This document shows positions 1 through 64,000 of a DNA stretch of 64,000 bases, piece after piece; position 1 is the first letter of the stretch; each line of letters starts with the position of its first letter. The stretch comes from an uncultured virus (IMG/VR IMGVR_UViG_3300008113_000087) (Duplodnaviria > Heunggongvirae > Uroviricota > Caudoviricetes): IMG/VR virus record IMGVR_UViG_3300008113_000087; one strand, 5' to 3'. Position numbers and translations under genes: made by a program. Under the pieces are notes generated by a model, which worked only from the letters and a program-made list of their open reading frames with translations, ran no database searches and was not told the DNA's origin.

Positions 1-188
1 TATAGAGTCTTACGCATAATATCATACATGCGCACTTTTCCGTCCCAAAGTTTAGCACGATATTGTGGCGTAAACCTTGCTCCTGGATACTCATAGGTAA
101 AGAACTCAGATAGTTCATATAAGATACCTTCATCTTCTGAAAGAACTCTTACATAAACATGATCAATCTTCTCAATTTTTAATTTCAT
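1..188 (-). CDS. uvsW: DNA helicase UvsW, N-terminal part (runs off window)
   Basis: Manual translation MKLKIEKIDHVYVRV...ELSEFFTYEYPGARFTPQYRAKLWDGKVRMYD matches the UvsW N-terminus; ATG overlaps uvsY stop (TAATG). Confidence 0.9.
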   Translation of the reverse strand, partial: MKLKIEKIDHVYVRVLSEDEGILYELSEFFTYEYPGARFTPQYRAKLWDGKVRMYDIMRKTL

Positions 189-625
189 TAAGCACCACTA
201 ATAAACTTTTTCCAATCAATAGCACCTTTAATTTGAAAGTCTCTTGATTTTATTTGTCCAAGTATTGATTCGCTGAAAGTTATGATTGCTGAGAGATACT
301 CAACCTTCATAAATTCTTTATTTAAGTCAGGATCGCCTGATAGAAATTCATCCATCTCATTCTTCAATGGTTTGGCGCCTTGCCATTGTTCCCATCCACA
401 TTCGATTAATTCTTGCTTACCCATCTCGCCACGATAGTATCGAAACTTTGCTTGTCGAAGTGTGTTGTAATCTGCCTTTACTTTGGCAAGTTTCAACTTG
501 TTCGCTATTAGGATGTTTAAGTATTTAGAGTGGAGATTGGGAGTGCGGACAGCTTCTTTGTCCAGTCGATCGTCATCTATCTGACAATCTATTCCCCACA
601 TCTCTTGTAGTTGTTCAATATTCAT
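188..625 (-). CDS. uvsY: Recombination mediator UvsY
   Basis: D..ID...LD.E....PNLHSKYL and RDFQIKGAIDWKKF..G motifs; adjacent to uvsW. Confidence 0.92.
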   Translation of the reverse strand: MNIEQLQEMWGIDCQIDDDRLDKEAVRTPNLHSKYLNILIANKLKLAKVKADYNTLRQAKFRYYRGEMGKQELIECGWEQWQGAKPLKNEMDEFLSGDPDLNKEFMKVEYLSAIITFSESILGQIKSRDFQIKGAIDWKKFISGA

Positions 626-649
626 TGTAAAATCTCCATAGGTATATCC

Positions 650-678
650 ATTATACCTTAAAGGTCAATTAATGTAAA
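650..678 (-). promoter_or_regulatory. sigma70-type early/middle promoter for uvsY-uvsW
   Basis: Minus strand TTTACA-N17-TATAAT, followed by GGAG SD. Confidence 0.75.
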
Positions 679-681
679 GGA

Positions 682-1215
682 TTACAAGAACTTGTAATAT
701 GAGAATTTAAAGGTTGCGTTTGCAACTACGTAAGGCACATCTGAGTTTGTTGATTGGAACACAATAGAAGATAGTGCTATTGGAAAACAATCATAGAATT
801 GAACACTTTGATTCGATGTATTCACGTTTGATAAAATTTGTAACTGTGCGTCAGAATAATTTGTAGCAAGTTCACTGATGGCTGCGATTTGCGCTTCGTC
901 AACCAATTCAACATATTGTGTATATGACTCAGGGAATCCCAAGGCAACCATCCAATTATATACGGCTTTATAATTTGCCATCTCCTCATCAACCATAAAG
1001 CGTATTTCAAAGGCATCATACGTGAGTGTTTCGCCAGGAACTGGAACACGTGCGAAAGGTGTGCCGAACTCTGGCTCGCCCAGCGATAGTCCAGGCAAGT
1101 TTACCTCTTGCGCGAAAAATGTTAGATCTGGTAATTTGTTTATTTCAAATCTAAATCCATTGGGACTTAAGAAGTTTACATTGTCTGGTACAGTACCATA
1201 AGTGTTTTGTGTCAT
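682..1215 (-). CDS. gp3: Tail tube terminator / tail completion protein (gp3-like)
   Basis: NFLSPNGFRF...FFAQEVNLPG...VDEEMANYKAVYNW, tube fold; lies between gp23 and uvsY as in T4-like phages. Confidence 0.8.
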   Translation of the reverse strand: MTQNTYGTVPDNVNFLSPNGFRFEINKLPDLTFFAQEVNLPGLSLGEPEFGTPFARVPVPGETLTYDAFEIRFMVDEEMANYKAVYNWMVALGFPESYTQYVELVDEAQIAAISELATNYSDAQLQILSNVNTSNQSVQFYDCFPIALSSIVFQSTNSDVPYVVANATFKFSYYKFL

Positions 1216-1433
1216 TGGTTATCTCTCTGTTTATTGAGATGGTCGCGAAGATCCATAACTTTTTCCTGCTTGATCATTTCAATAATATCATTAGTAAGTC
1301 GTATTTCTTTTTGAATAAAAAACATCTTCTCCTGCAGTTTTTCAAGCTGTTCAGCATAAAACTGCATCTCTTTTTCTTTCCGTACTTTTATATCAATAAG
1401 GTCAGAAAGTATGATTACCTTTAATTCGCTCAT
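1212..1433 (-). CDS. Hypothetical coiled-coil protein
   Basis: 73-aa ORF directly downstream of a late promoter, overlapping gp3 start (ATGA). Confidence 0.7.
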   Translation of the reverse strand: MSELKVIILSDLIDIKVRKEKEMQFYAEQLEKLQEKMFFIQKEIRLTNDIIEMIKQEKVMDLRDHLNKQRDNQ

Positions 1434-1441
1434 TATACATC

Positions 1442-1449
1442 TATTTATA
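1442..1449 (-). promoter_or_regulatory. T4-type late promoter TATAAATA
   Basis: Exact gp55 consensus upstream of ORF 1433. Confidence 0.8.
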
Positions 1450-1453
1450 TAAT

Positions 1454-1476
1454 AAAAAAAGGGAGCCGAAGCTCCC
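1454..1476 (-). terminator. Rho-independent terminator after gp23
   Basis: GGGAGC-TTCG-GCTCCC followed by T7 on minus strand. Confidence 0.9.
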
Positions 1477-1512
1477 TTTTAAATACCACTCTTATCGGTG
1501 GTTCAACCAAAA

Positions 1513-2814
1513 TTACATTAGGTTGTTTACACGTACTTTGCGGTAGTAGTAGTTCTCGCCAGCAACCATGTTGCCAGAACCGTCCAATTGAACGAATGGA
1601 TTTGAGACCATGCCGTAGCGAGTCTTGAAACCAATCTTTGGTTGGAAAGTAGCTGGATCAACTGCACGAACCAATTGTAATGGAACGTATGGGCAGTAGA
1701 ACAAGCCAGCGTCAAAAGCGGATGCGCCTTTGTAGCCAACTACGAAGAACTGTTGACCAGTACCTGCAGATGCGTTAGCAACGGTATATGGATCAACATA
1801 TACTTTGTAACGACCATTTAGAACACCAGCGAATGTTGTTGAAGACTCATCAACATTTAAGCCATTGTTACCAGCAAGAGCTGGTGTATAGTCAAGAACA
1901 CCTGCCATTGCCATTGCAGAAGCAACGTCGCTAGAACAGATGATAAAGTTACCACGACCACGACGAGTTGTTTGGGCAATTGCATTTGCTTCACGCTCGA
2001 TTTGGAACATTAGACCTTTGAATTTTTCAACAGACCAACGACCATTTGCGTCAACGTCTAAGTCGAAAATACCTGCAGTTGCAGTACCTTGTTGAGCACC
2101 AACTTTAGCGCCACTGTATACAGTACGGATAACTTCGCGATTGATTTCAGCAAGAATTTCTGTAGAAAGAATGCTTGACAATTCGCCTTCAGCATCAAGA
2201 CCATGAACAGCTTTCAAGTCTTGTGCTAGTTCAACTGAGTATTCAGCTTTTAGAGCACGAGTCTTAGCAACTACGCTGGTTTTCTCGATTGAGAATGCCA
2301 TTTCGTTGAAAGTATTTGCGCCACCTAGATCTTCTGCGTTAGCAGTAGTCATACCAGTACCAGTTGTGAAAGAACCAGCGTATGGGTTAGCACCAGCGTG
2401 AGTACCTGTACCAGCGAAGTCTGTATCAGCTTCGTTGTAAAGAGCTTCAGTACCACCTTGTGTGCTATACTTGCTCTTCATTGCGAAGATTAGACCTGTT
2501 GGTTGTGTCATTGGTTGTACACCGCAAATGTCATAAGCGATCATTTGTGGAGCAGCACGACGCACTAGGCTGATAAGAACTGGGTCATAGCCAGCCATAT
2601 TAGCGTTAGAGCCAGAACCACCAAGTGAAAGACCAGTACCGCTAAAGTTAGCAGGAACTGTTTCAAACAATTGTTGACGCTCTTCTTGTAATGCTTTTTC
2701 TTGGTTCTCTAAAAGAACAGCAGTAACTTCCTTACGGTAGTTATTGGTAATAGCAGGCATTGACTCGTGATCGAGGATCGGTGCCCATTTTTTAAGTAGT
2801 TCGGTTCTATCCAT
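1513..2814 (-). CDS. gp23: Major capsid protein
   Basis: GVQPMTQPTGLIFAM, EMAFSIEK, RALKAEYSVELAQDLKAVHGLDAE, FQPKIGFKTRYG. Confidence 0.98.
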   Translation of the reverse strand: MDRTELLKKWAPILDHESMPAITNNYRKEVTAVLLENQEKALQEERQQLFETVPANFSGTGLSLGGSGSNANMAGYDPVLISLVRRAAPQMIAYDICGVQPMTQPTGLIFAMKSKYSTQGGTEALYNEADTDFAGTGTHAGANPYAGSFTTGTGMTTANAEDLGGANTFNEMAFSIEKTSVVAKTRALKAEYSVELAQDLKAVHGLDAEGELSSILSTEILAEINREVIRTVYSGAKVGAQQGTATAGIFDLDVDANGRWSVEKFKGLMFQIEREANAIAQTTRRGRGNFIICSSDVASAMAMAGVLDYTPALAGNNGLNVDESSTTFAGVLNGRYKVYVDPYTVANASAGTGQQFFVVGYKGASAFDAGLFYCPYVPLQLVRAVDPATFQPKIGFKTRYGMVSNPFVQLDGSGNMVAGENYYYRKVRVNNLM

Positions 2815-2838
2815 TATTTACTCCTAAGATTTGGATTG

Positions 2839-3834
2839 TTATTTTTTTGTGTTAAATGCGTTCAAATATGCTTTTACGTTAGGATCAATTACTTTTTCCT
2901 CACGTAGCTCTTCGACTGCACTGTCTGTTACTACAGACTTAACTTCTGAAGATGCCTTTTTAGCAAAATAGTTCTCATGAATTGTTTGTAGCTTTTTCTT
3001 AAATGATTCTGCATCATCATAAGATAGTTCTTCAGACAAAGACTTAAACTTCTCAACTTCAGTGTCTGTCATATCTTTAACGAAAGCATCAACTGTTGCC
3101 TTGCGAGCAGATTCATTGATTGTTTTTGTTAGTTCGATATTCTTAGCAACTGTTTCGTCAAGTTTTGATTCGAGAGATTGAAGTGTTTCTTCCATATCAG
3201 CTAACACATCGAAACGCTCTTCAGGAATTTCGATATACGATTCTTGGAACGCAACTTTCAACTTCTCAATAAAGTCTTCCATGATTTCAGACTTAATACC
3301 AGATTCTAGGGCAAGTTCATTATCAGCAATCCACTGCTCAACCATATAGTTGAGATAACCATCAATCTTTTCAACAAGACCCTCTTTATAATTCTCAACT
3401 TGCTCAGCAAGTTTAGATTCATACTCTTCGTCGAGTTTAACAATTTCTTGTTTAACTCTTGTTACTACTGCTGCTTCGAAAATAGTAGCAGCTTTAGTTT
3501 TAAATTCTTCAGAAAGTTCTTCGCCATTTACAAGAGCAGCAACATCTTCGCTGACATCGATAGTAAATTCGCGAGTCTTAACTTCATCTTCAACGACTTC
3601 TTCTTCTACAAGAGTTTCGTCTTCGATTACTTCTTCTTCTTCTTTGACCGCTTTAAGATTTGATGACTCAGGAGCTGAAGCATTGCTCTTTACATCGCCC
3701 TTCTTGGTAGTTGGCGCTGTCGGCTCGCGAACATCATTTTTCTTATTGCTTGGTTCTTGGTTTTCTTCGCTCAATGCTGTTTTAAGCTGATTTGATTCAG
3801 CCAACATCTCTGCGATTTTCTTTTCAATTGACAT
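2839..3834 (-). CDS. gp22: Prohead core scaffold protein
   Basis: LSEEFKTKAATIFEAAV, DGYLNYMVEQW; acidic coiled coil between gp21 and gp23. Confidence 0.93.
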   Translation of the reverse strand: MSIEKKIAEMLAESNQLKTALSEENQEPSNKKNDVREPTAPTTKKGDVKSNASAPESSNLKAVKEEEEVIEDETLVEEEVVEDEVKTREFTIDVSEDVAALVNGEELSEEFKTKAATIFEAAVVTRVKQEIVKLDEEYESKLAEQVENYKEGLVEKIDGYLNYMVEQWIADNELALESGIKSEIMEDFIEKLKVAFQESYIEIPEERFDVLADMEETLQSLESKLDETVAKNIELTKTINESARKATVDAFVKDMTDTEVEKFKSLSEELSYDDAESFKKKLQTIHENYFAKKASSEVKSVVTDSAVEELREEKVIDPNVKAYLNAFNTKK

Positions 3835-3870
3835 CTTTGATCTCCTATAACTGGATAAGTTCTATGTAAT

Positions 3871-3878
3871 TATTTATA
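3871..3878 (-). promoter_or_regulatory. T4-type late promoter TATAAATA for gp22-23
   Basis: Exact consensus in intergenic region. Confidence 0.8.
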
Positions 3879-3880
3879 AA

Positions 3881-4534
3881 TTATTTGATTTTACTCAAAA
3901 AATTCTGGAAAGCACGGACTTTGGCTTCCGTTAAATTCTTTGATGAAGTTTTACGAATTACACGCTTCACTTCATCTATATGTTTCTCCACAAATTTCCC
4001 ATTAACGAAAACCCATTCCTTGCCTTCCATAATGCCACGAACGAAAGCATCTGGGGCTGAAGGGTCAGCAACGATATCTGCTGCAGTTGACAGCGTAAAA
4101 TCGTCTTGAACAATCTGAACACCATCTTTGTTTTCTTTTAGTGTACCAATTGCTCGACTAGAAACACCAAGATTTGCGCCACCATCTAAAAGACCTCTAG
4201 CAATCATCCCGTTCGGTGTTTCTAAAATTTTTGCTCTTCCATAATAGTTGGAGCCTTCTTTTCTCAACTCAGTAATCATATGTGATACTAAGTGAAGATT
4301 TATGCCTGGACCATCAGGATGACCCAACTCTCCAAAGGCACGATTATTCTTAACTGTTTCTTCCATGTAACGAGCGACTTCTTTATCCATAACTTCAGAT
4401 GGATACATGCGCCCATTCTTATTCTTTAGGTCAGCTTGTAGAAAGATACCTTCGATAAAGTAGTCTTTCTTCTTTCCTACTTTTTCTTCTACGATAAATC
4501 TAACGTCTTGAACTTCTTCTCTAATTAGTTTCAT
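3881..4534 (-). CDS. gp21: Prohead protease
   Basis: IEGIFLQ..KNKNGRMY, AFGELGHP, LGVSSR, DIVADPSAPDAFV. Confidence 0.97.
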   Translation of the reverse strand: MKLIREEVQDVRFIVEEKVGKKKDYFIEGIFLQADLKNKNGRMYPSEVMDKEVARYMEETVKNNRAFGELGHPDGPGINLHLVSHMITELRKEGSNYYGRAKILETPNGMIARGLLDGGANLGVSSRAIGTLKENKDGVQIVQDDFTLSTAADIVADPSAPDAFVRGIMEGKEWVFVNGKFVEKHIDEVKRVIRKTSSKNLTEAKVRAFQNFLSKIK

Positions 4535-4537
4535 AGA

Positions 4538-4948
4538 TTAACTCCCGACCACAGCTGGGTTATCTTTAATGCCGAATGCACCAGTTTCAATTGGATCAGT
4601 GTAACCATCAAACTTCTTAAGTTTTAAATTGATCATACCTGCGCCAGCGAAAGTAACAACAATATCAGATGCTGGTTCATCAATAACAACAAACTCAGAA
4701 TCAACAAAAGATCCTGTACCATGATACGTTGCTACGACAACACTATTTCTTGTTAATGTTATACTTGAACTTGAAGTAAAAGCAACTTGTGTAATAATAA
4801 CTTTTTGCGTTAAGCCAGATGTTACTTCGTTTGTCAGTTTTAAATCTGTTGCTAAAGAAATTGTAGAAGTATCAGATGCAGCTGTTGCAATAATTCTTAC
4901 ATTTGCGTCTTTATTTGTTTTTTTAGTGACTGTTTTTGTCGCTGCCAT
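4538..4948 (-). CDS. Hypothetical protein in head module
   Basis: 136-aa ORF with SD (AAGGA), packed between gp20 and gp21. Confidence 0.7.
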   Translation of the reverse strand: MAATKTVTKKTNKDANVRIIATAASDTSTISLATDLKLTNEVTSGLTQKVIITQVAFTSSSSITLTRNSVVVATYHGTGSFVDSEFVVIDEPASDIVVTFAGAGMINLKLKKFDGYTDPIETGAFGIKDNPAVVGS

Positions 4949-4959
4949 TACTTTGTCCT

Positions 4960-5309
4960 TTAGATTTCTTTAACTACACGCATAAAATTTTCTTTTGACT
5001 CTCTCATGTATTGCACCACATCAGCACGATCTCTCATTAACATATTTAGTTTGTTTTGAGTGGATTCGCTAATAGCAACTACACTTTTGTCTTCGAGCGT
5101 ATAATCTAGTTTACCTGCAATTAATGAAGAGTTTAATTTCATTTCCAAAACTACAGGGTCTATGGTAAAAATATTAGAAGAAGCCAATTCAATATATGAT
5201 TCTACAAGAGTATCAGTTATTTTTTCAATATTATAATGTTTCTTGATATATGAGGCTACCTTATTTTCAGGTATCGTTAAGTCTATGTCTTCTAATATTT
5301 CTAATGTTG
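4960..5309 (-). CDS. Hypothetical prohead-region protein; 5' end lost in N gap
   Basis: Open frame ending ...YMRESKENFMRVVKEI; start obscured by Ns at 5310-5327. Confidence 0.6.
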
Positions 5310-5327
5310 NNNNNNNNNNNNNNNNNN
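5310..5327. other. Assembly gap (18 N)
   Basis: Run of N in the sequence. Confidence 0.99.
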
Positions 5328-5491
5328 TCTTGCTCAACAGCTTCTTTGTTTTGAAACAAAGTCTGCGACATATCTAGTTTCATTTGTTCTATTTTTGCAG
5401 CAACACGTTCTGCAACTTGTGCATTGAACGCTGACTCCATGTCAACTGTTTTACCTGCTGCCATTGCATCAATTAAATCTCTTGTGGTCAT
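5328..5491 (-). CDS. Small prohead core protein (gp67-like); 3' end in gap
   Basis: MTTRDLIDAMAAGKTVDMESAFNAQVAERVAAKIE directly after portal, the position of T4 gp67. Confidence 0.6.
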
Positions 5492-7038
5492 TTACTATCT
5501 CCTTGAGGATCATCTTGTTGTTCACTACCAACTTCATCTGGTTGTTGAGTCACGGGAGTTTGCGCAAACTGTAGCTTGGCAATATGCTCTTGTTCTTCTT
5601 CAACCTGCTTATCAATTTCTTCCATCTCTTCTTCAGATTGGTGTAAAACATGTTTACGAATATATGCAACAGAATAATACTTACCAACAAATGGTTCGAT
5701 TGCCTGAAGCATATTTAACCGACCTTGTAATATCTCAGTACCTTTTAACTCTGCGAAGAAATTATCCTTCATAAAGTCAAACTTGATACTTTGTTCTAGA
5801 TCCATTTCTTCCCAGTCGTCTGGTGAGATAATTGATTTGGCAATCAACTGTACTCTTAATGTATCTAAAAACAATTTTGAAAACTTTTTACGTAAACGAT
5901 TAATAAATTTACTAAACTTAACTTCGTCACGAGTAATCTCTGATGCCTTACCAAGTGTAAAACCTGTATCTTGTCTTAGACGTGTAACAGGAACACTTAA
6001 TGCTTGATATAGTTTATTTTGGAAATAATTGACATCTTCAATATTTGCTAAACTTTGACCACCCTGTAACGTGGTAATCTCAGTTCCCTTACCACCCTCA
6101 CGACGTGGCATCCAAAAATCTTCAAGCATACTAAGGTGTTTTCTATCATCTCTTACTTCACCTGTAGTCGCATCATAAACAACTTTATTCTTAAACTTAT
6201 TCATAATGTCGTTAACATATTGCTCAGCTTTTAACTTAGGCAAGTTACCAACATCAATATAAAACACCCTACGTTCTGGTGCTCTTGTAATTCTATAAAT
6301 CACTAAAGAATCTTCAATCATCTTTAGTTGATTCACTGGCTTAATTGCTTTGTGGAGATGACTCAATGTCATACCAGAGTTGCCATCAGTAAGCCCAGAA
6401 GGAATGAAGATTACGGAATCAAGCGACAGCCTAATTCCTTGCGTTCTTCCTTCAGTAATACCCTTGTCGTTATATAGGTAGTATTCTTCTACACCCTTAA
6501 CAACCTCAGCGCCATTTTTCGCACGCTCTTTTACGATCTCTTTTATCTTACGAATTTTTCGTGGATCAATATATCTTAACTCAACAATACCATTTTTTGG
6601 TTTTTCTAGATCAATCAAAATATGATAGTATAATCTTCCATCTACATACCATGAGCGGAACATTTCATTACAACGATCCTCAAACTTCAACAACTTAAGA
6701 ACCTGAGCAAATTCTTCTTGAATTTTATTCTTAATGTTAGTTGACAATTTTACATGGTCTAAAACAATATTTACTGGAGATTTATTATCCTCAGAAATAA
6801 TTGCTTCATTAACAATGTCTTCGACTGCAGCATCACAATCAGGATACTGAGCCACTTCCCTATACTTCTTAATAAGATCGTTCTCGCTCTTAATTAATGC
6901 ATCAAGATCGAGAACCATCCCAAAATAACCACCCGCACTGTTGACTACCGTACTTCCATCATCAGATGAGGGAACTACCACACTGGGTAGTTCTTTATCT
7001 TTCTTTCGCTTTATTTCAAAACCAAATAATTCAGCCAT
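5488..7038 (-). CDS. gp20: Portal vertex protein
   Basis: WYVDGR, YIDPRKI, IYRITRAPERRVFYIDVGNLP, EDFWMPRREGGKGTEITTL. Confidence 0.98.
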   Translation of the reverse strand: MAELFGFEIKRKKDKELPSVVVPSSDDGSTVVNSAGGYFGMVLDLDALIKSENDLIKKYREVAQYPDCDAAVEDIVNEAIISEDNKSPVNIVLDHVKLSTNIKNKIQEEFAQVLKLLKFEDRCNEMFRSWYVDGRLYYHILIDLEKPKNGIVELRYIDPRKIRKIKEIVKERAKNGAEVVKGVEEYYLYNDKGITEGRTQGIRLSLDSVIFIPSGLTDGNSGMTLSHLHKAIKPVNQLKMIEDSLVIYRITRAPERRVFYIDVGNLPKLKAEQYVNDIMNKFKNKVVYDATTGEVRDDRKHLSMLEDFWMPRREGGKGTEITTLQGGQSLANIEDVNYFQNKLYQALSVPVTRLRQDTGFTLGKASEITRDEVKFSKFINRLRKKFSKLFLDTLRVQLIAKSIISPDDWEEMDLEQSIKFDFMKDNFFAELKGTEILQGRLNMLQAIEPFVGKYYSVAYIRKHVLHQSEEEMEEIDKQVEEEQEHIAKLQFAQTPVTQQPDEVGSEQQDDPQGDSK

Positions 7039-7072
7039 TGTGACCTACTCTCAAAATAATTATAAAAATGTA

Positions 7073-7666
7073 TTAAATACGAATTGGTAGTGATCCGATC
7101 GGTGTATCGATCGATACATTTACACCAACGCCAGAAGCAGTTGCTGTATTTGAAGACCAATAGTTGTATGTAAATTCGCACTCAAATTCTTCAATTGCAT
7201 TTGTTTGATCAAAACTTAACGCAATCGCAGAGATGTTTGTTGGATACGCATCCACAAATCTGTACGATTTAATGATAGCGCCATTACGATCTAACTGGTG
7301 AACATCTAAGTCCACTTGATATTCGCGAGGTGCAGTTCTACCATTTGTTGTTGTTAAATTTTGGATACCATTTGACCATTGTTCCAATGCGTTTCTAATA
7401 TTAAACGAAGTATCGTTAATGATAGTAACAGACCATGGAGCAAAAGTTCTTTCTCCTGCTACGTGAACAGCACGACCACGATATTGGACAGGAATGTCCT
7501 CAATCGTAGCAGCAGGTAATTGTGCAGCTTTACATAAAAACTGAGCACGAGTACCTGCGATAATCCCTGCTGTTACATATGAGGGAAAACTTAGTTCTAC
7601 TCGGAATTGGTTAGGACGTGCCCCACCACCAAGTAGTTGCGCTTTAAAATCAGCAATATTTGCCAT
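7073..7666 (-). CDS. gp19: Tail tube protein
   Basis: GGARPNQFRV, AGERTFAPWSVTIIND, YPTNISAIALS; follows sheath gene. Confidence 0.95.
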   Translation of the reverse strand: MANIADFKAQLLGGGARPNQFRVELSFPSYVTAGIIAGTRAQFLCKAAQLPAATIEDIPVQYRGRAVHVAGERTFAPWSVTIINDTSFNIRNALEQWSNGIQNLTTTNGRTAPREYQVDLDVHQLDRNGAIIKSYRFVDAYPTNISAIALSFDQTNAIEEFECEFTYNYWSSNTATASGVGVNVSIDTPIGSLPIRI

Positions 7667-7686
7667 ATTCTTTTCTCCTTATCTTC

Positions 7687-7694
7687 TATTTAGT
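7687..7694 (-). promoter_or_regulatory. Late promoter variant ACTAAATA for gp19
   Basis: Same octamer recurs upstream of several late genes. Confidence 0.6.
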
Positions 7695-7697
7695 TGA

Positions 7698-9431
7698 TTA
7701 TGCACCGATTTCGTTAAAGTTCACAGACGAACGTGAAGCAACGAAAGTAAGGGTGATAAAGTTAATAGAGCGATTTGGTTTCACGAAGATTTCGGCAACG
7801 AATTCATTGCGGTCAATTACTTCGCCAGTGTTATTTGTATCATCGCACTTTACTCGGAAGTCAGTAACACCTCTACGACCTTGAACATCACGTAGGAATG
7901 GTTCAATTAAGTTTCTGAATTGCGCACGAGTAAAGCCATCGTTAAACTCAAACAGTTGGAATTTAGCAGCAGTTGCAATCGCTTTTTCAAGAACGATAAA
8001 CAAACGACGCACGTTAATTCTATCAAATGCACTTGGTGCAGCCAATAGAGTTTTATCTCCAAACAATACTGTTCCTTCTCCTGGGAATGTAACAACTGGA
8101 TTAATACCCTTTTTATAGAGTGTATCACGTTGTGTTTTTCCTGCGTTTACAGCTAGTTTAACTACGTTTTTAATTTGTCCACGATTTAGACCACCTGGAG
8201 AGAACCAAGGATCTGTAGTGTAATCAGTACGGGCACATAGACCTGCGATATCACCATTCAATGGAATGTAGCGGAATTTATCATTGTATCTGTCATACTG
8301 ATACTTGTAACCAGAATCTAATACGGCATATGAAGAGCTTGGTAGCGCATCACGGTATGCAGTAAGTTTAGCGATTTCGGTAGAAGTAGAACCAATAACA
8401 ATTGATCCGTCGCTAACATCTTGTGGGCTAATAAATGCAACACAATCTTTACGCACTTCAGCAATATTATTGATGATGTATGTAGCGTCAGTAGTAGTTG
8501 CTTTACCTGCCATAACTAGAGAAATATCATACAACTCATCATTAGCAAAAATGCTATATGCTGTTTGTATATTTCCGCTAGAAGGAGCATAGTCATCAGC
8601 ACCACCAGCAAGTGTTACGTTTAATGCTGCAGATAAAGATTTGTATTCTGTGGTAGCACCACTTGATGTAACGCTGGTGATTGCTGCACCCCAAGCTACA
8701 CCTGTTGCTTCAATAGCAGTTGGGTGATCCATCCACCATAGATACTTAGATTGACTATTGATAACAGCTGCATAGTAGTTGTTAGATCCATCTGGTTTCT
8801 TAGCATCAGATGCTTTAGAAAGACCAGTAAATTTCTCTAAAACAGAACCTGCAGTTCCAGTCCATTGACCATCAACGTCAATAACCATGATATGCACTTC
8901 ATCTTCAGCAGCAGTTTTACCTGCATTTACAGCAAAAGGAGATGTGCCAGGAGCATATTCAAATTGAGCTGCTAGATCTGCGTTAGCAGAAGCAAAGGAA
9001 GTAAATGACTCAGAGTCAACCATAATGAATTTAAGAGAATTACCCAATGTTCCAGGATATTTGGCAGCGAATTCGCCGACAGTACCTTGGCCACTTGCGT
9101 AAGCTGAAGTGTAATTATCTAGATTTTTAATCAACACAGGTGTACCAGAGGTACCTGCATTTTTTAAGTTCGTACCAGTTGTTCGCACAACTAATAGATT
9201 GTTTGCGTATGACAAAAAGTTAGCTGCTGTGTAGAATGGAATAAAATTGTTATCGTTTGGTTTCCCGAAACGACTTACAAGTTCATTCTCAGATGCAATC
9301 TGAACTGGATCCTCTACAGGACCCCAAGCAAATGCGCCAGCAAAAGCGCCTGCAGATGTTGATACCGCAGGAACGATTGAAGTTAGATCTCTTTCTACTA
9401 CTGCAACGCCAGGACTAAGTTGGAAAGGCAT
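7698..9431 (-). CDS. gp18: Tail sheath protein
   Basis: MPFQLSPGV, FAWGPV, PWFSPGG.NRG, LFGDKT, AFDRINVRRLF. Confidence 0.98.
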   Translation of the reverse strand: MPFQLSPGVAVVERDLTSIVPAVSTSAGAFAGAFAWGPVEDPVQIASENELVSRFGKPNDNNFIPFYTAANFLSYANNLLVVRTTGTNLKNAGTSGTPVLIKNLDNYTSAYASGQGTVGEFAAKYPGTLGNSLKFIMVDSESFTSFASANADLAAQFEYAPGTSPFAVNAGKTAAEDEVHIMVIDVDGQWTGTAGSVLEKFTGLSKASDAKKPDGSNNYYAAVINSQSKYLWWMDHPTAIEATGVAWGAAITSVTSSGATTEYKSLSAALNVTLAGGADDYAPSSGNIQTAYSIFANDELYDISLVMAGKATTTDATYIINNIAEVRKDCVAFISPQDVSDGSIVIGSTSTEIAKLTAYRDALPSSSYAVLDSGYKYQYDRYNDKFRYIPLNGDIAGLCARTDYTTDPWFSPGGLNRGQIKNVVKLAVNAGKTQRDTLYKKGINPVVTFPGEGTVLFGDKTLLAAPSAFDRINVRRLFIVLEKAIATAAKFQLFEFNDGFTRAQFRNLIEPFLRDVQGRRGVTDFRVKCDDTNNTGEVIDRNEFVAEIFVKPNRSINFITLTFVASRSSVNFNEIGA

Positions 9432-9495
9432 TGTAATTCTCCTTATTACATTATTATTTTTTGATTGCTACTGAGGAGCACGGTCTTCATAGTAT

Positions 9496-9503
9496 TATTT
9501 AGT
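9496..9503 (-). promoter_or_regulatory. Late promoter variant ACTAAATA for gp18
   Basis: Intergenic octamer. Confidence 0.6.
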
Positions 9504-9515
9504 AATTCTATGATT

Positions 9516-11096
9516 TTAGAAATTCAATGGAACCGCTTCCTCTTCTCTTCCATCTGTGATAAACCCAAATGGTGTTAATTGTTCTTCTATTGCTTGTATA
9601 TGTTTTTCGTATATAACAGTTCTCATATTTACATCAGTAAGTTCTTTAAAGTATGGCTGGGTTGTAAGCCAAGCAAAAAGCACCAAAGTCATCACTATAT
9701 CATCATGATATCCATCATCAGCAGCAAAAGATCCCTTTGATTCGATGAAGGTCGAGAGTTCTGAAATTGCATCGAAATCCGTTACTAACAATTTCTTTTC
9801 TTCAACAAGCGTCTTTAGATTTAAGCAACCACGTCTTTTGACTGCTTTGTCTGTATAAACACCTAATTGAGTCTTACCGCCACCAAACCCACCAGAAACA
9901 AATTGTCCCTTAGTAGTTCTGTTGACAAATAATAGGTTTTCGTATTCTAATTCATTATACAAAATATCAGTTACTTGATCGCTAGTGTTTTGCTCAATCA
10001 GAACAAATGCATTATTATATTCCCTACCAACTTTTTCAATGATAGATGGGTATAATAATGTACTAACAGTATTGTTTCTATATTTAGCTACTATGTGATA
10101 TGGCGATTCTGTGACGTCTACAACAGTAAATGCACTGTAATCACCTTCAACACCTCTTCCGACGTCAGCAACTAAAGTATAAATGTTATCCTTTTTCGGT
10201 GGCTTAATAACATCAAATCCATCTTTCTGGAAGATGTATGGCTCTGGCGACATTTGGCCAATAGCATCGCCTGCAATAAGCGTAAGCGCAGAACCAAGAA
10301 AATTACAAAGAACCTCTTGGTTGAATTTAATTTCACCAAGCTGTCTTCTTTGCTCTTCAGCCCACACTTCATCTCTACCTGGAATTTTCCAATAAGGGAT
10401 GAACATACTCTTAAAGTCGTTTCTACCATTCTCAGCATCATTCCAAAATTTCCAGAAATGATTATATCCAAGAGGTGTTGACGTGATAAGAATTTTAGTA
10501 GTCTTACCTGCAGAAATAGTAGGATATACAGATGTAAAGAACGACTCAGCAATTTGATTCGGTATAATAGCTGCTTCGTCAATGTATAGTAAGTTTACTG
10601 ACTTTGAACGAATACCAGATATTGTTGTTGCTGCAGTAAAAACTTTACTACCATTCTCTAATTCTACGTCACCCTTATTCCAAGTGGTAACACCTTGCTG
10701 TAACCATGGTGGCAAATTTTCAAACATTAATTGATAGCGTGATAAAATTTCCTGTGCAGTTTTTGCTTTATTCGCTAACACGGCAACTGTTTTACTATCA
10801 TTAAAAATTGTATACCACAGGATATATGCTGCAGAGGTTGTTGTTTTACCCTGCTGGCGTCCTTCCATCAAAATAACCTTGCGGTTGTTGTGGATTAAAT
10901 CAACTTTTTCTTTTTGGCACTCATACAACTTAAATGGCTGTAGTCCGTCATCTAGTGTAACAATATAGCAATAATTATCTATAAAGTATATCGGATCTTG
11001 CGAACACTTTACATACTCTTCAACTTGCTCTTGTGTAAAAGAATGTTTTACACCAGCAGCTTTTAGAGATGAGTTCGAATTATAATTAGCAGCCAT
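9516..11096 (-). CDS. gp17: Terminase large subunit
   Basis: Walker A-like RQQGKTT, Walker B LLYIDEAA, STPLG.NHFW, nuclease DVGRG and HDDIVM. Confidence 0.97.
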   Translation of the reverse strand: MAANYNSNSSLKAAGVKHSFTQEQVEEYVKCSQDPIYFIDNYCYIVTLDDGLQPFKLYECQKEKVDLIHNNRKVILMEGRQQGKTTTSAAYILWYTIFNDSKTVAVLANKAKTAQEILSRYQLMFENLPPWLQQGVTTWNKGDVELENGSKVFTAATTISGIRSKSVNLLYIDEAAIIPNQIAESFFTSVYPTISAGKTTKILITSTPLGYNHFWKFWNDAENGRNDFKSMFIPYWKIPGRDEVWAEEQRRQLGEIKFNQEVLCNFLGSALTLIAGDAIGQMSPEPYIFQKDGFDVIKPPKKDNIYTLVADVGRGVEGDYSAFTVVDVTESPYHIVAKYRNNTVSTLLYPSIIEKVGREYNNAFVLIEQNTSDQVTDILYNELEYENLLFVNRTTKGQFVSGGFGGGKTQLGVYTDKAVKRRGCLNLKTLVEEKKLLVTDFDAISELSTFIESKGSFAADDGYHDDIVMTLVLFAWLTTQPYFKELTDVNMRTVIYEKHIQAIEEQLTPFGFITDGREEEAVPLNF

Positions 11097-12037
11097 TAGA
11101 CAACAGTAATAATTCCTAACATTGTGGCAGGGTTTGTTTTACTTCTGTATTTAAATGTGTTTCCTGTTGCAGCACTCATCGGTATAGTAAATGTAACAGT
11201 TTGGTTTTGGTCAGCTTCGTTTCGAGTTGCGCCAGTTGAAGAAATAAAAGCTGCAGCTGGTGCCACGTTACTTGAATCTAAAATTTCTAAAATTTCACCA
11301 GCAATAGTAGTTGTGAAACGATATGTGTGACCACGATAAACGAATAGTGTTGGATCAGCTTCACCTGCTGCTGCCAAGCCAGAGCCTGTAACTGTATAGT
11401 TTGTTGGACCTGTGCCACCAAAACTAAAGGTAATTGCAGGATGCACAAATATTGCGCCAGTTAGACCATTGGCAGATCTAACACCAGAATTAGTAATCTG
11501 AAGGTTGCTATTTAATGATGATGTTAATGAAATACCATCACCTTGAATAAGTGCGATGTCATTAGTTCCTGACGGATTCGCTGAATTTAGTCTTAGAGTT
11601 ATTTGCCCAGCGAATAATTGCTCAGTTGTTAAATTATATGTAGTATTAGTATCAGTAGAGTTTACTGTAATGGTATCAGCATCAGTTCTAACCACTGACA
11701 CGTTAGTTCCTGAAGCAATCTTCACATTATCTGTTGATGCATCTGAACCAGTTAAACGTAGATTTACACCACCAGTTGCTGTTTCTGATGAAATGCCATA
11801 TGTCGTATTAGTGTCAGCTACAACTGCAGCTGGCGCAAATGTAGTACCATTCCACCTTAAAGCATCACCATTTGATGCGCCAGCAGTAGTAATCTTTAGT
11901 GATGTCGCTCCAGCAACTGTACCCAAAGCATCATACAACTCTGTTAGTGTGTTATTAACCTTAATACCAGCATCGCGAAGAGTATCGCCTGTTCCATCGT
12001 TTGGCGTAGTACCCACATTGATCAATTGTTTTGCCAT
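11096..12037 (-). CDS. Virion structural / fibre-like protein
   Basis: N-terminal MAKQLINVGTTPNDGTGDTLRDAG.KVN motif typical of T4-like gp9/gp10-type and fibre proteins; Thr/Gly-rich; DTNTTY repeated. Confidence 0.65.
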   Translation of the reverse strand: MAKQLINVGTTPNDGTGDTLRDAGIKVNNTLTELYDALGTVAGATSLKITTAGASNGDALRWNGTTFAPAAVVADTNTTYGISSETATGGVNLRLTGSDASTDNVKIASGTNVSVVRTDADTITVNSTDTNTTYNLTTEQLFAGQITLRLNSANPSGTNDIALIQGDGISLTSSLNSNLQITNSGVRSANGLTGAIFVHPAITFSFGGTGPTNYTVTGSGLAAAGEADPTLFVYRGHTYRFTTTIAGEILEILDSSNVAPAAAFISSTGATRNEADQNQTVTFTIPMSAATGNTFKYRSKTNPATMLGIITVV

Positions 12038-12049
12038 TTTAAAACTCCT

Positions 12050-12802
12050 TTAAAATTCTTCGTTCCACGTTTCGGAAATAACCGAAGGTGGAGTTGTTTG
12101 TGTAGCCGTATAGTCTGCGACTGTTGCACCATCTTTAATCACTGTAGTATCAACCAATACTGATTTAATTGGAGTACCATTAGAAGTCGGTCCATATAAA
12201 TTAACTTTCAAATTGAACGTAAGCGTATATGTTACAAATCTTCTTGTTTGAAAATCGCCATCATAATCATCTTGCACTGAAACTGAATTCAATATAACTG
12301 GAATATCGTTAGCAACACTCATTCCTGGAATAGTATTTAGCGACAGAGTAAACTCTGGTGTAAAATATGGAAGAATCTGCTCAACTATTTGCATAGCATC
12401 TTCTTGCGTCTTCGTCAGGATGTATAACGATATATCTATATTATATGGAACTGGTGTATACATTGCTGTATATGATGGTTGTCCAGCGCCCACTGGCGCT
12501 TTATACTGAACCAACTTATTCATTCTGTTCAATTTTCTAGATGGGTCATATGAGATACTTGTTACCTCAAAAGACATTCTAGGTAATACGGTATATGTGG
12601 TATTTTCTAGATTCGGATCCTGTTCAATACGAACTATCCACTTTTCCTTTGGCGCATACGCAATTGGAACTTTAATAGTTTGAAGTGTAGTGTTTGTTCC
12701 GTCTTTAGATTTTCTCTGTATCTGAATGTTGCTGAACAAACTACCAAACGCAACAATAGTTTTTCTGATAATTCCGTGATAGAAAACTTGATTCGCTAAC
12801 AT
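12050..12802 (-). CDS. gp15: Tail sheath stabiliser / completion protein
   Basis: FYHGIIRKTIVAFGSLF, VPIAYAPKEKW, LPRMSFE, QIVEQILPYF.P. Confidence 0.95.
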   Translation of the reverse strand: MLANQVFYHGIIRKTIVAFGSLFSNIQIQRKSKDGTNTTLQTIKVPIAYAPKEKWIVRIEQDPNLENTTYTVLPRMSFEVTSISYDPSRKLNRMNKLVQYKAPVGAGQPSYTAMYTPVPYNIDISLYILTKTQEDAMQIVEQILPYFTPEFTLSLNTIPGMSVANDIPVILNSVSVQDDYDGDFQTRRFVTYTLTFNLKVNLYGPTSNGTPIKSVLVDTTVIKDGATVADYTATQTTPPSVISETWNEEF

Positions 12803-13458
12803 TAATTTACATCCCCAAACGGATTATCTTTATCAAACAGAACTGTGGCTGCTTCAGTTTTAAATCTAGTATTATCGCCGAATGATGTAGATTTCTGAAC
12901 ATCGGCATTTACCGTTGTATCATAAGACTTGAGTGTTTCAAATACATCGACAGAACCTATTCCCGTATCAATCTTCTCTGAACCATATTGGAAGAGTTCA
13001 ACTTGTAATTTATACACATACAATTTTCCAAGTTGATAGAACGGATCTTGGTGCTGAACAAACTTAATTTCAAACAATCCTTTAGTTAGAGGGAAATATA
13101 AAAGATCACCTTCACATGGTCTTGTTGGAATTATGGTTTGACCAAATTGGCCAACTAATTGTTCCCATCTACGTCTTGCAACTGTTAGAGTTGCAGATTG
13201 CTCATTCATCAAACCAAACTTTTGTATAAACTGTCCCTGCCCATCAAAGTTATCTACGTTCTCGAAATACATTTCGATTGGGTATGAGGATATAAATTTA
13301 CTTAAACGATCCTCCCCCAAAATCTCATCTTTTGCTACGAGAGTTCTTGGGAGATAGAACATATCTTGACCATAAATGGATAAAGACTCGATGATCAGAT
13401 CTTCTATTAGAAGCTGTTCGTTTCGAGTTCCGTGGCTAAAATATACATTTCTAGCCAT
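12802..13458 (-). CDS. gp14: Neck protein
   Basis: EQLLIEDLIIES..IYG.D..YLPR, RP.EGDLLYFP, PFYQLGK. Confidence 0.95.
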   Translation of the reverse strand: MARNVYFSHGTRNEQLLIEDLIIESLSIYGQDMFYLPRTLVAKDEILGEDRLSKFISSYPIEMYFENVDNFDGQGQFIQKFGLMNEQSATLTVARRRWEQLVGQFGQTIIPTRPCEGDLLYFPLTKGLFEIKFVQHQDPFYQLGKLYVYKLQVELFQYGSEKIDTGIGSVDVFETLKSYDTTVNADVQKSTSFGDNTRFKTEAATVLFDKDNPFGDVN

Positions 13459-13461
13459 AAG

Positions 13462-14205
13462 TTATCCCATGAAGAATTCGAGAGGCGCTGATTTGTTTTT
13501 TAGATTATCTTCTAACTCACGCATTTCATCAATCGCCTCTTTATAGAGACCATCGCCATCTACCGTTACACCACCAGGAAGTTGTAGACCATTAAATTTT
13601 TTCAAGTTAGTTGCCCACTGTTTTTTAAACAGCGCTGTTGTATAATGTTTTAGCCATGGTTCGCCAAACATTTTCGGAAATTGAGCTGGGTCTAGTACAC
13701 GATATGCTTCGACAAGTAAATATTGCCCAGCTTTTACTTCAGTGCCCCAATCTAAATCAATATGAAGTCTATCTTGTAAACGATTGAATCTATATAAGAC
13801 AGATCCATTTAAAACATTGTCAAGCAACGATAAATGATTCATTACAGTTTTATAATAGATGATTGATGTTGATGTCAAATCATATAAATCATTTAATCTT
13901 AGTTGATATTGTAAATCGAAAATAGACTTAGATGATGACGTGCCACCGACAGTAGGGAACACACGTGTTACACCATAAACTAAATCATTGATTGGAATGT
14001 AACGATTGGCTACATCAGTTTCAGTTACTAGGTGCTTCAAATAAATTTTTTCAGTACCATCGTAGTGATATTGTCTCCAATATTCTATGGCTTCGTCTAA
14101 GCGATCTTCTAGTTGATCATCGTCAACATTAATCTCTACAACTGGTTCGCCCAATTCTCTTAAACAATATTTTTTTAACTTTTCTCTGGTATCGACAGCA
14201 GCCAT
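13462..14205 (-). CDS. gp13: Neck protein (start re-called at ATG 14205 behind GGAGG)
   Basis: YCLRELGEPVVEINVDDDQLEDR, KKQWATNL.KF.GLQLPGGV. Confidence 0.95.
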   Translation of the reverse strand: MAAVDTREKLKKYCLRELGEPVVEINVDDDQLEDRLDEAIEYWRQYHYDGTEKIYLKHLVTETDVANRYIPINDLVYGVTRVFPTVGGTSSSKSIFDLQYQLRLNDLYDLTSTSIIYYKTVMNHLSLLDNVLNGSVLYRFNRLQDRLHIDLDWGTEVKAGQYLLVEAYRVLDPAQFPKMFGEPWLKHYTTALFKKQWATNLKKFNGLQLPGGVTVDGDGLYKEAIDEMRELEDNLKNKSAPLEFFMG

Positions 14206-14206
14206 A

Positions 14207-15832
14207 TTAGCCTCCGAGCGCAATAGCGAAAGGTATACCTGCTAAACTAGCACCAGCTTTAGTTACCATTGCAGTATTGCTTCCAGCAGGATATCCTCCA
14301 GCAGAGTTCTTGTTGGTCATCATATCACCATTAGCATCAAGCATAAGTTTAGTTGTGCCCAAGTAGATAGTTGTACCTGCTAGATATAAGTCGCGGAATC
14401 TGTTTGTTGCACTACCCAAGTCGTAAGTAATAGATGCAGTTGGCAAAAGGTGACCAGTGATACTTGTATTACCACTTAGGGTTGGTGTTGTTAATGTTGG
14501 ACTTGTGCCAAACACTAATGCGCCAGAACCTGTTTCATCAGAGATAACACCAAGCAACTCGGCTGATGTTGTAGCAGCAAATTGTGATAGTTTACCTGAA
14601 GTGACTGCAAGACCAGTAACTGAACCACCTAATGAAATGGCAGATCCATTAATACTAATACTGCTATTCGTTAGAGAACTGTTTGCGATATTAGATAGGG
14701 TGTTAGATGCACCACTAATAGTTTTATTTGTAAGAGTTTCAGTTCCTGCTAAAGTAGCAAGAGTACCAATAACAGGTAGTGTTAATGTAGTGTTTCCAGT
14801 TGCAGTAAATGTCTGAGCAAACGCACCAGCGTGAGTAACAGCGCCAGAAGTAATTAAGTTACCACCCAATGTAATTGTCTTACCAGTATTTGCTACACCA
14901 GTACCACCATATTGAGCAGCAATTATGCTGCCTTGCCATGTACCAGTACCGATAGTACCCACAGTAGTTAGAGAAGAGGAAGTGACACCAGAACCTAGAG
15001 TTGATGCAGAAAGAACTGAAGTTCCATTAATCTCATAAACTTTACCAGTGACAAGGTTAAAATCTTCAGAAGAACTCCAACCAATTGAAGACCAACTAAT
15101 TGTTTTATCAGTTGCGCCTTTAAGAGTAATACCACCACCATTGGCAGTAATATCAGTTGGCGATGCTGTAGAACCTAACTCAATGTTGATATCATCAACA
15201 CTGAGAGTTGTCGAGTTAATTGTTGTTGTTGTTCCATTTACTGTTAAGTCGCCATCAACAACTAAGTCTTTTTTTACTGTAGTAGTACCGCCACTGGCAG
15301 AACCAATGTTAATATTTGTCGTAGAACCTGTTGCGCCACCTGTACCAAGGTTTACTGTTTTCGTTACACCAGTGTTAGTGGCAGCAGTTGCTAGGTTTAC
15401 TGTGTTCGCCACAGCAGCATTGGTGTTTCCGATGTTCAGCGATGTTGCTGCAGCACCAAAGTTTATTGTAGTTGGTGTGTCAAGTAAAGCGAACGATGCG
15501 CTACTAGATGATAGTTGTGTAGTAACAACTGGACTTGCCAATGTTTTATTTGTTAGTGTCTCTGTTCCATCGATAGTGGAAACATCAGCATCTGAAATAG
15601 CAGTATTTAATTGAGCAAGAGTTGCCGATAAAGTGTTACTTGTTAAATTGATTGTTTTGTTAGTTAGAGTTTGAGTAGCAGCTTTCTGCACCAACTCAAA
15701 ACCACCAGCAGTACTACCATCATGAACACGGACAGTATCTAATTGTGTATCAATACTAAGTTCGCCCACTGCACCAGTGAAAGAATTGTTTTGTGTAGTA
15801 GTACCACGTCTAAATTGCACAACTGTTGGCAT
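14207..15832 (-). CDS. Tail fibre-like protein with Mtd-N-like N-terminus
   Basis: QFRRGTT......TGAVGEL.IDT....VRVHDGST.GG N-terminus; repeated ETLTNKT; ends AIALGG. Confidence 0.7.
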   Translation of the reverse strand: MPTVVQFRRGTTTQNNSFTGAVGELSIDTQLDTVRVHDGSTAGGFELVQKAATQTLTNKTINLTSNTLSATLAQLNTAISDADVSTIDGTETLTNKTLASPVVTTQLSSSSASFALLDTPTTINFGAAATSLNIGNTNAAVANTVNLATAATNTGVTKTVNLGTGGATGSTTNINIGSASGGTTTVKKDLVVDGDLTVNGTTTTINSTTLSVDDINIELGSTASPTDITANGGGITLKGATDKTISWSSIGWSSSEDFNLVTGKVYEINGTSVLSASTLGSGVTSSSLTTVGTIGTGTWQGSIIAAQYGGTGVANTGKTITLGGNLITSGAVTHAGAFAQTFTATGNTTLTLPVIGTLATLAGTETLTNKTISGASNTLSNIANSSLTNSSISINGSAISLGGSVTGLAVTSGKLSQFAATTSAELLGVISDETGSGALVFGTSPTLTTPTLSGNTSITGHLLPTASITYDLGSATNRFRDLYLAGTTIYLGTTKLMLDANGDMMTNKNSAGGYPAGSNTAMVTKAGASLAGIPFAIALGG

Positions 15833-15846
15833 TTATATCTCCACTT

Positions 15847-16593
15847 TTATAATGTTCCAAAATTTACGGATCTAAGATATCCTGGATATCCTGCTAAGTC
15901 GTAATCTTTGGCGGATGTTATGTCAATACCGAAAGCGTCTTGTGTTGCAGAGAAAGCAGTAAAGTCACCATAGTCTCCAGTTGGAAACACTTCGGTATTA
16001 ACTACGTCTTCTACAAATGCTTCTGAAGCAAATGTGCCAGCATCAAGTCCAGTATTAGTAATCGTTATCTTATTTAGTATAGAGTCCAGAGTAATAGAAA
16101 TACCTGAACCACCAACAAAATCTAAAGAAGATGATGTTATTGCAGATAATGAGGTTTGACTCGGAGAAGTTATAGAAGCAAAACCAGATCCATTAGGGAT
16201 GAAGGTTAAATTTCCTGCGCCATCAGTTGAGATAACTTGGTTTGCAGCTCCGTCTGCTGTCGGTAACGTATATGCATTATTTACACTTACTGAACCTGCG
16301 CTCAATTTTCCTGCGACGCCAACACCACCTGTAACTTTTAATGCGCCAGTAGTAGTTGATGTTGAAGCAGTTGCATTACTTAAAGTAATAGCGTTTGATG
16401 ACGAAGCCCCACGACTAGTAATATTTTGAAGAGTATCACTGGCAGTCGCAATTAATACAACATTACCACCACTATCTTTTGTGTATATTTTTTTATCAGC
16501 TGAGTTAAATGCGACTTCCCCGACCTGCAGGTCTCCTACCAATGGTACTACACTGGCAACTTCAGAACGCTTTAACTTAATTACATTCGCCAT
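15847..16593 (-). CDS. Virion structural / fibre-associated protein
   Basis: IKLKRS...P....L..GE.A.N.AD N-terminus; STTTGALKVTGGVGV; YTLPTADG motifs. Confidence 0.65.
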   Translation of the reverse strand: MANVIKLKRSEVASVVPLVGDLQVGEVAFNSADKKIYTKDSGGNVVLIATASDTLQNITSRGASSSNAITLSNATASTSTTTGALKVTGGVGVAGKLSAGSVSVNNAYTLPTADGAANQVISTDGAGNLTFIPNGSGFASITSPSQTSLSAITSSSLDFVGGSGISITLDSILNKITITNTGLDAGTFASEAFVEDVVNTEVFPTGDYGDFTAFSATQDAFGIDITSAKDYDLAGYPGYLRSVNFGTL

Positions 16594-16595
16594 TA

Positions 16596-19370
16596 TTAGA
16601 ACGATCCACCATCAAGGTCACCATAAACTAATGTTGTACCATTAGATTGTAGAATTTTTCCACTAGTACCAACTGTTAGTTTACTTAAAGCAGATGCGCC
16701 AGAAGCAACCAACAAATCACCAACGCTGTAACTAGATTGGCCAGTACCACCATATAGTGCTGCAATTACGCTACCTTGCCAAGTACCAGTAGTGATAGTG
16801 CCAAGAGTTGTGATAGTGCTTTGACCAACATATGTTGACGCAATATCAATACTATTTGCATTGGCAGTAATTCTATCTGCAGTTCCAATAACATCTAGAA
16901 CACCAGATGTTAGTGTTAAACCAGTACCAGCAACAGTTGATTTTAGTTGTAGATTATCTGATCCGTCTAATTCTAAGCCACCATTCGTAGCGACATTAAG
17001 GTCGATTACACCAGCAGTATATGTTAAACCAAGACCAGCTAATGTTGTTTCAAGAGAAAGAACACCAGAAGCATAATCTAAACCAGTACCTGCTAATGAC
17101 GATTTTAGTTGTAAGGAATCAGATGATATTTCGATACCACCAGATCCTGCGACATTAACTTCTAGCGTATATCCATTTTTAGATAAACCATTACCAGCAA
17201 TTAATGTACCAGAAGAAGAGAATAAAGTCCAGTTGATTGCGTCAGTGCCGATAGTTACAACACTATCAGAAACTACAACGAAACCAGTGTTATCATTTAT
17301 AGTACCTTGTTCAACGAAAACGAAAGTTCCTGGATTTAATTCAGCAGGAGCATCAGCATCTGTTGAGCGAGTCCAAGCACCAGAAGCAACAACATAGATA
17401 CCATTCTGAGATGCGGTTGATTGGTCTTTAACAAGAACACGATCGCCAACAGAAAGAGCAACACCATCAACAGTTTGTGTATTGCTTAGTGTAATATTTG
17501 CAGTTGTGGCAGCTTTAACTGAATTTTTAACATCAAGCCCAGAACGAGCAGCATCAACGTAGTATTTTGTAGCAGCATCACTATCTGCCGTTGGTTCAGC
17601 AAGGTTGGTGATGCGAGTTGCAGAAGCATCGATAACACCTGTTCCATTTGGATCAAGAACGATATTACCATTAGTATCTGTAGAAGAAATTGTGTTTCCG
17701 TCGATATTAATGTTATCAACAGTAACTGCAGTAAGACCTGCCAATGAGGTTTGTGTCGCACCAAGAGAGACAGATGAAGAACCGATTGTTACTGCACTGT
17801 TTACAAGTTTGGAGTTAGCAACTCCAGCAGTTTTAATCGTAACATCGCCTACGTTTGATACGTCGAAGTTAGTTGCAGAGAAAGAAGCAATACCAGCATT
17901 GGCACCACTCGCATATTCTCCAGTTACTGTAATTGATGTTCCAGTATGTGTAACATCAATACCTTCACCACCAAGAATGCTAATAGCATTCCCACCCATA
18001 CTCATTGCGCCACTGTCTGTTGTAACAGCTTTTACAACTGAGTCAGCTAAAGTAACAACACCAGCAGTAACATTGAAACCAGATGTCGCGAAAGAAGCAA
18101 TACCCTTGTTAGTAGAAGTAGCATCTTCGCCTGCAACAGTAATAGTTGCACCAGATGCTGTAACATCAACACCTTCACCACCAACAATAGCAATCGCATG
18201 ACCACTTGGGGTTACTGCAGCAGAAGCATCGACAGTTAAACCTTTGATTACTGTGTCTTTTAACTCAACTGCACCAGCAGTTATGTTAAAGTCAGTAGTT
18301 TCAAAAGAAGCAACACCCTTGTTGGATGTAGAAGCATCTTCTGCAGAAATAGTAACAGTATTAGTTGCTGAATTGATTGCTGTATCAATACCTTCGCCAC
18401 CAGCGAATGTTAACGTATCAGTACCAAGAGCAATAGAGTCTGTGCCTTGTCCAGCATCGCTTGCGATACTTAGACTTGTTGAAATATTATTGGTAGTTAC
18501 TGCAGTAACAAGACCTTTTGCGTTTACAGTAATAGATGGTATTGATGACGCTGACCCAAATGTTCCAACATTAGAGTTTACAGTATCTAAGGTAACACTA
18601 ATTGTAGTATTACCAAGATTTGTCATTGTAGCAGAACCATCAGCATCGCCGTCAATAGTGATAGTAGGATCATTTACATTAAAATCTAACTTACCATTTG
18701 TGTCATCATATGTTACTGAGATTCCAGATTCAGTGTTAGAAGAAACCATTCCTCCAACAATATCTTCAATGGCTTCAGATTTAAGTGTAACAGCGCCTGA
18801 AGTTACGAGAAAGTCTTGCGATGCGAAAGAAGCAATACCTTTGTTGGTATCAGTAGCATCTTCTGCAGAAATAGTATATGTGTTAGCGCCATCATTGTAG
18901 GTTAAGTCAATACCTTCGCCTTCTACAAATGTAGCATTTACTGTATCTTGAATGTACTCAGCGAGTGTATCAGTAGTGCCGTTAACATATGGATTATTAA
19001 GAACTAATTTACCAGTTCCGTTTGGAGCAAGAACGACGTTTCCATTAGTATCTGTAGATGATATTGTATTACCGTTAAGATCAAGGTTATCAACTTTTAA
19101 GTTGTCGATCTTACTGCTAGAATCAGTAATAATTGCAGAAGATGCGGTTAGAACCCCCTTCGCATGATCCAGCATGTCGGTAAAATATTTACCGCCAATA
19201 ACAATGTGCGTTGCAGCATTACCAGAAATCTCATTACCGATACCAACGTAAAGTCGGTCACCACCAGAGACAACGCTAGAATCTGCTGCTGAATATGCTA
19301 GTTCTCCATTACCAAGTGTGGTAGGATCCCCAGCGGTTGTAGATCTTTTTATGCGAATAATTGATGCCAT
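16596..19370 (-). CDS. Long fibre-like virion protein with internal repeats
   Basis: IRIKRS...GELAYS N-terminus; four GEGID...AEDA...NKG.ASF repeats; DAATKYYVD, VGDRVLVKDQ...QNGIY; ends LDGGSF. Confidence 0.75.
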   Translation of the reverse strand: MASIIRIKRSTTAGDPTTLGNGELAYSAADSSVVSGGDRLYVGIGNEISGNAATHIVIGGKYFTDMLDHAKGVLTASSAIITDSSSKIDNLKVDNLDLNGNTISSTDTNGNVVLAPNGTGKLVLNNPYVNGTTDTLAEYIQDTVNATFVEGEGIDLTYNDGANTYTISAEDATDTNKGIASFASQDFLVTSGAVTLKSEAIEDIVGGMVSSNTESGISVTYDDTNGKLDFNVNDPTITIDGDADGSATMTNLGNTTISVTLDTVNSNVGTFGSASSIPSITVNAKGLVTAVTTNNISTSLSIASDAGQGTDSIALGTDTLTFAGGEGIDTAINSATNTVTISAEDASTSNKGVASFETTDFNITAGAVELKDTVIKGLTVDASAAVTPSGHAIAIVGGEGVDVTASGATITVAGEDATSTNKGIASFATSGFNVTAGVVTLADSVVKAVTTDSGAMSMGGNAISILGGEGIDVTHTGTSITVTGEYASGANAGIASFSATNFDVSNVGDVTIKTAGVANSKLVNSAVTIGSSSVSLGATQTSLAGLTAVTVDNINIDGNTISSTDTNGNIVLDPNGTGVIDASATRITNLAEPTADSDAATKYYVDAARSGLDVKNSVKAATTANITLSNTQTVDGVALSVGDRVLVKDQSTASQNGIYVVASGAWTRSTDADAPAELNPGTFVFVEQGTINDNTGFVVVSDSVVTIGTDAINWTLFSSSGTLIAGNGLSKNGYTLEVNVAGSGGIEISSDSLQLKSSLAGTGLDYASGVLSLETTLAGLGLTYTAGVIDLNVATNGGLELDGSDNLQLKSTVAGTGLTLTSGVLDVIGTADRITANANSIDIASTYVGQSTITTLGTITTGTWQGSVIAALYGGTGQSSYSVGDLLVASGASALSKLTVGTSGKILQSNGTTLVYGDLDGGSF

Positions 19371-19388
19371 CTCTATTTCCCTTGAATG

Positions 19389-19604
19389 TTAATAATTCCC
19401 GCCTTCTAAATTTTGGGCGTTTAATGTTGTTGTTGCTGTCCACTTACTTGTTGCTGTTTTATATACCAACAAAGATCCTTCAGTTTTTCCTGTTGCGTCG
19501 ACTTCGACGTTGGCGCTAAGAGGGCTGAGCGCACCAGATAGACCTTGTATACCAACTGTGCTAACAGTAATTTGTGCGTCGGGTTGTACTATTACTTCTG
19601 GCAT
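19389..19604 (-). CDS. Small virion-associated hypothetical protein
   Basis: 71 aa, ends LEGGNY like neighbour's LDGGSF; SD AAGG. Confidence 0.65.
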   Translation of the reverse strand: MPEVIVQPDAQITVSTVGIQGLSGALSPLSANVEVDATGKTEGSLLVYKTATSKWTATTTLNAQNLEGGNY

Positions 19605-19608
19605 ATTA

Positions 19609-19938
19609 TTACCTTGTTATTTCTGGAGAAAGCACGACTATACCTTCAAGCACTCGTTTCTTTTCGCTACCGACTGTAGTCTCTACGTCGTATAAGTATC
19701 TCCCTGCTGATACTGCAGAAGAAGCGGATGCAGATAATCTCAGTCTAATTTGGCCAAGTGCTCCATTATACACACTTACATCAAAATTAGTGGAGGAAGA
19801 AGAATTATATGACTTCCTAAACTGCGCTGCTAATGTGTGGTTGGTTAAGTTTAGTGGTGTTCCATCCTGATTGTTCAATGTAATGATTGAACTATAATCA
19901 GATCCTTGATCAATATAAAGATTAGATAATGTTGCCAC
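19609..19938 (-). CDS. Conserved virion-region protein (possible fibre attachment domain)
   Basis: NLYIDQG.D....I, GRYLYDVE, RVLEGIV...PEITR; GTG start with SD. Confidence 0.7.
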   Translation of the reverse strand: MATLSNLYIDQGSDYSSIITLNNQDGTPLNLTNHTLAAQFRKSYNSSSSTNFDVSVYNGALGQIRLRLSASASSAVSAGRYLYDVETTVGSEKKRVLEGIVVLSPEITR

Positions 19939-19963
19939 TTTTTGTCCCTTTAGAATACAACTA

Positions 19964-19971
19964 TATTTATA
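19964..19971 (-). promoter_or_regulatory. T4-type late promoter TATAAATA
   Basis: Exact consensus immediately downstream of a terminator. Confidence 0.8.
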
Positions 19972-19992
19972 ATTATTGCAAGGTAGAGAAAC

Positions 19993-20012
19993 AAAAAACC
20001 CTTTCGGGTTTT
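19993..20012 (-). terminator. Rho-independent terminator
   Basis: AAAACCC-GAAA-GGGTTTTTT on minus strand. Confidence 0.75.
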
Positions 20013-20015
20013 AAA

Positions 20016-20546
20016 TTAAAGTACGACAAACCATCCTATACCATCAGAGGCAATAGTAACTGAACTATTTGGAGAAACCGTAGCAACAGTTGATCCTGCA
20101 TTTATGACAACTGACAGCGATGAAGATCTATTTCTTATAGTAGTCTGATACCCAACAGCATCTGCTGCAACAGGTATAAAAATTGTTCTGTTGGAAACCA
20201 GAGGGTTTACAGAAATTATATCTCTGATACCCGATGTAGTTAAAGTTATGTTCCCACTCAAATCTTGAGCAAGAATTGTTTTGTCGTAAGATGGAACTAA
20301 TAATTGTTTACCAAGATAGATTAGGTATACTACTCCAGCTGGTGCAGCAGAAAACTGTATTTTCGTGCCACCATCAACAATAGTATATCCAACTCCAGGC
20401 TGCACTACTGCGCCATCGTCAACTACTAGGATAGAAGATGCAGAGCCTACTAAAAAATCTAAGGTAAACAAAGTGGTACTGCCGTTGGCAGAAACCACCT
20501 GTTTCTCAAACAATCCATAGAGAGGATCTCTTCCGATGTATGCCAT
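20016..20546 (-). CDS. Virion structural hypothetical protein
   Basis: MAYIG start; NGSTT.FTL...ILV..DG.V.QPG..YT....KIQFSAAP module common in T4-like virion proteins. Confidence 0.65.
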   Translation of the reverse strand: MAYIGRDPLYGLFEKQVVSANGSTTLFTLDFLVGSASSILVVDDGAVVQPGVGYTIVDGGTKIQFSAAPAGVVYLIYLGKQLLVPSYDKTILAQDLSGNITLTTSGIRDIISVNPLVSNRTIFIPVAADAVGYQTTIRNRSSSLSVVINAGSTVATVSPNSSVTIASDGIGWFVVL

Positions 20547-20558
20547 CTTTGAGGCTCC

Positions 20559-23500
20559 TTATGCTTGTGACTCAGACCAAGAAAGTTTTCCTGATACAAT
20601 AAATGGCGAAGCACCAGTAATAGTTGTAGTATTTGTAGGCTGACACAATAAGGTTAACAAATCTGGACCAGAAGGGAAAATACCATCACCGCCCAAAATA
20701 GAGTTACCTAAGTCAACCAATCCATTTAGTTCGAAGGAAGATGTTGTACCACCACTTACTTTACCCACGTATAGAGTAACACCACCAGCAACAGAGTCGC
20801 CAGTATTGTGGTCAATAAATTGTGACAACGAAGGAGTTCCCACACCTGTAAATACAAGGTTAGAAGGTTGACCATTCAACACTAGGAACAAGTCAATTTC
20901 TTTCGATGAAGTGATAGAAACAGAATCAAGAATAACCTGCATTCTATTAATAATTTCGCGTTCACCTAAGAATCCAACTAAAGACGAATCAACAGATGGG
21001 GCTAGTCGAATCGATATAATTGGTTGTGGTCTTGTCAAGTCAGTTGCAGACAACTCGCCGAAGGTAGCAACAATTCCTGAAGCTACGTCGAGATATGTTC
21101 CAACATCTGGAACAACGGCAGTGGCTGGATAGTTTGTGTAAATCTTCGATGTAGCGCCAAGCACCTTAACCTGTGTAATGTAGGTAGAAGTAGGTAGCAC
21201 ACCAGAAGCGTCGCGGATCAACTGACCCTGAATAACTTTACCAGCATCAGCAGCACTTACACCAAGAGTATACACATATACACGTTTACCACGTAATGTA
21301 ATTTGCTCGAAGACCGATACCGCATTTGTTGTAACAGTTCCTGTTACTCCGTTGGCGAATACGTATGGCTTAGAGATAGCAGAGAATTTATATGCTCCGT
21401 CATCAGAGAACAAACCATCCATAATAACGGAAGTACCGAAGTGGAATAGTGTAGGTGAAGATGTAGGATCATCACCATTGTCGATCTCATAACGTCCAGG
21501 TAAGTTACCTGAGCGGAAGTATGATTCGTTCAATTTGTTGTTGTGGACAAATTCATGGAAGTAGAACACGTGTCCATAACGATCTTTAAATCCGAAACGA
21601 ATTTTACCAGCACCATACCATGAATAGTCAGCGTAACACATCTGAATCTTATGTGGATTAAAGATATATCCTGATGGTCCTAAACCATCAGCCTGATCTA
21701 TGTTCCACTCAGTTCTTGGTATTCTAACGTCAACCATCTTGGTGATTTTAACTTGCGTTGAAGATGCACCACGATATGCTGGTTGAATAATTAAACGACT
21801 ATCAGATTGGATCGAAACAACTTTATACGAAGAACCACGAATAGAGATGTAATCGCCTGTTTCTATTTGTCCTTGGAAACTTGTATTAGTTCCCTCAATA
21901 ACTTGAGAGTTCTTAACTGCCTTAATTACACCAGAGAGCTGTAATGTTGAAGAACGGCGAACAACATAAATTTCTTGTCCATCATATTCAAAGAAGAATC
22001 CGTTCTGATCATCAAACATACCAGCACGAATATATGAATCGCGCCACTCATTTCTGTAGTATTCTGGGAATCCCGAAGCAATCGATTGATCAATCGTACC
22101 ACCAGATGTTACTTTAAAGGTAAACGGATCAACAACTGTAGTAACAAGGAAGGTTCCATTATAGAAGTTAGTTCCTGTTGTTGTTACCGCATCTTGAACT
22201 GTGATACTATCATTAACCACAAGATTGTGTGGTTCTTGTGTAGTCGCAGTAATTAAGTTGTTTGATGCAGTGTAAATCAACTTAGCCAGTGTTTTAGCTG
22301 GAGAGAAGTTAATCGCGAAAGAGTTTTGAATACCTTTACCAGATTGGTAACGGAAGTACTTACGAGATTGACGAACGATCTTACTATTCGGAGAAGTACC
22401 CGCAGTAATATCAACACCACCATCGAAAGACTTGTGTAAGTTATATCCATCAGGACGTAGGTTTACTGTTGTCTTCAAGAAGTATTTTGAAGACGCAGTA
22501 GTAGCCTGAACTGTTTCTAGAATAGACAAAGATGTATCAGTAAACACTAGATCAACGCTAAATTTACGCATACGACCACCAACAAACATATAGAGGTTAT
22601 CGCCCTTCTTAAAGTCTGTCAAGAATTTAGTTGATGTTCCAGTAATAATACTCTTATTTACTGTTCCTGCCACTGTACCAACACCTGCAAGACCTTTAAC
22701 AATGTTAGCAGATCTAAAGATGTGAGTTCCAGTTGGAGCATTAATTTGAACATAGTTACCGTCAATCGCATCTTGCACTGAAGTTGCTAGACGGAAAGTC
22801 TTATCAGTAATCGGAATTACGTATCTTGCTGATGCATCAATTATAGCAGTGTTACCATTCGCATCATACTCAATCTGCTCACCCAAGATTAGATTGTGGT
22901 CAGCTGTCGAAGAGGTAGTAATAATATCGTTAGCTGTATCGACGCTTGCCGATGTAACGCTGTATGATCTTTTTACAACTTGGAATGGCGCTGAAACTGA
23001 GAACGATTTACCACCATCAGCTGCAGGAACGTCAACAATTGGATATGCTCCATCATATGCGCCAACTTGATTTACCAAGGTTATTGTTTGTTGCCCCACA
23101 CCCTGTGTTGTTAAGCGGATATCTTCTGAAGATGCGACAACAGTAAATCGTAGTTCCCACCAGTTAGTCATACCTGCAGGGGCTGCGTTAACATCAGATG
23201 TCGGGTCGACGTTTACGCGAATACCCTTAAACCCACCATCGGTTCTTAACAGTGAAGAAACGTCTTTAGATGTCCAGTTTGTTGCTGTCTGGAAAGCAGA
23301 AGTAAATGCCTTCGGTGCCACGTTACCAATATTAAACGTGCTATTTACTGTAGTTCCATCAGCGTTGTAAAACTTTAACACAACGAATTCTGTGGCATTT
23401 CTAAAGTCGCCACGATATTCAACTTTAGTAATAGAGGCAACAGAAGGATCTAAACCAAGTGGAGTTTGGAAGTTTACATTAGATGTATTACCAAACGCTG

Positions 23501-26069
23501 ATGTTACAGCTGTTGCACCCGCACCCGAAGATTGTTTAAAGATAAGACGATTATCATTTAAACGTGCCACACGAAGTGATTGGTTATTTGTTAATGGCGA
23601 TGGCGCTGTGCCTTGAGTTGTAAATGTAGCATCACTTGTCGATGTGATTTTGTGGTTTGCTACAAAGATTGAATTGTATGTTGGGTTTACTTTCTGAACA
23701 TTAACAACAAACCCTGCTGGATAACTAGAAATATCGTCTGTATTTGGTGCTTGAGTTATTTGAATTTTAAACAAATCTTCTGTAACTACGGTAATTCTTC
23801 CAGCAAATGTTGCCGATGCAATAGGAATACTTGCGCCAGTACTGTCAACAAATTCAAATCTATTGCTTGTTGTATAGTTGGTAACTGTAACCTCGCATGC
23901 GTCGCCATTATTGTATCCGTGAGCTGCTTTGAAAATACTGTTACGGAAGTTAGCTGCGATATCGTTAGCGAACATGTAGTAAACATGGGTGCTATTGCTA
24001 GAGAATACATTTAAACCAGCATCGTTATAGTTGGTAGTAATAATACCAAAACTATTTGTCGCTGATGCAGCGTTACCGTACTTGTGACCACCTGTACCGA
24101 AACGTCCATTTAGACGCTGGTTCGGTAAGAAAGAGTAACCATCGGCACTATTTGTATATGCGTTATCAGGTGTTCTGCTTTGGAAAGCAATTAGTCGTGA
24201 ACCATTACCACCTAAACCGAATTGAGCTGTTGCGAAATCGCTACCAGAATGATTTAAGTTCAATGAGGAAGGACGGAACTGACCAGAATATATTAATGTC
24301 ATAGACCAGTTAGATGTTGGGTTACCAAATTTGTCTTTGGTTGTCATACCAGCATCTGGGTTCAAACCATACCCCAAGTAATATCTACCTGCAGTTGTTG
24401 CTGTTCCGTTATAAGTTGATCCATTACCTTGGAAAATTGCAGCTGAAATATTTTGATTTGGGAATTGTGATCCAGATCCAGCACCAATAGCACCAACACG
24501 GAATGTAGCCTGACGACCTGTTGGTGTACCTTCACCAGAGAATACGTTTACACCAGATCCAGCAAAAGTGTTTGCGCTTGATGAGTAGTTTACCTGTGAA
24601 AGTGTAAGCGACCAAGGAACATTTCCTACACCATATGTGGAAGTAAGATCAACTAAGTAATTGACAGTAGTGTTACTGTAGGTATTTGAATTTCTAGTTT
24701 GTGTTATACCATTTGTGTTTACTGTATTGTTTCTATTGAAGAATGCTGTTCCACGTTCAAGACCATTTCTTTGCTCAACTTTATATACTAATCCTAGTCT
24801 TGGATGACCACGTGTAATGTCTAATGCACTAAGATTAACAACACTGGCCAATGTTCCGTAGTCGGTGCATAACTGGAAAGTGTTGTCTGTAACTCGCTTA
24901 ACATAATAGACAGTTCCGTCTAGCATTCCACCTGTGGATAAGTTGCGAGTTTGTGTTTGGAAAACAAGGCAGTAGTTATCTCTTAAACCATGAGCTGTCC
25001 AAGTAATTTGTTCTGTCGCAGTATCAATAATTCCTGGCGATAGGTATAAATTATATGTAGATGTCCAGTCCCATGTAACAACTGGGAACTCTAAAAATCC
25101 ACCTCTACTGGTTATAAGTGTGGCATCAACTGTTGCAGTAGTTATGATAGCTGGGTCGACATCAACAGTTGGTCTTCCGTCTGCAGCAGTTGCAGTTGCA
25201 TTTGGTATTACTAATGACTTTGGTCCGATAGTATTTCTAAGATAAATTTTAGTTCTAGGATTTAAACCATGAACTTCTGGGCAGCCAATAGTAAGAGTAG
25301 AAGCGCCAGCTGCAGCGTCTGTTATAATACCCAAACCATCTGATTCATCAAGTGGTATTGCAGAACCTTCGAAAAATTTTGCTTGTGTAACTGTAGTATA
25401 TGAACCAGAAATAACTTCTGTTCTTGTTGCAGCTTGGTCAATCTCATAGAAAAATTCTGTAGAAGTAGACACACCAGTAATTAAGAATGCACCCTCAGCT
25501 AGCGATAGTGTAACACCGAGCACAACGATTGGGTCGCCAAGTTTAAGGTCAGTACCTTGAGATAAGATTACTTTGACAACTTTAGACGAAGCTGTTGTTG
25601 TAATTGATAACAATCCTTCTAGTGGAACATCGCCACCTGAAGAATAAATTGTTGGAATGTTTTGAACAGTTTGTAAAGTTTCCCACTTAGTTCCCTGTAG
25701 ACCATACTCAAAGTCGGTATCGATCAAGTTACCTGGAGTTGACACACGGAGTTTATTAACTGGGTCAAGCATGGCTTCTTCGAAGCCCATCTTAGCGTGG
25801 TCTTCTTCAATAAAGATCTGAATATCGTCATCATCCAAACAACCAAGAGTGGACAAGTCAGCAGTCAGAACATAGGTAGTCATTTCCTGTTGTTCTGAAA
25901 AGTTGAATGACTCAAATCCTAGCGTAGGATCCGCAAAGTTGTAAATAATCTGATTGTTTGTCACATCAGTCATCAACAACAATCTATTCGGTCTGATATT
26001 TCCTGGAATTGCAATCGTATTATTTACGGTATCCAGTGTATATCCAGTGTATATTAACTTTTTTGCCAT
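20559..26069 (-). CDS. Large virion structural protein (1836 aa)
   Basis: KLRVSTP.NLIDTDFEYGLQ.TKWE, RQSRKYFRYQSGKG, DYSWYGAGKIRFG motifs; beta-rich; in structural cluster. Confidence 0.7.
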   Translation of the reverse strand: MAKKLIYTGYTLDTVNNTIAIPGNIRPNRLLLMTDVTNNQIIYNFADPTLGFESFNFSEQQEMTTYVLTADLSTLGCLDDDDIQIFIEEDHAKMGFEEAMLDPVNKLRVSTPGNLIDTDFEYGLQGTKWETLQTVQNIPTIYSSGGDVPLEGLLSITTTASSKVVKVILSQGTDLKLGDPIVVLGVTLSLAEGAFLITGVSTSTEFFYEIDQAATRTEVISGSYTTVTQAKFFEGSAIPLDESDGLGIITDAAAGASTLTIGCPEVHGLNPRTKIYLRNTIGPKSLVIPNATATAADGRPTVDVDPAIITTATVDATLITSRGGFLEFPVVTWDWTSTYNLYLSPGIIDTATEQITWTAHGLRDNYCLVFQTQTRNLSTGGMLDGTVYYVKRVTDNTFQLCTDYGTLASVVNLSALDITRGHPRLGLVYKVEQRNGLERGTAFFNRNNTVNTNGITQTRNSNTYSNTTVNYLVDLTSTYGVGNVPWSLTLSQVNYSSSANTFAGSGVNVFSGEGTPTGRQATFRVGAIGAGSGSQFPNQNISAAIFQGNGSTYNGTATTAGRYYLGYGLNPDAGMTTKDKFGNPTSNWSMTLIYSGQFRPSSLNLNHSGSDFATAQFGLGGNGSRLIAFQSRTPDNAYTNSADGYSFLPNQRLNGRFGTGGHKYGNAASATNSFGIITTNYNDAGLNVFSSNSTHVYYMFANDIAANFRNSIFKAAHGYNNGDACEVTVTNYTTSNRFEFVDSTGASIPIASATFAGRITVVTEDLFKIQITQAPNTDDISSYPAGFVVNVQKVNPTYNSIFVANHKITSTSDATFTTQGTAPSPLTNNQSLRVARLNDNRLIFKQSSGAGATAVTSAFGNTSNVNFQTPLGLDPSVASITKVEYRGDFRNATEFVVLKFYNADGTTVNSTFNIGNVAPKAFTSAFQTATNWTSKDVSSLLRTDGGFKGIRVNVDPTSDVNAAPAGMTNWWELRFTVVASSEDIRLTTQGVGQQTITLVNQVGAYDGAYPIVDVPAADGGKSFSVSAPFQVVKRSYSVTSASVDTANDIITTSSTADHNLILGEQIEYDANGNTAIIDASARYVIPITDKTFRLATSVQDAIDGNYVQINAPTGTHIFRSANIVKGLAGVGTVAGTVNKSIITGTSTKFLTDFKKGDNLYMFVGGRMRKFSVDLVFTDTSLSILETVQATTASSKYFLKTTVNLRPDGYNLHKSFDGGVDITAGTSPNSKIVRQSRKYFRYQSGKGIQNSFAINFSPAKTLAKLIYTASNNLITATTQEPHNLVVNDSITVQDAVTTTGTNFYNGTFLVTTVVDPFTFKVTSGGTIDQSIASGFPEYYRNEWRDSYIRAGMFDDQNGFFFEYDGQEIYVVRRSSTLQLSGVIKAVKNSQVIEGTNTSFQGQIETGDYISIRGSSYKVVSIQSDSRLIIQPAYRGASSTQVKITKMVDVRIPRTEWNIDQADGLGPSGYIFNPHKIQMCYADYSWYGAGKIRFGFKDRYGHVFYFHEFVHNNKLNESYFRSGNLPGRYEIDNGDDPTSSPTLFHFGTSVIMDGLFSDDGAYKFSAISKPYVFANGVTGTVTTNAVSVFEQITLRGKRVYVYTLGVSAADAGKVIQGQLIRDASGVLPTSTYITQVKVLGATSKIYTNYPATAVVPDVGTYLDVASGIVATFGELSATDLTRPQPIISIRLAPSVDSSLVGFLGEREIINRMQVILDSVSITSSKEIDLFLVLNGQPSNLVFTGVGTPSLSQFIDHNTGDSVAGGVTLYVGKVSGGTTSSFELNGLVDLGNSILGGDGIFPSGPDLLTLLCQPTNTTTITGASPFIVSGKLSWSESQA

Positions 26070-26093
26070 GCTTTCATTCCCTTATAAATGTTT

Positions 26094-26714
26094 TTACTGT
26101 TGAATATTTCCAACATATTTAAAAATTATAAACTGCGAACCAATTGTTCCTGATATTCTGAGGCTGTCATATTGGTCGGTGTATATAACTTTATGAATTT
26201 TAATCTCTTCATTATTTAGTCTTATTCCATCGTCAATAGGTATCAATCTTTTCAGTTGCTCAGGTGATATATCATAGTATGGAGATTCTTCTGTAAACTC
26301 AAATAATTCTCCATCTAATTTTAACTGCCCATTCGGATCGCTAATGCAATAAAATACTGTCGGTTCAAGACTCACCAGCTTTATTTGTTTTTGAGCACCT
26401 GCTGCGTCAAGTTCTTCTTTAGTGGGAATATACCCATCTACAGGTTCAACTTTCGCTGCGTTTCGAAATGGTACTTCTTTCCTAGTTTCTAGATCTATTA
26501 ATGAATAGTGAAATCTTCCTGTTCCTAATTTACCAAGAATTTTCCCATGTTCATTAACAACATGAACTGAACCCTGCTTTATAAAAGTTACAGTACACAA
26601 ACCCTTCCATGGTATAGTGATCATTCCTATATCACCAGCTTCACCACACAATTTCTGTACTACGTAACCTTGATTTCGCCTTACGGCGACCACCTCATCA
26701 TTCCAAAATGCCAA
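26094..26714 (-). CDS. Hypothetical protein (TTG start)
   Basis: 206-aa ORF; GGAGG upstream of TTG. Confidence 0.65.
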   Translation of the reverse strand: MAFWNDEVVAVRRNQGYVVQKLCGEAGDIGMITIPWKGLCTVTFIKQGSVHVVNEHGKILGKLGTGRFHYSLIDLETRKEVPFRNAAKVEPVDGYIPTKEELDAAGAQKQIKLVSLEPTVFYCISDPNGQLKLDGELFEFTEESPYYDISPEQLKRLIPIDDGIRLNNEEIKIHKVIYTDQYDSLRISGTIGSQFIIFKYVGNIQQ

Positions 26715-26717
26715 GGG

Positions 26718-26960
26718 TTATCCTCCCAATGCTATACCAAATGCGACAGTCAATGATTGAGTTGGAACTAAATCCCACTTCGAACCATCGTGAAGTTCAA
26801 CTTTCTTTGTAGTATTGTTAAAACGATACTGACCCTTCAGATATGTAGTAGCATCGCCAACTGGTCTGTCAACCTGTTCGCCGACAGGCAGTCTTACGGT
26901 TTGACCCTGCATTTGAATATCATCTTGCAGTGAGTTTGATTTTATTTTGCTTATGGCCAT
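26718..26960 (-). CDS. Small virion-associated protein
   Basis: RLPVG...RP....GQYRFN.T....E..DG..W motif; ends GIALGG. Confidence 0.7.
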   Translation of the reverse strand: MAISKIKSNSLQDDIQMQGQTVRLPVGEQVDRPVGDATTYLKGQYRFNNTTKKVELHDGSKWDLVPTQSLTVAFGIALGG

Positions 26961-26983
26961 TTTCTAGTATCTCCTATTACTAT

Positions 26984-28414
26984 TTAGTCGTTAGATTGAT
27001 ACATAAAGTTGAAAAACAACTCAGTTGTGTTAGTTATATTAGTATTTGTGACGTCAACAAACGCACCAGATGTAGGTTGTGTAACTAAAGAAATGAGACC
27101 TGAGTTGTTTGATAGACGACCCAATGTAGAACCCACACTACTACCATTTATAACAGCAACTTGAGCGATATGCTCATTCGCTACAGCAAATGGTATGCCT
27201 GATATTTTTACTGTTCCAGTTAAAGAACCTTTGTTGGTCAACACAATTCTTCCTGTGCAAAAAACTCTATTACCCATTTTTGTAAATGTGCCGTATGTTG
27301 TTCCAGCTTGTACGATACCAGTTGTAGCATTGTTTATTTCTAGTATAGGAAACCAGTCGCCCTCTTGATAATCGTCTAATGTGTAAGGATCAGCTGATGG
27401 GAAACTGTTTGATGGAAACTGTATTCTTCCTTGCGAAGTGCCCGTACCTAAAATAAGATTATTTACTGTTAGTGTGCCTGTGACAGTGTCGCCAGCTTTA
27501 TTTAAAGGAGTATATCCCAAAGAAGCTGCGATAGCGCCATTCGCTAGTTTCGGTCCAGTAACTGCCGAAGCTGCGAGTTTAGTAGTAGTTACAGATAAAT
27601 CTTCAAGAGCACGAGTTGATACTGAGCCATCGGTAAATGCATTTCTTGAAACAGTGCCGAATCCTAAGTGGAACACAGTAACTTTAACACCAGCAGATAA
27701 ACCTACAGCCAATGTTAATGTTGTTCCTGTTAGCGAAAAGTCAACATTATCAGTATAGACTGATCCATTTGCTGTAACAATTATTGATTGTATAGATGCT
27801 GGAACTTGTGATAGATTGAAAACAGTTTGTCCTTGCGTGGCAACAAACTTATCTACAGTAAATGCCTTTAAATTCGCGGAAAGTGTTTCTGCCGTTACAG
27901 ATCCAGCTGCAGGTTGTAATTGATAAGTGGATCCACCTTGATGTAATGCGTAAATATTTTGACCAGCTTCAGGAACACCAGTAAAATGTAATCCTTTGTT
28001 TTCTTCTACAGCCACAGCTGAGATTGTAGCTGTTGCGACACTAGTGCCACCAGAAGTGTTTGCAATTATAGCTGAACCAGTAGTAAAGTTAGCATTTGGT
28101 GTTGTTTTATAAACACGCACGAAAGTGCTGGCTGATTGTACGATTATACCCTCAGCTGAACCTATGCGGATATATTTGCTAGTGGTAATTGTTCCTGCGA
28201 TATTTGTTATTGATAGCAATACCAAATCGGAAATTAAGTATGCTTCTACAGGTTCTTGTACTACGTTATCGACAACTACAATTAAACCAGACTCGAATCC
28301 ACCTGGAACTTGTTGTCCCAATGGATAAATGTATTGAACCCCATTACCAAGATACTCATCTCTTGGTCGTGCGCCTGTTGTTGTGTCTTCTGGACCTGAA
28401 CCGATGTAAGCCAT
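26984..28414 (-). CDS. Tail fibre-like protein
   Basis: MAYIG start; AVT..KLA repeats; LDDYQEG.W.P and GTFTKMGNRV C-terminal fibre motif. Confidence 0.7.
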   Translation of the reverse strand: MAYIGSGPEDTTTGARPRDEYLGNGVQYIYPLGQQVPGGFESGLIVVVDNVVQEPVEAYLISDLVLLSITNIAGTITTSKYIRIGSAEGIIVQSASTFVRVYKTTPNANFTTGSAIIANTSGGTSVATATISAVAVEENKGLHFTGVPEAGQNIYALHQGGSTYQLQPAAGSVTAETLSANLKAFTVDKFVATQGQTVFNLSQVPASIQSIIVTANGSVYTDNVDFSLTGTTLTLAVGLSAGVKVTVFHLGFGTVSRNAFTDGSVSTRALEDLSVTTTKLAASAVTGPKLANGAIAASLGYTPLNKAGDTVTGTLTVNNLILGTGTSQGRIQFPSNSFPSADPYTLDDYQEGDWFPILEINNATTGIVQAGTTYGTFTKMGNRVFCTGRIVLTNKGSLTGTVKISGIPFAVANEHIAQVAVINGSSVGSTLGRLSNNSGLISLVTQPTSGAFVDVTNTNITNTTELFFNFMYQSND

Positions 28415-28737
28415 TAAACGTCCTCTAAAATAGAACCAATAACATCTAAAGATGTGCCAGTACTAGACACTACACTTATAGTATCTAAATTAAATAAAAC
28501 GATTTTTTGTCCAGCAATTACCTGTAACGAACCACCAACTGGAACTGGTGCGTTTTTTACAACATAATAATCGTTACCACCTGATGTTATATACACACTG
28601 GCAGTAACTGCACCCTGTGTTGTATTACATAAATCAAGTTCGATCATAATCGCTTTTTTAGTAGCTGGTGCTTGATAGACTTGCACCGCAGATGTCCCTA
28701 CGTTTCGTGCTAAAGCATTTTTAAAATTATTTGCCAT
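28414..28737 (-). CDS. Conserved virion-region protein
   Basis: MANNFKN...VGT....Y.AP, VKNAPVPVGGSL...GQKIVL. Confidence 0.7.
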   Translation of the reverse strand: MANNFKNALARNVGTSAVQVYQAPATKKAIMIELDLCNTTQGAVTASVYITSGGNDYYVVKNAPVPVGGSLQVIAGQKIVLFNLDTISVVSSTGTSLDVIGSILEDV

Positions 28738-28740
28738 GTA

Positions 28741-28950
28741 TTATCCTAACGCAATTGTTATCGCAATTGAAAAATCTGTACCATCATTTATTGCTTGAAC
28801 TATATTAGACTGTCCACCACCGAGAGCTGCGATGTCACCCACGTCTTGAACAGTCTGATTCGACTGTGTGATGACAGAGTTTGTTTTTACACGCCACTGA
28901 TCAAAGGTATCAGTTTGTGGTACAGTTACAACAGGTGTTTGGAGCGCCAT
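28741..28950 (-). CDS. Small virion-associated protein
   Basis: TDTFDQWRVKTN motif; ends ITIALG. Confidence 0.7.
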   Translation of the reverse strand: MALQTPVVTVPQTDTFDQWRVKTNSVITQSNQTVQDVGDIAALGGGQSNIVQAINDGTDFSIAITIALG

Positions 28951-29168
28951 TATGGTTTACCTAATAAAGTTTTTAGCATTGATTTGATATCATTAATATC
29001 GTTCTTCATGTTATTTATCTCTTCTGTCATGGTGGCTTTTTCGCTTTGTTCCATTAAAAGTTTAGCTCTATACAGCTTGTAACTTTCGTAAGAATCAAGA
29101 TTAGTGTTAACTACACCACCTGTGTTCAAGTCTTTCTTAAGATCAGGAAAATTCTCAACTTTATGCAT
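28950..29168 (-). CDS. Conserved small coiled-coil protein
   Basis: KVE..PDL.KD..TG.V.NT; EINNMKNDINDIKSML. Confidence 0.7.
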   Translation of the reverse strand: MHKVENFPDLKKDLNTGGVVNTNLDSYESYKLYRAKLLMEQSEKATMTEEINNMKNDINDIKSMLKTLLGKP

Positions 29169-32100
29169 TATGAATAAGCAACCACTCTTAAGTTTTTAAG
29201 TTTCGGAACATACACAGGATGGTTCGATTTTAACACCAACTTCACGATAATATTTTTAAACAGAGCAATGTTTTCAATTGTTATCGTTCTTTCGCTGAAT
29301 ACATCACGTGCATCTGATGTTGATTTAGAGAACCCTGTGCTTTCGTATTGAACACTATTTAGTTCAACAGGATTAGACCATGTTTTATACAACACATTCA
29401 AGGTAGTTCCTTCAGGTAAGTTTGCGTCAAACACAATTTTGAAAGAATCTGCAGGAGAAGATAATGATAACGCTCTAGTAACATAATTTGCTGCATTGCT
29501 ACAACCTACTGCTGCATTATCTGATAGGAATTTATCTAATACACTAATTGCGAATGTCGAACCTTGTGAATTAGTTGCAATAGTTCCTGTTGCATTAAAT
29601 TGACCAGACAAAGTAACCAATACCTTATCGCCCTCAGCATCGCCAGAATCAACTGTATCAGATGAAACTACAACACTCTTAACATGGTATTTTCCTGTTG
29701 AAGTGCCGACAGGTCCAGTACCATTTAGATCGATGCTGGCATTTTCTATTTGAATAAATTTTCCAGGTGTAATAGTTGATAGTAAATTATCTGCAGCGTC
29801 ATCATCAGTTAATATTGTACATGTTGTTGATGTAGCGTTTGCGAATGTTAGTGAAGATGTTATTGTATTGTTCAATAAAATTCGCTTGTCAATATCACTT
29901 ACGTTGATATCAAATTCTTGCACATCATTAACCAAATTCTTTACAACATATGTTGTAATTTTTTGCATGTCAATTATCGGCGATACATTCTCATTGGTAG
30001 ATGATAGTTCTGCTTGTAATCTTAGTGAAGGACGAATAGCACCTGTCACCACGTTAACAAATTGGTTTTCTAAAGATTTTACAACTTTTCTTGTATCAAA
30101 AATATAGTCAGAATTAGTGACAATAGATTCAAACGAAGATGCAGTTCCTGCAGCATTTTCTGCGCTTGCTTTATATCTAAGAGTTGTCTCAGGGAATGTT
30201 AAATCTGCAGTCTTAACGTAGATTTGATCTGCGCTTAGTTGTCTACTAATCTTAATTCCTGCGCCACCATAGTTACCTTTTACCAATGTAGCTAATGTAG
30301 TTTGCACGTTTCCTGTTGCTTTTTTCGCAAGCAATAAATTCGGAGGTGTTAAATTATCTTGTGTAGTAATATTAAACACAAAGTTATTATCAGAAAGTCC
30401 ATCTGCGATTACAGTTTGTATACCATTCAATAATGTGGAAGGAATGCCTAATTCTGAATCATTCGTTCCGTAGTTACCGAGCGGTACATGACTGATGACA
30501 ACTTTATCGCCAGCAGCAAATCCATGATTTTTAGCGGAAACACGAATTTTCGCAGTACCCTTTGAAATCTCAAACGGATTTACATCTAGATTAATAGTAG
30601 TTGGTGGTACTGCTTTGAATGAAGCAGTGAGAGTAGCTGATGTATCAAACTTCGCTTGATATAATGTAAACTTCAGATCTAGTAACGGATTAATTTGGAA
30701 CTCTTGTGTATTCTGTGATAAGAATAGAGATCCCGTTAATGGTTGTGATGTTACAATGTTGTTTGTTATAATATCGCTTTGTCCTAATTCAGAAACAAAG
30801 ATTTGACATCCTGGCTCATCAGTCTTAACGACAAGAGCATATGTCTCAGCATCTTGTAAATATACGGGTGAAGCGAATTCAAATCTTGTAGCTACAGATC
30901 CATTTTCTGAAGTCTTGATTTCCTGCGGTGATTTAGTAACTTCAGTTAGTGGTACGATCTTAGATGATGGTACTCCATTATTAGTTGTTCTCAACTCAAT
31001 AGAAACTGGGCGAGCGCCTGCTTCTTGGAAATACACATCAACACCAGTAACAAAAGCGCCACCAAGTGAACTTACTGTGAATGTTTGCGCAACTGGATCA
31101 TGTCCTGTCCAATATGAATACAACACACGTGTAGATGTCGATGTTCTACGCACTGGTATTTCTTCATAAAGTCTATCTTGAACAAAACGAACATCTCTTG
31201 AATTAACAATGGTTCTTTCTTTTGCGAGTGTAGTTCCAGATGAGATATAGAAAGCAGAACCCTTCGAATCAAAGTCTGCATCGCTGTTAGAAATATTGTC
31301 GATTAGTTTAAATGTTCTTTCACCAGATTTAAATGTTGCCTCAGGAAGATTATACACCCCAACAGCAGAACCCCAAATATCAGTCTTAATAGAATCACCA
31401 ACTACTTTCATTGTTGGCAATAAGCCAACACCAGTACCATTGATTAATTCTAGGTCTACGCGATTTTTAACACCAATCTCTATATCGGTGGTTCCTTGTA
31501 AAACATCACCAGGAGCAAATCCATTTTTAATATTTACAACATGAATTTCCATATCAGAAGGATATATTATATTCGTCACAGTAGTATAAGTAGTTACTGC
31601 ACCAGCAAACGCAACAACACCAGAAGCTGTTAGACGTTTCACTTTACCACCATCACCATTGTTGTATGCTGCAATATTGTATGCACTAAATGCTGGGATA
31701 GTTGCACCACTTGGATCTGCCAATGTCAGTGTTGTTCCAGATACATTGGTTACTTTAAAGATTCTATAATTTAATTCTCTACTAGTATTAAGTGTATAAT
31801 CAACTATTGTAGAATTTCCTCTAACTTGATCAGCAAACAACGTATTTGTTGAAGCGATCACTCTAGATGGACCCAAGTTATACAGTTGAACAAAGTGTCC
31901 AGGTTTTATTTGTGTCGTTGAAGCAACAGTTAATGTGAATGAAGCTGCGCCGAGCACATTAGTTATATGCGAAATGCTAGCAATGTTTGTTGGTGTATGT
32001 GTTTCGTTTTCTACTACGTCGCCAACGCTAAATGCTGGTTGAACAATACCATTCTCTGTTCTAGCAATACTATCAGTTAAAATATTTTCCGTCAATTCTG

Positions 32101-35100
32101 CTGGATCAAAAATCATTTTATTAGCGCCAGCTGCTAAATTGACTTTAAATATGTCCGCTGGTTTAATAAATTGACTAATAGATCTACCATCAAAGAACGC
32201 ATAGAATTTAGTTTGTGCCTTCAGATTTTTTGCTGTGTAAACAATAGGTCTTGCACGCATATATGGTGCGTAAGAAATATCAACTACACGATCACCATAG
32301 TCAACTGCATTGGTTGTGCCAGTTAATGATGTTTGGATTCCTTCTCTTGAAGAGGTTCCAGTTTGTGTAGTAATTGTTTGCTCGAACCCAGTAACAGTTT
32401 GGCGTCGTTGGTTAGGATCGCCAGTTTGCCATGTTGAAGTTGCAGTAGAGATACCTGTCCAGTTAGTTTGCCACTCACCCCACTGTGTTCCAGTAACACC
32501 AAGCTGCTCAGCCATAAAGCGAATAGCATCATATCCATTATCGTCAACAACAGTTAAATCGGGTCTACGTTCAGTGTCTTTCCAAACATCGCTTTCTGGA
32601 TTTAAAATTATCTCGCCTTTGAATGCGCCAATTTTATATGGGTTAACATCAATTGTTCTTGTTGCATTTGGGTTGAAGATGAATGGTTCTTTAGTGTATG
32701 GTAAAGAAATAATGTCGCCAGTTTTTGCGTATCCTGAGTTGGCACGTTGTGCTGCAGATTCTAGATCTTCAACAATTGTTACCGCATTTGTTTCATGCAT
32801 AGGACGAAGTTCTCTATTGATAGTATCAATAGAAACTCTATAATCTTCATTTTTAACATCGCCTATTCCATGACCAGTAAATTGATCAACGATAAATCCG
32901 TTCTTAAAACGATCGATACCAGTGATTGCATCTTTAATTTGTAATTGAGCTGTTTCAGTTTCAAGAAGATTTAATGAGACATAATATTCAAGATTTGAAA
33001 TTCTTCTTTCTAGATCGCCGATATCGCGCATTGTGTAGCGACGATTGTCACGTTGATAGAATTTAATGTCGCCAACTGATTTCGTATAAGCTGGAATCAT
33101 AATAGCAGCAAGAACCATACCGTCTTTAGGATCTAGAGGTTCTTGTGGGGTCGCAGAAGGGACACCTGTTATAATATTAAAACGACCGACTGAATCTAAA
33201 ACAATCTTATCAAAACGTGGTAAGTAGTAAGCGATGTCAGTTGTCATCTCATTACCAATAACTGGTATTTCATTGAAACTTGTGTTGTTGCCACCGATAC
33301 ATGGGCGATAGTCAATAACATCGTGTAGATAAATGGTGTCTACTTTTCCATCTGCATTTTTTACTGCATAAGATGGAATGTCTTCATAGTTAAATGTAGG
33401 ATTATTGTTAATAGAGTTAGTATAAGAATCTACAGAGAAATAATCACCAGTACCACCATGATTAAAATATTTGTATACTACTCTTAATGCACCAGATGGT
33501 ACAGCTTCTCCAGGTCTTAGAACAAGCGATCCATTTGTGTAGTGCGTATCACGTTGGCCATCATCAAGCGTAAAGCGATTAGTAACATCAATACCTGTAG
33601 TAAAAGTGTTACCTGTAAAGTCGCCAGCGTTCATAATAATACTATCAACCTTTAACAAATCATTTTTTGCTAGTGGGATAATTTTATTAATAACTGTTTT
33701 TTGGCCAGTAATATATTCTGTGTTTGTTGCTAAGATTTTTTCTTTTGCGCTACCCTCTGTATTAGCCTGTGTGACTGTCGCGATTAAACGATATATCACA
33801 CCATTCGTTAAGCCAGAAATTTCCACCTTAGTGTTATTTACTGTAATTGTTACATCGGCAGGTGTTATTGCAACGACAGCATTAGTCGATGTGTTATACA
33901 ACAGATAGTTAGAAATATCTAAATCAGAAGGGAATGTTTCTAAGTTAGTGTTGAGTGTATATTCAATCTTATTGTCTGCTGCTGTTTTCGTAGTGAAAAT
34001 TCTTCTTACTTTTGTTGTTGTTTCGTTTAGCGAATATGCCGAACCATCAAATCCTAGTAATGTTTTAATAGATTCGTAACCAATTTTAAATATGAGTGCC
34101 TGAGAATCAGGTTCAAATATTTTTGCTCTAAACACAGAAACGATACCAGCAGTTTTAGCCACAGCACTATTTGCAGATAATGTTAATGCTGCGTTGTTAG
34201 TTGGGGTTGATGCCAGTGTTCCTGCTTGCACACCATCAATAAAGATAACATCATCTGCCACGAGTTCAGAAGTAAACTTAGTACCAGTTCCCGTAACTGC
34301 TGCGCTATTAGTAGCTGATGTCGCTGAACCTGTCAGTTGTTTATTGTTAGGAACAATATTACATGTAAAATTTGTTGCGCCAGATAAACCACTTACAATT
34401 GATTTTACGTGATTTTCAAAAGAATAGCCAGCATCAATTTTAATATCAAATAAACTTAATTTGAATATTGGAGTAGCGTAGTCTCCGTTGTGTAGCTGGA
34501 AAGATCTTACTTTAGCAGTACCGATTACATCAGCTGCTGATGGTGCTGCGCCACCAGATGCGTTAAGTTTTTTTACAAGATATACTGTAGAGAATGTTGA
34601 GAAGTCTGGGTAGTTGTATATACTATTTACAAGTACATAATTTCCAACAGGTGTTGCGACAGGCTGATTATTTAAAGAGAGAATATGCCCTGTTGCTGCA
34701 TCACGTGCTTTATTTAACGTGAGATATTGTCCCGACACAGATTCGATTTCGTAGCCCTGAACATATGCCTTTCCAGGATCAATCTCAACAACAAATTTAT
34801 CTTCATTACCACCACCAGCAGCTGTATAAATTCCCAGTGGGTGATTCACATCTTGTAAATGCTCAAAGGCAGAAAGTTTAAATTTATTTACTTCATAACT
34901 ACCTGATTCATCAAATGTTCTTCTGGCAAATGTTTTTTCTAGTTCGGCATAAGATGACTTAGATAAAATTTGCTGAACACGACCAGCTTTAACGCGAACA
35001 AGTTCAATAAATCTATCTTCATCAGTTGTTAATAGTTGTTTTTTCGCTAAAGAGAGTTGTATCTTATAGCGATGTGCACCAGGAGCTGCGAAGTTGTTTG

Positions 35101-35887
35101 TTCCTTGCGCATTATCGTTTAATGCATTATCGTCTTCTGGTGTAACAATTACTTCACTTACGCTGAACCCAACACGAGCAGTTGTGTCTGTACTAAATCT
35201 TCCGATGTAAAGATGGAGTTCTTCGTTTCTAACGAAAAATCCATCAATATAATAGATACCAGCTTCAACCTCAACAACATATCCATAACCCAATACATCT
35301 TTGATTGGATCATTTGTGTATGTAGTTCCAACTAAACCAGTATCACCGAATCCTCTTATGTTTACAACAAGGTCGCCTGTTTGGTTTGTTGTCAAACGAT
35401 AGTTTGTTGTAGTTTGATTGTCTACTTCATACGCAATTAATTGCTCGCCAGGAATAAATCTCTTTGTTGTATCATCATCGCCTGTACCATCAATTTTATA
35501 ATACAATGTAGCGATTTCTTTTTCATCTGCTAAAACACACGCACACTCTGAGGTATCAACTACTACAGCTTTAAGTCCAGAGGTTGTGCCAGTTATAACT
35601 TTGTCAACAAACTGTGTCAGGTATGATTTAACAGCAATACCTTGATACAAATCTTCTAGTTTAGCAAAGTGTACTTGGTTGTCTACGTTTACACCACCAG
35701 GAATGACCATTGATCCATTTTTAAATATATGGTCACCCAAACGACTTACTTGTTTTTGTAAAATTGTTTGGGCTTGCGTTAATTCTCTTGCCTGAACCGC
35801 ATATCCTGGACGAAACAACACACGAAGAAATAAATCTTCGTCTGCGTAGTCGTCGTAATATGGGTTTACGTTAAAGTTAATTGTCAT
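29168..35887 (-). CDS. Very large virion structural protein (DUF4815/VrlC-like)
   Basis: NFNVNPYYDDY, VLFRPGYAVQARELTQ, APGAHR.KI.L, RRYTMRDIG.LE.RI..LEYY, DP.AQTF; follows gp8. Confidence 0.8.
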   Translation of the reverse strand: MTINFNVNPYYDDYADEDLFLRVLFRPGYAVQARELTQAQTILQKQVSRLGDHIFKNGSMVIPGGVNVDNQVHFAKLEDLYQGIAVKSYLTQFVDKVITGTTSGLKAVVVDTSECACVLADEKEIATLYYKIDGTGDDDTTKRFIPGEQLIAYEVDNQTTTNYRLTTNQTGDLVVNIRGFGDTGLVGTTYTNDPIKDVLGYGYVVEVEAGIYYIDGFFVRNEELHLYIGRFSTDTTARVGFSVSEVIVTPEDDNALNDNAQGTNNFAAPGAHRYKIQLSLAKKQLLTTDEDRFIELVRVKAGRVQQILSKSSYAELEKTFARRTFDESGSYEVNKFKLSAFEHLQDVNHPLGIYTAAGGGNEDKFVVEIDPGKAYVQGYEIESVSGQYLTLNKARDAATGHILSLNNQPVATPVGNYVLVNSIYNYPDFSTFSTVYLVKKLNASGGAAPSAADVIGTAKVRSFQLHNGDYATPIFKLSLFDIKIDAGYSFENHVKSIVSGLSGATNFTCNIVPNNKQLTGSATSATNSAAVTGTGTKFTSELVADDVIFIDGVQAGTLASTPTNNAALTLSANSAVAKTAGIVSVFRAKIFEPDSQALIFKIGYESIKTLLGFDGSAYSLNETTTKVRRIFTTKTAADNKIEYTLNTNLETFPSDLDISNYLLYNTSTNAVVAITPADVTITVNNTKVEISGLTNGVIYRLIATVTQANTEGSAKEKILATNTEYITGQKTVINKIIPLAKNDLLKVDSIIMNAGDFTGNTFTTGIDVTNRFTLDDGQRDTHYTNGSLVLRPGEAVPSGALRVVYKYFNHGGTGDYFSVDSYTNSINNNPTFNYEDIPSYAVKNADGKVDTIYLHDVIDYRPCIGGNNTSFNEIPVIGNEMTTDIAYYLPRFDKIVLDSVGRFNIITGVPSATPQEPLDPKDGMVLAAIMIPAYTKSVGDIKFYQRDNRRYTMRDIGDLERRISNLEYYVSLNLLETETAQLQIKDAITGIDRFKNGFIVDQFTGHGIGDVKNEDYRVSIDTINRELRPMHETNAVTIVEDLESAAQRANSGYAKTGDIISLPYTKEPFIFNPNATRTIDVNPYKIGAFKGEIILNPESDVWKDTERRPDLTVVDDNGYDAIRFMAEQLGVTGTQWGEWQTNWTGISTATSTWQTGDPNQRRQTVTGFEQTITTQTGTSSREGIQTSLTGTTNAVDYGDRVVDISYAPYMRARPIVYTAKNLKAQTKFYAFFDGRSISQFIKPADIFKVNLAAGANKMIFDPAELTENILTDSIARTENGIVQPAFSVGDVVENETHTPTNIASISHITNVLGAASFTLTVASTTQIKPGHFVQLYNLGPSRVIASTNTLFADQVRGNSTIVDYTLNTSRELNYRIFKVTNVSGTTLTLADPSGATIPAFSAYNIAAYNNGDGGKVKRLTASGVVAFAGAVTTYTTVTNIIYPSDMEIHVVNIKNGFAPGDVLQGTTDIEIGVKNRVDLELINGTGVGLLPTMKVVGDSIKTDIWGSAVGVYNLPEATFKSGERTFKLIDNISNSDADFDSKGSAFYISSGTTLAKERTIVNSRDVRFVQDRLYEEIPVRRTSTSTRVLYSYWTGHDPVAQTFTVSSLGGAFVTGVDVYFQEAGARPVSIELRTTNNGVPSSKIVPLTEVTKSPQEIKTSENGSVATRFEFASPVYLQDAETYALVVKTDEPGCQIFVSELGQSDIITNNIVTSQPLTGSLFLSQNTQEFQINPLLDLKFTLYQAKFDTSATLTASFKAVPPTTINLDVNPFEISKGTAKIRVSAKNHGFAAGDKVVISHVPLGNYGTNDSELGIPSTLLNGIQTVIADGLSDNNFVFNITTQDNLTPPNLLLAKKATGNVQTTLATLVKGNYGGAGIKISRQLSADQIYVKTADLTFPETTLRYKASAENAAGTASSFESIVTNSDYIFDTRKVVKSLENQFVNVVTGAIRPSLRLQAELSSTNENVSPIIDMQKITTYVVKNLVNDVQEFDINVSDIDKRILLNNTITSSLTFANATSTTCTILTDDDAADNLLSTITPGKFIQIENASIDLNGTGPVGTSTGKYHVKSVVVSSDTVDSGDAEGDKVLVTLSGQFNATGTIATNSQGSTFAISVLDKFLSDNAAVGCSNAANYVTRALSLSSPADSFKIVFDANLPEGTTLNVLYKTWSNPVELNSVQYESTGFSKSTSDARDVFSERTITIENIALFKNIIVKLVLKSNHPVYVPKLKNLRVVAYS

Positions 35888-35916
35888 TCGGTTTACCTAA
35901 CAGTGTTATTAGCATA

Positions 35917-35924
35917 TATTTATT
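35917..35924 (-). promoter_or_regulatory. Late promoter variant AATAAATA
   Basis: Intergenic, upstream of 2239-aa gene. Confidence 0.5.
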
Positions 35925-35925
35925 A

Positions 35926-37338
35926 TTACATTTCAACAATGATTTTAATATCTTCAATCTGGTCAAGGGCACGATTAATTGGACGTCTATTTTCTACGTA
36001 CATTACATCACCACTATCTGGTTGAACTTCTGGTAATGCGATTGCGCCAATAGTAGCAGTCGCTGAACTTGTTGCGCCAGTAATACCTTCACCATTAGTG
36101 AACAATAATCCTGTAAGATTCTCAGCTCTTGTTTGCACGTAGCTGATATAATTTGTACCAGATTCGCTCCATACGCGAACAATACGACCTTTAGCTGTTG
36201 AAGATCCACCTGTAATTACTTCATCTGGCACGAATGTTCCTGAAACACCAGTTACAGTAAGAACACGCATAGAACGTAACGTAGTAGATGAGGCAACTAC
36301 TGATGTATTAAAGTTGAATGGATCACGAACCAACATAATACGACGATAATCATTGTCGACTGGGAAGTCACCAGCGCCATCATCATATTCTAAACGAACA
36401 TTCATCATAACATAAAAACCACCAAGTTCTTCAACTGGGTCTTTACCATGTCCACCCTTCGGCGAAATAATAAGAGAGGCTGTTGCTGGTGTGCCAGCTG
36501 TTCCACCTGTTAGTGTAACAGTACCATATGTATAACCAGTACCTCTATTTGTTAATGTAATTTTTGTAACTTTACCTGTTCCTACGTCGATAGTAGCGGT
36601 GGCAGTAGCGCCTGTTCCGTCACCAGCAATCGCTACAGTTGGAACAGTTGCATAACTGGTTCCTTGGTTTGTTACTAGAACGTGATCAAGTGCGCCATCG
36701 ATAGCAGCATTTTGTGATAGCCATTGTGTATAGTATGCGTCAGTAGTTCCAGGATTGCTTGCTAATGTTTTTACAGGAATAAAGTCTGTAGAAACGAATT
36801 TTAGCACATCTGCTGGAGAAACTGTAAACATATATTTCCAAATATATCCATCAGCCAATGGACCGATTAGTGCATTTGGGGTAGTTCCTGTTGGCTTGCT
36901 TGTTGATTGAACAACAGTACCTGCTGAGTTTCTATTGCTAATACATTTATAGACATGATACTCGTCTGTAATAACAAAGAAGTTTGCATCTGCCAATGTT
37001 GCTGGAGTTGTTACACCACCATCGTTAATGTTTACACCAGTAGTTGTTCCATTATAGTCATGGCGATAAATGTCATAATACTTTCCTGTTGTCCAATTAC
37101 GACGAACGATTGATAAAGCTACGTCAGATGTCTGAACACGCTTCAATGCAATCATATCATCCCAATAATACAACTCATCAGAAACCGTATCTTTCGGTGT
37201 GTCTGGTGCGTTATCGTTTGACCAAGATTGTGGTCTACCTATTCCAAGATAGATATTGGTTGCTGCAGCTTCATCGAAACCTTCTTTGAATGCCTGTGCG
37301 TTGTGAATACGAAATTTTGTTGTTATAATAGCAGCCAT
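35926..37338 (-). CDS. gp8: Baseplate wedge subunit
   Basis: MAAIIT.KFRI.NA, VYKCI.N, DGYIWKYM, GGHG.DP..ELGG, QIEDIKIIVEM. Confidence 0.9.
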   Translation of the reverse strand: MAAIITTKFRIHNAQAFKEGFDEAAATNIYLGIGRPQSWSNDNAPDTPKDTVSDELYYWDDMIALKRVQTSDVALSIVRRNWTTGKYYDIYRHDYNGTTTGVNINDGGVTTPATLADANFFVITDEYHVYKCISNRNSAGTVVQSTSKPTGTTPNALIGPLADGYIWKYMFTVSPADVLKFVSTDFIPVKTLASNPGTTDAYYTQWLSQNAAIDGALDHVLVTNQGTSYATVPTVAIAGDGTGATATATIDVGTGKVTKITLTNRGTGYTYGTVTLTGGTAGTPATASLIISPKGGHGKDPVEELGGFYVMMNVRLEYDDGAGDFPVDNDYRRIMLVRDPFNFNTSVVASSTTLRSMRVLTVTGVSGTFVPDEVITGGSSTAKGRIVRVWSESGTNYISYVQTRAENLTGLLFTNGEGITGATSSATATIGAIALPEVQPDSGDVMYVENRRPINRALDQIEDIKIIVEM

Positions 37339-37356
37339 GTTTGCTGTCTCCTAAAT

Positions 37357-39909
37357 TTATGTTAGATTGTCGAATTTGATTTTATTGTTGTCCATTGAAT
37401 ATGCAGTATTGTCAAGTTCAATTGAATCAGCATCAAATCGGTATGCCAAGTTGTTGTCGAATGAATGTCCACCAGTTATCTTATCGAATGTAATAGCACC
37501 CCTTGGTAAAGCGACTACATCGATGAATGATTCGAACGCAAGATTTACTCTTCTATTAGGGTTATTTATAACGTCGGAGATCGTTATATCTCCGAAATCT
37601 TTAATTTGTGTGCTACCAATAGTCCAGTAATTGTTGTTTAATCCAGGATATGGTTGAACCCAATCACCCTTATAAACCTGAATGCTCCCTTTGCTGCCAG
37701 CCACATATGGAGCAAATGTAAATTTCCATTTTTCTAACCAGTTTAGTCTGTTACCCAATTTAATTGTCGCATCAGTTCTATCTGGATTTACTTCTAATTC
37801 CTTTTCATAATAGCTGGGCTTGGTTTGAACTTTTGTAAGTTTTAATTGTTGTAGAATAATAGTTTCTACATCTTGTTTTGTCAATGCTCTTAGATCTAAT
37901 AGGTTTACCTCTGCAGGTGTTAGATTTGGGAAATTGATAGTTGGTAAGAACTCAGAAGTAGAAACAGATAATGAAAGAATAGAAGCTACAAAATCTTCTA
38001 AGAATAACGTAACTTGTTCTTTGTTTATATTAAATTGCTCACCATTTGTTCGGTAGTTACCTACTGCTTTCATCTTAGCATTAATGAGTGCTCCCAGCAC
38101 ATAACCAAGAAGCTGTATTCGTGCGCCAGCAAAAAGTTCCGATTTAGCAGGAGCAACAGATTGAATCGCTACTTCACCGAATAACGCCAATCCTATTGGG
38201 TGCAATAATTTTCTAACGATGCTTCGATACTTGTCAATCGATTGACCAACTTTAATAACATAAGAAAAGTCTTGATAGAAGTAACTATCCTGAACACGTT
38301 TAGATGCTTCAGATATTTTTCCATCAGCATTTAAAAACGTGCCTTGCGTAATACCAACAGTACTAATGTTACCCTTTATCTCAGCTTGAGCGATTGCACT
38401 AAGTTTACCTTGTGAGCCTGAAGGGTTTATGCCATTTGTTCCATAACCTTTAACAGTCATGTTCTTCAAAAATTTAGCAGATCCCTCAGTAACAAATTGG
38501 TCACCACTTTCAGTAGTTAGTACACCTGAGCCATCTTCAAGAATATAACCAAATCTATCCGACACAGGAAATAATTTGTAAAGGTTTCTTACCGTATCGG
38601 CTGCGACCAAAACACCTTCTGGTGCTTGCTGCGATTCAAGTAAAAATCTATCGCCTGATTCTAATAGCAGTTCATCGAGATCTTCTTTAGAAAAGGTTTG
38701 TGGTTCGCCACGTATAATTTCGCCAATAGAAAATTCGCTTACGTCTGTCAATAAAACTGATAGTGGTGGTACGCAAATTGGTGGACTTTCATAATCTAGT
38801 CCAAAAGTTGAAACTTGTAATTTGGTAATTTTACCAATATTATTGGAAGACGCTAACAGCACAGCACCACCAGTAGTGAGAGGTGGAACAACTGGTGGTA
38901 GAACTGGTCCCGAGACTATTGGTAGTTTTGTATAAAAATTTCCACCAGATAACAATTTGATGGCTTTAATTCCACCAGTTCCTGATACCTCTGAAATAAC
39001 AGCTCTCGCTGAAACAAGAGGGTTAGAAGATGCGCCACCCGTATTGGTGTTATTGAAAATTAGTTCTTGACCGACTGAGTAATCTTTACCAGGATCGTCA
39101 ATAATAATTTCTGTAACAGATCCATTATTAAATACTTCTGCCACTTCAACTGTTGCACCAGTACCAACACCAGCAATAACTGAAACAGGATCGCCGACTG
39201 AAGCATAAGTGCCACCATCAATTATTTGGAAACTTGTAACACCTGTTTTTACAGTTGATATGATTACCGATGGACCAGAATTTGAGTTACTACCACCTTC
39301 AACATCAATTCCTGGACTAAATGTGCCAATAATGGAATCTGCGTTAAGTGTTAAATTGTATATTAATCCACTTGTTGTTTGTTCAGCTACAACATTCTCA
39401 ACTCTTGCCGATGATATAACATTACCATTATTATCATACTGAACAATAGTTTGTGACAAATAATTTAATGGATCGCCTGTTAATGTGGTTTTTGGGGCAA
39501 CACGTAAAATTGATTTCTGACTGTATTTACCGTCAGAGACACGCAGTAAATCTACTTTAGGAAAATATAATGTAGGTGTTTCGTTGAATACTGCTCTGAA
39601 TAAAAATTCATAAGATTTCGCAGTACCTTTAGAACGATATACGTCTTGAATAACTTTAGCCAGATAACGCTTATCAGTTATTGCGAAATCGGGTAATTGG
39701 TTCAGTAACTCGTTTTTAAAATTAGCAACAAACTCATCAAGAGTTGCATCAACATCTCGAATGTTTTCTAACTCTCTAGTCTTATACTCTTGCTCTAACC
39801 ACTCATAATACGCTTCTAAGAAACTGATGAATGTCTCATGGTCTTCTCTTACAAACTGGGGAGTTTGTTTTGAAACTGCAGTTGAAACTTTAGTTTTTAC
39901 AAGAGACAT
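37357..39909 (-). CDS. gp7: Baseplate wedge initiator (gp7-like)
   Basis: PQFVRED...F..FLEAYYEW, YRSKGT..S..FLFR, QDSYFYQDFSYVIK, HPIG; between gp6 and gp8. Confidence 0.8.
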   Translation of the reverse strand: MSLVKTKVSTAVSKQTPQFVREDHETFISFLEAYYEWLEQEYKTRELENIRDVDATLDEFVANFKNELLNQLPDFAITDKRYLAKVIQDVYRSKGTAKSYEFLFRAVFNETPTLYFPKVDLLRVSDGKYSQKSILRVAPKTTLTGDPLNYLSQTIVQYDNNGNVISSARVENVVAEQTTSGLIYNLTLNADSIIGTFSPGIDVEGGSNSNSGPSVIISTVKTGVTSFQIIDGGTYASVGDPVSVIAGVGTGATVEVAEVFNNGSVTEIIIDDPGKDYSVGQELIFNNTNTGGASSNPLVSARAVISEVSGTGGIKAIKLLSGGNFYTKLPIVSGPVLPPVVPPLTTGGAVLLASSNNIGKITKLQVSTFGLDYESPPICVPPLSVLLTDVSEFSIGEIIRGEPQTFSKEDLDELLLESGDRFLLESQQAPEGVLVAADTVRNLYKLFPVSDRFGYILEDGSGVLTTESGDQFVTEGSAKFLKNMTVKGYGTNGINPSGSQGKLSAIAQAEIKGNISTVGITQGTFLNADGKISEASKRVQDSYFYQDFSYVIKVGQSIDKYRSIVRKLLHPIGLALFGEVAIQSVAPAKSELFAGARIQLLGYVLGALINAKMKAVGNYRTNGEQFNINKEQVTLFLEDFVASILSLSVSTSEFLPTINFPNLTPAEVNLLDLRALTKQDVETIILQQLKLTKVQTKPSYYEKELEVNPDRTDATIKLGNRLNWLEKWKFTFAPYVAGSKGSIQVYKGDWVQPYPGLNNNYWTIGSTQIKDFGDITISDVINNPNRRVNLAFESFIDVVALPRGAITFDKITGGHSFDNNLAYRFDADSIELDNTAYSMDNNKIKFDNLT

Positions 39910-39910
39910 T

Positions 39911-41749
39911 TTATGTTATAGTATTTGTTTTAGTGAAGACATATTGTCCTGCGGTTGTTTCGCCAGATGCAACTTTATCTTCGATTACGTTTAGAACAAT
40001 TTTTGCTTCATTAAGTGTGGCCAGCTGATTTCTAACTGAGACAACATCTTGCGCTGCAGGTCTAACTGTAAATTCAACTTTATTATCCACTGCTGATGTA
40101 ATGTTTACACTTTGGAAAACAATTTTTCCAGCTAGATAATTTACAGTTCCATAAGTTCCTGGAGAAACAATTTTTTGACCAGTGTTTGTTATAGAAAATC
40201 TTTTTAAGAAACCTAATCCATTGTCTTCTAAGTAATATGTTGTAGCATCATTCGACACAGTAAATCCAGTGCTCACTACAGTTCCGACAACACCAGTTTC
40301 GCTGTAAATAGGATTTCCTAAACTTACATTATATGTTTGAACACGATTAAAAATTGGCACGAACGATTTTGTTAATCTAATTGAAATGATGCTGTTAATA
40401 ATACCCTTCTCGGCACCATCTATAACTTTTGTCAGTGCACTAGAGCGCAAAACACTGTCAAATTTATTTAATTGTGTTTGGTTAAAATTAACAATGGCTT
40501 GTCTAACTAATGATGAGATGGAAGATGCGCTATTATTAGTTATTGTTGGATTGTAGTAAACAGTGGCTGTTAAATTAACTCTTAGAAACTCAGCATCAAC
40601 AATTTCAGGTGTTATAGAAACAACATTTTTACTCTTAAGTAATTCGTTTGTTATTTTAAGTTTTGTCTCTGGTGTCAACGTCTCACCAGTAATTGGTTTA
40701 ACAGTAATGAAAACTTTTCCATATATTGGCGGATCGTTTTCTTCACCACCCCATACTGAGATAGCATCGATGTTACTGTATAATTGTGGTAAAATAACTT
40801 TATAATCTTCAGCAGTAACAGCACGATTTTGTGCGGAATAGTTTGTTGGTGCATTAGATTTGATACTTGCGATAGATTCTGGAGCAGCACCACCACTAGC
40901 AACTGTAGTAGTTGTTATTACAACATTTCCTACATTGGCAGCTGCACCTTGCATATTAAATGCGCTTGCGCCATTTACTTTATCTTGGTTACATCTAATA
41001 TATGACACCAACACAGTGTTGCCATTTGATGGTTTATATCCTATGATATCATCGCCGAAATAAATCTCATATAATCCATCGTCTACTTCTTTTAAGAAGT
41101 ATGCTCTTGTTGTTGCATCTATTTCTGTAATTTTATTTGAGAAAGTGTATACAGTATATGCGCCAGCTATCGATCCTTCTTGGACACTAACCTTCAATAA
41201 AGATGTGTCTACTTGAGTATTCGGTATAATATATCGCGATCCTTCTTGGAATGTAAACTGATACTCTAATGGTGTTCCCTCAAATAATGTTACACCAGTG
41301 AAAGTATATTTTCCAGCAACAAGCGCACTGGTAAATGCTTCTCTTGTGTATAGTATATACGATGTACTGTCAATAGTAGTAGTAAATGCAGTACCAGCAT
41401 CTAAAACTAAAAATGGTGGAGGTGTAACAGATGTCGGTGTGATTTGAATATTTACAGTTGCTTGTGCAGCTCGAGAAGATCTTGGTAAGTATCCCAACAT
41501 TTTAGCAATTGAAACAACACTGTTTCTTTTGCTGGCTGAATCCAAAAACATTTCGTTTACTGCTAAGTTTGTATACAGAGCATTATAATGTGTATTATAT
41601 GCAAGGACATCTAGCAAAACAGAAAGACCAGATCCTTCAAAATTATAATCTTGAAATTGTGTTTGCGCTTTTAGATAATCTTTTAAATTATCTTTAATGC
41701 CATCGAAACCAAGTTCGCCAATCTTTATTCTTTTATTTGTTGTTGCCAT
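39911..41749 (-). CDS. gp6: Baseplate wedge subunit
   Basis: DYNFEGSGLSVLLDVLAYNTHY, QNRAVTAEDY, WGGEENDPP.YGKVFI. Confidence 0.95.
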   Translation of the reverse strand: MATTNKRIKIGELGFDGIKDNLKDYLKAQTQFQDYNFEGSGLSVLLDVLAYNTHYNALYTNLAVNEMFLDSASKRNSVVSIAKMLGYLPRSSRAAQATVNIQITPTSVTPPPFLVLDAGTAFTTTIDSTSYILYTREAFTSALVAGKYTFTGVTLFEGTPLEYQFTFQEGSRYIIPNTQVDTSLLKVSVQEGSIAGAYTVYTFSNKITEIDATTRAYFLKEVDDGLYEIYFGDDIIGYKPSNGNTVLVSYIRCNQDKVNGASAFNMQGAAANVGNVVITTTTVASGGAAPESIASIKSNAPTNYSAQNRAVTAEDYKVILPQLYSNIDAISVWGGEENDPPIYGKVFITVKPITGETLTPETKLKITNELLKSKNVVSITPEIVDAEFLRVNLTATVYYNPTITNNSASSISSLVRQAIVNFNQTQLNKFDSVLRSSALTKVIDGAEKGIINSIISIRLTKSFVPIFNRVQTYNVSLGNPIYSETGVVGTVVSTGFTVSNDATTYYLEDNGLGFLKRFSITNTGQKIVSPGTYGTVNYLAGKIVFQSVNITSAVDNKVEFTVRPAAQDVVSVRNQLATLNEAKIVLNVIEDKVASGETTAGQYVFTKTNTIT

Positions 41750-42142
41750 TTATCGAGATCTCTCTAAGACTAAGTCCAGTGTAACTGGAACTGATGTGTT
41801 TAAAATTTTAAAATCTATTCGGACAGCAATCGAATTATTACCTTCATCATATACAGCTTGAACATCTATTAAACTTACTCTTGGCTCAAACGTGTTTATT
41901 AAATCAATAATACTTTGCCTAATTACTGCTTCGGTAAATGGGTCTGCTAATTCAAACAAAAGTGCTGTAACTTGAGAACCAATTTCACTGTGGAAAGGAC
42001 GCTCATAGTTTTTTGTTAACACAAGATTACGAACAGAACGCTTGATGGCATTCTCATCCAGTAAAACTGCGATATCGCCTGTAACTGGGTGTTTCGTAAA
42101 GTTGAGGTTTAAGTCAACGAATGTTCTAGTATTGTTTGCCAT
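41750..42142 (-). CDS. gp25: Baseplate wedge subunit (start re-called at 42142)
   Basis: DLNLNF..HPVTGD, AIKRSVRNLVLT...ERPF, FEPRV. Confidence 0.93.
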   Translation of the reverse strand: MANNTRTFVDLNLNFTKHPVTGDIAVLLDENAIKRSVRNLVLTKNYERPFHSEIGSQVTALLFELADPFTEAVIRQSIIDLINTFEPRVSLIDVQAVYDEGNNSIAVRIDFKILNTSVPVTLDLVLERSR

Positions 42143-42153
42143 ATACCTATTTA

Positions 42154-42462
42154 TTATCCACCAATGAAGGTATTCGTGGAACCTTGTGCGATTGCGTCTC
42201 CGCAAGAAATATTATCACCAATTCTAGCAGCAGGAAACCCTTCTATGAAAGTGTTGCCAGAGCCAGAAACATGTGCCCTTGCGCTTGGTTGGGGGTGTAC
42301 CGTATTACCGCAAGAATGAGTGGCATGAAACGACCCACTATTCACTACACCAACCTTTATACCATTCACAAAGGTCTTAGAAACTGGTGTTTGTAACATA
42401 GGGGTTGGTGGAAAACAACCATGTCCAGTGCTTTTGTCTCCAACTCTTACGATTGCTGGCAT
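42154..42462 (-). CDS. gp5.4: PAAR spike-tip protein
   Basis: RVGD.STGHGCFPP, H.C...H, PAARIGD.I.CG. Confidence 0.92.
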   Translation of the reverse strand: MPAIVRVGDKSTGHGCFPPTPMLQTPVSKTFVNGIKVGVVNSGSFHATHSCGNTVHPQPSARAHVSGSGNTFIEGFPAARIGDNISCGDAIAQGSTNTFIGG

Positions 42463-42932
42463 TATACTGTGTATCCTACATAAGTTTGGAGAGAATTTTT
42501 ACCATTAGTCCAATCATTTTGCACTGTTATGGTATAGATATTTATTCCCTTTACAATCAATCCATCTCTTGCAGTCGCTGTATATGTATAATTTTTTGTG
42601 AAAGTAGTATCAGCATCATAAGAAACCATTTCAGACAATTTTGTGATGTCAATTTGTTCAAATTTCGGCACAGTAACGAAAGTATCAGTGGGAGTTCTAT
42701 ACTGTATACTATTCGTAAAAGAGTCAAAATAATATCCACTTATACTTGACCTGATTGGAGATACAAGTGATTGTATTAGAATCGTACTTGGATTCGTTTG
42801 GTTGGGCACTATGGTGACAGGATATCTGGTAACAGCCAGTGTAAGTATGTCTTCTTCCTCATAATAAATCTCAAAATTTAGAGATTGATTTTCAGTAACA
42901 GTGCCAAGCTGGGTATCAGTAGGATAAAACAT
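42462..42932 (-). CDS. Hypothetical protein between gp5 and PAAR gene
   Basis: 156-aa ORF, translationally coupled on both sides. Confidence 0.65.
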   Translation of the reverse strand: MFYPTDTQLGTVTENQSLNFEIYYEEEDILTLAVTRYPVTIVPNQTNPSTILIQSLVSPIRSSISGYYFDSFTNSIQYRTPTDTFVTVPKFEQIDITKLSEMVSYDADTTFTKNYTYTATARDGLIVKGINIYTITVQNDWTNGKNSLQTYVGYTV

Positions 42933-42935
42933 AGT

Positions 42936-45900
42936 TTACTTTTTAGGGAACACACCATTTTCAGGTTCTAATAAGAAGAATCCAGCTGGCACTCCTTTGC
43001 TATTTCTTCCATAAGTTGAATGGCGAGACATAGTAAATGCCATCTTTCTATTTCCACCTGCATAATTATATCCGATGTGTATCCATACAGATGAAGGATT
43101 ATCGTACTCAAGAATAATTTGGTCATACGGGATGGCACGTTCGACTAATTGCACAAGTTCGTATGTTCGTTTGTAACGACTCGATCCTCTCAGACCAATA
43201 TCAAGTGCTTGTCCTTTAGGATGCATTGAACTCGCAGATTCTGCTGCTAGCACACCCTTTAATCGATATCCTGAATTAATACCCCATAGCCCTGATTTAT
43301 ACCCTCTCATACCTTCAGGTAAAATTTCTTTCTCAACCAATGGCTCGAGACAGGCTTGTACGGTATTCGCTAAGTTACACACAACTTCTTGTGGTGTGTA
43401 AATTCTTTGTTTATTGCCTTGTAAAACATCAGTTAGAGTTTGGTTCTGTAACCTGTGACGTCCGTTAACACCACCATCAACACACATACCAAGTGTAAAG
43501 TTCTTAGTGAGTTTATAGCTGTCATTAAATCTATCAGTTGTTAAAATAATGGCGCAGCTAACAGGTTGACCAGGAGCAGTACCACCAGATGCTGCTGGTG
43601 CAGTTTCATATGCATCATCAGTATTTGTTCTACCACCAGTTTCTTGTTCTTTATCGTATGCTAATTTTCTGCCTTCTGGTGTTTGTAAATCTTCTTCGGT
43701 TTCTCCCGCTTTCTCATTACTTTGAGTTCGCTCTCTTGGCTCAAGCGCTGGAATACTATTACCCAAAGGAGATCCTTCTGCAGGGAACACTAATGCTGTC
43801 GCATCTTCAGGAGCAGTTGGTGTGGCTTCATTAGCGCCATTACCAAAATCGCCTCTAGAATAATCAAGACGCATAGCACCACCCGATTTTATCTCCATGG
43901 CAGAATCAGTACTAAACCTCACACTTCCAGTAGATTTAATATCTGTCAATTCAGTAACTGCTATGCCAAGATTACCTTTAACTGCAGCTGAAGCACTTCC
44001 TCCTACATCAATATCTAAATTACCACCCACCTTTAACGAAAGATCAGCAGCCACTGCGATATTTAAATTCTTGGCGACACCAATATCCACGTTTCCACCA
44101 AACACTGCTTCAGCATTACCTTCTACTTTAATGTTTGCGTCAGATTGGCAAAGTATATTGACTTGGCCACCGACTGTTAAATTGCATGCGCCATAGACAT
44201 AAACAAAGCCATTCTTTGACATAATGGTATAAGAGTCGCCATTAATATAATCAACACGTGTTCCGTCAGCATCTATATCGGAATATGTTCCTGCTCTGTG
44301 GAAAGATGTTATTCTTTCATTTCCTGGAGTATCGTCTATCTCTAAAACATGACCAGATTCGCTCTCGTATACTTTATTAAATGGATATTGACCACCATAA
44401 GGTGCTTCTGGTTGATCCCAAAAGCTACTATTTGATGTAGGAATTTTTAATACTCTAAGTCCATCTTTTATATCAATGACAGTTCCCTTAGTAACACCAC
44501 GAGCAAGTCTGTTTGTGTCTGGTTCATTTATTAAGTTACCCAGTGGATACTTACCGTTAGGATCTCTAAAACCAAACTTACTTTCATTCGCTGATGGAGA
44601 TGGAATTACTGCACCATTAGAATCAGTTCCTGCTGCTGCCTCTGTAGTATCGCCAGGAGTTGTGGCTGAAGCATCTTTGTCAGCGATAGAGTTTGATTCT
44701 TCGCCGTAAAAATACTCAAAGTATCTTTTCTTTTTAGCTGAAATGTCTGGAGAATTTACGCCAACCGCTCTCTTAGCAATGTCAAAATATCTTGCATCAG
44801 TAGGAGCATTAGCAGGAACCCTGTCTACCAGATAAAGAGCAGCAACAAGGGCACAAACATTTAAATCAGAGTTTAAAGAATCTGGATTATTGACAATGTC
44901 AATATTCAATCCTAGTTTTTTAGCAAGATTGTTGTATCTAACATAGTTAGATTTACCAGTCAGTTGAATAAAGCCACGACCAAAATATTTACCACCCTCT
45001 TCATCGGTCAAGTGATTGAAGAATCCTTTTCCTCTTGTTGTTGGTCCATAAATGTAACTAAAGAAACCTGCTCTACCTTTAGCATCGGCAGACCATCTAA
45101 CATATTGTTTCCACTCTTCCTCGGGACGCTTATTGGTTATTCCTGGAAATATTTGAGCAAATCTTTTCTCGTCATAGTAAGTATTTTCAAGCAATGGCAA
45201 CCATGTTGATTCACCACCAGCAATACCAAGCAGCGCACATTTTTGCGCTTTCGATGTTAGACCTACCTTATCGCAAGCAGCAATCATTGCCTTAATGCCT
45301 GCACTTGCTGCTGCTGTGTTATTTGTAACACCCTTTGGCGGAACTGTCGGGATAGCCTTATTAACATCAGTTGCTGTAGGTGTATCTGATGTAGAAGTTG
45401 TTGCAGTTGTAGTCGCAGGTGTTGGTGCTGCTGATCTTGTCGGAACACCTTCAGTAACATTGATGGTTCCACCAGTTTCTAATGTTTCTTCTTGACCGCT
45501 ACGACTTTCTTTTACTGAGTCTAAATTAGTAGGAGCAGATTTAAATGTAATAATCTGTTCGCCAGAAAGACCGAAGGGTTTATTGATTCTAATGCTCCTA
45601 GCGTTGAGCACTTGTTCAATCAGAGTTTCTTCTTGTATACCTGGACCAAAAACTCGCATATCTTTGCTGAGTTTTTCTGTTAAGTTTTCAATCTGTCCAT
45701 TCGGATCGTAAAATGTTAATTCTGTAACAGGCAATTGAGACGGAGTAGTTCTTAATTCAACAGCTGAATCCGCTGGTATCTGTACTATGTTATTATTATC
45801 AGTATCAATTTGCCCATATAAACTTTGTTGTGGTATACCACCAATAGTTCCCATCATAACAGGAAACTGTTTTGCCTCATCTTGGAAAAATATGATTACC

Positions 45901-46115
45901 CAAGTGCCTGTTACTGGACCGATCGGAGTATGACCTATACCATTCATAGCAGCAGAAGTTACAGGCTGCATAGGATAAGCCCATGGCAAATCATCCGTTG
46001 GTAAAATTGTTGCGTCTTCAGTATGAATACCAACTACTCGGACTTTACATCTTCCGATTTTTAGTGGATCGTCACGACTTTCTACAACTCCAGTATGAAA
46101 CATTAAATTACTCAT
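42936..46115 (-). CDS. gp5: Baseplate hub / spike with GH19-like and peptidase M15-like domains
   Basis: OB-fold GVVE.RDDPL.IGRCKVRV.G.H; GH19 YFGRGFIQLTGKSNY; YPFNKVYESESGH..EIDDTPG.ER beta-helix; C-terminal NSGYR...SMH..GQA.D...WIH. Confidence 0.9.
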   Translation of the reverse strand: MSNLMFHTGVVESRDDPLKIGRCKVRVVGIHTEDATILPTDDLPWAYPMQPVTSAAMNGIGHTPIGPVTGTWVIIFFQDEAKQFPVMMGTIGGIPQQSLYGQIDTDNNNIVQIPADSAVELRTTPSQLPVTELTFYDPNGQIENLTEKLSKDMRVFGPGIQEETLIEQVLNARSIRINKPFGLSGEQIITFKSAPTNLDSVKESRSGQEETLETGGTINVTEGVPTRSAAPTPATTTATTSTSDTPTATDVNKAIPTVPPKGVTNNTAAASAGIKAMIAACDKVGLTSKAQKCALLGIAGGESTWLPLLENTYYDEKRFAQIFPGITNKRPEEEWKQYVRWSADAKGRAGFFSYIYGPTTRGKGFFNHLTDEEGGKYFGRGFIQLTGKSNYVRYNNLAKKLGLNIDIVNNPDSLNSDLNVCALVAALYLVDRVPANAPTDARYFDIAKRAVGVNSPDISAKKKRYFEYFYGEESNSIADKDASATTPGDTTEAAAGTDSNGAVIPSPSANESKFGFRDPNGKYPLGNLINEPDTNRLARGVTKGTVIDIKDGLRVLKIPTSNSSFWDQPEAPYGGQYPFNKVYESESGHVLEIDDTPGNERITSFHRAGTYSDIDADGTRVDYINGDSYTIMSKNGFVYVYGACNLTVGGQVNILCQSDANIKVEGNAEAVFGGNVDIGVAKNLNIAVAADLSLKVGGNLDIDVGGSASAAVKGNLGIAVTELTDIKSTGSVRFSTDSAMEIKSGGAMRLDYSRGDFGNGANEATPTAPEDATALVFPAEGSPLGNSIPALEPRERTQSNEKAGETEEDLQTPEGRKLAYDKEQETGGRTNTDDAYETAPAASGGTAPGQPVSCAIILTTDRFNDSYKLTKNFTLGMCVDGGVNGRHRLQNQTLTDVLQGNKQRIYTPQEVVCNLANTVQACLEPLVEKEILPEGMRGYKSGLWGINSGYRLKGVLAAESASSMHPKGQALDIGLRGSSRYKRTYELVQLVERAIPYDQIILEYDNPSSVWIHIGYNYAGGNRKMAFTMSRHSTYGRNSKGVPAGFFLLEPENGVFPKK

Positions 46116-47398
46116 CTTCCACCTCTATCAAGATCAACCATCATAGAATCTTTTATTAGTTCCATGTGACATGTATGCTGTTCTTTATCAATTGTATGAT
46201 TTATTGCAGCGACCAAATAATTTCCAGAATGGATCTTATCAATTAAATCTTCTGTGTTTTCTTGCGTATATCCTGCTGCTGTTTTGTATGTAGTCAAATT
46301 TACCCTCATTCCAACTGTGTAGTCTGTTCTTCCCGAAACAACGATTTGTATTTTAAACGACTCTGCTTGTCCAGTCAAAGATATTCTTTGCTGTGTATAT
46401 TTTGTATTAGTTATATCGTTGTAATTTGTATAAACACCAAAGTGTTTTTGTTCATATATCTGTAGTGCATTTGGCGCTACAGGAACACGGGAAGATGCTA
46501 TTGGAAATTTGTTTAAGTGATTATGATTAGAGAAATCTTGTAAAAGATTATAGTTTTTCACAGAATATTTCTTACTGACAAAATCGTGCGTTATCATTTT
46601 TGAGGCATATACGCCACTACGTGTTCTCTGCATGTAGTCAAAAGACCGATCAACATTTAATTGTAACACACGCTTAAACCCCTCATCGGTATCTTGTATA
46701 TTTGTGCCTTGCGGTGTAAATGCTCTAGTCTTGTTATCAAAAATAAACTCTTGAAATACAGGAGCACTGTAAAGTTCGTTTAAAGTAACAAAATTAAAAC
46801 CAGTTCTATTCTCAAAAAATAAGTACGTACTATTATTTTTATCACTTACTGCAACTTTTGCCAGATAATTTAAACAAGCAACTGGGCTCCAAAAATTAGA
46901 AACAAATCTGACTTTGTTAGCAGCTTGTTCATATCTTACTAACTTCTGAGAATTTAATCCACGTGGTGTTCCGATAATTTCTTTTGCAATATCACTACAG
47001 TTACCCTCAAAAGATTTACTAATTTTAAAATTTAAATCTGCGATTGCTTCTTTTGAAATAAAGTGTAAAACAAACAATGCATTTTTATCGTTCAGCAATA
47101 GACGTTGATCCATTTTGTAAAGATAGAAATCTCCTTCAATGATTCTGTTTTTAGAATCCATCGTAGGAGTAGCAATTTTCAATGATAAATACTCTTCGCC
47201 AATAAATGGGAAGAAGTTGACCAGATCGATTGCATCTGAAAGAACTAATGTACCTGTAATAAATGGAGAAAAAATATCTTCAAACACTTCTACCTGTATA
47301 ACCTGCCCAAGTATATCTTGCACGAATCCATTAGAAGATCTTACTCGTGCTTCTTGTATATTTACATCACCAGGAAACTTTAAACCCATCAACGACAT
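46112..47398 (-). CDS. Baseplate hub protein (gp27-like)
   Basis: EDIFSPFITG.L.L.D, FFENRTGFNF..L, SGNYLV.AI.H; between gp53 and gp5. Confidence 0.7.
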   Translation of the reverse strand: MSLMGLKFPGDVNIQEARVRSSNGFVQDILGQVIQVEVFEDIFSPFITGTLVLSDAIDLVNFFPFIGEEYLSLKIATPTMDSKNRIIEGDFYLYKMDQRLLLNDKNALFVLHFISKEAIADLNFKISKSFEGNCSDIAKEIIGTPRGLNSQKLVRYEQAANKVRFVSNFWSPVACLNYLAKVAVSDKNNSTYLFFENRTGFNFVTLNELYSAPVFQEFIFDNKTRAFTPQGTNIQDTDEGFKRVLQLNVDRSFDYMQRTRSGVYASKMITHDFVSKKYSVKNYNLLQDFSNHNHLNKFPIASSRVPVAPNALQIYEQKHFGVYTNYNDITNTKYTQQRISLTGQAESFKIQIVVSGRTDYTVGMRVNLTTYKTAAGYTQENTEDLIDKIHSGNYLVAAINHTIDKEQHTCHMELIKDSMMVDLDRGGR

Positions 47399-47889
47399 TA
47401 TAATTTCCTATACATACTTAAAACTTCAAACAATAAGGCTGGCGCCAATATTTTTAATTTTCTTTTTTCTTCATTCACTCTATCTTCATATAGAGTGTTA
47501 CTGATAGTAGTTGTGCCGACACCAGAATTAACAATAAGTCCTGCAGCATTTTCGTAATGGTGGACTGCATTTATATTTGCCTGACCGTATTTTGCTATTA
47601 CATGTTTATCTAGTTGTGGTTGTGACAATGGCATATCATTAATGTAGTCATATTTCTCATTTAGAATCATAAGAACCCAATGATACATTGGAGATCCATA
47701 TAGTTTTTCCGAAATCATTTCCATTGTTTCACCATCTTTAATATAATAGTATTCCCACTGGGAAACATTCTCAACTACTTCTTTTCTAAAACGCACATTT
47801 TTTGTTATATCTCTCAACACCATCAAATCAAAATTTCCAGGTGATGTTTCAAAATCATAGTATATTTGATTGAAGTTATCGAAATACAT
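47398..47889 (-). CDS. gp53: Baseplate wedge protein (LysM-like)
   Basis: MYF.NF..I.Y, Y.IKDGET.E.IS.KLYGSP.YHWV, HHYE. Confidence 0.92.
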   Translation of the reverse strand: MYFDNFNQIYYDFETSPGNFDLMVLRDITKNVRFRKEVVENVSQWEYYYIKDGETMEMISEKLYGSPMYHWVLMILNEKYDYINDMPLSQPQLDKHVIAKYGQANINAVHHYENAAGLIVNSGVGTTTISNTLYEDRVNEEKRKLKILAPALLFEVLSMYRKL

Positions 47890-48995
47890 TATAGACCCTC
47901 TTTAATTTTATCTTTAGTAAGAACACCCAATTCTCTAAATGTCAATTGAATATTGATTTGAGTTGGTGTCCCATCTGCGAATGTTGCGAATTGTCCATTT
48001 GGCGTATAGTTGATAGTCATGTCAGCCAATACACATGAGGTGTGTTTATGGATTGATTTATTTAAACCCTTACCCTTATAGTAGAATACATCAAATTCTG
48101 ATGGATATACAAACAAGAACGTAGTACCATCTTTGTATTCTGGATGCATGTGGTACTTAAATTGATAGATGATATTTAATACGTTTCTTGCTTCATCTGC
48201 GTCTCTTGGATAAAATTCATAGTTAATGTTGAATGTTCTAAAATCAACACCTTTAAATGTCTGTTCTTTCTTGGGGTTTACTGCCATCCCCGTACCCGCT
48301 TGCATCAGTTCGCCACCAGGAACACTTTGAAGTGCTAAAGCTGCAGTAACTGTAGGATTAGCGATAGTTGCGCCAATACCAGCACCAATTGCTGCGCCAC
48401 TTGCTACACTGTTACCAAGTCCCTTTGCGACGGCACCACCAGCGAGAGCACCAGCAAGTGTTGTTAGATTCGCTGCTTCAATCATTGCTGTTTCTGTTAA
48501 CATCTCTTTGTCCTGCCAATTCATTCCATATCTAATTTGCAATTGATTTGGCATATGTAAAGCAATGGCTGTTTTTAAACGCTTAACAGGTCTTGTAAAT
48601 TTACCACTCTGTGGTAATACTGATAGACCAGCTACAGCATTTACACCACCGCCAAGAATAGCGCCACCTGCGGTATTTCCACCAGCAAAACTACTAACTC
48701 CTGAACCTGTAATCGCACCTGCTGCTACAAATGCACCAGTAGCTCGCAGAGCATCATAATTAGCAGCTCTCAATTCACTTTGAACACTTGGGGTAAAATC
48801 TTTCACAAAAGTGTCTTCTGGACCCTTACCCAACTTTGATTCCTCTAACACATTGATGTTAAACAGGATCATACTCTCTCCATACTCGGAGTAGTTTCCT
48901 ACTAAGTCTAGTGGATAAGTAAGTTTATCTATATTGTACTTGCTGCCATCGGCAGAAGTAAATAGGGTTTCTGTCGGGTTTTCTTGATTTGCCAT
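47889..48995 (-). CDS. gp48: Baseplate tail-tube cap
   Basis: IALHMP, NPKKEQ.FKGVDFRTF...YEF.PR...EA, CVL....NYTP.G. Confidence 0.85.
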   Translation of the reverse strand: MANQENPTETLFTSADGSKYNIDKLTYPLDLVGNYSEYGESMILFNINVLEESKLGKGPEDTFVKDFTPSVQSELRAANYDALRATGAFVAAGAITGSGVSSFAGGNTAGGAILGGGVNAVAGLSVLPQSGKFTRPVKRLKTAIALHMPNQLQIRYGMNWQDKEMLTETAMIEAANLTTLAGALAGGAVAKGLGNSVASGAAIGAGIGATIANPTVTAALALQSVPGGELMQAGTGMAVNPKKEQTFKGVDFRTFNINYEFYPRDADEARNVLNIIYQFKYHMHPEYKDGTTFLFVYPSEFDVFYYKGKGLNKSIHKHTSCVLADMTINYTPNGQFATFADGTPTQINIQLTFRELGVLTKDKIKEGL

Positions 48996-49007
48996 CTGGA
49001 TTCTCTA

Positions 49008-49047
49008 ACTAAATATGTTAAATAAGGTAAGCCTTCTATTATTTAGT
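49008..49047. promoter_or_regulatory. Pair of face-to-face late promoters ACTAAATA (+ 49008-49015, - 49040-49047)
   Basis: Both octamers in the intergenic region between divergent gp48 and gp4. Confidence 0.65.
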
Positions 49048-49048
49048 T

Positions 49049-49495
49049 ATGTTTCACAAGAGAAAATATAAACCATCGAATCCAGAAAAATATGATGGTG
49101 ACCCAACCAATATCATTATGAGATCGAGCTGGGAAACCAGATTCGCCTCATGGTGTGATCGAAGCACGTCTATTATAAAGTGGTCTTCAGAGGAAACAGT
49201 TGTTCCTTATAGATCGCCCATTGATGACAAGGTTCATCGGTATTTTATAGATTTTAGGATTCAGGCAAGAGATAAAACAGGGAAACTCTCAACCTATTTG
49301 GTTGAGGTAAAACCTTATAACCAAACACAGCCCCCAAGTTATCCTGGGAGACAAACTAAACGATATCTTACAGAATCTTCCACCTTTGTCATAAATCAAG
49401 CCAAGTGGAAAGCTGCCGATTCTTATGCCAAAGACAGAGGATGGCATTTTAAGATAATTACTGAATATGAACTTGGGCTGTCACAAACTAGATAA
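49049..49495 (+). CDS. gp4: Head completion nuclease
   Basis: KP.NPEKY.GDP.NI..RSSWE, WSSEE..VPY.SP.D...HRYF.DF, EVKP, NQAKW.AA. Confidence 0.93.
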   Translation: MFHKRKYKPSNPEKYDGDPTNIIMRSSWETRFASWCDRSTSIIKWSSEETVVPYRSPIDDKVHRYFIDFRIQARDKTGKLSTYLVEVKPYNQTQPPSYPGRQTKRYLTESSTFVINQAKWKAADSYAKDRGWHFKIITEYELGLSQTR

Positions 49496-49504
49496 ATATA
49501 CAAT

Positions 49505-50104
49505 ATGGCTAAAAACGAATCATTCCAATCCCTGTTCGACAAGTTTAGAATGGACCCAAATATTGCGGGAAAATCTAAAACTTGGTACGAACAACAGGCA
49601 TTGCTTTTATCTGGAAAGCAGCGATTCCTCACACCCAACAAGGTTATGAACAATGAGGCTGATAGATTAAAAGGTAAAATTGCTCCAGGAAAACTGTTCA
49701 TGTTTTTATATGACCCAAAGACAAAAGATACGTTACCATACTACGACCTATTCCCACTGGTTTTTCCATATCAAAAAATTCCAGGTGGGTTCATGGGTTT
49801 AAACATGCATTATTTACCCTACCAACTGCGTGTTAGATTATTAGATCGTCTAATGATGTTTGCGTCTAACAGTAAATTAGATGAGACAACAAGAATAAGA
49901 TATTCATGGGAAACAATCTCTGGTCTATCTAAGTTTAATCTTGCGAAACCTTGTATAAAACACTACCTAGACAATCACGTTAAATCTCAGTTTAAGTTTG
50001 TACCAGCAAGCGACTGGTCAACTGCAATGATGTTACCTGTTGAAAGATTCGTTGGGGCTAAAAAAGAAACAGTCTGGGCAGACTCTATAAGGAAAACAAG
50101 ATGA
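49505..50104 (+). CDS. gp2: DNA end protector protein
   Basis: F.YDPKTKDTLPYYD.FPL, GLNMHYLP, PCIKHYL; preceded by GATAAATA (49491-49498). Confidence 0.92.
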   Translation: MAKNESFQSLFDKFRMDPNIAGKSKTWYEQQALLLSGKQRFLTPNKVMNNEADRLKGKIAPGKLFMFLYDPKTKDTLPYYDLFPLVFPYQKIPGGFMGLNMHYLPYQLRVRLLDRLMMFASNSKLDETTRIRYSWETISGLSKFNLAKPCIKHYLDNHVKSQFKFVPASDWSTAMMLPVERFVGAKKETVWADSIRKTR

Positions 50105-50856
50105 GCACGCTAAACGAATTCATTTCAGCGATAAAGGTATCGGGACTAGCGAAGCCTTCTAAGTTTGAGGTTACTATCGCAAAGCCAAAAGTTCTAAAGG
50201 ACACGCAGTATAAAGAGGATAGTAATTGGAGAACAATGTTATTGTACTGCGAACAGGCATCTCTTCCTGGTCTCTCATATACATCAACACAATCAAGAAC
50301 ATTCGGTGAATTTAGAGAGATTCCATACGAAAGAATTTTTGATCCACTTCAGTTGACATTTTATTGCGACAGAGATATGTGGATTAAGGGATTTTTTGAT
50401 TCGTGGGCATCGAACATTCAAAACACAAAGACAAGAACATTCTCCTACTACAAAGATTACACAGTTGATATGACAGTAGTCACATTGGATAGTGAAAACA
50501 ATAGAACGTATGGTGTTAAACTATTTGAATGTTACCCAAAACAAATTAGCGCAATACAGTTATCATATGAAGCCAAAGATGTTATGAGGCTACAGGTGCA
50601 GATGCAATATAGATATTATGAAATTCTAAACTTTGGAAAAGCAGCAGTGGCACAAAAACAATCAGCAATAGAATCCGACCCTGCTCTATCTCCTGGCGAG
50701 GTTATTATACCGCAGGTTGCAGCAAACATATCACCATCATCGCAATCTCGTCAATCTTCTGAGTCAGAATATGTTAGAGAGATGAGAGCAAGAGGGTTAG
50801 ATCCTGCTGATCCTGATGGTTCACTTCGTTTAGGTGTGAGAGGGAATACAATTTAA
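50101..50856 (+). CDS. Baseplate tail-tube initiator (gp54-like, tube fold)
   Basis: GLAKPSKFEV, CEQASLPG, LTFYCD, LFECYPK.I..IQLSY. Confidence 0.7.
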   Translation: MSTLNEFISAIKVSGLAKPSKFEVTIAKPKVLKDTQYKEDSNWRTMLLYCEQASLPGLSYTSTQSRTFGEFREIPYERIFDPLQLTFYCDRDMWIKGFFDSWASNIQNTKTRTFSYYKDYTVDMTVVTLDSENNRTYGVKLFECYPKQISAIQLSYEAKDVMRLQVQMQYRYYEILNFGKAAVAQKQSAIESDPALSPGEVIIPQVAANISPSSQSRQSSESEYVREMRARGLDPADPDGSLRLGVRGNTI

Positions 50857-50858
50857 TT

Positions 50859-51275
50859 ATGAAAATGGATGATAAATTAAATGAAGTTTTTGACATTGAG
50901 AGTACAATGAAAACAGAAATTATAACACAAGATGGAGAAATAATAAAACCATCTAATGAAAAAGTTGAAGATGATTATACTTTAACGAGAGGTAACATTC
51001 AAGCGCTACTTAAACAAGGGCACGAAGCCTTGGTAAGTGCCTTAGAAATTGCCAAACAATCTGAACACCCAAGAGCATTCGAAGTAGTTGGGAATTTAAT
51101 GAAACAGTTGGTCGACGCAAACCAGCAATTGATGGATCTACATAAACAGAAACAAAAACTAGATGATCCTGTAGAAAAAGAAAAGTCGAAACAGATAACC
51201 AACAATAACGCAATTTTTGTTGGAAGTACTACTGAGTTGAATAAGTTAATTAAGAATATGACTAAAGGAGATTAA
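50859..51275 (+). CDS. gp16: Terminase small subunit
   Basis: DDY..TR.N, A.QSEHPRAFEV, NNAIFVGST.EL.K. Confidence 0.92.
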   Translation: MKMDDKLNEVFDIESTMKTEIITQDGEIIKPSNEKVEDDYTLTRGNIQALLKQGHEALVSALEIAKQSEHPRAFEVVGNLMKQLVDANQQLMDLHKQKQKLDDPVEKEKSKQITNNNAIFVGSTTELNKLIKNMTKGD

Positions 51276-51279
51276 GAAC

Positions 51280-51993
51280 ATGGCTTTACCTATTATACAG
51301 ACACCGATATACACAATTAAAATTCCCTCAACGCAGAAGGAAATTAAGATTAGACCCTTTCTTGTGAAAGAAGAAAAGGCATTATTGCTGGCGCAACAAA
51401 GCGCAGACATAAACATTATGGTTGACACATTGAAGGAAATTGTTTCTTCTTGTGTTAAAGAACCAATAGATGTTGATGCATTGGCAATCTTTGACTTAGA
51501 ATTTATCTTCACACAGTTACGCTCTAAATCTGTCGGTGAGTATGTCGATCTTCTATTTTACTGCGACACCTGCGATGACGAAAAAGCAAAGTCTCAACAA
51601 CAAATAGACATTAGTAAAATTGAAGTACATGGTGTAAAAGATCATACCTTAAAGGTTGATCTACACAATGGTCTTGGAATTATGATGAAGTATCCAAATA
51701 TTACCACTCTCATTGCTCTTGAGAGTTTGCGTAATGGTAATATCGAAGCAATTTTTGATGTGGTTGCTGACTGCATTGATTATGTGTATAATGATGAAGA
51801 AGTGTTTCATGCAAAAGAACAAACCAAGCAAGAGATGACAGACTTTTTAAATAGTTTGACGCAACAACAGTTCAAGAAAATTGAAATCTTTTTTGATACG
51901 ATGCCAAAACTAAAACACAGTGTGACATTTAAGTGCCCTGTTTGTGAAAAAGAAAACAATAGAACCTTGGAGGGTGTTGAAAGTTTTTTTTAA
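51280..51993 (+). CDS. gp26: Baseplate hub assembly chaperone
   Basis: MALP....P.Y...IPST, RPFLVKEEK.LL.A, D.E.IF..LRSKSVGE, MPKL, C..C, LEG..SFF. Confidence 0.9.
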   Translation: MALPIIQTPIYTIKIPSTQKEIKIRPFLVKEEKALLLAQQSADINIMVDTLKEIVSSCVKEPIDVDALAIFDLEFIFTQLRSKSVGEYVDLLFYCDTCDDEKAKSQQQIDISKIEVHGVKDHTLKVDLHNGLGIMMKYPNITTLIALESLRNGNIEAIFDVVADCIDYVYNDEEVFHAKEQTKQEMTDFLNSLTQQQFKKIEIFFDTMPKLKHSVTFKCPVCEKENNRTLEGVESFF

Positions 51994-52172
51994 TTAATCT
52001 CAGTCATGAGGATTTGGGAAACTTTTATAAAATGAACTTTTCTCTCATGCAATACCATAAGTATTCCTTGGCTGAGATTGAAAATATGATTCCATTTGAG
52101 AGAGACATATATGTTACGATGTTGCTTCAATACCTAGAAGAAGAAAAACAAAGATTAGCGAGTAAAAGATAA
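51984..52172 (+). CDS. gp51: Baseplate hub assembly protein gp51 (not in ORF track; in -1 frame of gp26; first ATG at 52032)
   Basis: Manual translation FFLINLSHEDLGNFYKMNFSLMQYHKYSLAEIENMIPFERDIYVTMLLQYLEEEKQRLASKR. Confidence 0.85.
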   Translation, partial: FFLINLSHEDLGNFYKMNFSLMQYHKYSLAEIENMIPFERDIYVTMLLQYLEEEKQRLASKR

Positions 52173-54647
52173 ATGGCAAACCTAGCAAAAATTATTCCAA
52201 TGAGTCAATATCGTGACTCATCAGGCACATCTCAAGTTGATCAACAGTCAAAAGAACTGGAAAAGAAGTCGCTTGATGTGAATGAGAAATTGGTTAAGAC
52301 TAGTGAGAAACTAGCAACCAATTTGGAAAAATTAGCATTAGCTGTTCGTGGTGGTGGCATTAAATCTAGTGGAGCAGGTGAAGTAAATTATAAGCAAGGT
52401 GGCACATTTGATCAGAGAACCGTAAAAGATCAATTTAAAGATGGACTGCTAGGACGAAAAGGATCTGATGGAAAACGAGACCCCTTCGATCAAGATTCGT
52501 TAAAGTATAAGTTGGGAAGTGTACGTGGTTTAGGTAAATCCGTATTTGGAATGAAGGATGATAGTTTCTTTGGTAATCTTGCTGGTAGACGTGAAGATAA
52601 ATTAAAACGTGCCGACACGTTGATGAAGATGAATCCTCAGATGAAGAATTTAAAACAATTCGGTGGGGATGATGAGAAGGTAAGACAATACTACATTAAA
52701 CAACACGAAGAAAAGTTTGCGCCAGCGCAGGCAAAAACACAAGCTGAAAAGTACAAGATGGACTCGCTAATGGCCAGTGGCATAAGCGAAGAAGAATTAG
52801 GTAAATCAATTGGTGGTAAACGACAAAAGAAAGCATTAGAAACAGCCCAAGCTGAAGAATTGTCTGTAGACAAATTTAGAAAACAAGAAGTAAAGGGTGT
52901 TCTTGGTGGAATGGCTGCGTCAGTTGCTGGTCCAGCTGCATCAGAGATGCCATCAAATGTAATTCCATTCCCTTCTAAGGGAGATGGTGGTGATGTTCTT
53001 GGTGGCGCTAAAGAAACTGAATTAGAAAACCTTCGCTTGATGAACACACAAAATGAATTGTTTTCAAATGTTCAAGAAAACACAGCTGCGTTCCCAATTT
53101 ATTTGGAAGAGTGGCGCGAAGAAAAAACAAGAATTGCAAAAGCTGACGCAGAACTATTGGCTGCGGTTAAAGCAGGTGGTAGCGGAAGTAGTATAGGTGA
53201 TGTAGCAGATAGTGCTATGGATATGTTGGGTAAAGGTGGTAAAAAAGCAGGTAAAGTAGGTAAGATCGGTGGCATAGCATCTAAAGCAGGAAGCCTACTA
53301 CAAGGTGCCAGTAAATTTGCTGGTCCAGCTGCAGCCATAGCATCAGTTGGCGCTGGCGCTTACACTGCATATTCAGGTTATACTGGCGCAAACGAAAAGT
53401 TAGCGAAGGGTGAGATAACTGCTGAAGAAGCAACTGTAGAAAAAGGTGGTGCGATTGGTGAGGGTACGGGAATGGCAGTTGGCGGAACAGTTGGTGCGCT
53501 CAAAGGCGCAGCAGTTGGAGCTGCTATTGGCTCAGTTGTTCCTGTACTTGGAACTGCTGTTGGTGGATTAATTGGTGCAGCAGTTGGTGGTCTTGGTGGA
53601 TCTTTTCTTGGTGGTAAAGCAGGAAGTTTCTTGGGTGAGACAGGTGGTAAAATTGTAAATGCATTTAGTGGTCCTAATCCTGACAAGTCAGGTGCTGCTG
53701 CCAAAACAGAAACTCTGGCGAATGCACCTAATACACAAACAGCACCGAAAGAAGCAGAAGTAAAGTTTTCACGTGCAAAGGTTCAACAAGAAAAAATTGG
53801 TGGTCATACTATTGCTGGCTACGAATCAGGATATAATCTTAGCGGTAAGAAAGAAGATGTAGATGAAGCAATGAAGCAATGGGATGCATTCGGTAAAGCT
53901 GAATCGGCTAATGATGCTGCAGCAATGGATGATGCTGCGAAAAAGTTTATCGCCATAGCGAAGAAGATTGAGTCGCCAGAATATAAAGCGAAGATGAGAG
54001 AGATATCTGATCGCCAAAACAAAGGTAAGAAAAAAGAATCAGAAGGTAAAGGTAAAGAGCAAGCAGCAGCTGCTACCGCAACACCAAAGGCAGAGGCAGC
54101 GCAAGCAGCAGCTGCTACCGCAACAGCATCATCACCAAAAGCAGATGCAGCGAAACCAGCTGCAGCGAAACCAGCTGGTGGTTCTGTTACAACCAAAACT
54201 GAAAAAATACAGATTGCTGGAGATGATTTTGTTGCAGGAAGTCCATTGTCCGATAAACAGATGCGTGCGATCAGTATGAAAAAAATGATGGATAAAGATA
54301 ACAAATATCCATACCCAGCAGAAGTTGAAGCGCAATACGCAAAACAAAAACCTGAATTCGACACAGCAAATAAAAAGATGGAAGCTGACGCATTAGCATC
54401 AGGTAAAAAGGGATTTGATGAGGGTGCTGTAAAACCAGCAAATGCGCCCACATCATCAAAGGCTGTTGATTCTTTTTCTAAAGATGTAGCAACAGCGAAA
54501 GAAGGTCAAGGTGGAACGCAGGTGAATTCAACAAACACAGTAAGTCAAACGAATGTTCAACAGAGAACAACTACTGCAATAAAACCACCTATACGAAACA
54601 ATGACTCGTCGTTATCGAAATATAATGACTCTAAGTATGCGTTCTAA
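52173..54647 (+). CDS. Tape-measure-like protein (gp29-like)
   Basis: Long helical Ala/Gly/Lys-rich protein with glycine-zipper segment, right after gp26/gp51; assignment by position. Confidence 0.55.
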   Translation: MANLAKIIPMSQYRDSSGTSQVDQQSKELEKKSLDVNEKLVKTSEKLATNLEKLALAVRGGGIKSSGAGEVNYKQGGTFDQRTVKDQFKDGLLGRKGSDGKRDPFDQDSLKYKLGSVRGLGKSVFGMKDDSFFGNLAGRREDKLKRADTLMKMNPQMKNLKQFGGDDEKVRQYYIKQHEEKFAPAQAKTQAEKYKMDSLMASGISEEELGKSIGGKRQKKALETAQAEELSVDKFRKQEVKGVLGGMAASVAGPAASEMPSNVIPFPSKGDGGDVLGGAKETELENLRLMNTQNELFSNVQENTAAFPIYLEEWREEKTRIAKADAELLAAVKAGGSGSSIGDVADSAMDMLGKGGKKAGKVGKIGGIASKAGSLLQGASKFAGPAAAIASVGAGAYTAYSGYTGANEKLAKGEITAEEATVEKGGAIGEGTGMAVGGTVGALKGAAVGAAIGSVVPVLGTAVGGLIGAAVGGLGGSFLGGKAGSFLGETGGKIVNAFSGPNPDKSGAAAKTETLANAPNTQTAPKEAEVKFSRAKVQQEKIGGHTIAGYESGYNLSGKKEDVDEAMKQWDAFGKAESANDAAAMDDAAKKFIAIAKKIESPEYKAKMREISDRQNKGKKKESEGKGKEQAAAATATPKAEAAQAAAATATASSPKADAAKPAAAKPAGGSVTTKTEKIQIAGDDFVAGSPLSDKQMRAISMKKMMDKDNKYPYPAEVEAQYAKQKPEFDTANKKMEADALASGKKGFDEGAVKPANAPTSSKAVDSFSKDVATAKEGQGGTQVNSTNTVSQTNVQQRTTTAIKPPIRNNDSSLSKYNDSKYAF

Positions 54648-54650
54648 AAG

Positions 54651-54676
54651 AAAAGCCACCCGAAGGTGGCTTTTTT
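54651..54676. terminator. Bidirectional terminator between convergent genes
   Basis: AAAA-GCCACC-CGAA-GGTGGC-TTTTTT. Confidence 0.9.
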
Positions 54677-54694
54677 ATTGCTATGAAAATCGCT

Positions 54695-55624
54695 TTATGA
54701 TTCTTGGGCGATCTTATTAAAGTAAGCCATAACATCTTCGTCATCATCTGGCGTAGAGTTAGTAGCTACCTTTGGTGCTGGCGCTGGCTTAGATGCACCA
54801 ACTGACTTTGGTGGAACTGGTGCAACATAATCTTCATCATCAGACATCGAAGCAGCACTGCGAACAGCTGACCCACCTTCGCTTAACACATCGCTAAGGA
54901 TTCGGGATAGTTCTTCATAAGACTTAAAGTTCTTACGATCAAGGAACTCTGCCAATCGATATTGTTTACCGACTACTTCAAGAAGTTGATCTTCGTCACC
55001 AGACAATAATGGTGTAGCATCAGCGAATGTGGATTGGTCGTAGTTTGGGTAACCATCAACCTTGCGCATACGTAGTTTAAAGTCTGCGCCTTCCCACAAA
55101 TCAAAGACGTTTACTGGTTTATCTTCAGCAAAAGTAGGACGAGCTTTGTCCATAAGTTTGTCAAAGATTTTCTTGCCGAATTTAAACAAGAATACCTTGC
55201 CGTTGTTTTCTGGTTTTGCTGGGTCACTAACAATATAGATGTTAGCAACGAAACTCAACTTACGTTTTTGCTTGCGAGCAATTTCTTTGTTGGATTCAGA
55301 TCCTGAGTTCCACAACTTAGAATTGAGTTCACCAACTGGGTCATTTTCACCAAGAGTAGTAAGAGAGTTTTGAATATACCACTTTCCAGTTGGACCTTGG
55401 AATGAATGACTGAAGACTTTAACGAATGGGAGTTCGTCGCCTTGAGTATGTGGTAAGAACCGAATAACCGCAGATGCGTTACCAGCTTTATCTGGTGTTA
55501 ATTTCCAGATTCGGTCGTCATCATAGGATTTTTTTTCTCCTGCTGGACTCGCGATCTTGTCGAACTCAGATGCGATTTTAGAGAAGTCGGTGTTGCGCAT
55601 TTTGCGTAGTGTTTGAATGTCCAT
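54695..55624 (-). CDS. gp32: Single-stranded DNA-binding protein
   Basis: DDRIWKL..DKAGN.SAVIRFLP, FKFGKKIFDK, FDLWEGADFKL, acidic tail. Confidence 0.96.
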   Translation of the reverse strand: MDIQTLRKMRNTDFSKIASEFDKIASPAGEKKSYDDDRIWKLTPDKAGNASAVIRFLPHTQGDELPFVKVFSHSFQGPTGKWYIQNSLTTLGENDPVGELNSKLWNSGSESNKEIARKQKRKLSFVANIYIVSDPAKPENNGKVFLFKFGKKIFDKLMDKARPTFAEDKPVNVFDLWEGADFKLRMRKVDGYPNYDQSTFADATPLLSGDEDQLLEVVGKQYRLAEFLDRKNFKSYEELSRILSDVLSEGGSAVRSAASMSDDEDYVAPVPPKSVGASKPAPAPKVATNSTPDDDEDVMAYFNKIAQES

Positions 55625-55648
55625 CGTATTTCCTTTGTTTAAAGTATG

Positions 55649-55849
55649 TTAAAGTATAAATTTTTGTTTAAATGTATGTGTCTTAGAAGGTAGTGTGTCT
55701 TCATCATCTTCATCATCTAGATATCCATCATCATAGTCTTCCTCGACCCATCTATTTATAATACGCATACCTTGCTGTTTGCTCGGATGCTTCTTTCTTT
55801 GAAAATCATCATCAATGTCCCGATGATTTAACTTCCTCGTCTTAGCCAT
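55649..55849 (-). CDS. Hypothetical protein
   Basis: 66-aa basic/acidic ORF coupled to gp59. Confidence 0.6.
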   Translation of the reverse strand: MAKTRKLNHRDIDDDFQRKKHPSKQQGMRIINRWVEEDYDDGYLDDEDDEDTLPSKTHTFKQKFIL

Positions 55850-56450
55850 TTTGTAACTCTTCTAGTTCCGATTTAAAATTAGAATTGATTAAGTCGATTT
55901 TTGTGGCATCGTATTTAACGAAAGGTCCACACTTACATATTCTACGGTATTCTTGTTCCCAAAGCAAGTTTGTATTTGCTTTCCAAGAATCAAGATAACC
56001 ATAGAGTTTTTCCAAAATACACATACTCTCAATGGATATATGTCCACCCAGATAGAGTTTGAGTAATTCAGGAATCTTTGCTTCAAATAGATCAACGCTT
56101 TTCAGCTTAGATTTTTCCATATGAAGAATAATTGTATTACAGTCTGCTTGAAACACTTGAGTAATTGATTGTTTACGTTTTTGCCAAAGAGTTAGATTGC
56201 GATCCGACTCACCAAGGGAATATACTGTGGCATCATGACCATAAGCAAAGTTTGCAACATAGAACTGTATGAGATCAAAGTCTTTATCAAACCTTCTCGC
56301 AAGATTCTCAAATATTCTACGATCATTTCTAGACTCAAAAACATCACGACTTCCTTTTACATTTGGGTTAACGAACACATCAAAACTATTGGTAGTAAAG
56401 TGTAACTTTACAGCAATGTAATATTTGTATGCTTTAAATCCATCCATCAC
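55842..56450 (-). CDS. gp59: Helicase loader
   Basis: Y..Y.A.KLHFT...FD, F..RND...F..L, ISIES..IL; upstream of gp32 as in T4. Confidence 0.88.
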   Translation of the reverse strand: MMDGFKAYKYYIAVKLHFTTNSFDVFVNPNVKGSRDVFESRNDRRIFENLARRFDKDFDLIQFYVANFAYGHDATVYSLGESDRNLTLWQKRKQSITQVFQADCNTIILHMEKSKLKSVDLFEAKIPELLKLYLGGHISIESMCILEKLYGYLDSWKANTNLLWEQEYRRICKCGPFVKYDATKIDLINSNFKSELEELQNG

Positions 56451-56662
56451 ACATCAAGTTTTGCTTGTTTAGGTAAAAAATTCATTTCAATAAAGTTCGC
56501 TTCAATCTTTTGTTTGAGCGATTTGCTGACCAGAGACTTTATATCCTGTGGGTCAATATAATTTTCTTCACAGTATTTAAGAACAGCATCAAGATGCGTA
56601 CACTTTTTATCCTTCACTATCTGCTCAATGTATAACGAAAAAGAACCACTATCTTCAAACAT
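56447..56662 (-). CDS. gp33: Late transcription coactivator (start re-called at 56662)
   Basis: FSLYIE.IV.....DAVL.YCEEN.ID.....LVSKSLK.KIE......NFLPK. Confidence 0.88.
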   Translation of the reverse strand: MFEDSGSFSLYIEQIVKDKKCTHLDAVLKYCEENYIDPQDIKSLVSKSLKQKIEANFIEMNFLPKQAKLDV

Positions 56663-56945
56663 TAGTTTCAACCTTTCGGATATAGGCATCAGCTGAAACG
56701 ATTAAGCGATTCAACTCACTATATTCTTCTGACTTTTTATTATATAACTTCCACTCGGGTGTGTCAAGTTTGGAAGAATCCATTCTCTTGTTACATTTAT
56801 CCAAAAATTTGTCGAACCATGAGTCCATCTTTTGACGATCGCTAAGCAACGAATTGCGTAAACGCACTAGTGCTGGCAAATCACGATCAATTGCACACAA
56901 AGAAAACTTTTCATAATACTCAGAAACATGTAGTTCCATAATCAA
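56655..56945 (-). CDS. Hypothetical protein
   Basis: 96-aa ORF in coupled operon. Confidence 0.65.
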   Translation of the reverse strand: MIMELHVSEYYEKFSLCAIDRDLPALVRLRNSLLSDRQKMDSWFDKFLDKCNKRMDSSKLDTPEWKLYNKKSEEYSELNRLIVSADAYIRKVETNV

Positions 56946-57277
56946 CCTCTCCTCATTTTAGAAATTTCAACAGCTTCTTCATTAGAAAACACAGGCACCG
57001 CATTAGACTTATGCATAGTAGCGATACCCTTCACCAAAGTACCAGTGTACACCTTAGAAGGTTTCAGAGTAGCATTACCCAACCCACTGTTAAGACTAGG
57101 ATGTCTAACAGTCTCGCGATGATATGCTGGCTGTGGTTTTGGCATAGCCACATTCTTCGGCAAAGATTTAGTTGGATACTTAGCAAGCATGGCTTCCCAA
57201 GATGCTTGCAACTCACGCTGTTTTTTAGTAGGCTTGCGCTTCTTCGCCTTTGGAATATGTGTATGTATAAGAATCAT
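56942..57277 (-). CDS. Conserved basic hypothetical protein (probably leaderless, ATG at 57277)
   Basis: KVYTGTLVKGIATMHKSNAVPVFS.EEA.EISKMRR; track start 57295 lies inside the promoter. Confidence 0.7.
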   Translation of the reverse strand: MILIHTHIPKAKKRKPTKKQRELQASWEAMLAKYPTKSLPKNVAMPKPQPAYHRETVRHPSLNSGLGNATLKPSKVYTGTLVKGIATMHKSNAVPVFSNEEAVEISKMRRG

Positions 57278-57283
57278 AGTATA

Positions 57284-57312
57284 ATTATACCCCAATCATG
57301 AATTAATGTCAA
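57284..57312 (-). promoter_or_regulatory. Perfect sigma70 promoter
   Basis: TTGACA-N17-TATAAT on minus strand. Confidence 0.88.
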
Positions 57313-57324
57313 GCATTACCAAGA

Positions 57325-57690
57325 TTATGCTGCTTCCCGAAAATATCCATAAGGCAAACCATTGAGGAAACAGAAGTATTCCCAGTCGCCATCTGCTTGA
57401 CTGGCATCCATAATCCAGCGGAGAGCAGTTGCCCGATCCCTCGCACCCATACAAATTGTGTTGGTAACATGCTGCTCAAATTTGGCAGTGGCTTCTGCTT
57501 CAGCTTCCTTGCGAGCAATCTCTTCACGCTCGATGACTCGACCGAGAGTTTCGAATTCAGCCATGAATTCTTCCTCAGTCCAATTAGTGGTATCGATACC
57601 ACGAGGACGGACGCCATACGCATCCTTGTACATATCCCAGAACTGGCATTGCATTTGTTCCAACACAGACATTTCTTCCCAGCTAGTCAT
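57325..57690 (-). CDS. Hypothetical early protein
   Basis: WDMYKDAYGVRPR motif; 121 aa; ends EAA. Confidence 0.75.
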   Translation of the reverse strand: MTSWEEMSVLEQMQCQFWDMYKDAYGVRPRGIDTTNWTEEEFMAEFETLGRVIEREEIARKEAEAEATAKFEQHVTNTICMGARDRATALRWIMDASQADGDWEYFCFLNGLPYGYFREAA

Positions 57691-57926
57691 TATACAGTTT
57701 CCTTTGCTTCCATCATTTCACAGAGAATAAACTTCGCGATGTTAATGTTTTTGCGAGCTTGATCAGTTGCTTGATCATGACCAAAAGTCATTAATTCTTG
57801 CGCATCAGACAACACACCCATCGCAACCATTTCCAAACCACTCAAGCGAGCAGTAATAGAGTTCATGTATTGGTCGCGGATATCGGCTTCAGTCATACCG
57901 TAGCAGTTTTTCTCAAATTCAGTCAT
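57690..57926 (-). CDS. Hypothetical early protein (start 57926 or leaderless 57950)
   Basis: MTEFEKNCYGM...; SD-like AAGGG; track start is upstream of the promoter. Confidence 0.7.
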   Translation of the reverse strand: MTEFEKNCYGMTEADIRDQYMNSITARLSGLEMVAMGVLSDAQELMTFGHDQATDQARKNINIAKFILCEMMEAKETV

Positions 57927-57956
57927 TTCGTTCCCTTTATCAATCATCATAAGACT

Positions 57957-57985
57957 ATTATACACGATTATTGAATTAAAGTAAA
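57957..57985 (-). promoter_or_regulatory. sigma70-type early promoter
   Basis: TTTACT-N17-TATAAT. Confidence 0.8.
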
Positions 57986-57998
57986 GCACTTTATGTGA

Positions 57999-58075
57999 AA
58001 AACCCTACTTTTAGTAGGGTTTTCTTGGTTTTTGGACCATTTTCAGCTAAAAACCCTTCAAAAAGTAGGGTTTTT
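57999..58075. repeat. Two related inverted repeats sharing AGTAGGGTTTT
   Basis: AAAACCCTACT-TTT-AGTAGGGTTTT (57999-58023) and AAAAACCCT-N9-AGGGTTTTT (58049-58075). Confidence 0.75.
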
Positions 58076-58083
58076 TGTGATTT

Positions 58084-58323
58084 TCACTTTTTATTCAGTA
58101 TTGGAGCGGATTCAGCCCTCTTGCCCGACGCTGCATAGGCTACGCAGACCATATCATTGGGTTCTGCATAAGAACAACGAACTGCCATCGGGTCAATACC
58201 TCTTTCCATAGCCAAAGCCATGGTCTTAGAAATATTTTCTTGCTCTTTCGTATGATAATACGCTACTGAAGCGATCATTGCAATGAAACAGAATACCGCA
58301 GCGACAATAATTTCTATCTTCAT
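58084..58323 (-). CDS. Hypothetical membrane-anchored protein
   Basis: Hydrophobic N-terminus; GIDP.AVRC.Y motif. Confidence 0.7.
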   Translation of the reverse strand: MKIEIIVAAVFCFIAMIASVAYYHTKEQENISKTMALAMERGIDPMAVRCSYAEPNDMVCVAYAASGKRAESAPILNKK

Positions 58324-58439
58324 TGTTTACCTTTCAACATTGCTGAAAGTTTTTCTTGAATCACCTTTGCCCAGAATGGCTGAGGTAAATTCCAACCAAT
58401 AAAAGCTCCTACTGCTACCCATAATAGTGTGTCTAACAT
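58320..58439 (-). CDS. Small membrane protein (39 aa, not in track)
   Basis: MLDTLLWVAVGAFIGWNLPQPFWAKVIQEKLSAMLKGKQ; AAGGAG SD. Confidence 0.7.
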   Translation of the reverse strand: MLDTLLWVAVGAFIGWNLPQPFWAKVIQEKLSAMLKGKQ

Positions 58440-58450
58440 TTTTCTTCTCC

Positions 58451-58627
58451 TTATCGTGAGCCATCATCAATAATAAATCTAAACCAAAGTGGACCAAGAT
58501 ATATTGCTATACCGTGAAGTGCACTGTGGTCAAATTCGTCAGTTGGCGACTCTATTTTTATTCTCCAGTGATATGGATTGACAACAAAGCCAAACCAAAT
58601 TCCAGAGTACCTTAAAAAATCCATCAT
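58451..58627 (-). CDS. Small hypothetical protein (58 aa, not in track)
   Basis: MMDFLRYSGIWFGFVVNPYHWRIK...GPLWFRFIIDDGSR; fills gap after clpP. Confidence 0.65.
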   Translation of the reverse strand: MMDFLRYSGIWFGFVVNPYHWRIKIESPTDEFDHSALHGIAIYLGPLWFRFIIDDGSR

Positions 58628-58628
58628 C

Positions 58629-59201
58629 TTATTTTAAATCTTTTACTTGATCACACAATCCAAGTTTTTGGGCTTCCTCAGCGGATAACCAAATATCTTG
58701 GGGTGGTAGTAAAGTTTCGCGTATCTTTATCTCACTCAAACCAGTGCATTTTCTGTAGTGAGCGATCATCCTTTTTGTAGTTAAATCAAATTCCTTTACC
58801 GTAGCAAAAAGTTCATGCTCTTTTCCAAACGCACCCCATGAGTATTGGTGACTCAGAACTGAAGTGTTTGGTGTTAGGACACGCATACCTTTAGTTCCTG
58901 CTGTGAAGACTAAAAGTCCTGCGCTAGATACTTGTCCCAATCCGATTGTTCTTACTGGTATCGCAGATCCACGTATAACATCTATCAGAGCAAACGCTGC
59001 TGTAAGATCTCCACCTGGACTTGTTATCAGTAAGTTTAATAATGAGGGTCTTTCCTCGGCAAAGTTTGCCTCAAAGATCCACTCTACTGCTTGTTTTGCA
59101 ACAGTTAAATTAATATCCTCCATTAGAGGGAAGAACGAATGCGACAAACTGTCGCTCGTTTTCAATTCTAGATTTAATTTTTGCATCATGTTGGTGGGCA
59201 T
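58629..59201 (-). CDS. clpP: ClpP-like serine protease (start probably 59201 behind GGAG)
   Basis: ITSPGGD...AFA..D, TIGLGQVSSAG (Ser), R...PNT....HQ (His), DIWLSAEEA.K.GL.D (Asp). Confidence 0.88.
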   Translation of the reverse strand: MPTNMMQKLNLELKTSDSLSHSFFPLMEDINLTVAKQAVEWIFEANFAEERPSLLNLLITSPGGDLTAAFALIDVIRGSAIPVRTIGLGQVSSAGLLVFTAGTKGMRVLTPNTSVLSHQYSWGAFGKEHELFATVKEFDLTTKRMIAHYRKCTGLSEIKIRETLLPPQDIWLSAEEAQKLGLCDQVKDLK

Positions 59202-59745
59202 ACTTCTCTCCATGTTTATAAAAAATGTGTGAACCAATCTTAACAGTTCTATTTAGATGATTCCACTTTGGGTTCACATAATCAGCGTGGTAAAACAGCG
59301 CACCATCTGTATTATCTTTTATGGTATGAGAGTTTACATATAGGTCTAATGCCACATTATATACTTTTTCATACACATCTTTTTGTCTATCAGAAAAAAG
59401 ACGTTCTTTATTATAAGCCATAGATCTTTCGCGATCTTGGCAATACCATGAGAATTGACATGTTCTATGGCTTCTTTCTTTCACAACAGAGCATATATTG
59501 TTTCCAAACTGCCCAGAACGAACACGATTGAGGGTTACTATACCCACTGCTCTTTGACCTTCGATTGGTTCATATGCTGCTTCGAAAAATATATTATCTG
59601 CTAAACACTCTACTTCCGCTCTAGCCTTATTGGTTAATTGATCCGCTGTTACACGAATAGGAAATAGTGAGTTGTTATTTGCCAACACTATTGTTGTTAT
59701 TGAAAATACTATCGTTGTTATTATTAGAAAAATTGTTTTGTGCAA
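59110..59745 (-). CDS. Cell wall hydrolase (SleB/Hydrolase_2 family) with N-terminal signal or TM segment
   Basis: CLA.NI.FEA..EP..GQ.AV..VTLNRV, CQFSW.C, GALFYHADYV.P.W, IGSHIFY; TTG start with AAGGAG. Confidence 0.88.
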   Translation of the reverse strand: MHKTIFLIITTIVFSITTIVLANNNSLFPIRVTADQLTNKARAEVECLADNIFFEAAYEPIEGQRAVGIVTLNRVRSGQFGNNICSVVKERSHRTCQFSWYCQDRERSMAYNKERLFSDRQKDVYEKVYNVALDLYVNSHTIKDNTDGALFYHADYVNPKWNHLNRTVKIGSHIFYKHGEKYAHQHDAKIKSRIENERQFVAFVLPSNGGY

Positions 59746-59768
59746 TTTTATCTCCTTAATTAGTTAAA

Positions 59769-59794
59769 GGAAGGTATGCGTGAACATACCTTCC
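59769..59794 (-). terminator. 10-bp hairpin upstream of hydrolase (weak terminator or attenuator)
   Basis: GGAAGGTATG-N6-CATACCTTCC followed by only TTT on minus strand. Confidence 0.5.
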
Positions 59795-59804
59795 CGATCC
59801 CGTA

Positions 59805-60083
59805 TCAGGTTGACTTCTTGCTAATAGTCTTTGTTGTATCTTGGGGGACGTTTGAAACGAAACCATTTAGGACTTGCGCCTTTGCAATGATATCGCTTTC
59901 GACTGGATAAGCAGGGAATCCTGGATGATCAGGAATCGTGCCACCATTGATTTTAGCAGATTCGACTTTCGTTTGCCAGTCGTTGCTAATTACTTCACGC
60001 TTACCGTAGTATTCCTCGGAAAGCATATCCTTCGCCATTTTTAAAAGTTCTAGGCGAATCTCGAACGGGGTCAAGTTACTCAT
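59805..60083 (-). CDS. Conserved hypothetical protein
   Basis: MSNLTPFEIRLELLKMAKDML...P.YP...DII.KA..LN.FVS; strong AAGGAG SD. Confidence 0.75.
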   Translation of the reverse strand: MSNLTPFEIRLELLKMAKDMLSEEYYGKREVISNDWQTKVESAKINGGTIPDHPGFPAYPVESDIIAKAQVLNGFVSNVPQDTTKTISKKST

Positions 60084-60157
60084 GTTTTACTCCTTGTGTG
60101 TTATGAGTTGTGTGTAATGAAGGTTTTATTGGGATCCTTCAACCCACTGTGTATCAT

Positions 60158-60165
60158 TATTTATA
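60158..60165 (-). promoter_or_regulatory. T4-type late promoter TATAAATA
   Basis: Exact consensus ~75 nt upstream of ORF 60083. Confidence 0.75.
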
Positions 60166-60179
60166 TAATACCTGATTGC

Positions 60180-61670
60180 TCAATATAAAGCAAGTTTCTT
60201 TTTTATGTATTGGTTTTCAAATGGCGCAATTTTATAGACAAGATCATCAGCATGTTGCCTTGTAAATGCACTATTTCTAATGGTTTGGATATCTAGACCA
60301 CTATATGATGCAACTCCCCAAACATCCCACGAATCTAGATATGCATTTTGATTGTCGCCAGTATTTGCAGACGACCAAGCGACTGCTTTGTCTTTGTTTC
60401 CATATTCGTTTTCCCAATTAACACTATATGGATACGCACCATTATGTTTAAAATCTTCCATATCTAATTCCGCTGGGATTTCTTTATATCCATATTTAGA
60501 TAAATCCTCGCCCATGGCTGAGAGTTTGATTGCTCCATCTTGTTCAGATATTTTTTTATGTATTGTCAATGGATAAAACACCCAATGCTGGTCCATCCAA
60601 TTTTCTTTAAACCATTTTACAGTATTGTCAAGCGACTCATAAGATTCTCTAGGTAACCCTGTAATCATAGACATAGTTGATACATACAATCCAAGTTCTT
60701 TATTGAACAGCTCTCTCATTTCTAATGCTGTTTGTTTATTCTTGTCTGGGTGTAAACCCTTTCCAATCAGTTTTCCGCTTTCATGATTAAAAGTTTCTAC
60801 ACCATAGTATTGTCCCCAGATGCGCGACTCTAGCAATAATTCTCTATCCCGAATATTATTGTAAAGTAAATCTAGTCTAACGAATCCAGTGAAATTTGGT
60901 TTAAATGACAATCGTTTTACAGCTGATGAAAACTTTATTAACTTCTCTTCATTACTGTTAATAGTTTCATCTGCGATCGCGTAATTTATAACACCCCACT
61001 TATCGTAATTAGATTGGAGTTCGCGATACATGTCTTCTTCAGTTCTTGAGGTATCACCCCTTACACCAAGGATCGGATATGAACAATATTTACATTTAAA
61101 TTTACATCCTCGTTCTAACTCAATAGTCAATACATCAGATGGTAATATGAAATCTCTATCTTCATATTCTATTGAGTATGACCCACCAACTGTTTCTGGT
61201 GGATAGGCTGGATACATGTGAATCGCATTAATCAACCATCCATTTTTAAGTGGAATACCCTTTATTTTACCATTAGAGAAAGCATGATTTAGTGCTTCAA
61301 CAACAGCAAGTTCTCCGTAACCATTAATGTAATAATCAGCATCAAGATCTTTATAGTAAATGTCTTGCCCACCAAGTATAATTTTTAATTCTGGATATTT
61401 TAATCTAATAAAAGAAATTATTGATTTGTATGTTTCATATCTAGATAACCAAGTTATGGAAAATCCTATCCACTTAATTTGGTTCTGAGAAATTCTTGAG
61501 TCTATAAGTTCTACTAATAGATTACTCCTCCAAGCAGGTAAACGATCGATTACCTCAACATCAATACCCATAGTTTGTCTGAGATAGTGCGCTATTCTAT
61601 ATGCGCCAGGAGATCTTTCGAGACTTGTCTGCCAACCAAGAGATGTAAATATTAATCCGTTTGCGTTCAT
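60180..61670 (-). CDS. Radical SAM protein with N-terminal B12-binding-like domain
   Basis: ERGCKFKCKYC (CxxxCxxC), ADET.N, GVET, I.GLP.ES; N-terminal VEVID..IGFS..KIILGG. Confidence 0.82.
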   Translation of the reverse strand: MNANGLIFTSLGWQTSLERSPGAYRIAHYLRQTMGIDVEVIDRLPAWRSNLLVELIDSRISQNQIKWIGFSITWLSRYETYKSIISFIRLKYPELKIILGGQDIYYKDLDADYYINGYGELAVVEALNHAFSNGKIKGIPLKNGWLINAIHMYPAYPPETVGGSYSIEYEDRDFILPSDVLTIELERGCKFKCKYCSYPILGVRGDTSRTEEDMYRELQSNYDKWGVINYAIADETINSNEEKLIKFSSAVKRLSFKPNFTGFVRLDLLYNNIRDRELLLESRIWGQYYGVETFNHESGKLIGKGLHPDKNKQTALEMRELFNKELGLYVSTMSMITGLPRESYESLDNTVKWFKENWMDQHWVFYPLTIHKKISEQDGAIKLSAMGEDLSKYGYKEIPAELDMEDFKHNGAYPYSVNWENEYGNKDKAVAWSSANTGDNQNAYLDSWDVWGVASYSGLDIQTIRNSAFTRQHADDLVYKIAPFENQYIKKKLALY

Positions 61671-61683
61671 GCTTACCTATAAT

Positions 61684-61980
61684 AAAAGACCGACTGATTA
61701 AGTGATAAGGACAGTCGGCGAAACCTCAGCTATGCTTAGGCAGCGATAGCAAATAACTCATCGTTTGCAGTTATTGATTTTGCTTGATTTACGGTCATCG
61801 CCTACCGTGTTGCCGTCTCTACTATCTCACGCTGTCGAAACCTAGTCACCCCCATCAGAAGAATTTTATCTTTCACAAACAGAGCCAGTCTTATCTGCTG
61901 GGTGCTAAAACGCTTCTGGTGGAGGTGGGGAGAATCGAACTCCCGTCCAACATGCCTTCGCTTTGAAGGGATTACAACAA
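61684..61980 (-). ncRNA. ssrA: Circularly permuted (two-piece) tmRNA
   Basis: Acceptor piece ...GGACGGGAGTTCGATTCTCCCCACCTCCACCA ends at 61917; 63-nt intervening segment; coding piece starts GGGGGTGACTAGGTTTCGACAG at 61853; acceptor stem with G3:U pair; resume context ATAACT-GCA and tag ANDELFAIAA* at 61768-61736; outer ends approximate. Confidence 0.93.
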
Positions 61981-62691
61981 TTACTTCCAGTATTTAGAAT
62001 AATCTACATTATTCCAATGCTGTTCATTATTTCGGTATAAGAAGTTTTTAATAAGATACCATGCCATTCCAAAATATCCCATCTTCTGAAATCTTCTGCT
62101 GTCTTGACCGAAGTAATGTTTCATCAGTTTAAATTTCTTGGTGTCATACATCTTAGACAAAAAGAAATCTTCACTGGTACCATACTTCTCGGCAAAGCCA
62201 CCGAACTCTTCATATTTAGTTTTTCTGGTTAACATAAATGCACCAACAGCGAATGGGACTTTATATTGCATAATGCTGTTTACGAAATTAAATATCATGA
62301 AACCGATCTGCGCTCTTATGTCACCATCATAGCACTTTACACGCAATCCGATTAAATCCAAATTATTTTGTTCTAGTTCATTTACTGCGTCGACTATAAC
62401 AGTGTCGGAGAAAAATCTCACATCACTATCAATGAATAGAATGTATGGGGTGGTAACAAGTTTAGCTCCACTGTTTTTAGCAAACGAAACTGGACCACCA
62501 TCAATAATCTCTACATTCAGATCACCCTTCATTATTTTTATAACTTCTCGGGTATTATCCGTAGAACAATCTGCGATGATAATTCTAGTATCACCTATTG
62601 ATTGCTGGCGCAGATGCATTAACAAATGCGCGATATAGTTCTCTTCGTTTTTACAAGGAACTACAATTGTTATTTTATTACTTAATGACAT
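61981..62691 (-). CDS. Glycosyltransferase family 2
   Basis: ITIVVPCKNEE, IIAD.STD.T, AKNSGA, FIDSD (DxD), SEDF. Confidence 0.9.
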   Translation of the reverse strand: MSLSNKITIVVPCKNEENYIAHLLMHLRQQSIGDTRIIIADCSTDNTREVIKIMKGDLNVEIIDGGPVSFAKNSGAKLVTTPYILFIDSDVRFFSDTVIVDAVNELEQNNLDLIGLRVKCYDGDIRAQIGFMIFNFVNSIMQYKVPFAVGAFMLTRKTKYEEFGGFAEKYGTSEDFFLSKMYDTKKFKLMKHYFGQDSRRFQKMGYFGMAWYLIKNFLYRNNEQHWNNVDYSKYWK

Positions 62692-62809
62692 GTGTACGTT
62701 TATGTTTCAATGATTTCTTTAATGCTTTTAACCACAGTTTCTTTTCTTTTACTCTATCATGATTGACGCATGCTAGATACATCTTCTTCACTATCTCTTT
62801 CACTTTCAT
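62678..62809 (-). CDS. Small basic protein (43 aa, not in track)
   Basis: MKVKEIVKKMYLACVNHDRVKEKKLWLKALKKSLKHKRTHVIK with GGAG SD; bridges phosphoesterase and GT2. Confidence 0.55.
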   Translation of the reverse strand: MKVKEIVKKMYLACVNHDRVKEKKLWLKALKKSLKHKRTHVIK

Positions 62810-63560
62810 TGTCTGTCTCCTTTGTCCACGTTACTATTTCCCAGCGTCCATCATGGTGCTCAACAAGAGCAGTGCATGATTCAACCCAGTCTCCGTCATT
62901 CATATATGTTACACCATCAATGTCTTTAATTTCAGCATGATGAATATGACCACAAATAACTCCATCGTAACCTCGCTTCTTACAGTATGCTGCAAGATTG
63001 CGCTCGAACTGAAATATAAAGTCTACTGCTTTTTTGACTTTATGTTTAAGAAACTTGCTAAGGCTAAAGTACCCAAAACCCAAACGACGACGAACCCAAT
63101 TAAATTTATTGTTGAGGCTAAGAACAATGTCATACGCTTTATCTCCTAAGAATGCTATCCAAGGTGCTAGTCTAGTAATACCATCGAACAAGTCACCATG
63201 TGTAACTAGATATCGTTTACCATCCACACCTACATGTTCTGTTTGGTTTTTAATTTCTATCAGACCAAAAGAAAACCCATATGGTATCATCGGTCTTAAA
63301 AACTCATCGTGGTTACCTGCTACGTAGATTACTTTTGTTCCACGTTTAGCGTGACCCAGTATTCTGCGGACAACATTCGTATGACTCTGCTTCCAGCGCC
63401 ACTTGTTTTGTTGTATTTTCCAGGCATCAATAATATCACCCACTAGATATAATGTCTCACAGGTGTTGTGTTTGAGAAAGTTGTTTAACTTTTTGGCTTG
63501 ACAATCATTGGTACCAAGATGGACATCACTTATAAAAATTGTTCTGTATGTTTTGTCCAT
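62757..63560 (-). CDS. Metallophosphoesterase of the YbbF/LpxH family, PlcP-like
   Basis: ISDVHLG, GDIID, GNHD, HGD.FD, CGHIH, N.GDWVESCTALVEH. Confidence 0.88.
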   Translation of the reverse strand: MDKTYRTIFISDVHLGTNDCQAKKLNNFLKHNTCETLYLVGDIIDAWKIQQNKWRWKQSHTNVVRRILGHAKRGTKVIYVAGNHDEFLRPMIPYGFSFGLIEIKNQTEHVGVDGKRYLVTHGDLFDGITRLAPWIAFLGDKAYDIVLSLNNKFNWVRRRLGFGYFSLSKFLKHKVKKAVDFIFQFERNLAAYCKKRGYDGVICGHIHHAEIKDIDGVTYMNDGDWVESCTALVEHHDGRWEIVTWTKETDNESERDSEEDVSSMRQS

Positions 63561-63568
63561 AAGTTTAC

Positions 63569-64000
63569 CTAGTGTCCTTTAATGCTTCGGTACTGCTCTC
63601 TTACTTCAATAAACTTATTTATCCACGTATCACGTTTTTCTTTAAAAATAATTGGTTCGTGATCATCGACTGCCATAATAATAACCAAATGTCCGACAGG
63701 GATTTCTGTTCTCTCTTCGAAAGCCACAGCATATGCAGCGCACTGCATAAAGTAGTTATGAATATCGTCTCGCGACTTTACTCTCTTTGATGTTTTAAAG
63801 TCAATGACAGCAAGTTTACCTTCATACTCTGCGATACAATCAACTGTTCCAGCAACTTCTAGATGATCAGAGTAAAGTGGTGTTTCGAGTGCATGGATGT
63901 TGTTAATCTTTGACAACTCAGGTAAGATTGAATCCCACGTGTAGTGGTCAAACATGTCTGGCTTGACTGGCTCATTGTTAAGGAACGATTCGCAAAGTGA
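63569..64000 (-). CDS. PD-(D/E)XK / Cas4-like exonuclease, C-terminal part
   Basis: LE..LYS..L.VAGTVDCIAEY.G.LAVIDFKTS, YFMQ..AYA; frame continues off window. Confidence 0.85.
   Translation of the reverse strand, partial: SLCESFLNNEPVKPDMFDHYTWDSILPELSKINNIHALETPLYSDHLEVAGTVDCIAEYEGKLAVIDFKTSKRVKSRDDIHNYFMQCAAYAVAFEERTEIPVGHLVIIMAVDDHEPIIFKEKRDTWINKFIEVREQYRSIKGH

Follow-up and report, generated by a model that had tools for sequence, protein, structure and literature searches.

A circularly permuted two-piece tmRNA gene in the genome of a T4-like phage

The tmRNA gene and its phage setting

The stretch of DNA analysed here (the window, 64,000 nt of IMG/VR record IMGVR_UViG_3300008113_000087, an uncultured virus) carries on its minus strand a feature that is, far beyond chance, a complete, circularly permuted two-piece tmRNA gene within a T4-like phage genome (Table 1). 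The window derives from a T4-like myophage, and its capsid protein shares 63% identity with that of its closest cultured relative, the OM43 phage Melnitz. The tmRNA gene (ssrA) is found among T4-type early genes that share its strand, namely homologues of a PDDEXK nuclease, gp33, gp59 and gp32, and in many contigs its position, with phage genes on either side, is constant. No member of the SmpB family was hit among the 34 window ORFs scanned, and therefore the tmRNA would have to rely on the SmpB of the host. The tmRNA region finds no counterpart in the nearest viral record (G001, 45 kb and 28% complete), nor did a near-identity search of window positions 40000-64000 against 50,697 phage records return a match.

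A reading made from the sequence alone had proposed that this locus is a phage-encoded circularly permuted two-piece tmRNA, and the identification is borne out by gene calling, by covariance models, by the phage genes on either side and by compensatory changes among its relatives. ARAGORN, run over the whole 64 kb, called a single gene, which is a permuted tmRNA with the tag ANDELFAIAA. The Rfam model beta_tmRNA (RF01850) matches over its full length with 158.7 bits (cut-off 84, E 5e-49), and tmRNA_permuted (RF04321) matches over model positions 1-213 of 213 with 151.6 bits (cut-off 47, E 4e-30). RF01850 is the top-scoring Rfam subtype, the overlapping hits of the alpha and cyano members of the clan being lower and dropped by the tool.

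The order of the gene is reversed, in that the T arm, the 3' strand of the acceptor stem and the CCA precede both the 5' strand of that stem and the tag frame, just as the sequence-only reading had described it. The T arm (61944-61928) consists of GGGAG/CUCCC closing the loop UUCGAUU, and is followed by the acceptor 3' strand CACCUCC and by ACCA, which ends at 61917, whilst the 5' strand starts at 61853. These two strands form seven pairs in which U61925 (minus-strand reading) stands opposite G3, so that the G3:U alanine determinant anticipated earlier can be read directly from the window; with the discriminator A, the encoded CCA and a T loop containing UUCGA, all of the tRNA-like identity elements are found. 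The helix expected next to the acceptor stem, CAUGUUG with CAGCGUG, also holds, with seven pairs of which two are G-U. The first 3' hairpin of the beta_tmRNA model is matched in the window and covaries; the terminal 9-bp hairpin of the model is not formed, the alignment marking 6 + 6 mismatches there.

The coding piece carries the predicted tag, and its frame begins with an alanine resume codon and ends with a stop after a degron-like C-terminus, with a conserved UAA motif (AAUAACU) upstream. The same ANDELFAIAA is present in three further viral loci (L014, L326 and L328), and an ANDxxFALAA-like tag is kept in 71 of the 78 viral loci for which ARAGORN calls a gene. Around the stop codon RNAalifold places a helix (61740-37 with 61728-25) that the window can form only weakly, and an alternative 5-bp helix, GCUAU/AUAGC (61750-46 with 61733-29), suits its sequence better. 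When the viral alignment was inspected by eye no consistent register was found for a pseudoknot upstream of the tag, nor for pairing of GAGG (61727-61724) with the loop of the 3' hairpin.

Table 1. Coordinates of the tmRNA gene, its parts and associated features in the window
Feature	Position	Strand	Details
Acceptor (tRNA-like 3') piece	61917..61979	-	~63 nt; Rfam alignments and RNAalifold pairs; 5' end predicted
Helix P2, 5' strands (in acceptor piece)	61979-61974, 61967-61966, 61954-61948	-	RNAalifold pairs mapped to the window
Acceptor 3' strand; discriminator A and encoded CCA	61927-61921; 61920-61917	-	Rfam alignments
Intervening sequence (IVS)	61854..61916	-	63 nt; middle variable; removal predicted from knowledge of two-piece tmRNAs
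Coding (mRNA-like) piece	61681..61853	-	~170 nt; start G61853 (putative RNase P site) and 3' end predicted
Start of coding piece: acceptor 5' strand, then GGUUUCGAC element	61853-61847 (GGGGGUG)	-	Rfam alignments
Helix P2, 3' strands (in coding piece)	61834-61828, 61817-61808	-	Mapped pairs
Hairpin CGGU/ACCG (in coding piece)	61807-61792	-	Mapped pairs
Tag reading frame	61736..61768	-	GCA...GCC UAA = ANDELFAIAA*; ARAGORN and Rfam alignment
3' hairpin and UCUUUUAUU	61681..61718	-	7 pairs, 61718-61712 with 61696-61690; 15-nt loop; UCUUUUAUU at 61689-61681
Weak promoter-like site (putative)	61989..62017	-	TTGGAA-17-AATACT, 8/12; within the last part of the glycosyltransferase gene upstream
ClpP-like serine peptidase gene	58629..59237	-	PF00574, 99.5 bits; 2.4 kb downstream of the tmRNA, same strand

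Conservation of structure, and the ends of the gene

The structure of the tmRNA is under selection, as is shown by compensatory changes across related viral sequences. In an alignment of 52 of these (the window and 51 relatives) double changes are seen in 32 of the 49 pairs given by RNAalifold, a figure that none of 500 shuffles reached, and 96.7% of the paired cells can pair as against 85.4% after shuffling and 40-52% in slid controls. Helix P2 (helices 1-3), which joins the two pieces, has 15 pairs that are 95-100% paired and of which 12 are changed on both sides. The acceptor stem is invariant in the viral set because it was fixed by the search pattern, and covariation is therefore uninformative there.

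The ends of the IVS pair with one another in a covarying stem, which lengthens the acceptor stem in the precursor. According to RNAalifold (columns 68-81 with 130-143) it pairs 61920, 61918-17, 61915-13 and 61912-08 with 61854, 61856-57, 61859-61 and 61862-66. In helix 5, which includes this stem, 8 of 18 pairs are changed on both sides, and in the window one position is mismatched, with C opposite U (61912 with 61862). The stem thus provides a concrete model of the precursor from which processing may be considered.

The coding piece ends, as the sequence-only reading had it, in a CCGACUG/CAGUCGG hairpin followed by a run of U. All seven pairs of this hairpin are changed on both sides within the viral family whilst the loop is conserved, and at least six T are present within 12 nt past the hairpin in 21 of 52 viral rows. 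The hairpin is likely to be a terminator, and the conservation of its loop suggests that it may have an additional role beyond termination. A terminator scan called nothing at the tmRNA gene because the 15-nt loop exceeds the limit of 8 set in that scan.

At the other end of the gene relatives have a strong TTGACA-17-TATAAT at the matching place, and a match of at least 10/12 is present within 55 nt upstream in 22 of 52 family members. The window is without this strong site, its best match upstream of the tmRNA being the 8/12 site of Table 1, and a scan for consensus promoters found no convincing promoter for the tmRNA gene and did not list that site.

Four RNA libraries contain contigs with matches of 90% or more to the conserved parts of the tmRNA; these are assembled contigs only, and they come from relatives. 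Short, deep contigs cover 61762-61854 and 61912-61981, with loose ends that show them to derive from relatives. The IVS, the tag and the flanking genes are uncovered by them, which can be read neither as processing nor as silence. In library X15 a 271-nt contig spans the upstream gene into the tRNA-like part and shows only that a close relative was present, and in library X20 there are two joints across the IVS with unknown letters between, which most likely reflect other types of IVS. Taken as contigs of relatives, the RNA libraries give no more than a hint that the tmRNA family is present in RNA.

Related tmRNAs in phages and bacteria

Two-piece tmRNAs of phages have already been published. 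Buchholz et al. (2022, PMC9004378) describe a two-piece ssrA in Melnitz and in pelagimyophages, and their survey of 18,146 phage genomes lists 53 permuted tmRNAs among 133 unique phage tmRNAs. The earlier statement that most described phage tmRNAs are one-piece is accordingly true only weakly on the figures quoted there. As the same acceptor type occurs in at least 198 IMG/VR contigs, such genes are common in viral metagenome contigs, aquatic ones in particular, and by itself the window adds an ordinary further member to a published class; what sets it somewhat apart is its conserved linkage to the gene for a ClpP-like protein of the phage.

The closest published setting is that of Melnitz, HTVC008M and Mosig, which according to PMC9004378 have, like the window, a permuted tmRNA in a T4-like (Kyanoviridae-type) myophage. 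In both Melnitz and the window ssrA comes after a PDDEXK nuclease gene and ahead of the gp33-gp59-gp32 cluster, all of these sharing one strand. The gap between ssrA and gp33 is about 0.3 kb in Melnitz, whereas in the window it is about 5 kb and holds extra genes for a radical SAM protein, a cell-wall hydrolase and the ClpP-like protein. The two genes also differ in type, that of Melnitz being an alpha_tmRNA (106.7 bits) with a glutamine riboswitch (RF01739, 52.8 bits) at its 3' end, whereas that of the window is a beta_tmRNA, and neither this riboswitch nor any other Rfam family was found beside it in window positions 61200-62400 at E values up to 1. One early-gene neighbourhood can thus hold an ssrA of alpha type accompanied by a glutamine riboswitch or one of beta type that lacks it, and therefore the gene behaves as an exchangeable cassette.

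The two-piece tmRNA of betaproteobacteria was reportedly described by Sharkady and Williams in 2004. The bacterial beta-type genes that we found are mostly from Rhodocyclales, and genes of this kind (RF01850) share with the window the gene order, the acceptor stem and a similar loop in the 3' hairpin. Identity to them is ~76% over the conserved 121 + 64 nt, and the tag of Dechloromonas/Azonexus-type bacteria is ANDEQFAIAA as against ANDELFAIAA in the window. The window is nevertheless a distant member of beta_tmRNA, because two Rhodocyclales-type bacterial genes (L134 and L100) score 269-305 bits against its 158.7. The IVS of 63 nt compares with 19-45 nt in the bacterial sample, a difference that is imposed by the search patterns.

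Membership of the window tmRNA in the bacterial Rhodocyclales-type clade was not borne out by a tree, which is unrooted, comes from a quick search and has a sampling shaped by the search patterns: 61 viral sequences form a group together with the window (SH-aLRT 94), and 87 bacterial rows of Rhodocyclales type form a clade of their own (97). In this unrooted tree the viral beta-type tmRNAs are far more diverse than the shallow Rhodocyclales clade. It might be supposed that phages were the reservoir from which the two-piece lineage of Rhodocyclales came, yet we regard this as improbable, and as a weaker reading than that of a unit with ClpP considered below. Tags are very heterogeneous in the viral set with a short IVS, from which 62 of 124 loci were extracted by pattern.

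Beta-type permuted tmRNAs are also found in cultured phages, with RF01850 scores of 111.2 bits in Pseudomonas phage SM1, 94.5 in Synechococcus phage BUCT-ZZ01 and 92 in Ralstonia phage RsoM2USA. Their tags (ANDTSFDVRLAA, ANDETFSMALAA and ANDSRYAVAA, respectively) differ from that of the window, and SM1 and its kin, BUCT-ZZ01 and RsoM2USA belong to phage groups other than that of the window; the IVS of SM1 is about 110 nt. At the DNA level the window resembles this group only within the tRNA-like part, where 66 nt match at 83%. An attempt to infer the host from the type of tmRNA was rejected, as the beta type occurs also in phages of Pseudomonas and of Synechococcus elongatus; the subtype of ssrA says little on the host, and arguments for host transitions that are built on it are weakened.

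Proposed role of the phage tmRNA

The explanation that we favour, with a probability of about 0.82 for the whole of it, is that this is an intact beta-type two-piece tmRNA gene which is transcribed, processed, charged and used in tagging to the benefit of the phage. Transcription would probably read through from the glycosyltransferase gene upstream, or else start at a weak promoter belonging to the tmRNA gene. The precursor would fold with its acceptor stem prolonged by the stem of the IVS ends, and tRNA-processing enzymes of the host would act on it, with RNase P cleaving at G61853 and the 3' side trimmed back to the CCA at 61917, to leave an acceptor piece of ~63 nt and a coding piece of ~170 nt that pairing in helix P2 and in the acceptor stem would keep together. 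Host AlaRS would recognise G3:U and charge the tmRNA, host SmpB and EF-Tu would deliver it to ribosomes stalled on broken mRNAs, and the nascent chain would gain ANDELFAIAA as the ribosome is freed. The benefit to the phage would be that ribosomes stay free during the degradation of mRNA in infection. In Caulobacter a permuted gene reportedly gives rise to one precursor that is cut into two base-paired RNAs active in tagging, as Keiler, Shapiro and Williams are said to have found in 2000. That system is an experimental precedent, although its tmRNA is of the alpha type and a cellular gene. That the phage may supply its own ribosome-rescue RNA, as was proposed earlier, is the standard view of such genes and fits the anatomy; the further idea that it replaces host tmRNA depleted during infection is pure conjecture.

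An extension of this explanation, which we hold only tentatively, is that the tmRNA and the phage ClpP-like peptidase form a module in which the peptidase would dock on an unfoldase of the host, for example ClpX or ClpA, so that tagged chains are destroyed by a partly phage-made protease and both amino acids and ribosomes are recycled during takeover. The ClpP-like protein keeps the catalytic Ser, His and Asp when aligned to a solved ClpP, and since the window encodes a T4 gp21-type protease at 3881-4534 it is not the head protease. Where a related viral locus has 4.5 kb or more of sequence ahead of clpP, a permuted tmRNA lies 0.9-2.5 kb upstream on the same strand in 46 of 47 cases, although most of the 46 are close relatives (ClpP 70-100% identical) and synteny alone can explain their arrangement. 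Permuted tmRNAs are present in all three of the cultured phages that have the closest ClpP-like genes, and in the unrelated Ralstonia jumbo phage RsoM2USA the tmRNA is two genes (~0.9 kb) upstream of a ClpP-like gene, ClpP being the sole protein of the window region found there. As a raw count, 30 of the 50 viral records that have a tmRNA and a length of 35 kb or more give a hit to PF00574.

Against such a module, Melnitz has ssrA but no ClpP homologue at the place matching the window, and 8 of 24 viral records with a long IVS, one of them a complete genome, are without ClpP. Furthermore the two genes are 41 kb apart in BUCT-ZZ01 and 234 kb apart in Phosso, and the window yielded neither a phage ClpX nor an adaptor. 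A functional tie between the tmRNA and the ClpP-like gene may nonetheless exist, and it is conceivable, if doubtful, that a conserved phage unit, which tags chains from mRNAs broken by the phage and passes them to a protease with a phage-made catalytic ring, has been assembled or kept in phages unrelated to one another, the aquatic T4-like myophages and RsoM2USA. The repeated linkage, unrelated jumbo phage included, makes a phage-run circuit of tagging and proteolysis testable.

It would seem quite unlikely that the phage RNA acts mainly as a competitor or decoy that displaces or blocks host tmRNA, which could serve, for instance, to dampen a response of the host dependent on trans-translation. 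Such a role would sit well with SM1 and BUCT-ZZ01, which carry beta-type permuted genes despite hosts with a one-piece tmRNA, and therefore the form in the phage need not match that of its host. It also has a parallel in the tag-less tmRNA-like RNA of mycobacteriophage DS6A, which is reported to inhibit endogenous tmRNA in E. coli, in work cited in PMC11915505. Against it, the tag frame, the context of the resume codon and the stop are intact in the window and a canonical degron-like tag is conserved in the family, none of which a pure decoy would need.

Finally, it is very improbable that the gene is a functionless passenger, be it a stretch of host ssrA acquired when excision was imprecise, the remains of an attP site or bacterial DNA wrongly joined to the phage in assembly. 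According to PMC9004378 ssrA is often a site of prophage integration, and prophages often contain parts of it, but no integrase was found among the window ORFs scanned, the tree sets the window apart from the bacterial clade, nothing is missing from either half, the tag or the 3' hairpin, and compensatory changes run through a large viral family in which the gene keeps its place between phage genes.

A permuted tmRNA gene in a T4-like phage genome

On its minus strand, at 61681-61979, the window of this T4-like phage carries a two-piece tmRNA gene that is real, intact and under structural constraint. In all 64 kb ARAGORN called a single RNA gene, a permuted tmRNA tagged ANDELFAIAA, and two Rfam models were matched over their full length, beta_tmRNA RF01850 at 158.7 bits (cut-off 84) and tmRNA_permuted RF04321 at 151.6 bits (cut-off 47), the latter model originating in the tmRNA database paper (PMC11915505). 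Both searches bear out the sequence-only reading, and the anatomy it had described can be located element by element (see table): on the minus strand the tRNA-like 3' half precedes the 5' half, CACCUCC and GGGGGUG from the two halves form a 7-bp acceptor stem including G3:U, CAGCGTG/CATGTTG pair as a further helix, and the coding piece carries ANDELFAIAA and its stop, followed by the CCGACTG/CAGTCGG hairpin and a U-run. Its predicted role is most likely trans-translation with the SmpB, AlaRS and processing enzymes of the host; Pfam gave no SmpB match in 34 window ORFs.

Features of the tmRNA gene and window genes; local genes follow the order of transcription, with the two giant ORFs listed last
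Feature	Position	Strand	Basis or remark
T arm GGGAG / UUCGAUU / CUCCC	61944-61928	-	sequence reading
Acceptor 3' strand CACCUCC then ACCA	3' end at 61917	-	sequence reading
Acceptor 5' strand GGGGGUG	start 61853, 63 bases beyond ACCA end	-	sequence reading
Helix CAUGUUG / CAGCGUG	61954-61948 with 61834-61828	-	sequence reading
Tag frame GCA...UAA = ANDELFAIAA	61768-61736	-	sequence reading, ARAGORN
3' hairpin CCGACUG/CAGUCGG, then UCUUUUAUU	61718-61712 with 61696-61690	-	sequence reading
PDDEXK nuclease	63569-63955	-	first in local order
Metallophosphoesterase	62757-63560	-	after PDDEXK nuclease
Family-2 glycosyltransferase	61981-62691	-	directly before tmRNA
Radical-SAM/B12-binding protein	60180-61670	-	directly after tmRNA; 496 aa, no PHROG match
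92-aa ORF	between radical-SAM and cell-wall hydrolase genes
Cell-wall hydrolase	59110-59745	-
ClpP-like peptidase	58629-59237	-	then five small ORFs
gp33 late-transcription coactivator	56447-56689	-	after five small ORFs
gp59	55842-56450	-
gp32	54695-55624	-
Giant ORF, 2239 aa	29168-35887	-	phrog_358 (function unknown), tail/baseplate region
Giant ORF, 1836 aa	20559-26069	-	virion structural protein, tail/baseplate region

The T4-like myophage genes of the window include those for the major head protein, portal, sheath, large terminase, baseplate wedge and hub, and a gp32-type ssDNA-binding protein, together with a gp21-type prohead protease, gp15, a neck protein, gp25 and gp53, and G+C is 36-41% all along. 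Capsid protein identity is 63% to the cultured OM43 phage Melnitz and 62% to freshwater and marine cyanomyophages; no near-identical record was present among 50,697 phage genomes. In Melnitz the gene order is PDDEXK nuclease, two small genes, ssrA, gp33, gp59, thyX and gp32, and the window tmRNA lies in the same nuclease-to-gp33 interval, however it is of another structural type, has no riboswitch and is followed by ~5 kb of other genes before gp33. A viral relative with 78-81% DNA identity (L326) has the arrangement of the window. The radical-SAM gene, which starts ~11 nt beyond the tmRNA U-run, is kept in L326 and missing between tmRNA and clpP in another relative (L328), and is therefore an indel. 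What is noteworthy in the window gene is a beta-type cassette at the position of Melnitz ssrA, a covarying stem in the intervening sequence (IVS) and a recurring link to ClpP.

Abundance, subtype and lineage

Two-piece tmRNAs of phages are already known as a kind, to which the window gene adds another member. Buchholz et al. 2022 (PMC9004378) described the two-piece ssrA of Melnitz and reported 53 two-piece forms by ARAGORN among 133 unique tmRNAs in 18,146 phage genomes, permuted tmRNAs in 17/47 Melnitz-like contigs, and a table of permuted forms in Caulobacter, Synechococcus, Pelagibacter, Stenotrophomonas, Bordetella and Citrobacter phages, Pseudomonas phage SM1 and others. In the tmRNA database paper the tally of unique bacteriophage tmRNAs is 79 (PMC11915505). 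Scans of IMG/VR with the T-loop/acceptor pattern of the window found 78 contigs with an IVS of 40-70 nt and at least 120 more with one of 15-40 nt; by ARAGORN, 71 of the former 78 hold a permuted tmRNA, mostly with a tag of ANDxxFALAA type. The rarity of such genes in phages, as initially supposed, does not stand beside these contigs and the 53 published cases.

The best Rfam model for the window and all 11 viral loci tested is beta_tmRNA (100-166 bits), which scores 269-305 bits on Rhodocyclales-type bacterial genes (L134, L100) and 114.6 bits on a Herbaspirillum gene (L192). Melnitz ssrA, in contrast, is best described by alpha_tmRNA (106.7 bits) and has a glutamine riboswitch (52.8 bits) just downstream; near the window tmRNA this riboswitch had no match at E up to 1. 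Among cultured phages, beta-type tmRNAs are also carried by SM1 of Pseudomonas (111.2 bits) and BUCT-ZZ01 of Synechococcus elongatus (94.5 bits), whose hosts presumably have one-piece tmRNA, and the beta subtype is therefore no guide to the host.

A bacterial scan with the same pattern (one genome per species, gap 15-45) gave at least 120 loci, among the matches listed mostly Rhodocyclaceae, Azonexaceae, Zoogloeaceae and Sterolibacteriaceae. ARAGORN, given 121 loci including one Melnitz capsid locus, called a tmRNA gene in 103, nearly all permuted; tags among the matches listed were ANDERFALAA (40), ANDEQFAIAA (20), ANDERFAVAA (11) and ANDERFAIAA (10), the ANDEQFAIAA genes being closest to the window at ~76% identity over 121 + 64 nt. 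The difference in IVS length between viral and bacterial samples was imposed by the search patterns. A quick, unrooted maximum-likelihood tree with the IVS removed has 156 rows, 16 loci being omitted because their tags were odd or the cut failed. In this tree the window groups with 61 viral sequences (SH-aLRT 94), its sister being the viral locus L001 (SH-aLRT 97, 82% identity), and 87 Rhodocyclales-type genes form a separate clade (SH-aLRT 97); five Herbaspirillum/Duganella genes, phage SM1 and one provirus fall between the two groups, and branches are much longer in the viral than in the bacterial tmRNAs.

Several further loci were recorded. The SM1 tmRNA (L201 1224-1615, minus strand, KU245542.1; tag ANDTSFDVRLAA, IVS about 110 nt) adjoins a tRNA-Arg(tct) and is without annotation in its record; the same 66 nt were matched in its relatives PaMx31, UF_RH6, FBPa45 and PA_L9, and SM1 is entered as both linear and permuted in the table of the Melnitz paper (PMC9004378). 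The lake cyanomyophage BUCT-ZZ01 has its tmRNA at L405 1410-1840 (minus strand, ON615601.1; tag ANDETFSMALAA), and ~1 kb away (L405 2875-2950, minus strand) ARAGORN placed a 'tRNA-Pyl' whose CTA anticodon would make it amber-suppressor-like. Permuted tmRNAs outside Rhodocyclales occur in Duganella and Herbaspirillum (L117, L171, L189, L191, L192) and in Cupriavidus (L096, L180, L186), the Oxalobacteraceae tags ending in ...AYGT or ...AVGT and not ...LAA. The T-loop/acceptor/GGGGGTG pattern is also present in nine Acidimicrobiia, Actinomycetota and Acetothermia MAG contigs (L080, L122, L129, L132, L144, L151, L154, L155, L198), in none of which ARAGORN called a permuted tmRNA, and these may be divergent forms or chance matches.

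Structural constraint, the intervening sequence and transcription

The window was aligned with 51 different viral sequences, and RNAalifold, run without a structure supplied in advance, proposed 49 pairs, 32 of which had both sides changed in at least one sequence. The predicted pairs make up both the distal and the proximal part of P2 (the helix that joins the acceptor and coding pieces), the T arm, the acceptor stem and its continuation into the IVS, a small helix at the stop codon and the 3' hairpin. Across the 52 sequences 96.7% of cells were paired on this structure versus 85.4% when shuffled, double-change cells numbered 270 versus 68, and the covariation score was 0.363 versus 0.153, a value reached by 0/500 shuffles; sliding the partners by 1-3 columns as a control left 40-52% paired. 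The acceptor stem is invariant because the search pattern fixed its sequence, and it thus contributes nothing to the covariation count.

The ends of the window IVS, GAAGCGUUUU and AAAAUUCUUC, form a stem that covaries strongly across the family (columns 77-81 against 130-134) and has one C-U mismatch in the window itself; ACCA is partly paired with the UGAU preceding G1. From these pairings the precursor is modelled as a single extended hairpin whose IVS loop would be excised, and the IVS-end stem is the new structural point for this tmRNA. The middle of the IVS is hypervariable in the family, and the same IVS types are found on differing tmRNA backbones (window 61854-61916; alignment columns 72-142), which points to recombination inside the gene: the window IVS is 96% identical to those of two viral loci (L061 and L050) with unlike P2, pre-tag hairpin and tag. 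One IVS type is common to L008, L015, L020, L021, L023, L029, L041 and L042.

A TTGACA-17-TATAAT match of at least 10/12 is present in 22/52 sequences, mostly ending 8-9 nt ahead of the first P2 base. At this position the window has only TTGGAA-17-AATACT (8/12), inside the end of the glycosyltransferase gene, the stop codon of which is 2 nt ahead of P2, so read-through from upstream would seem as likely as a promoter of its own. A T-rich tail lies beyond the 3' hairpin in 21/52 rows, window included; this hairpin is probably more than a terminator, as its 15-nt loop is conserved through the family and similar to that of the bacterial beta model.

DNA runs in which the tmRNA stretch of the window is present carry the labels fungus, riverine, freshwater, marine or plain metagenome. 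Four runs recorded as freshwater metatranscriptomes gave short contigs of high word depth with at least 90% identity to the tmRNA, the depth reaching 3162 on 61781-61817 and other contigs falling on 61912-61981. These represent relatives, since their loose ends carry on into P2 as found in other members of the family; RNA libraries thus contain tmRNAs of the window's family, the contigs being silent on ends, strand and the exact window gene.

The ClpP-like gene and its link to tmRNA

Lying 2.4 kb beyond the tmRNA in the direction of transcription, the ClpP-like ORF scores 99.5 bits for PF00574, and its product aligns to solved ClpP chains (best 6x60_A, E 7.7e-18), with GQVSSAG, SHQYS and QDIW falling on the segments that hold Ser, His and Asp, the catalytic residues of ClpP. 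A head protease was ruled out as its identity because a separate gp21-type protease sits in the head module. Counted from its TTG start at 59237, the ORF shares 128 nt (59110-59237) with the end of the cell-wall hydrolase ORF, and its true start is uncertain.

In IMG/VR 318 stretches encode relatives; the best 80 of these (L323-L402) are 70-100% identical, and 47 of the 80 extend 4.5 kb or more beyond clpP on its upstream side and are informative for linkage. Of these 47 loci, 46 carry a permuted tmRNA on the clpP strand, 0.9-2.5 kb ahead of that gene. These loci are close relatives, hence shared descent may explain the linkage. A functional tie between phage tmRNA and the peptidase seems rather unlikely; the recurrence of the pair in these relatives and its adjacency in Ralstonia jumbo phage RsoM2USA speak for it, however no ClpP homologue occurs at the corresponding position in Melnitz, and neither a phage unfoldase nor an adaptor turned up in the ORFs scanned. 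Our search of open-access papers found no description of a tmRNA and ClpP module; Phage G has tmRNA, ClpP and ClpX, all unlinked and, in the portions of the source available, not discussed together (PMC12484599).

PF00574 is matched in 30 of 50 listed viral records that bear a tmRNA and span at least 35 kb. In the long-IVS records clpP lies 1.3-3.3 kb downstream on the same strand in 15/24, 7 kb upstream in one and is absent in eight, one of these a complete genome; in the short-IVS records it is adjacent in only 1/26, among the matches listed.

Only 22 of 50,697 cultured phage records have a ClpP match at E up to 1e-10, and the three best all carry a permuted tmRNA above the Rfam cut-off: Sinorhizobium jumbo phage Phosso (ClpP 56% identical to that of the window, tmRNA to clpP 234 kb), BUCT-ZZ01 (50%, 41 kb) and RsoM2USA (32%), where the tmRNA is ~0.9 kb and two genes upstream on the same strand. 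No tmRNA exceeded the cut-off in Atu_ph07 or Bacillus KLEB27-3, phages with more ordinary ClpP genes. Of the proteins encoded in this part of the window, only ClpP is matched in RsoM2USA, where it is gene 465 (L411 1583-2248, minus strand), annotated hypothetical. The RsoM2USA tmRNA (beta-type 92 bits, RF04321 96.7 bits) is unannotated at L411 3150-3461 (minus strand), which is MG752970.1 about 331650-331960; its tag by Rfam alignment is ANDSRYAVAA, the ARAGORN call being wrong.
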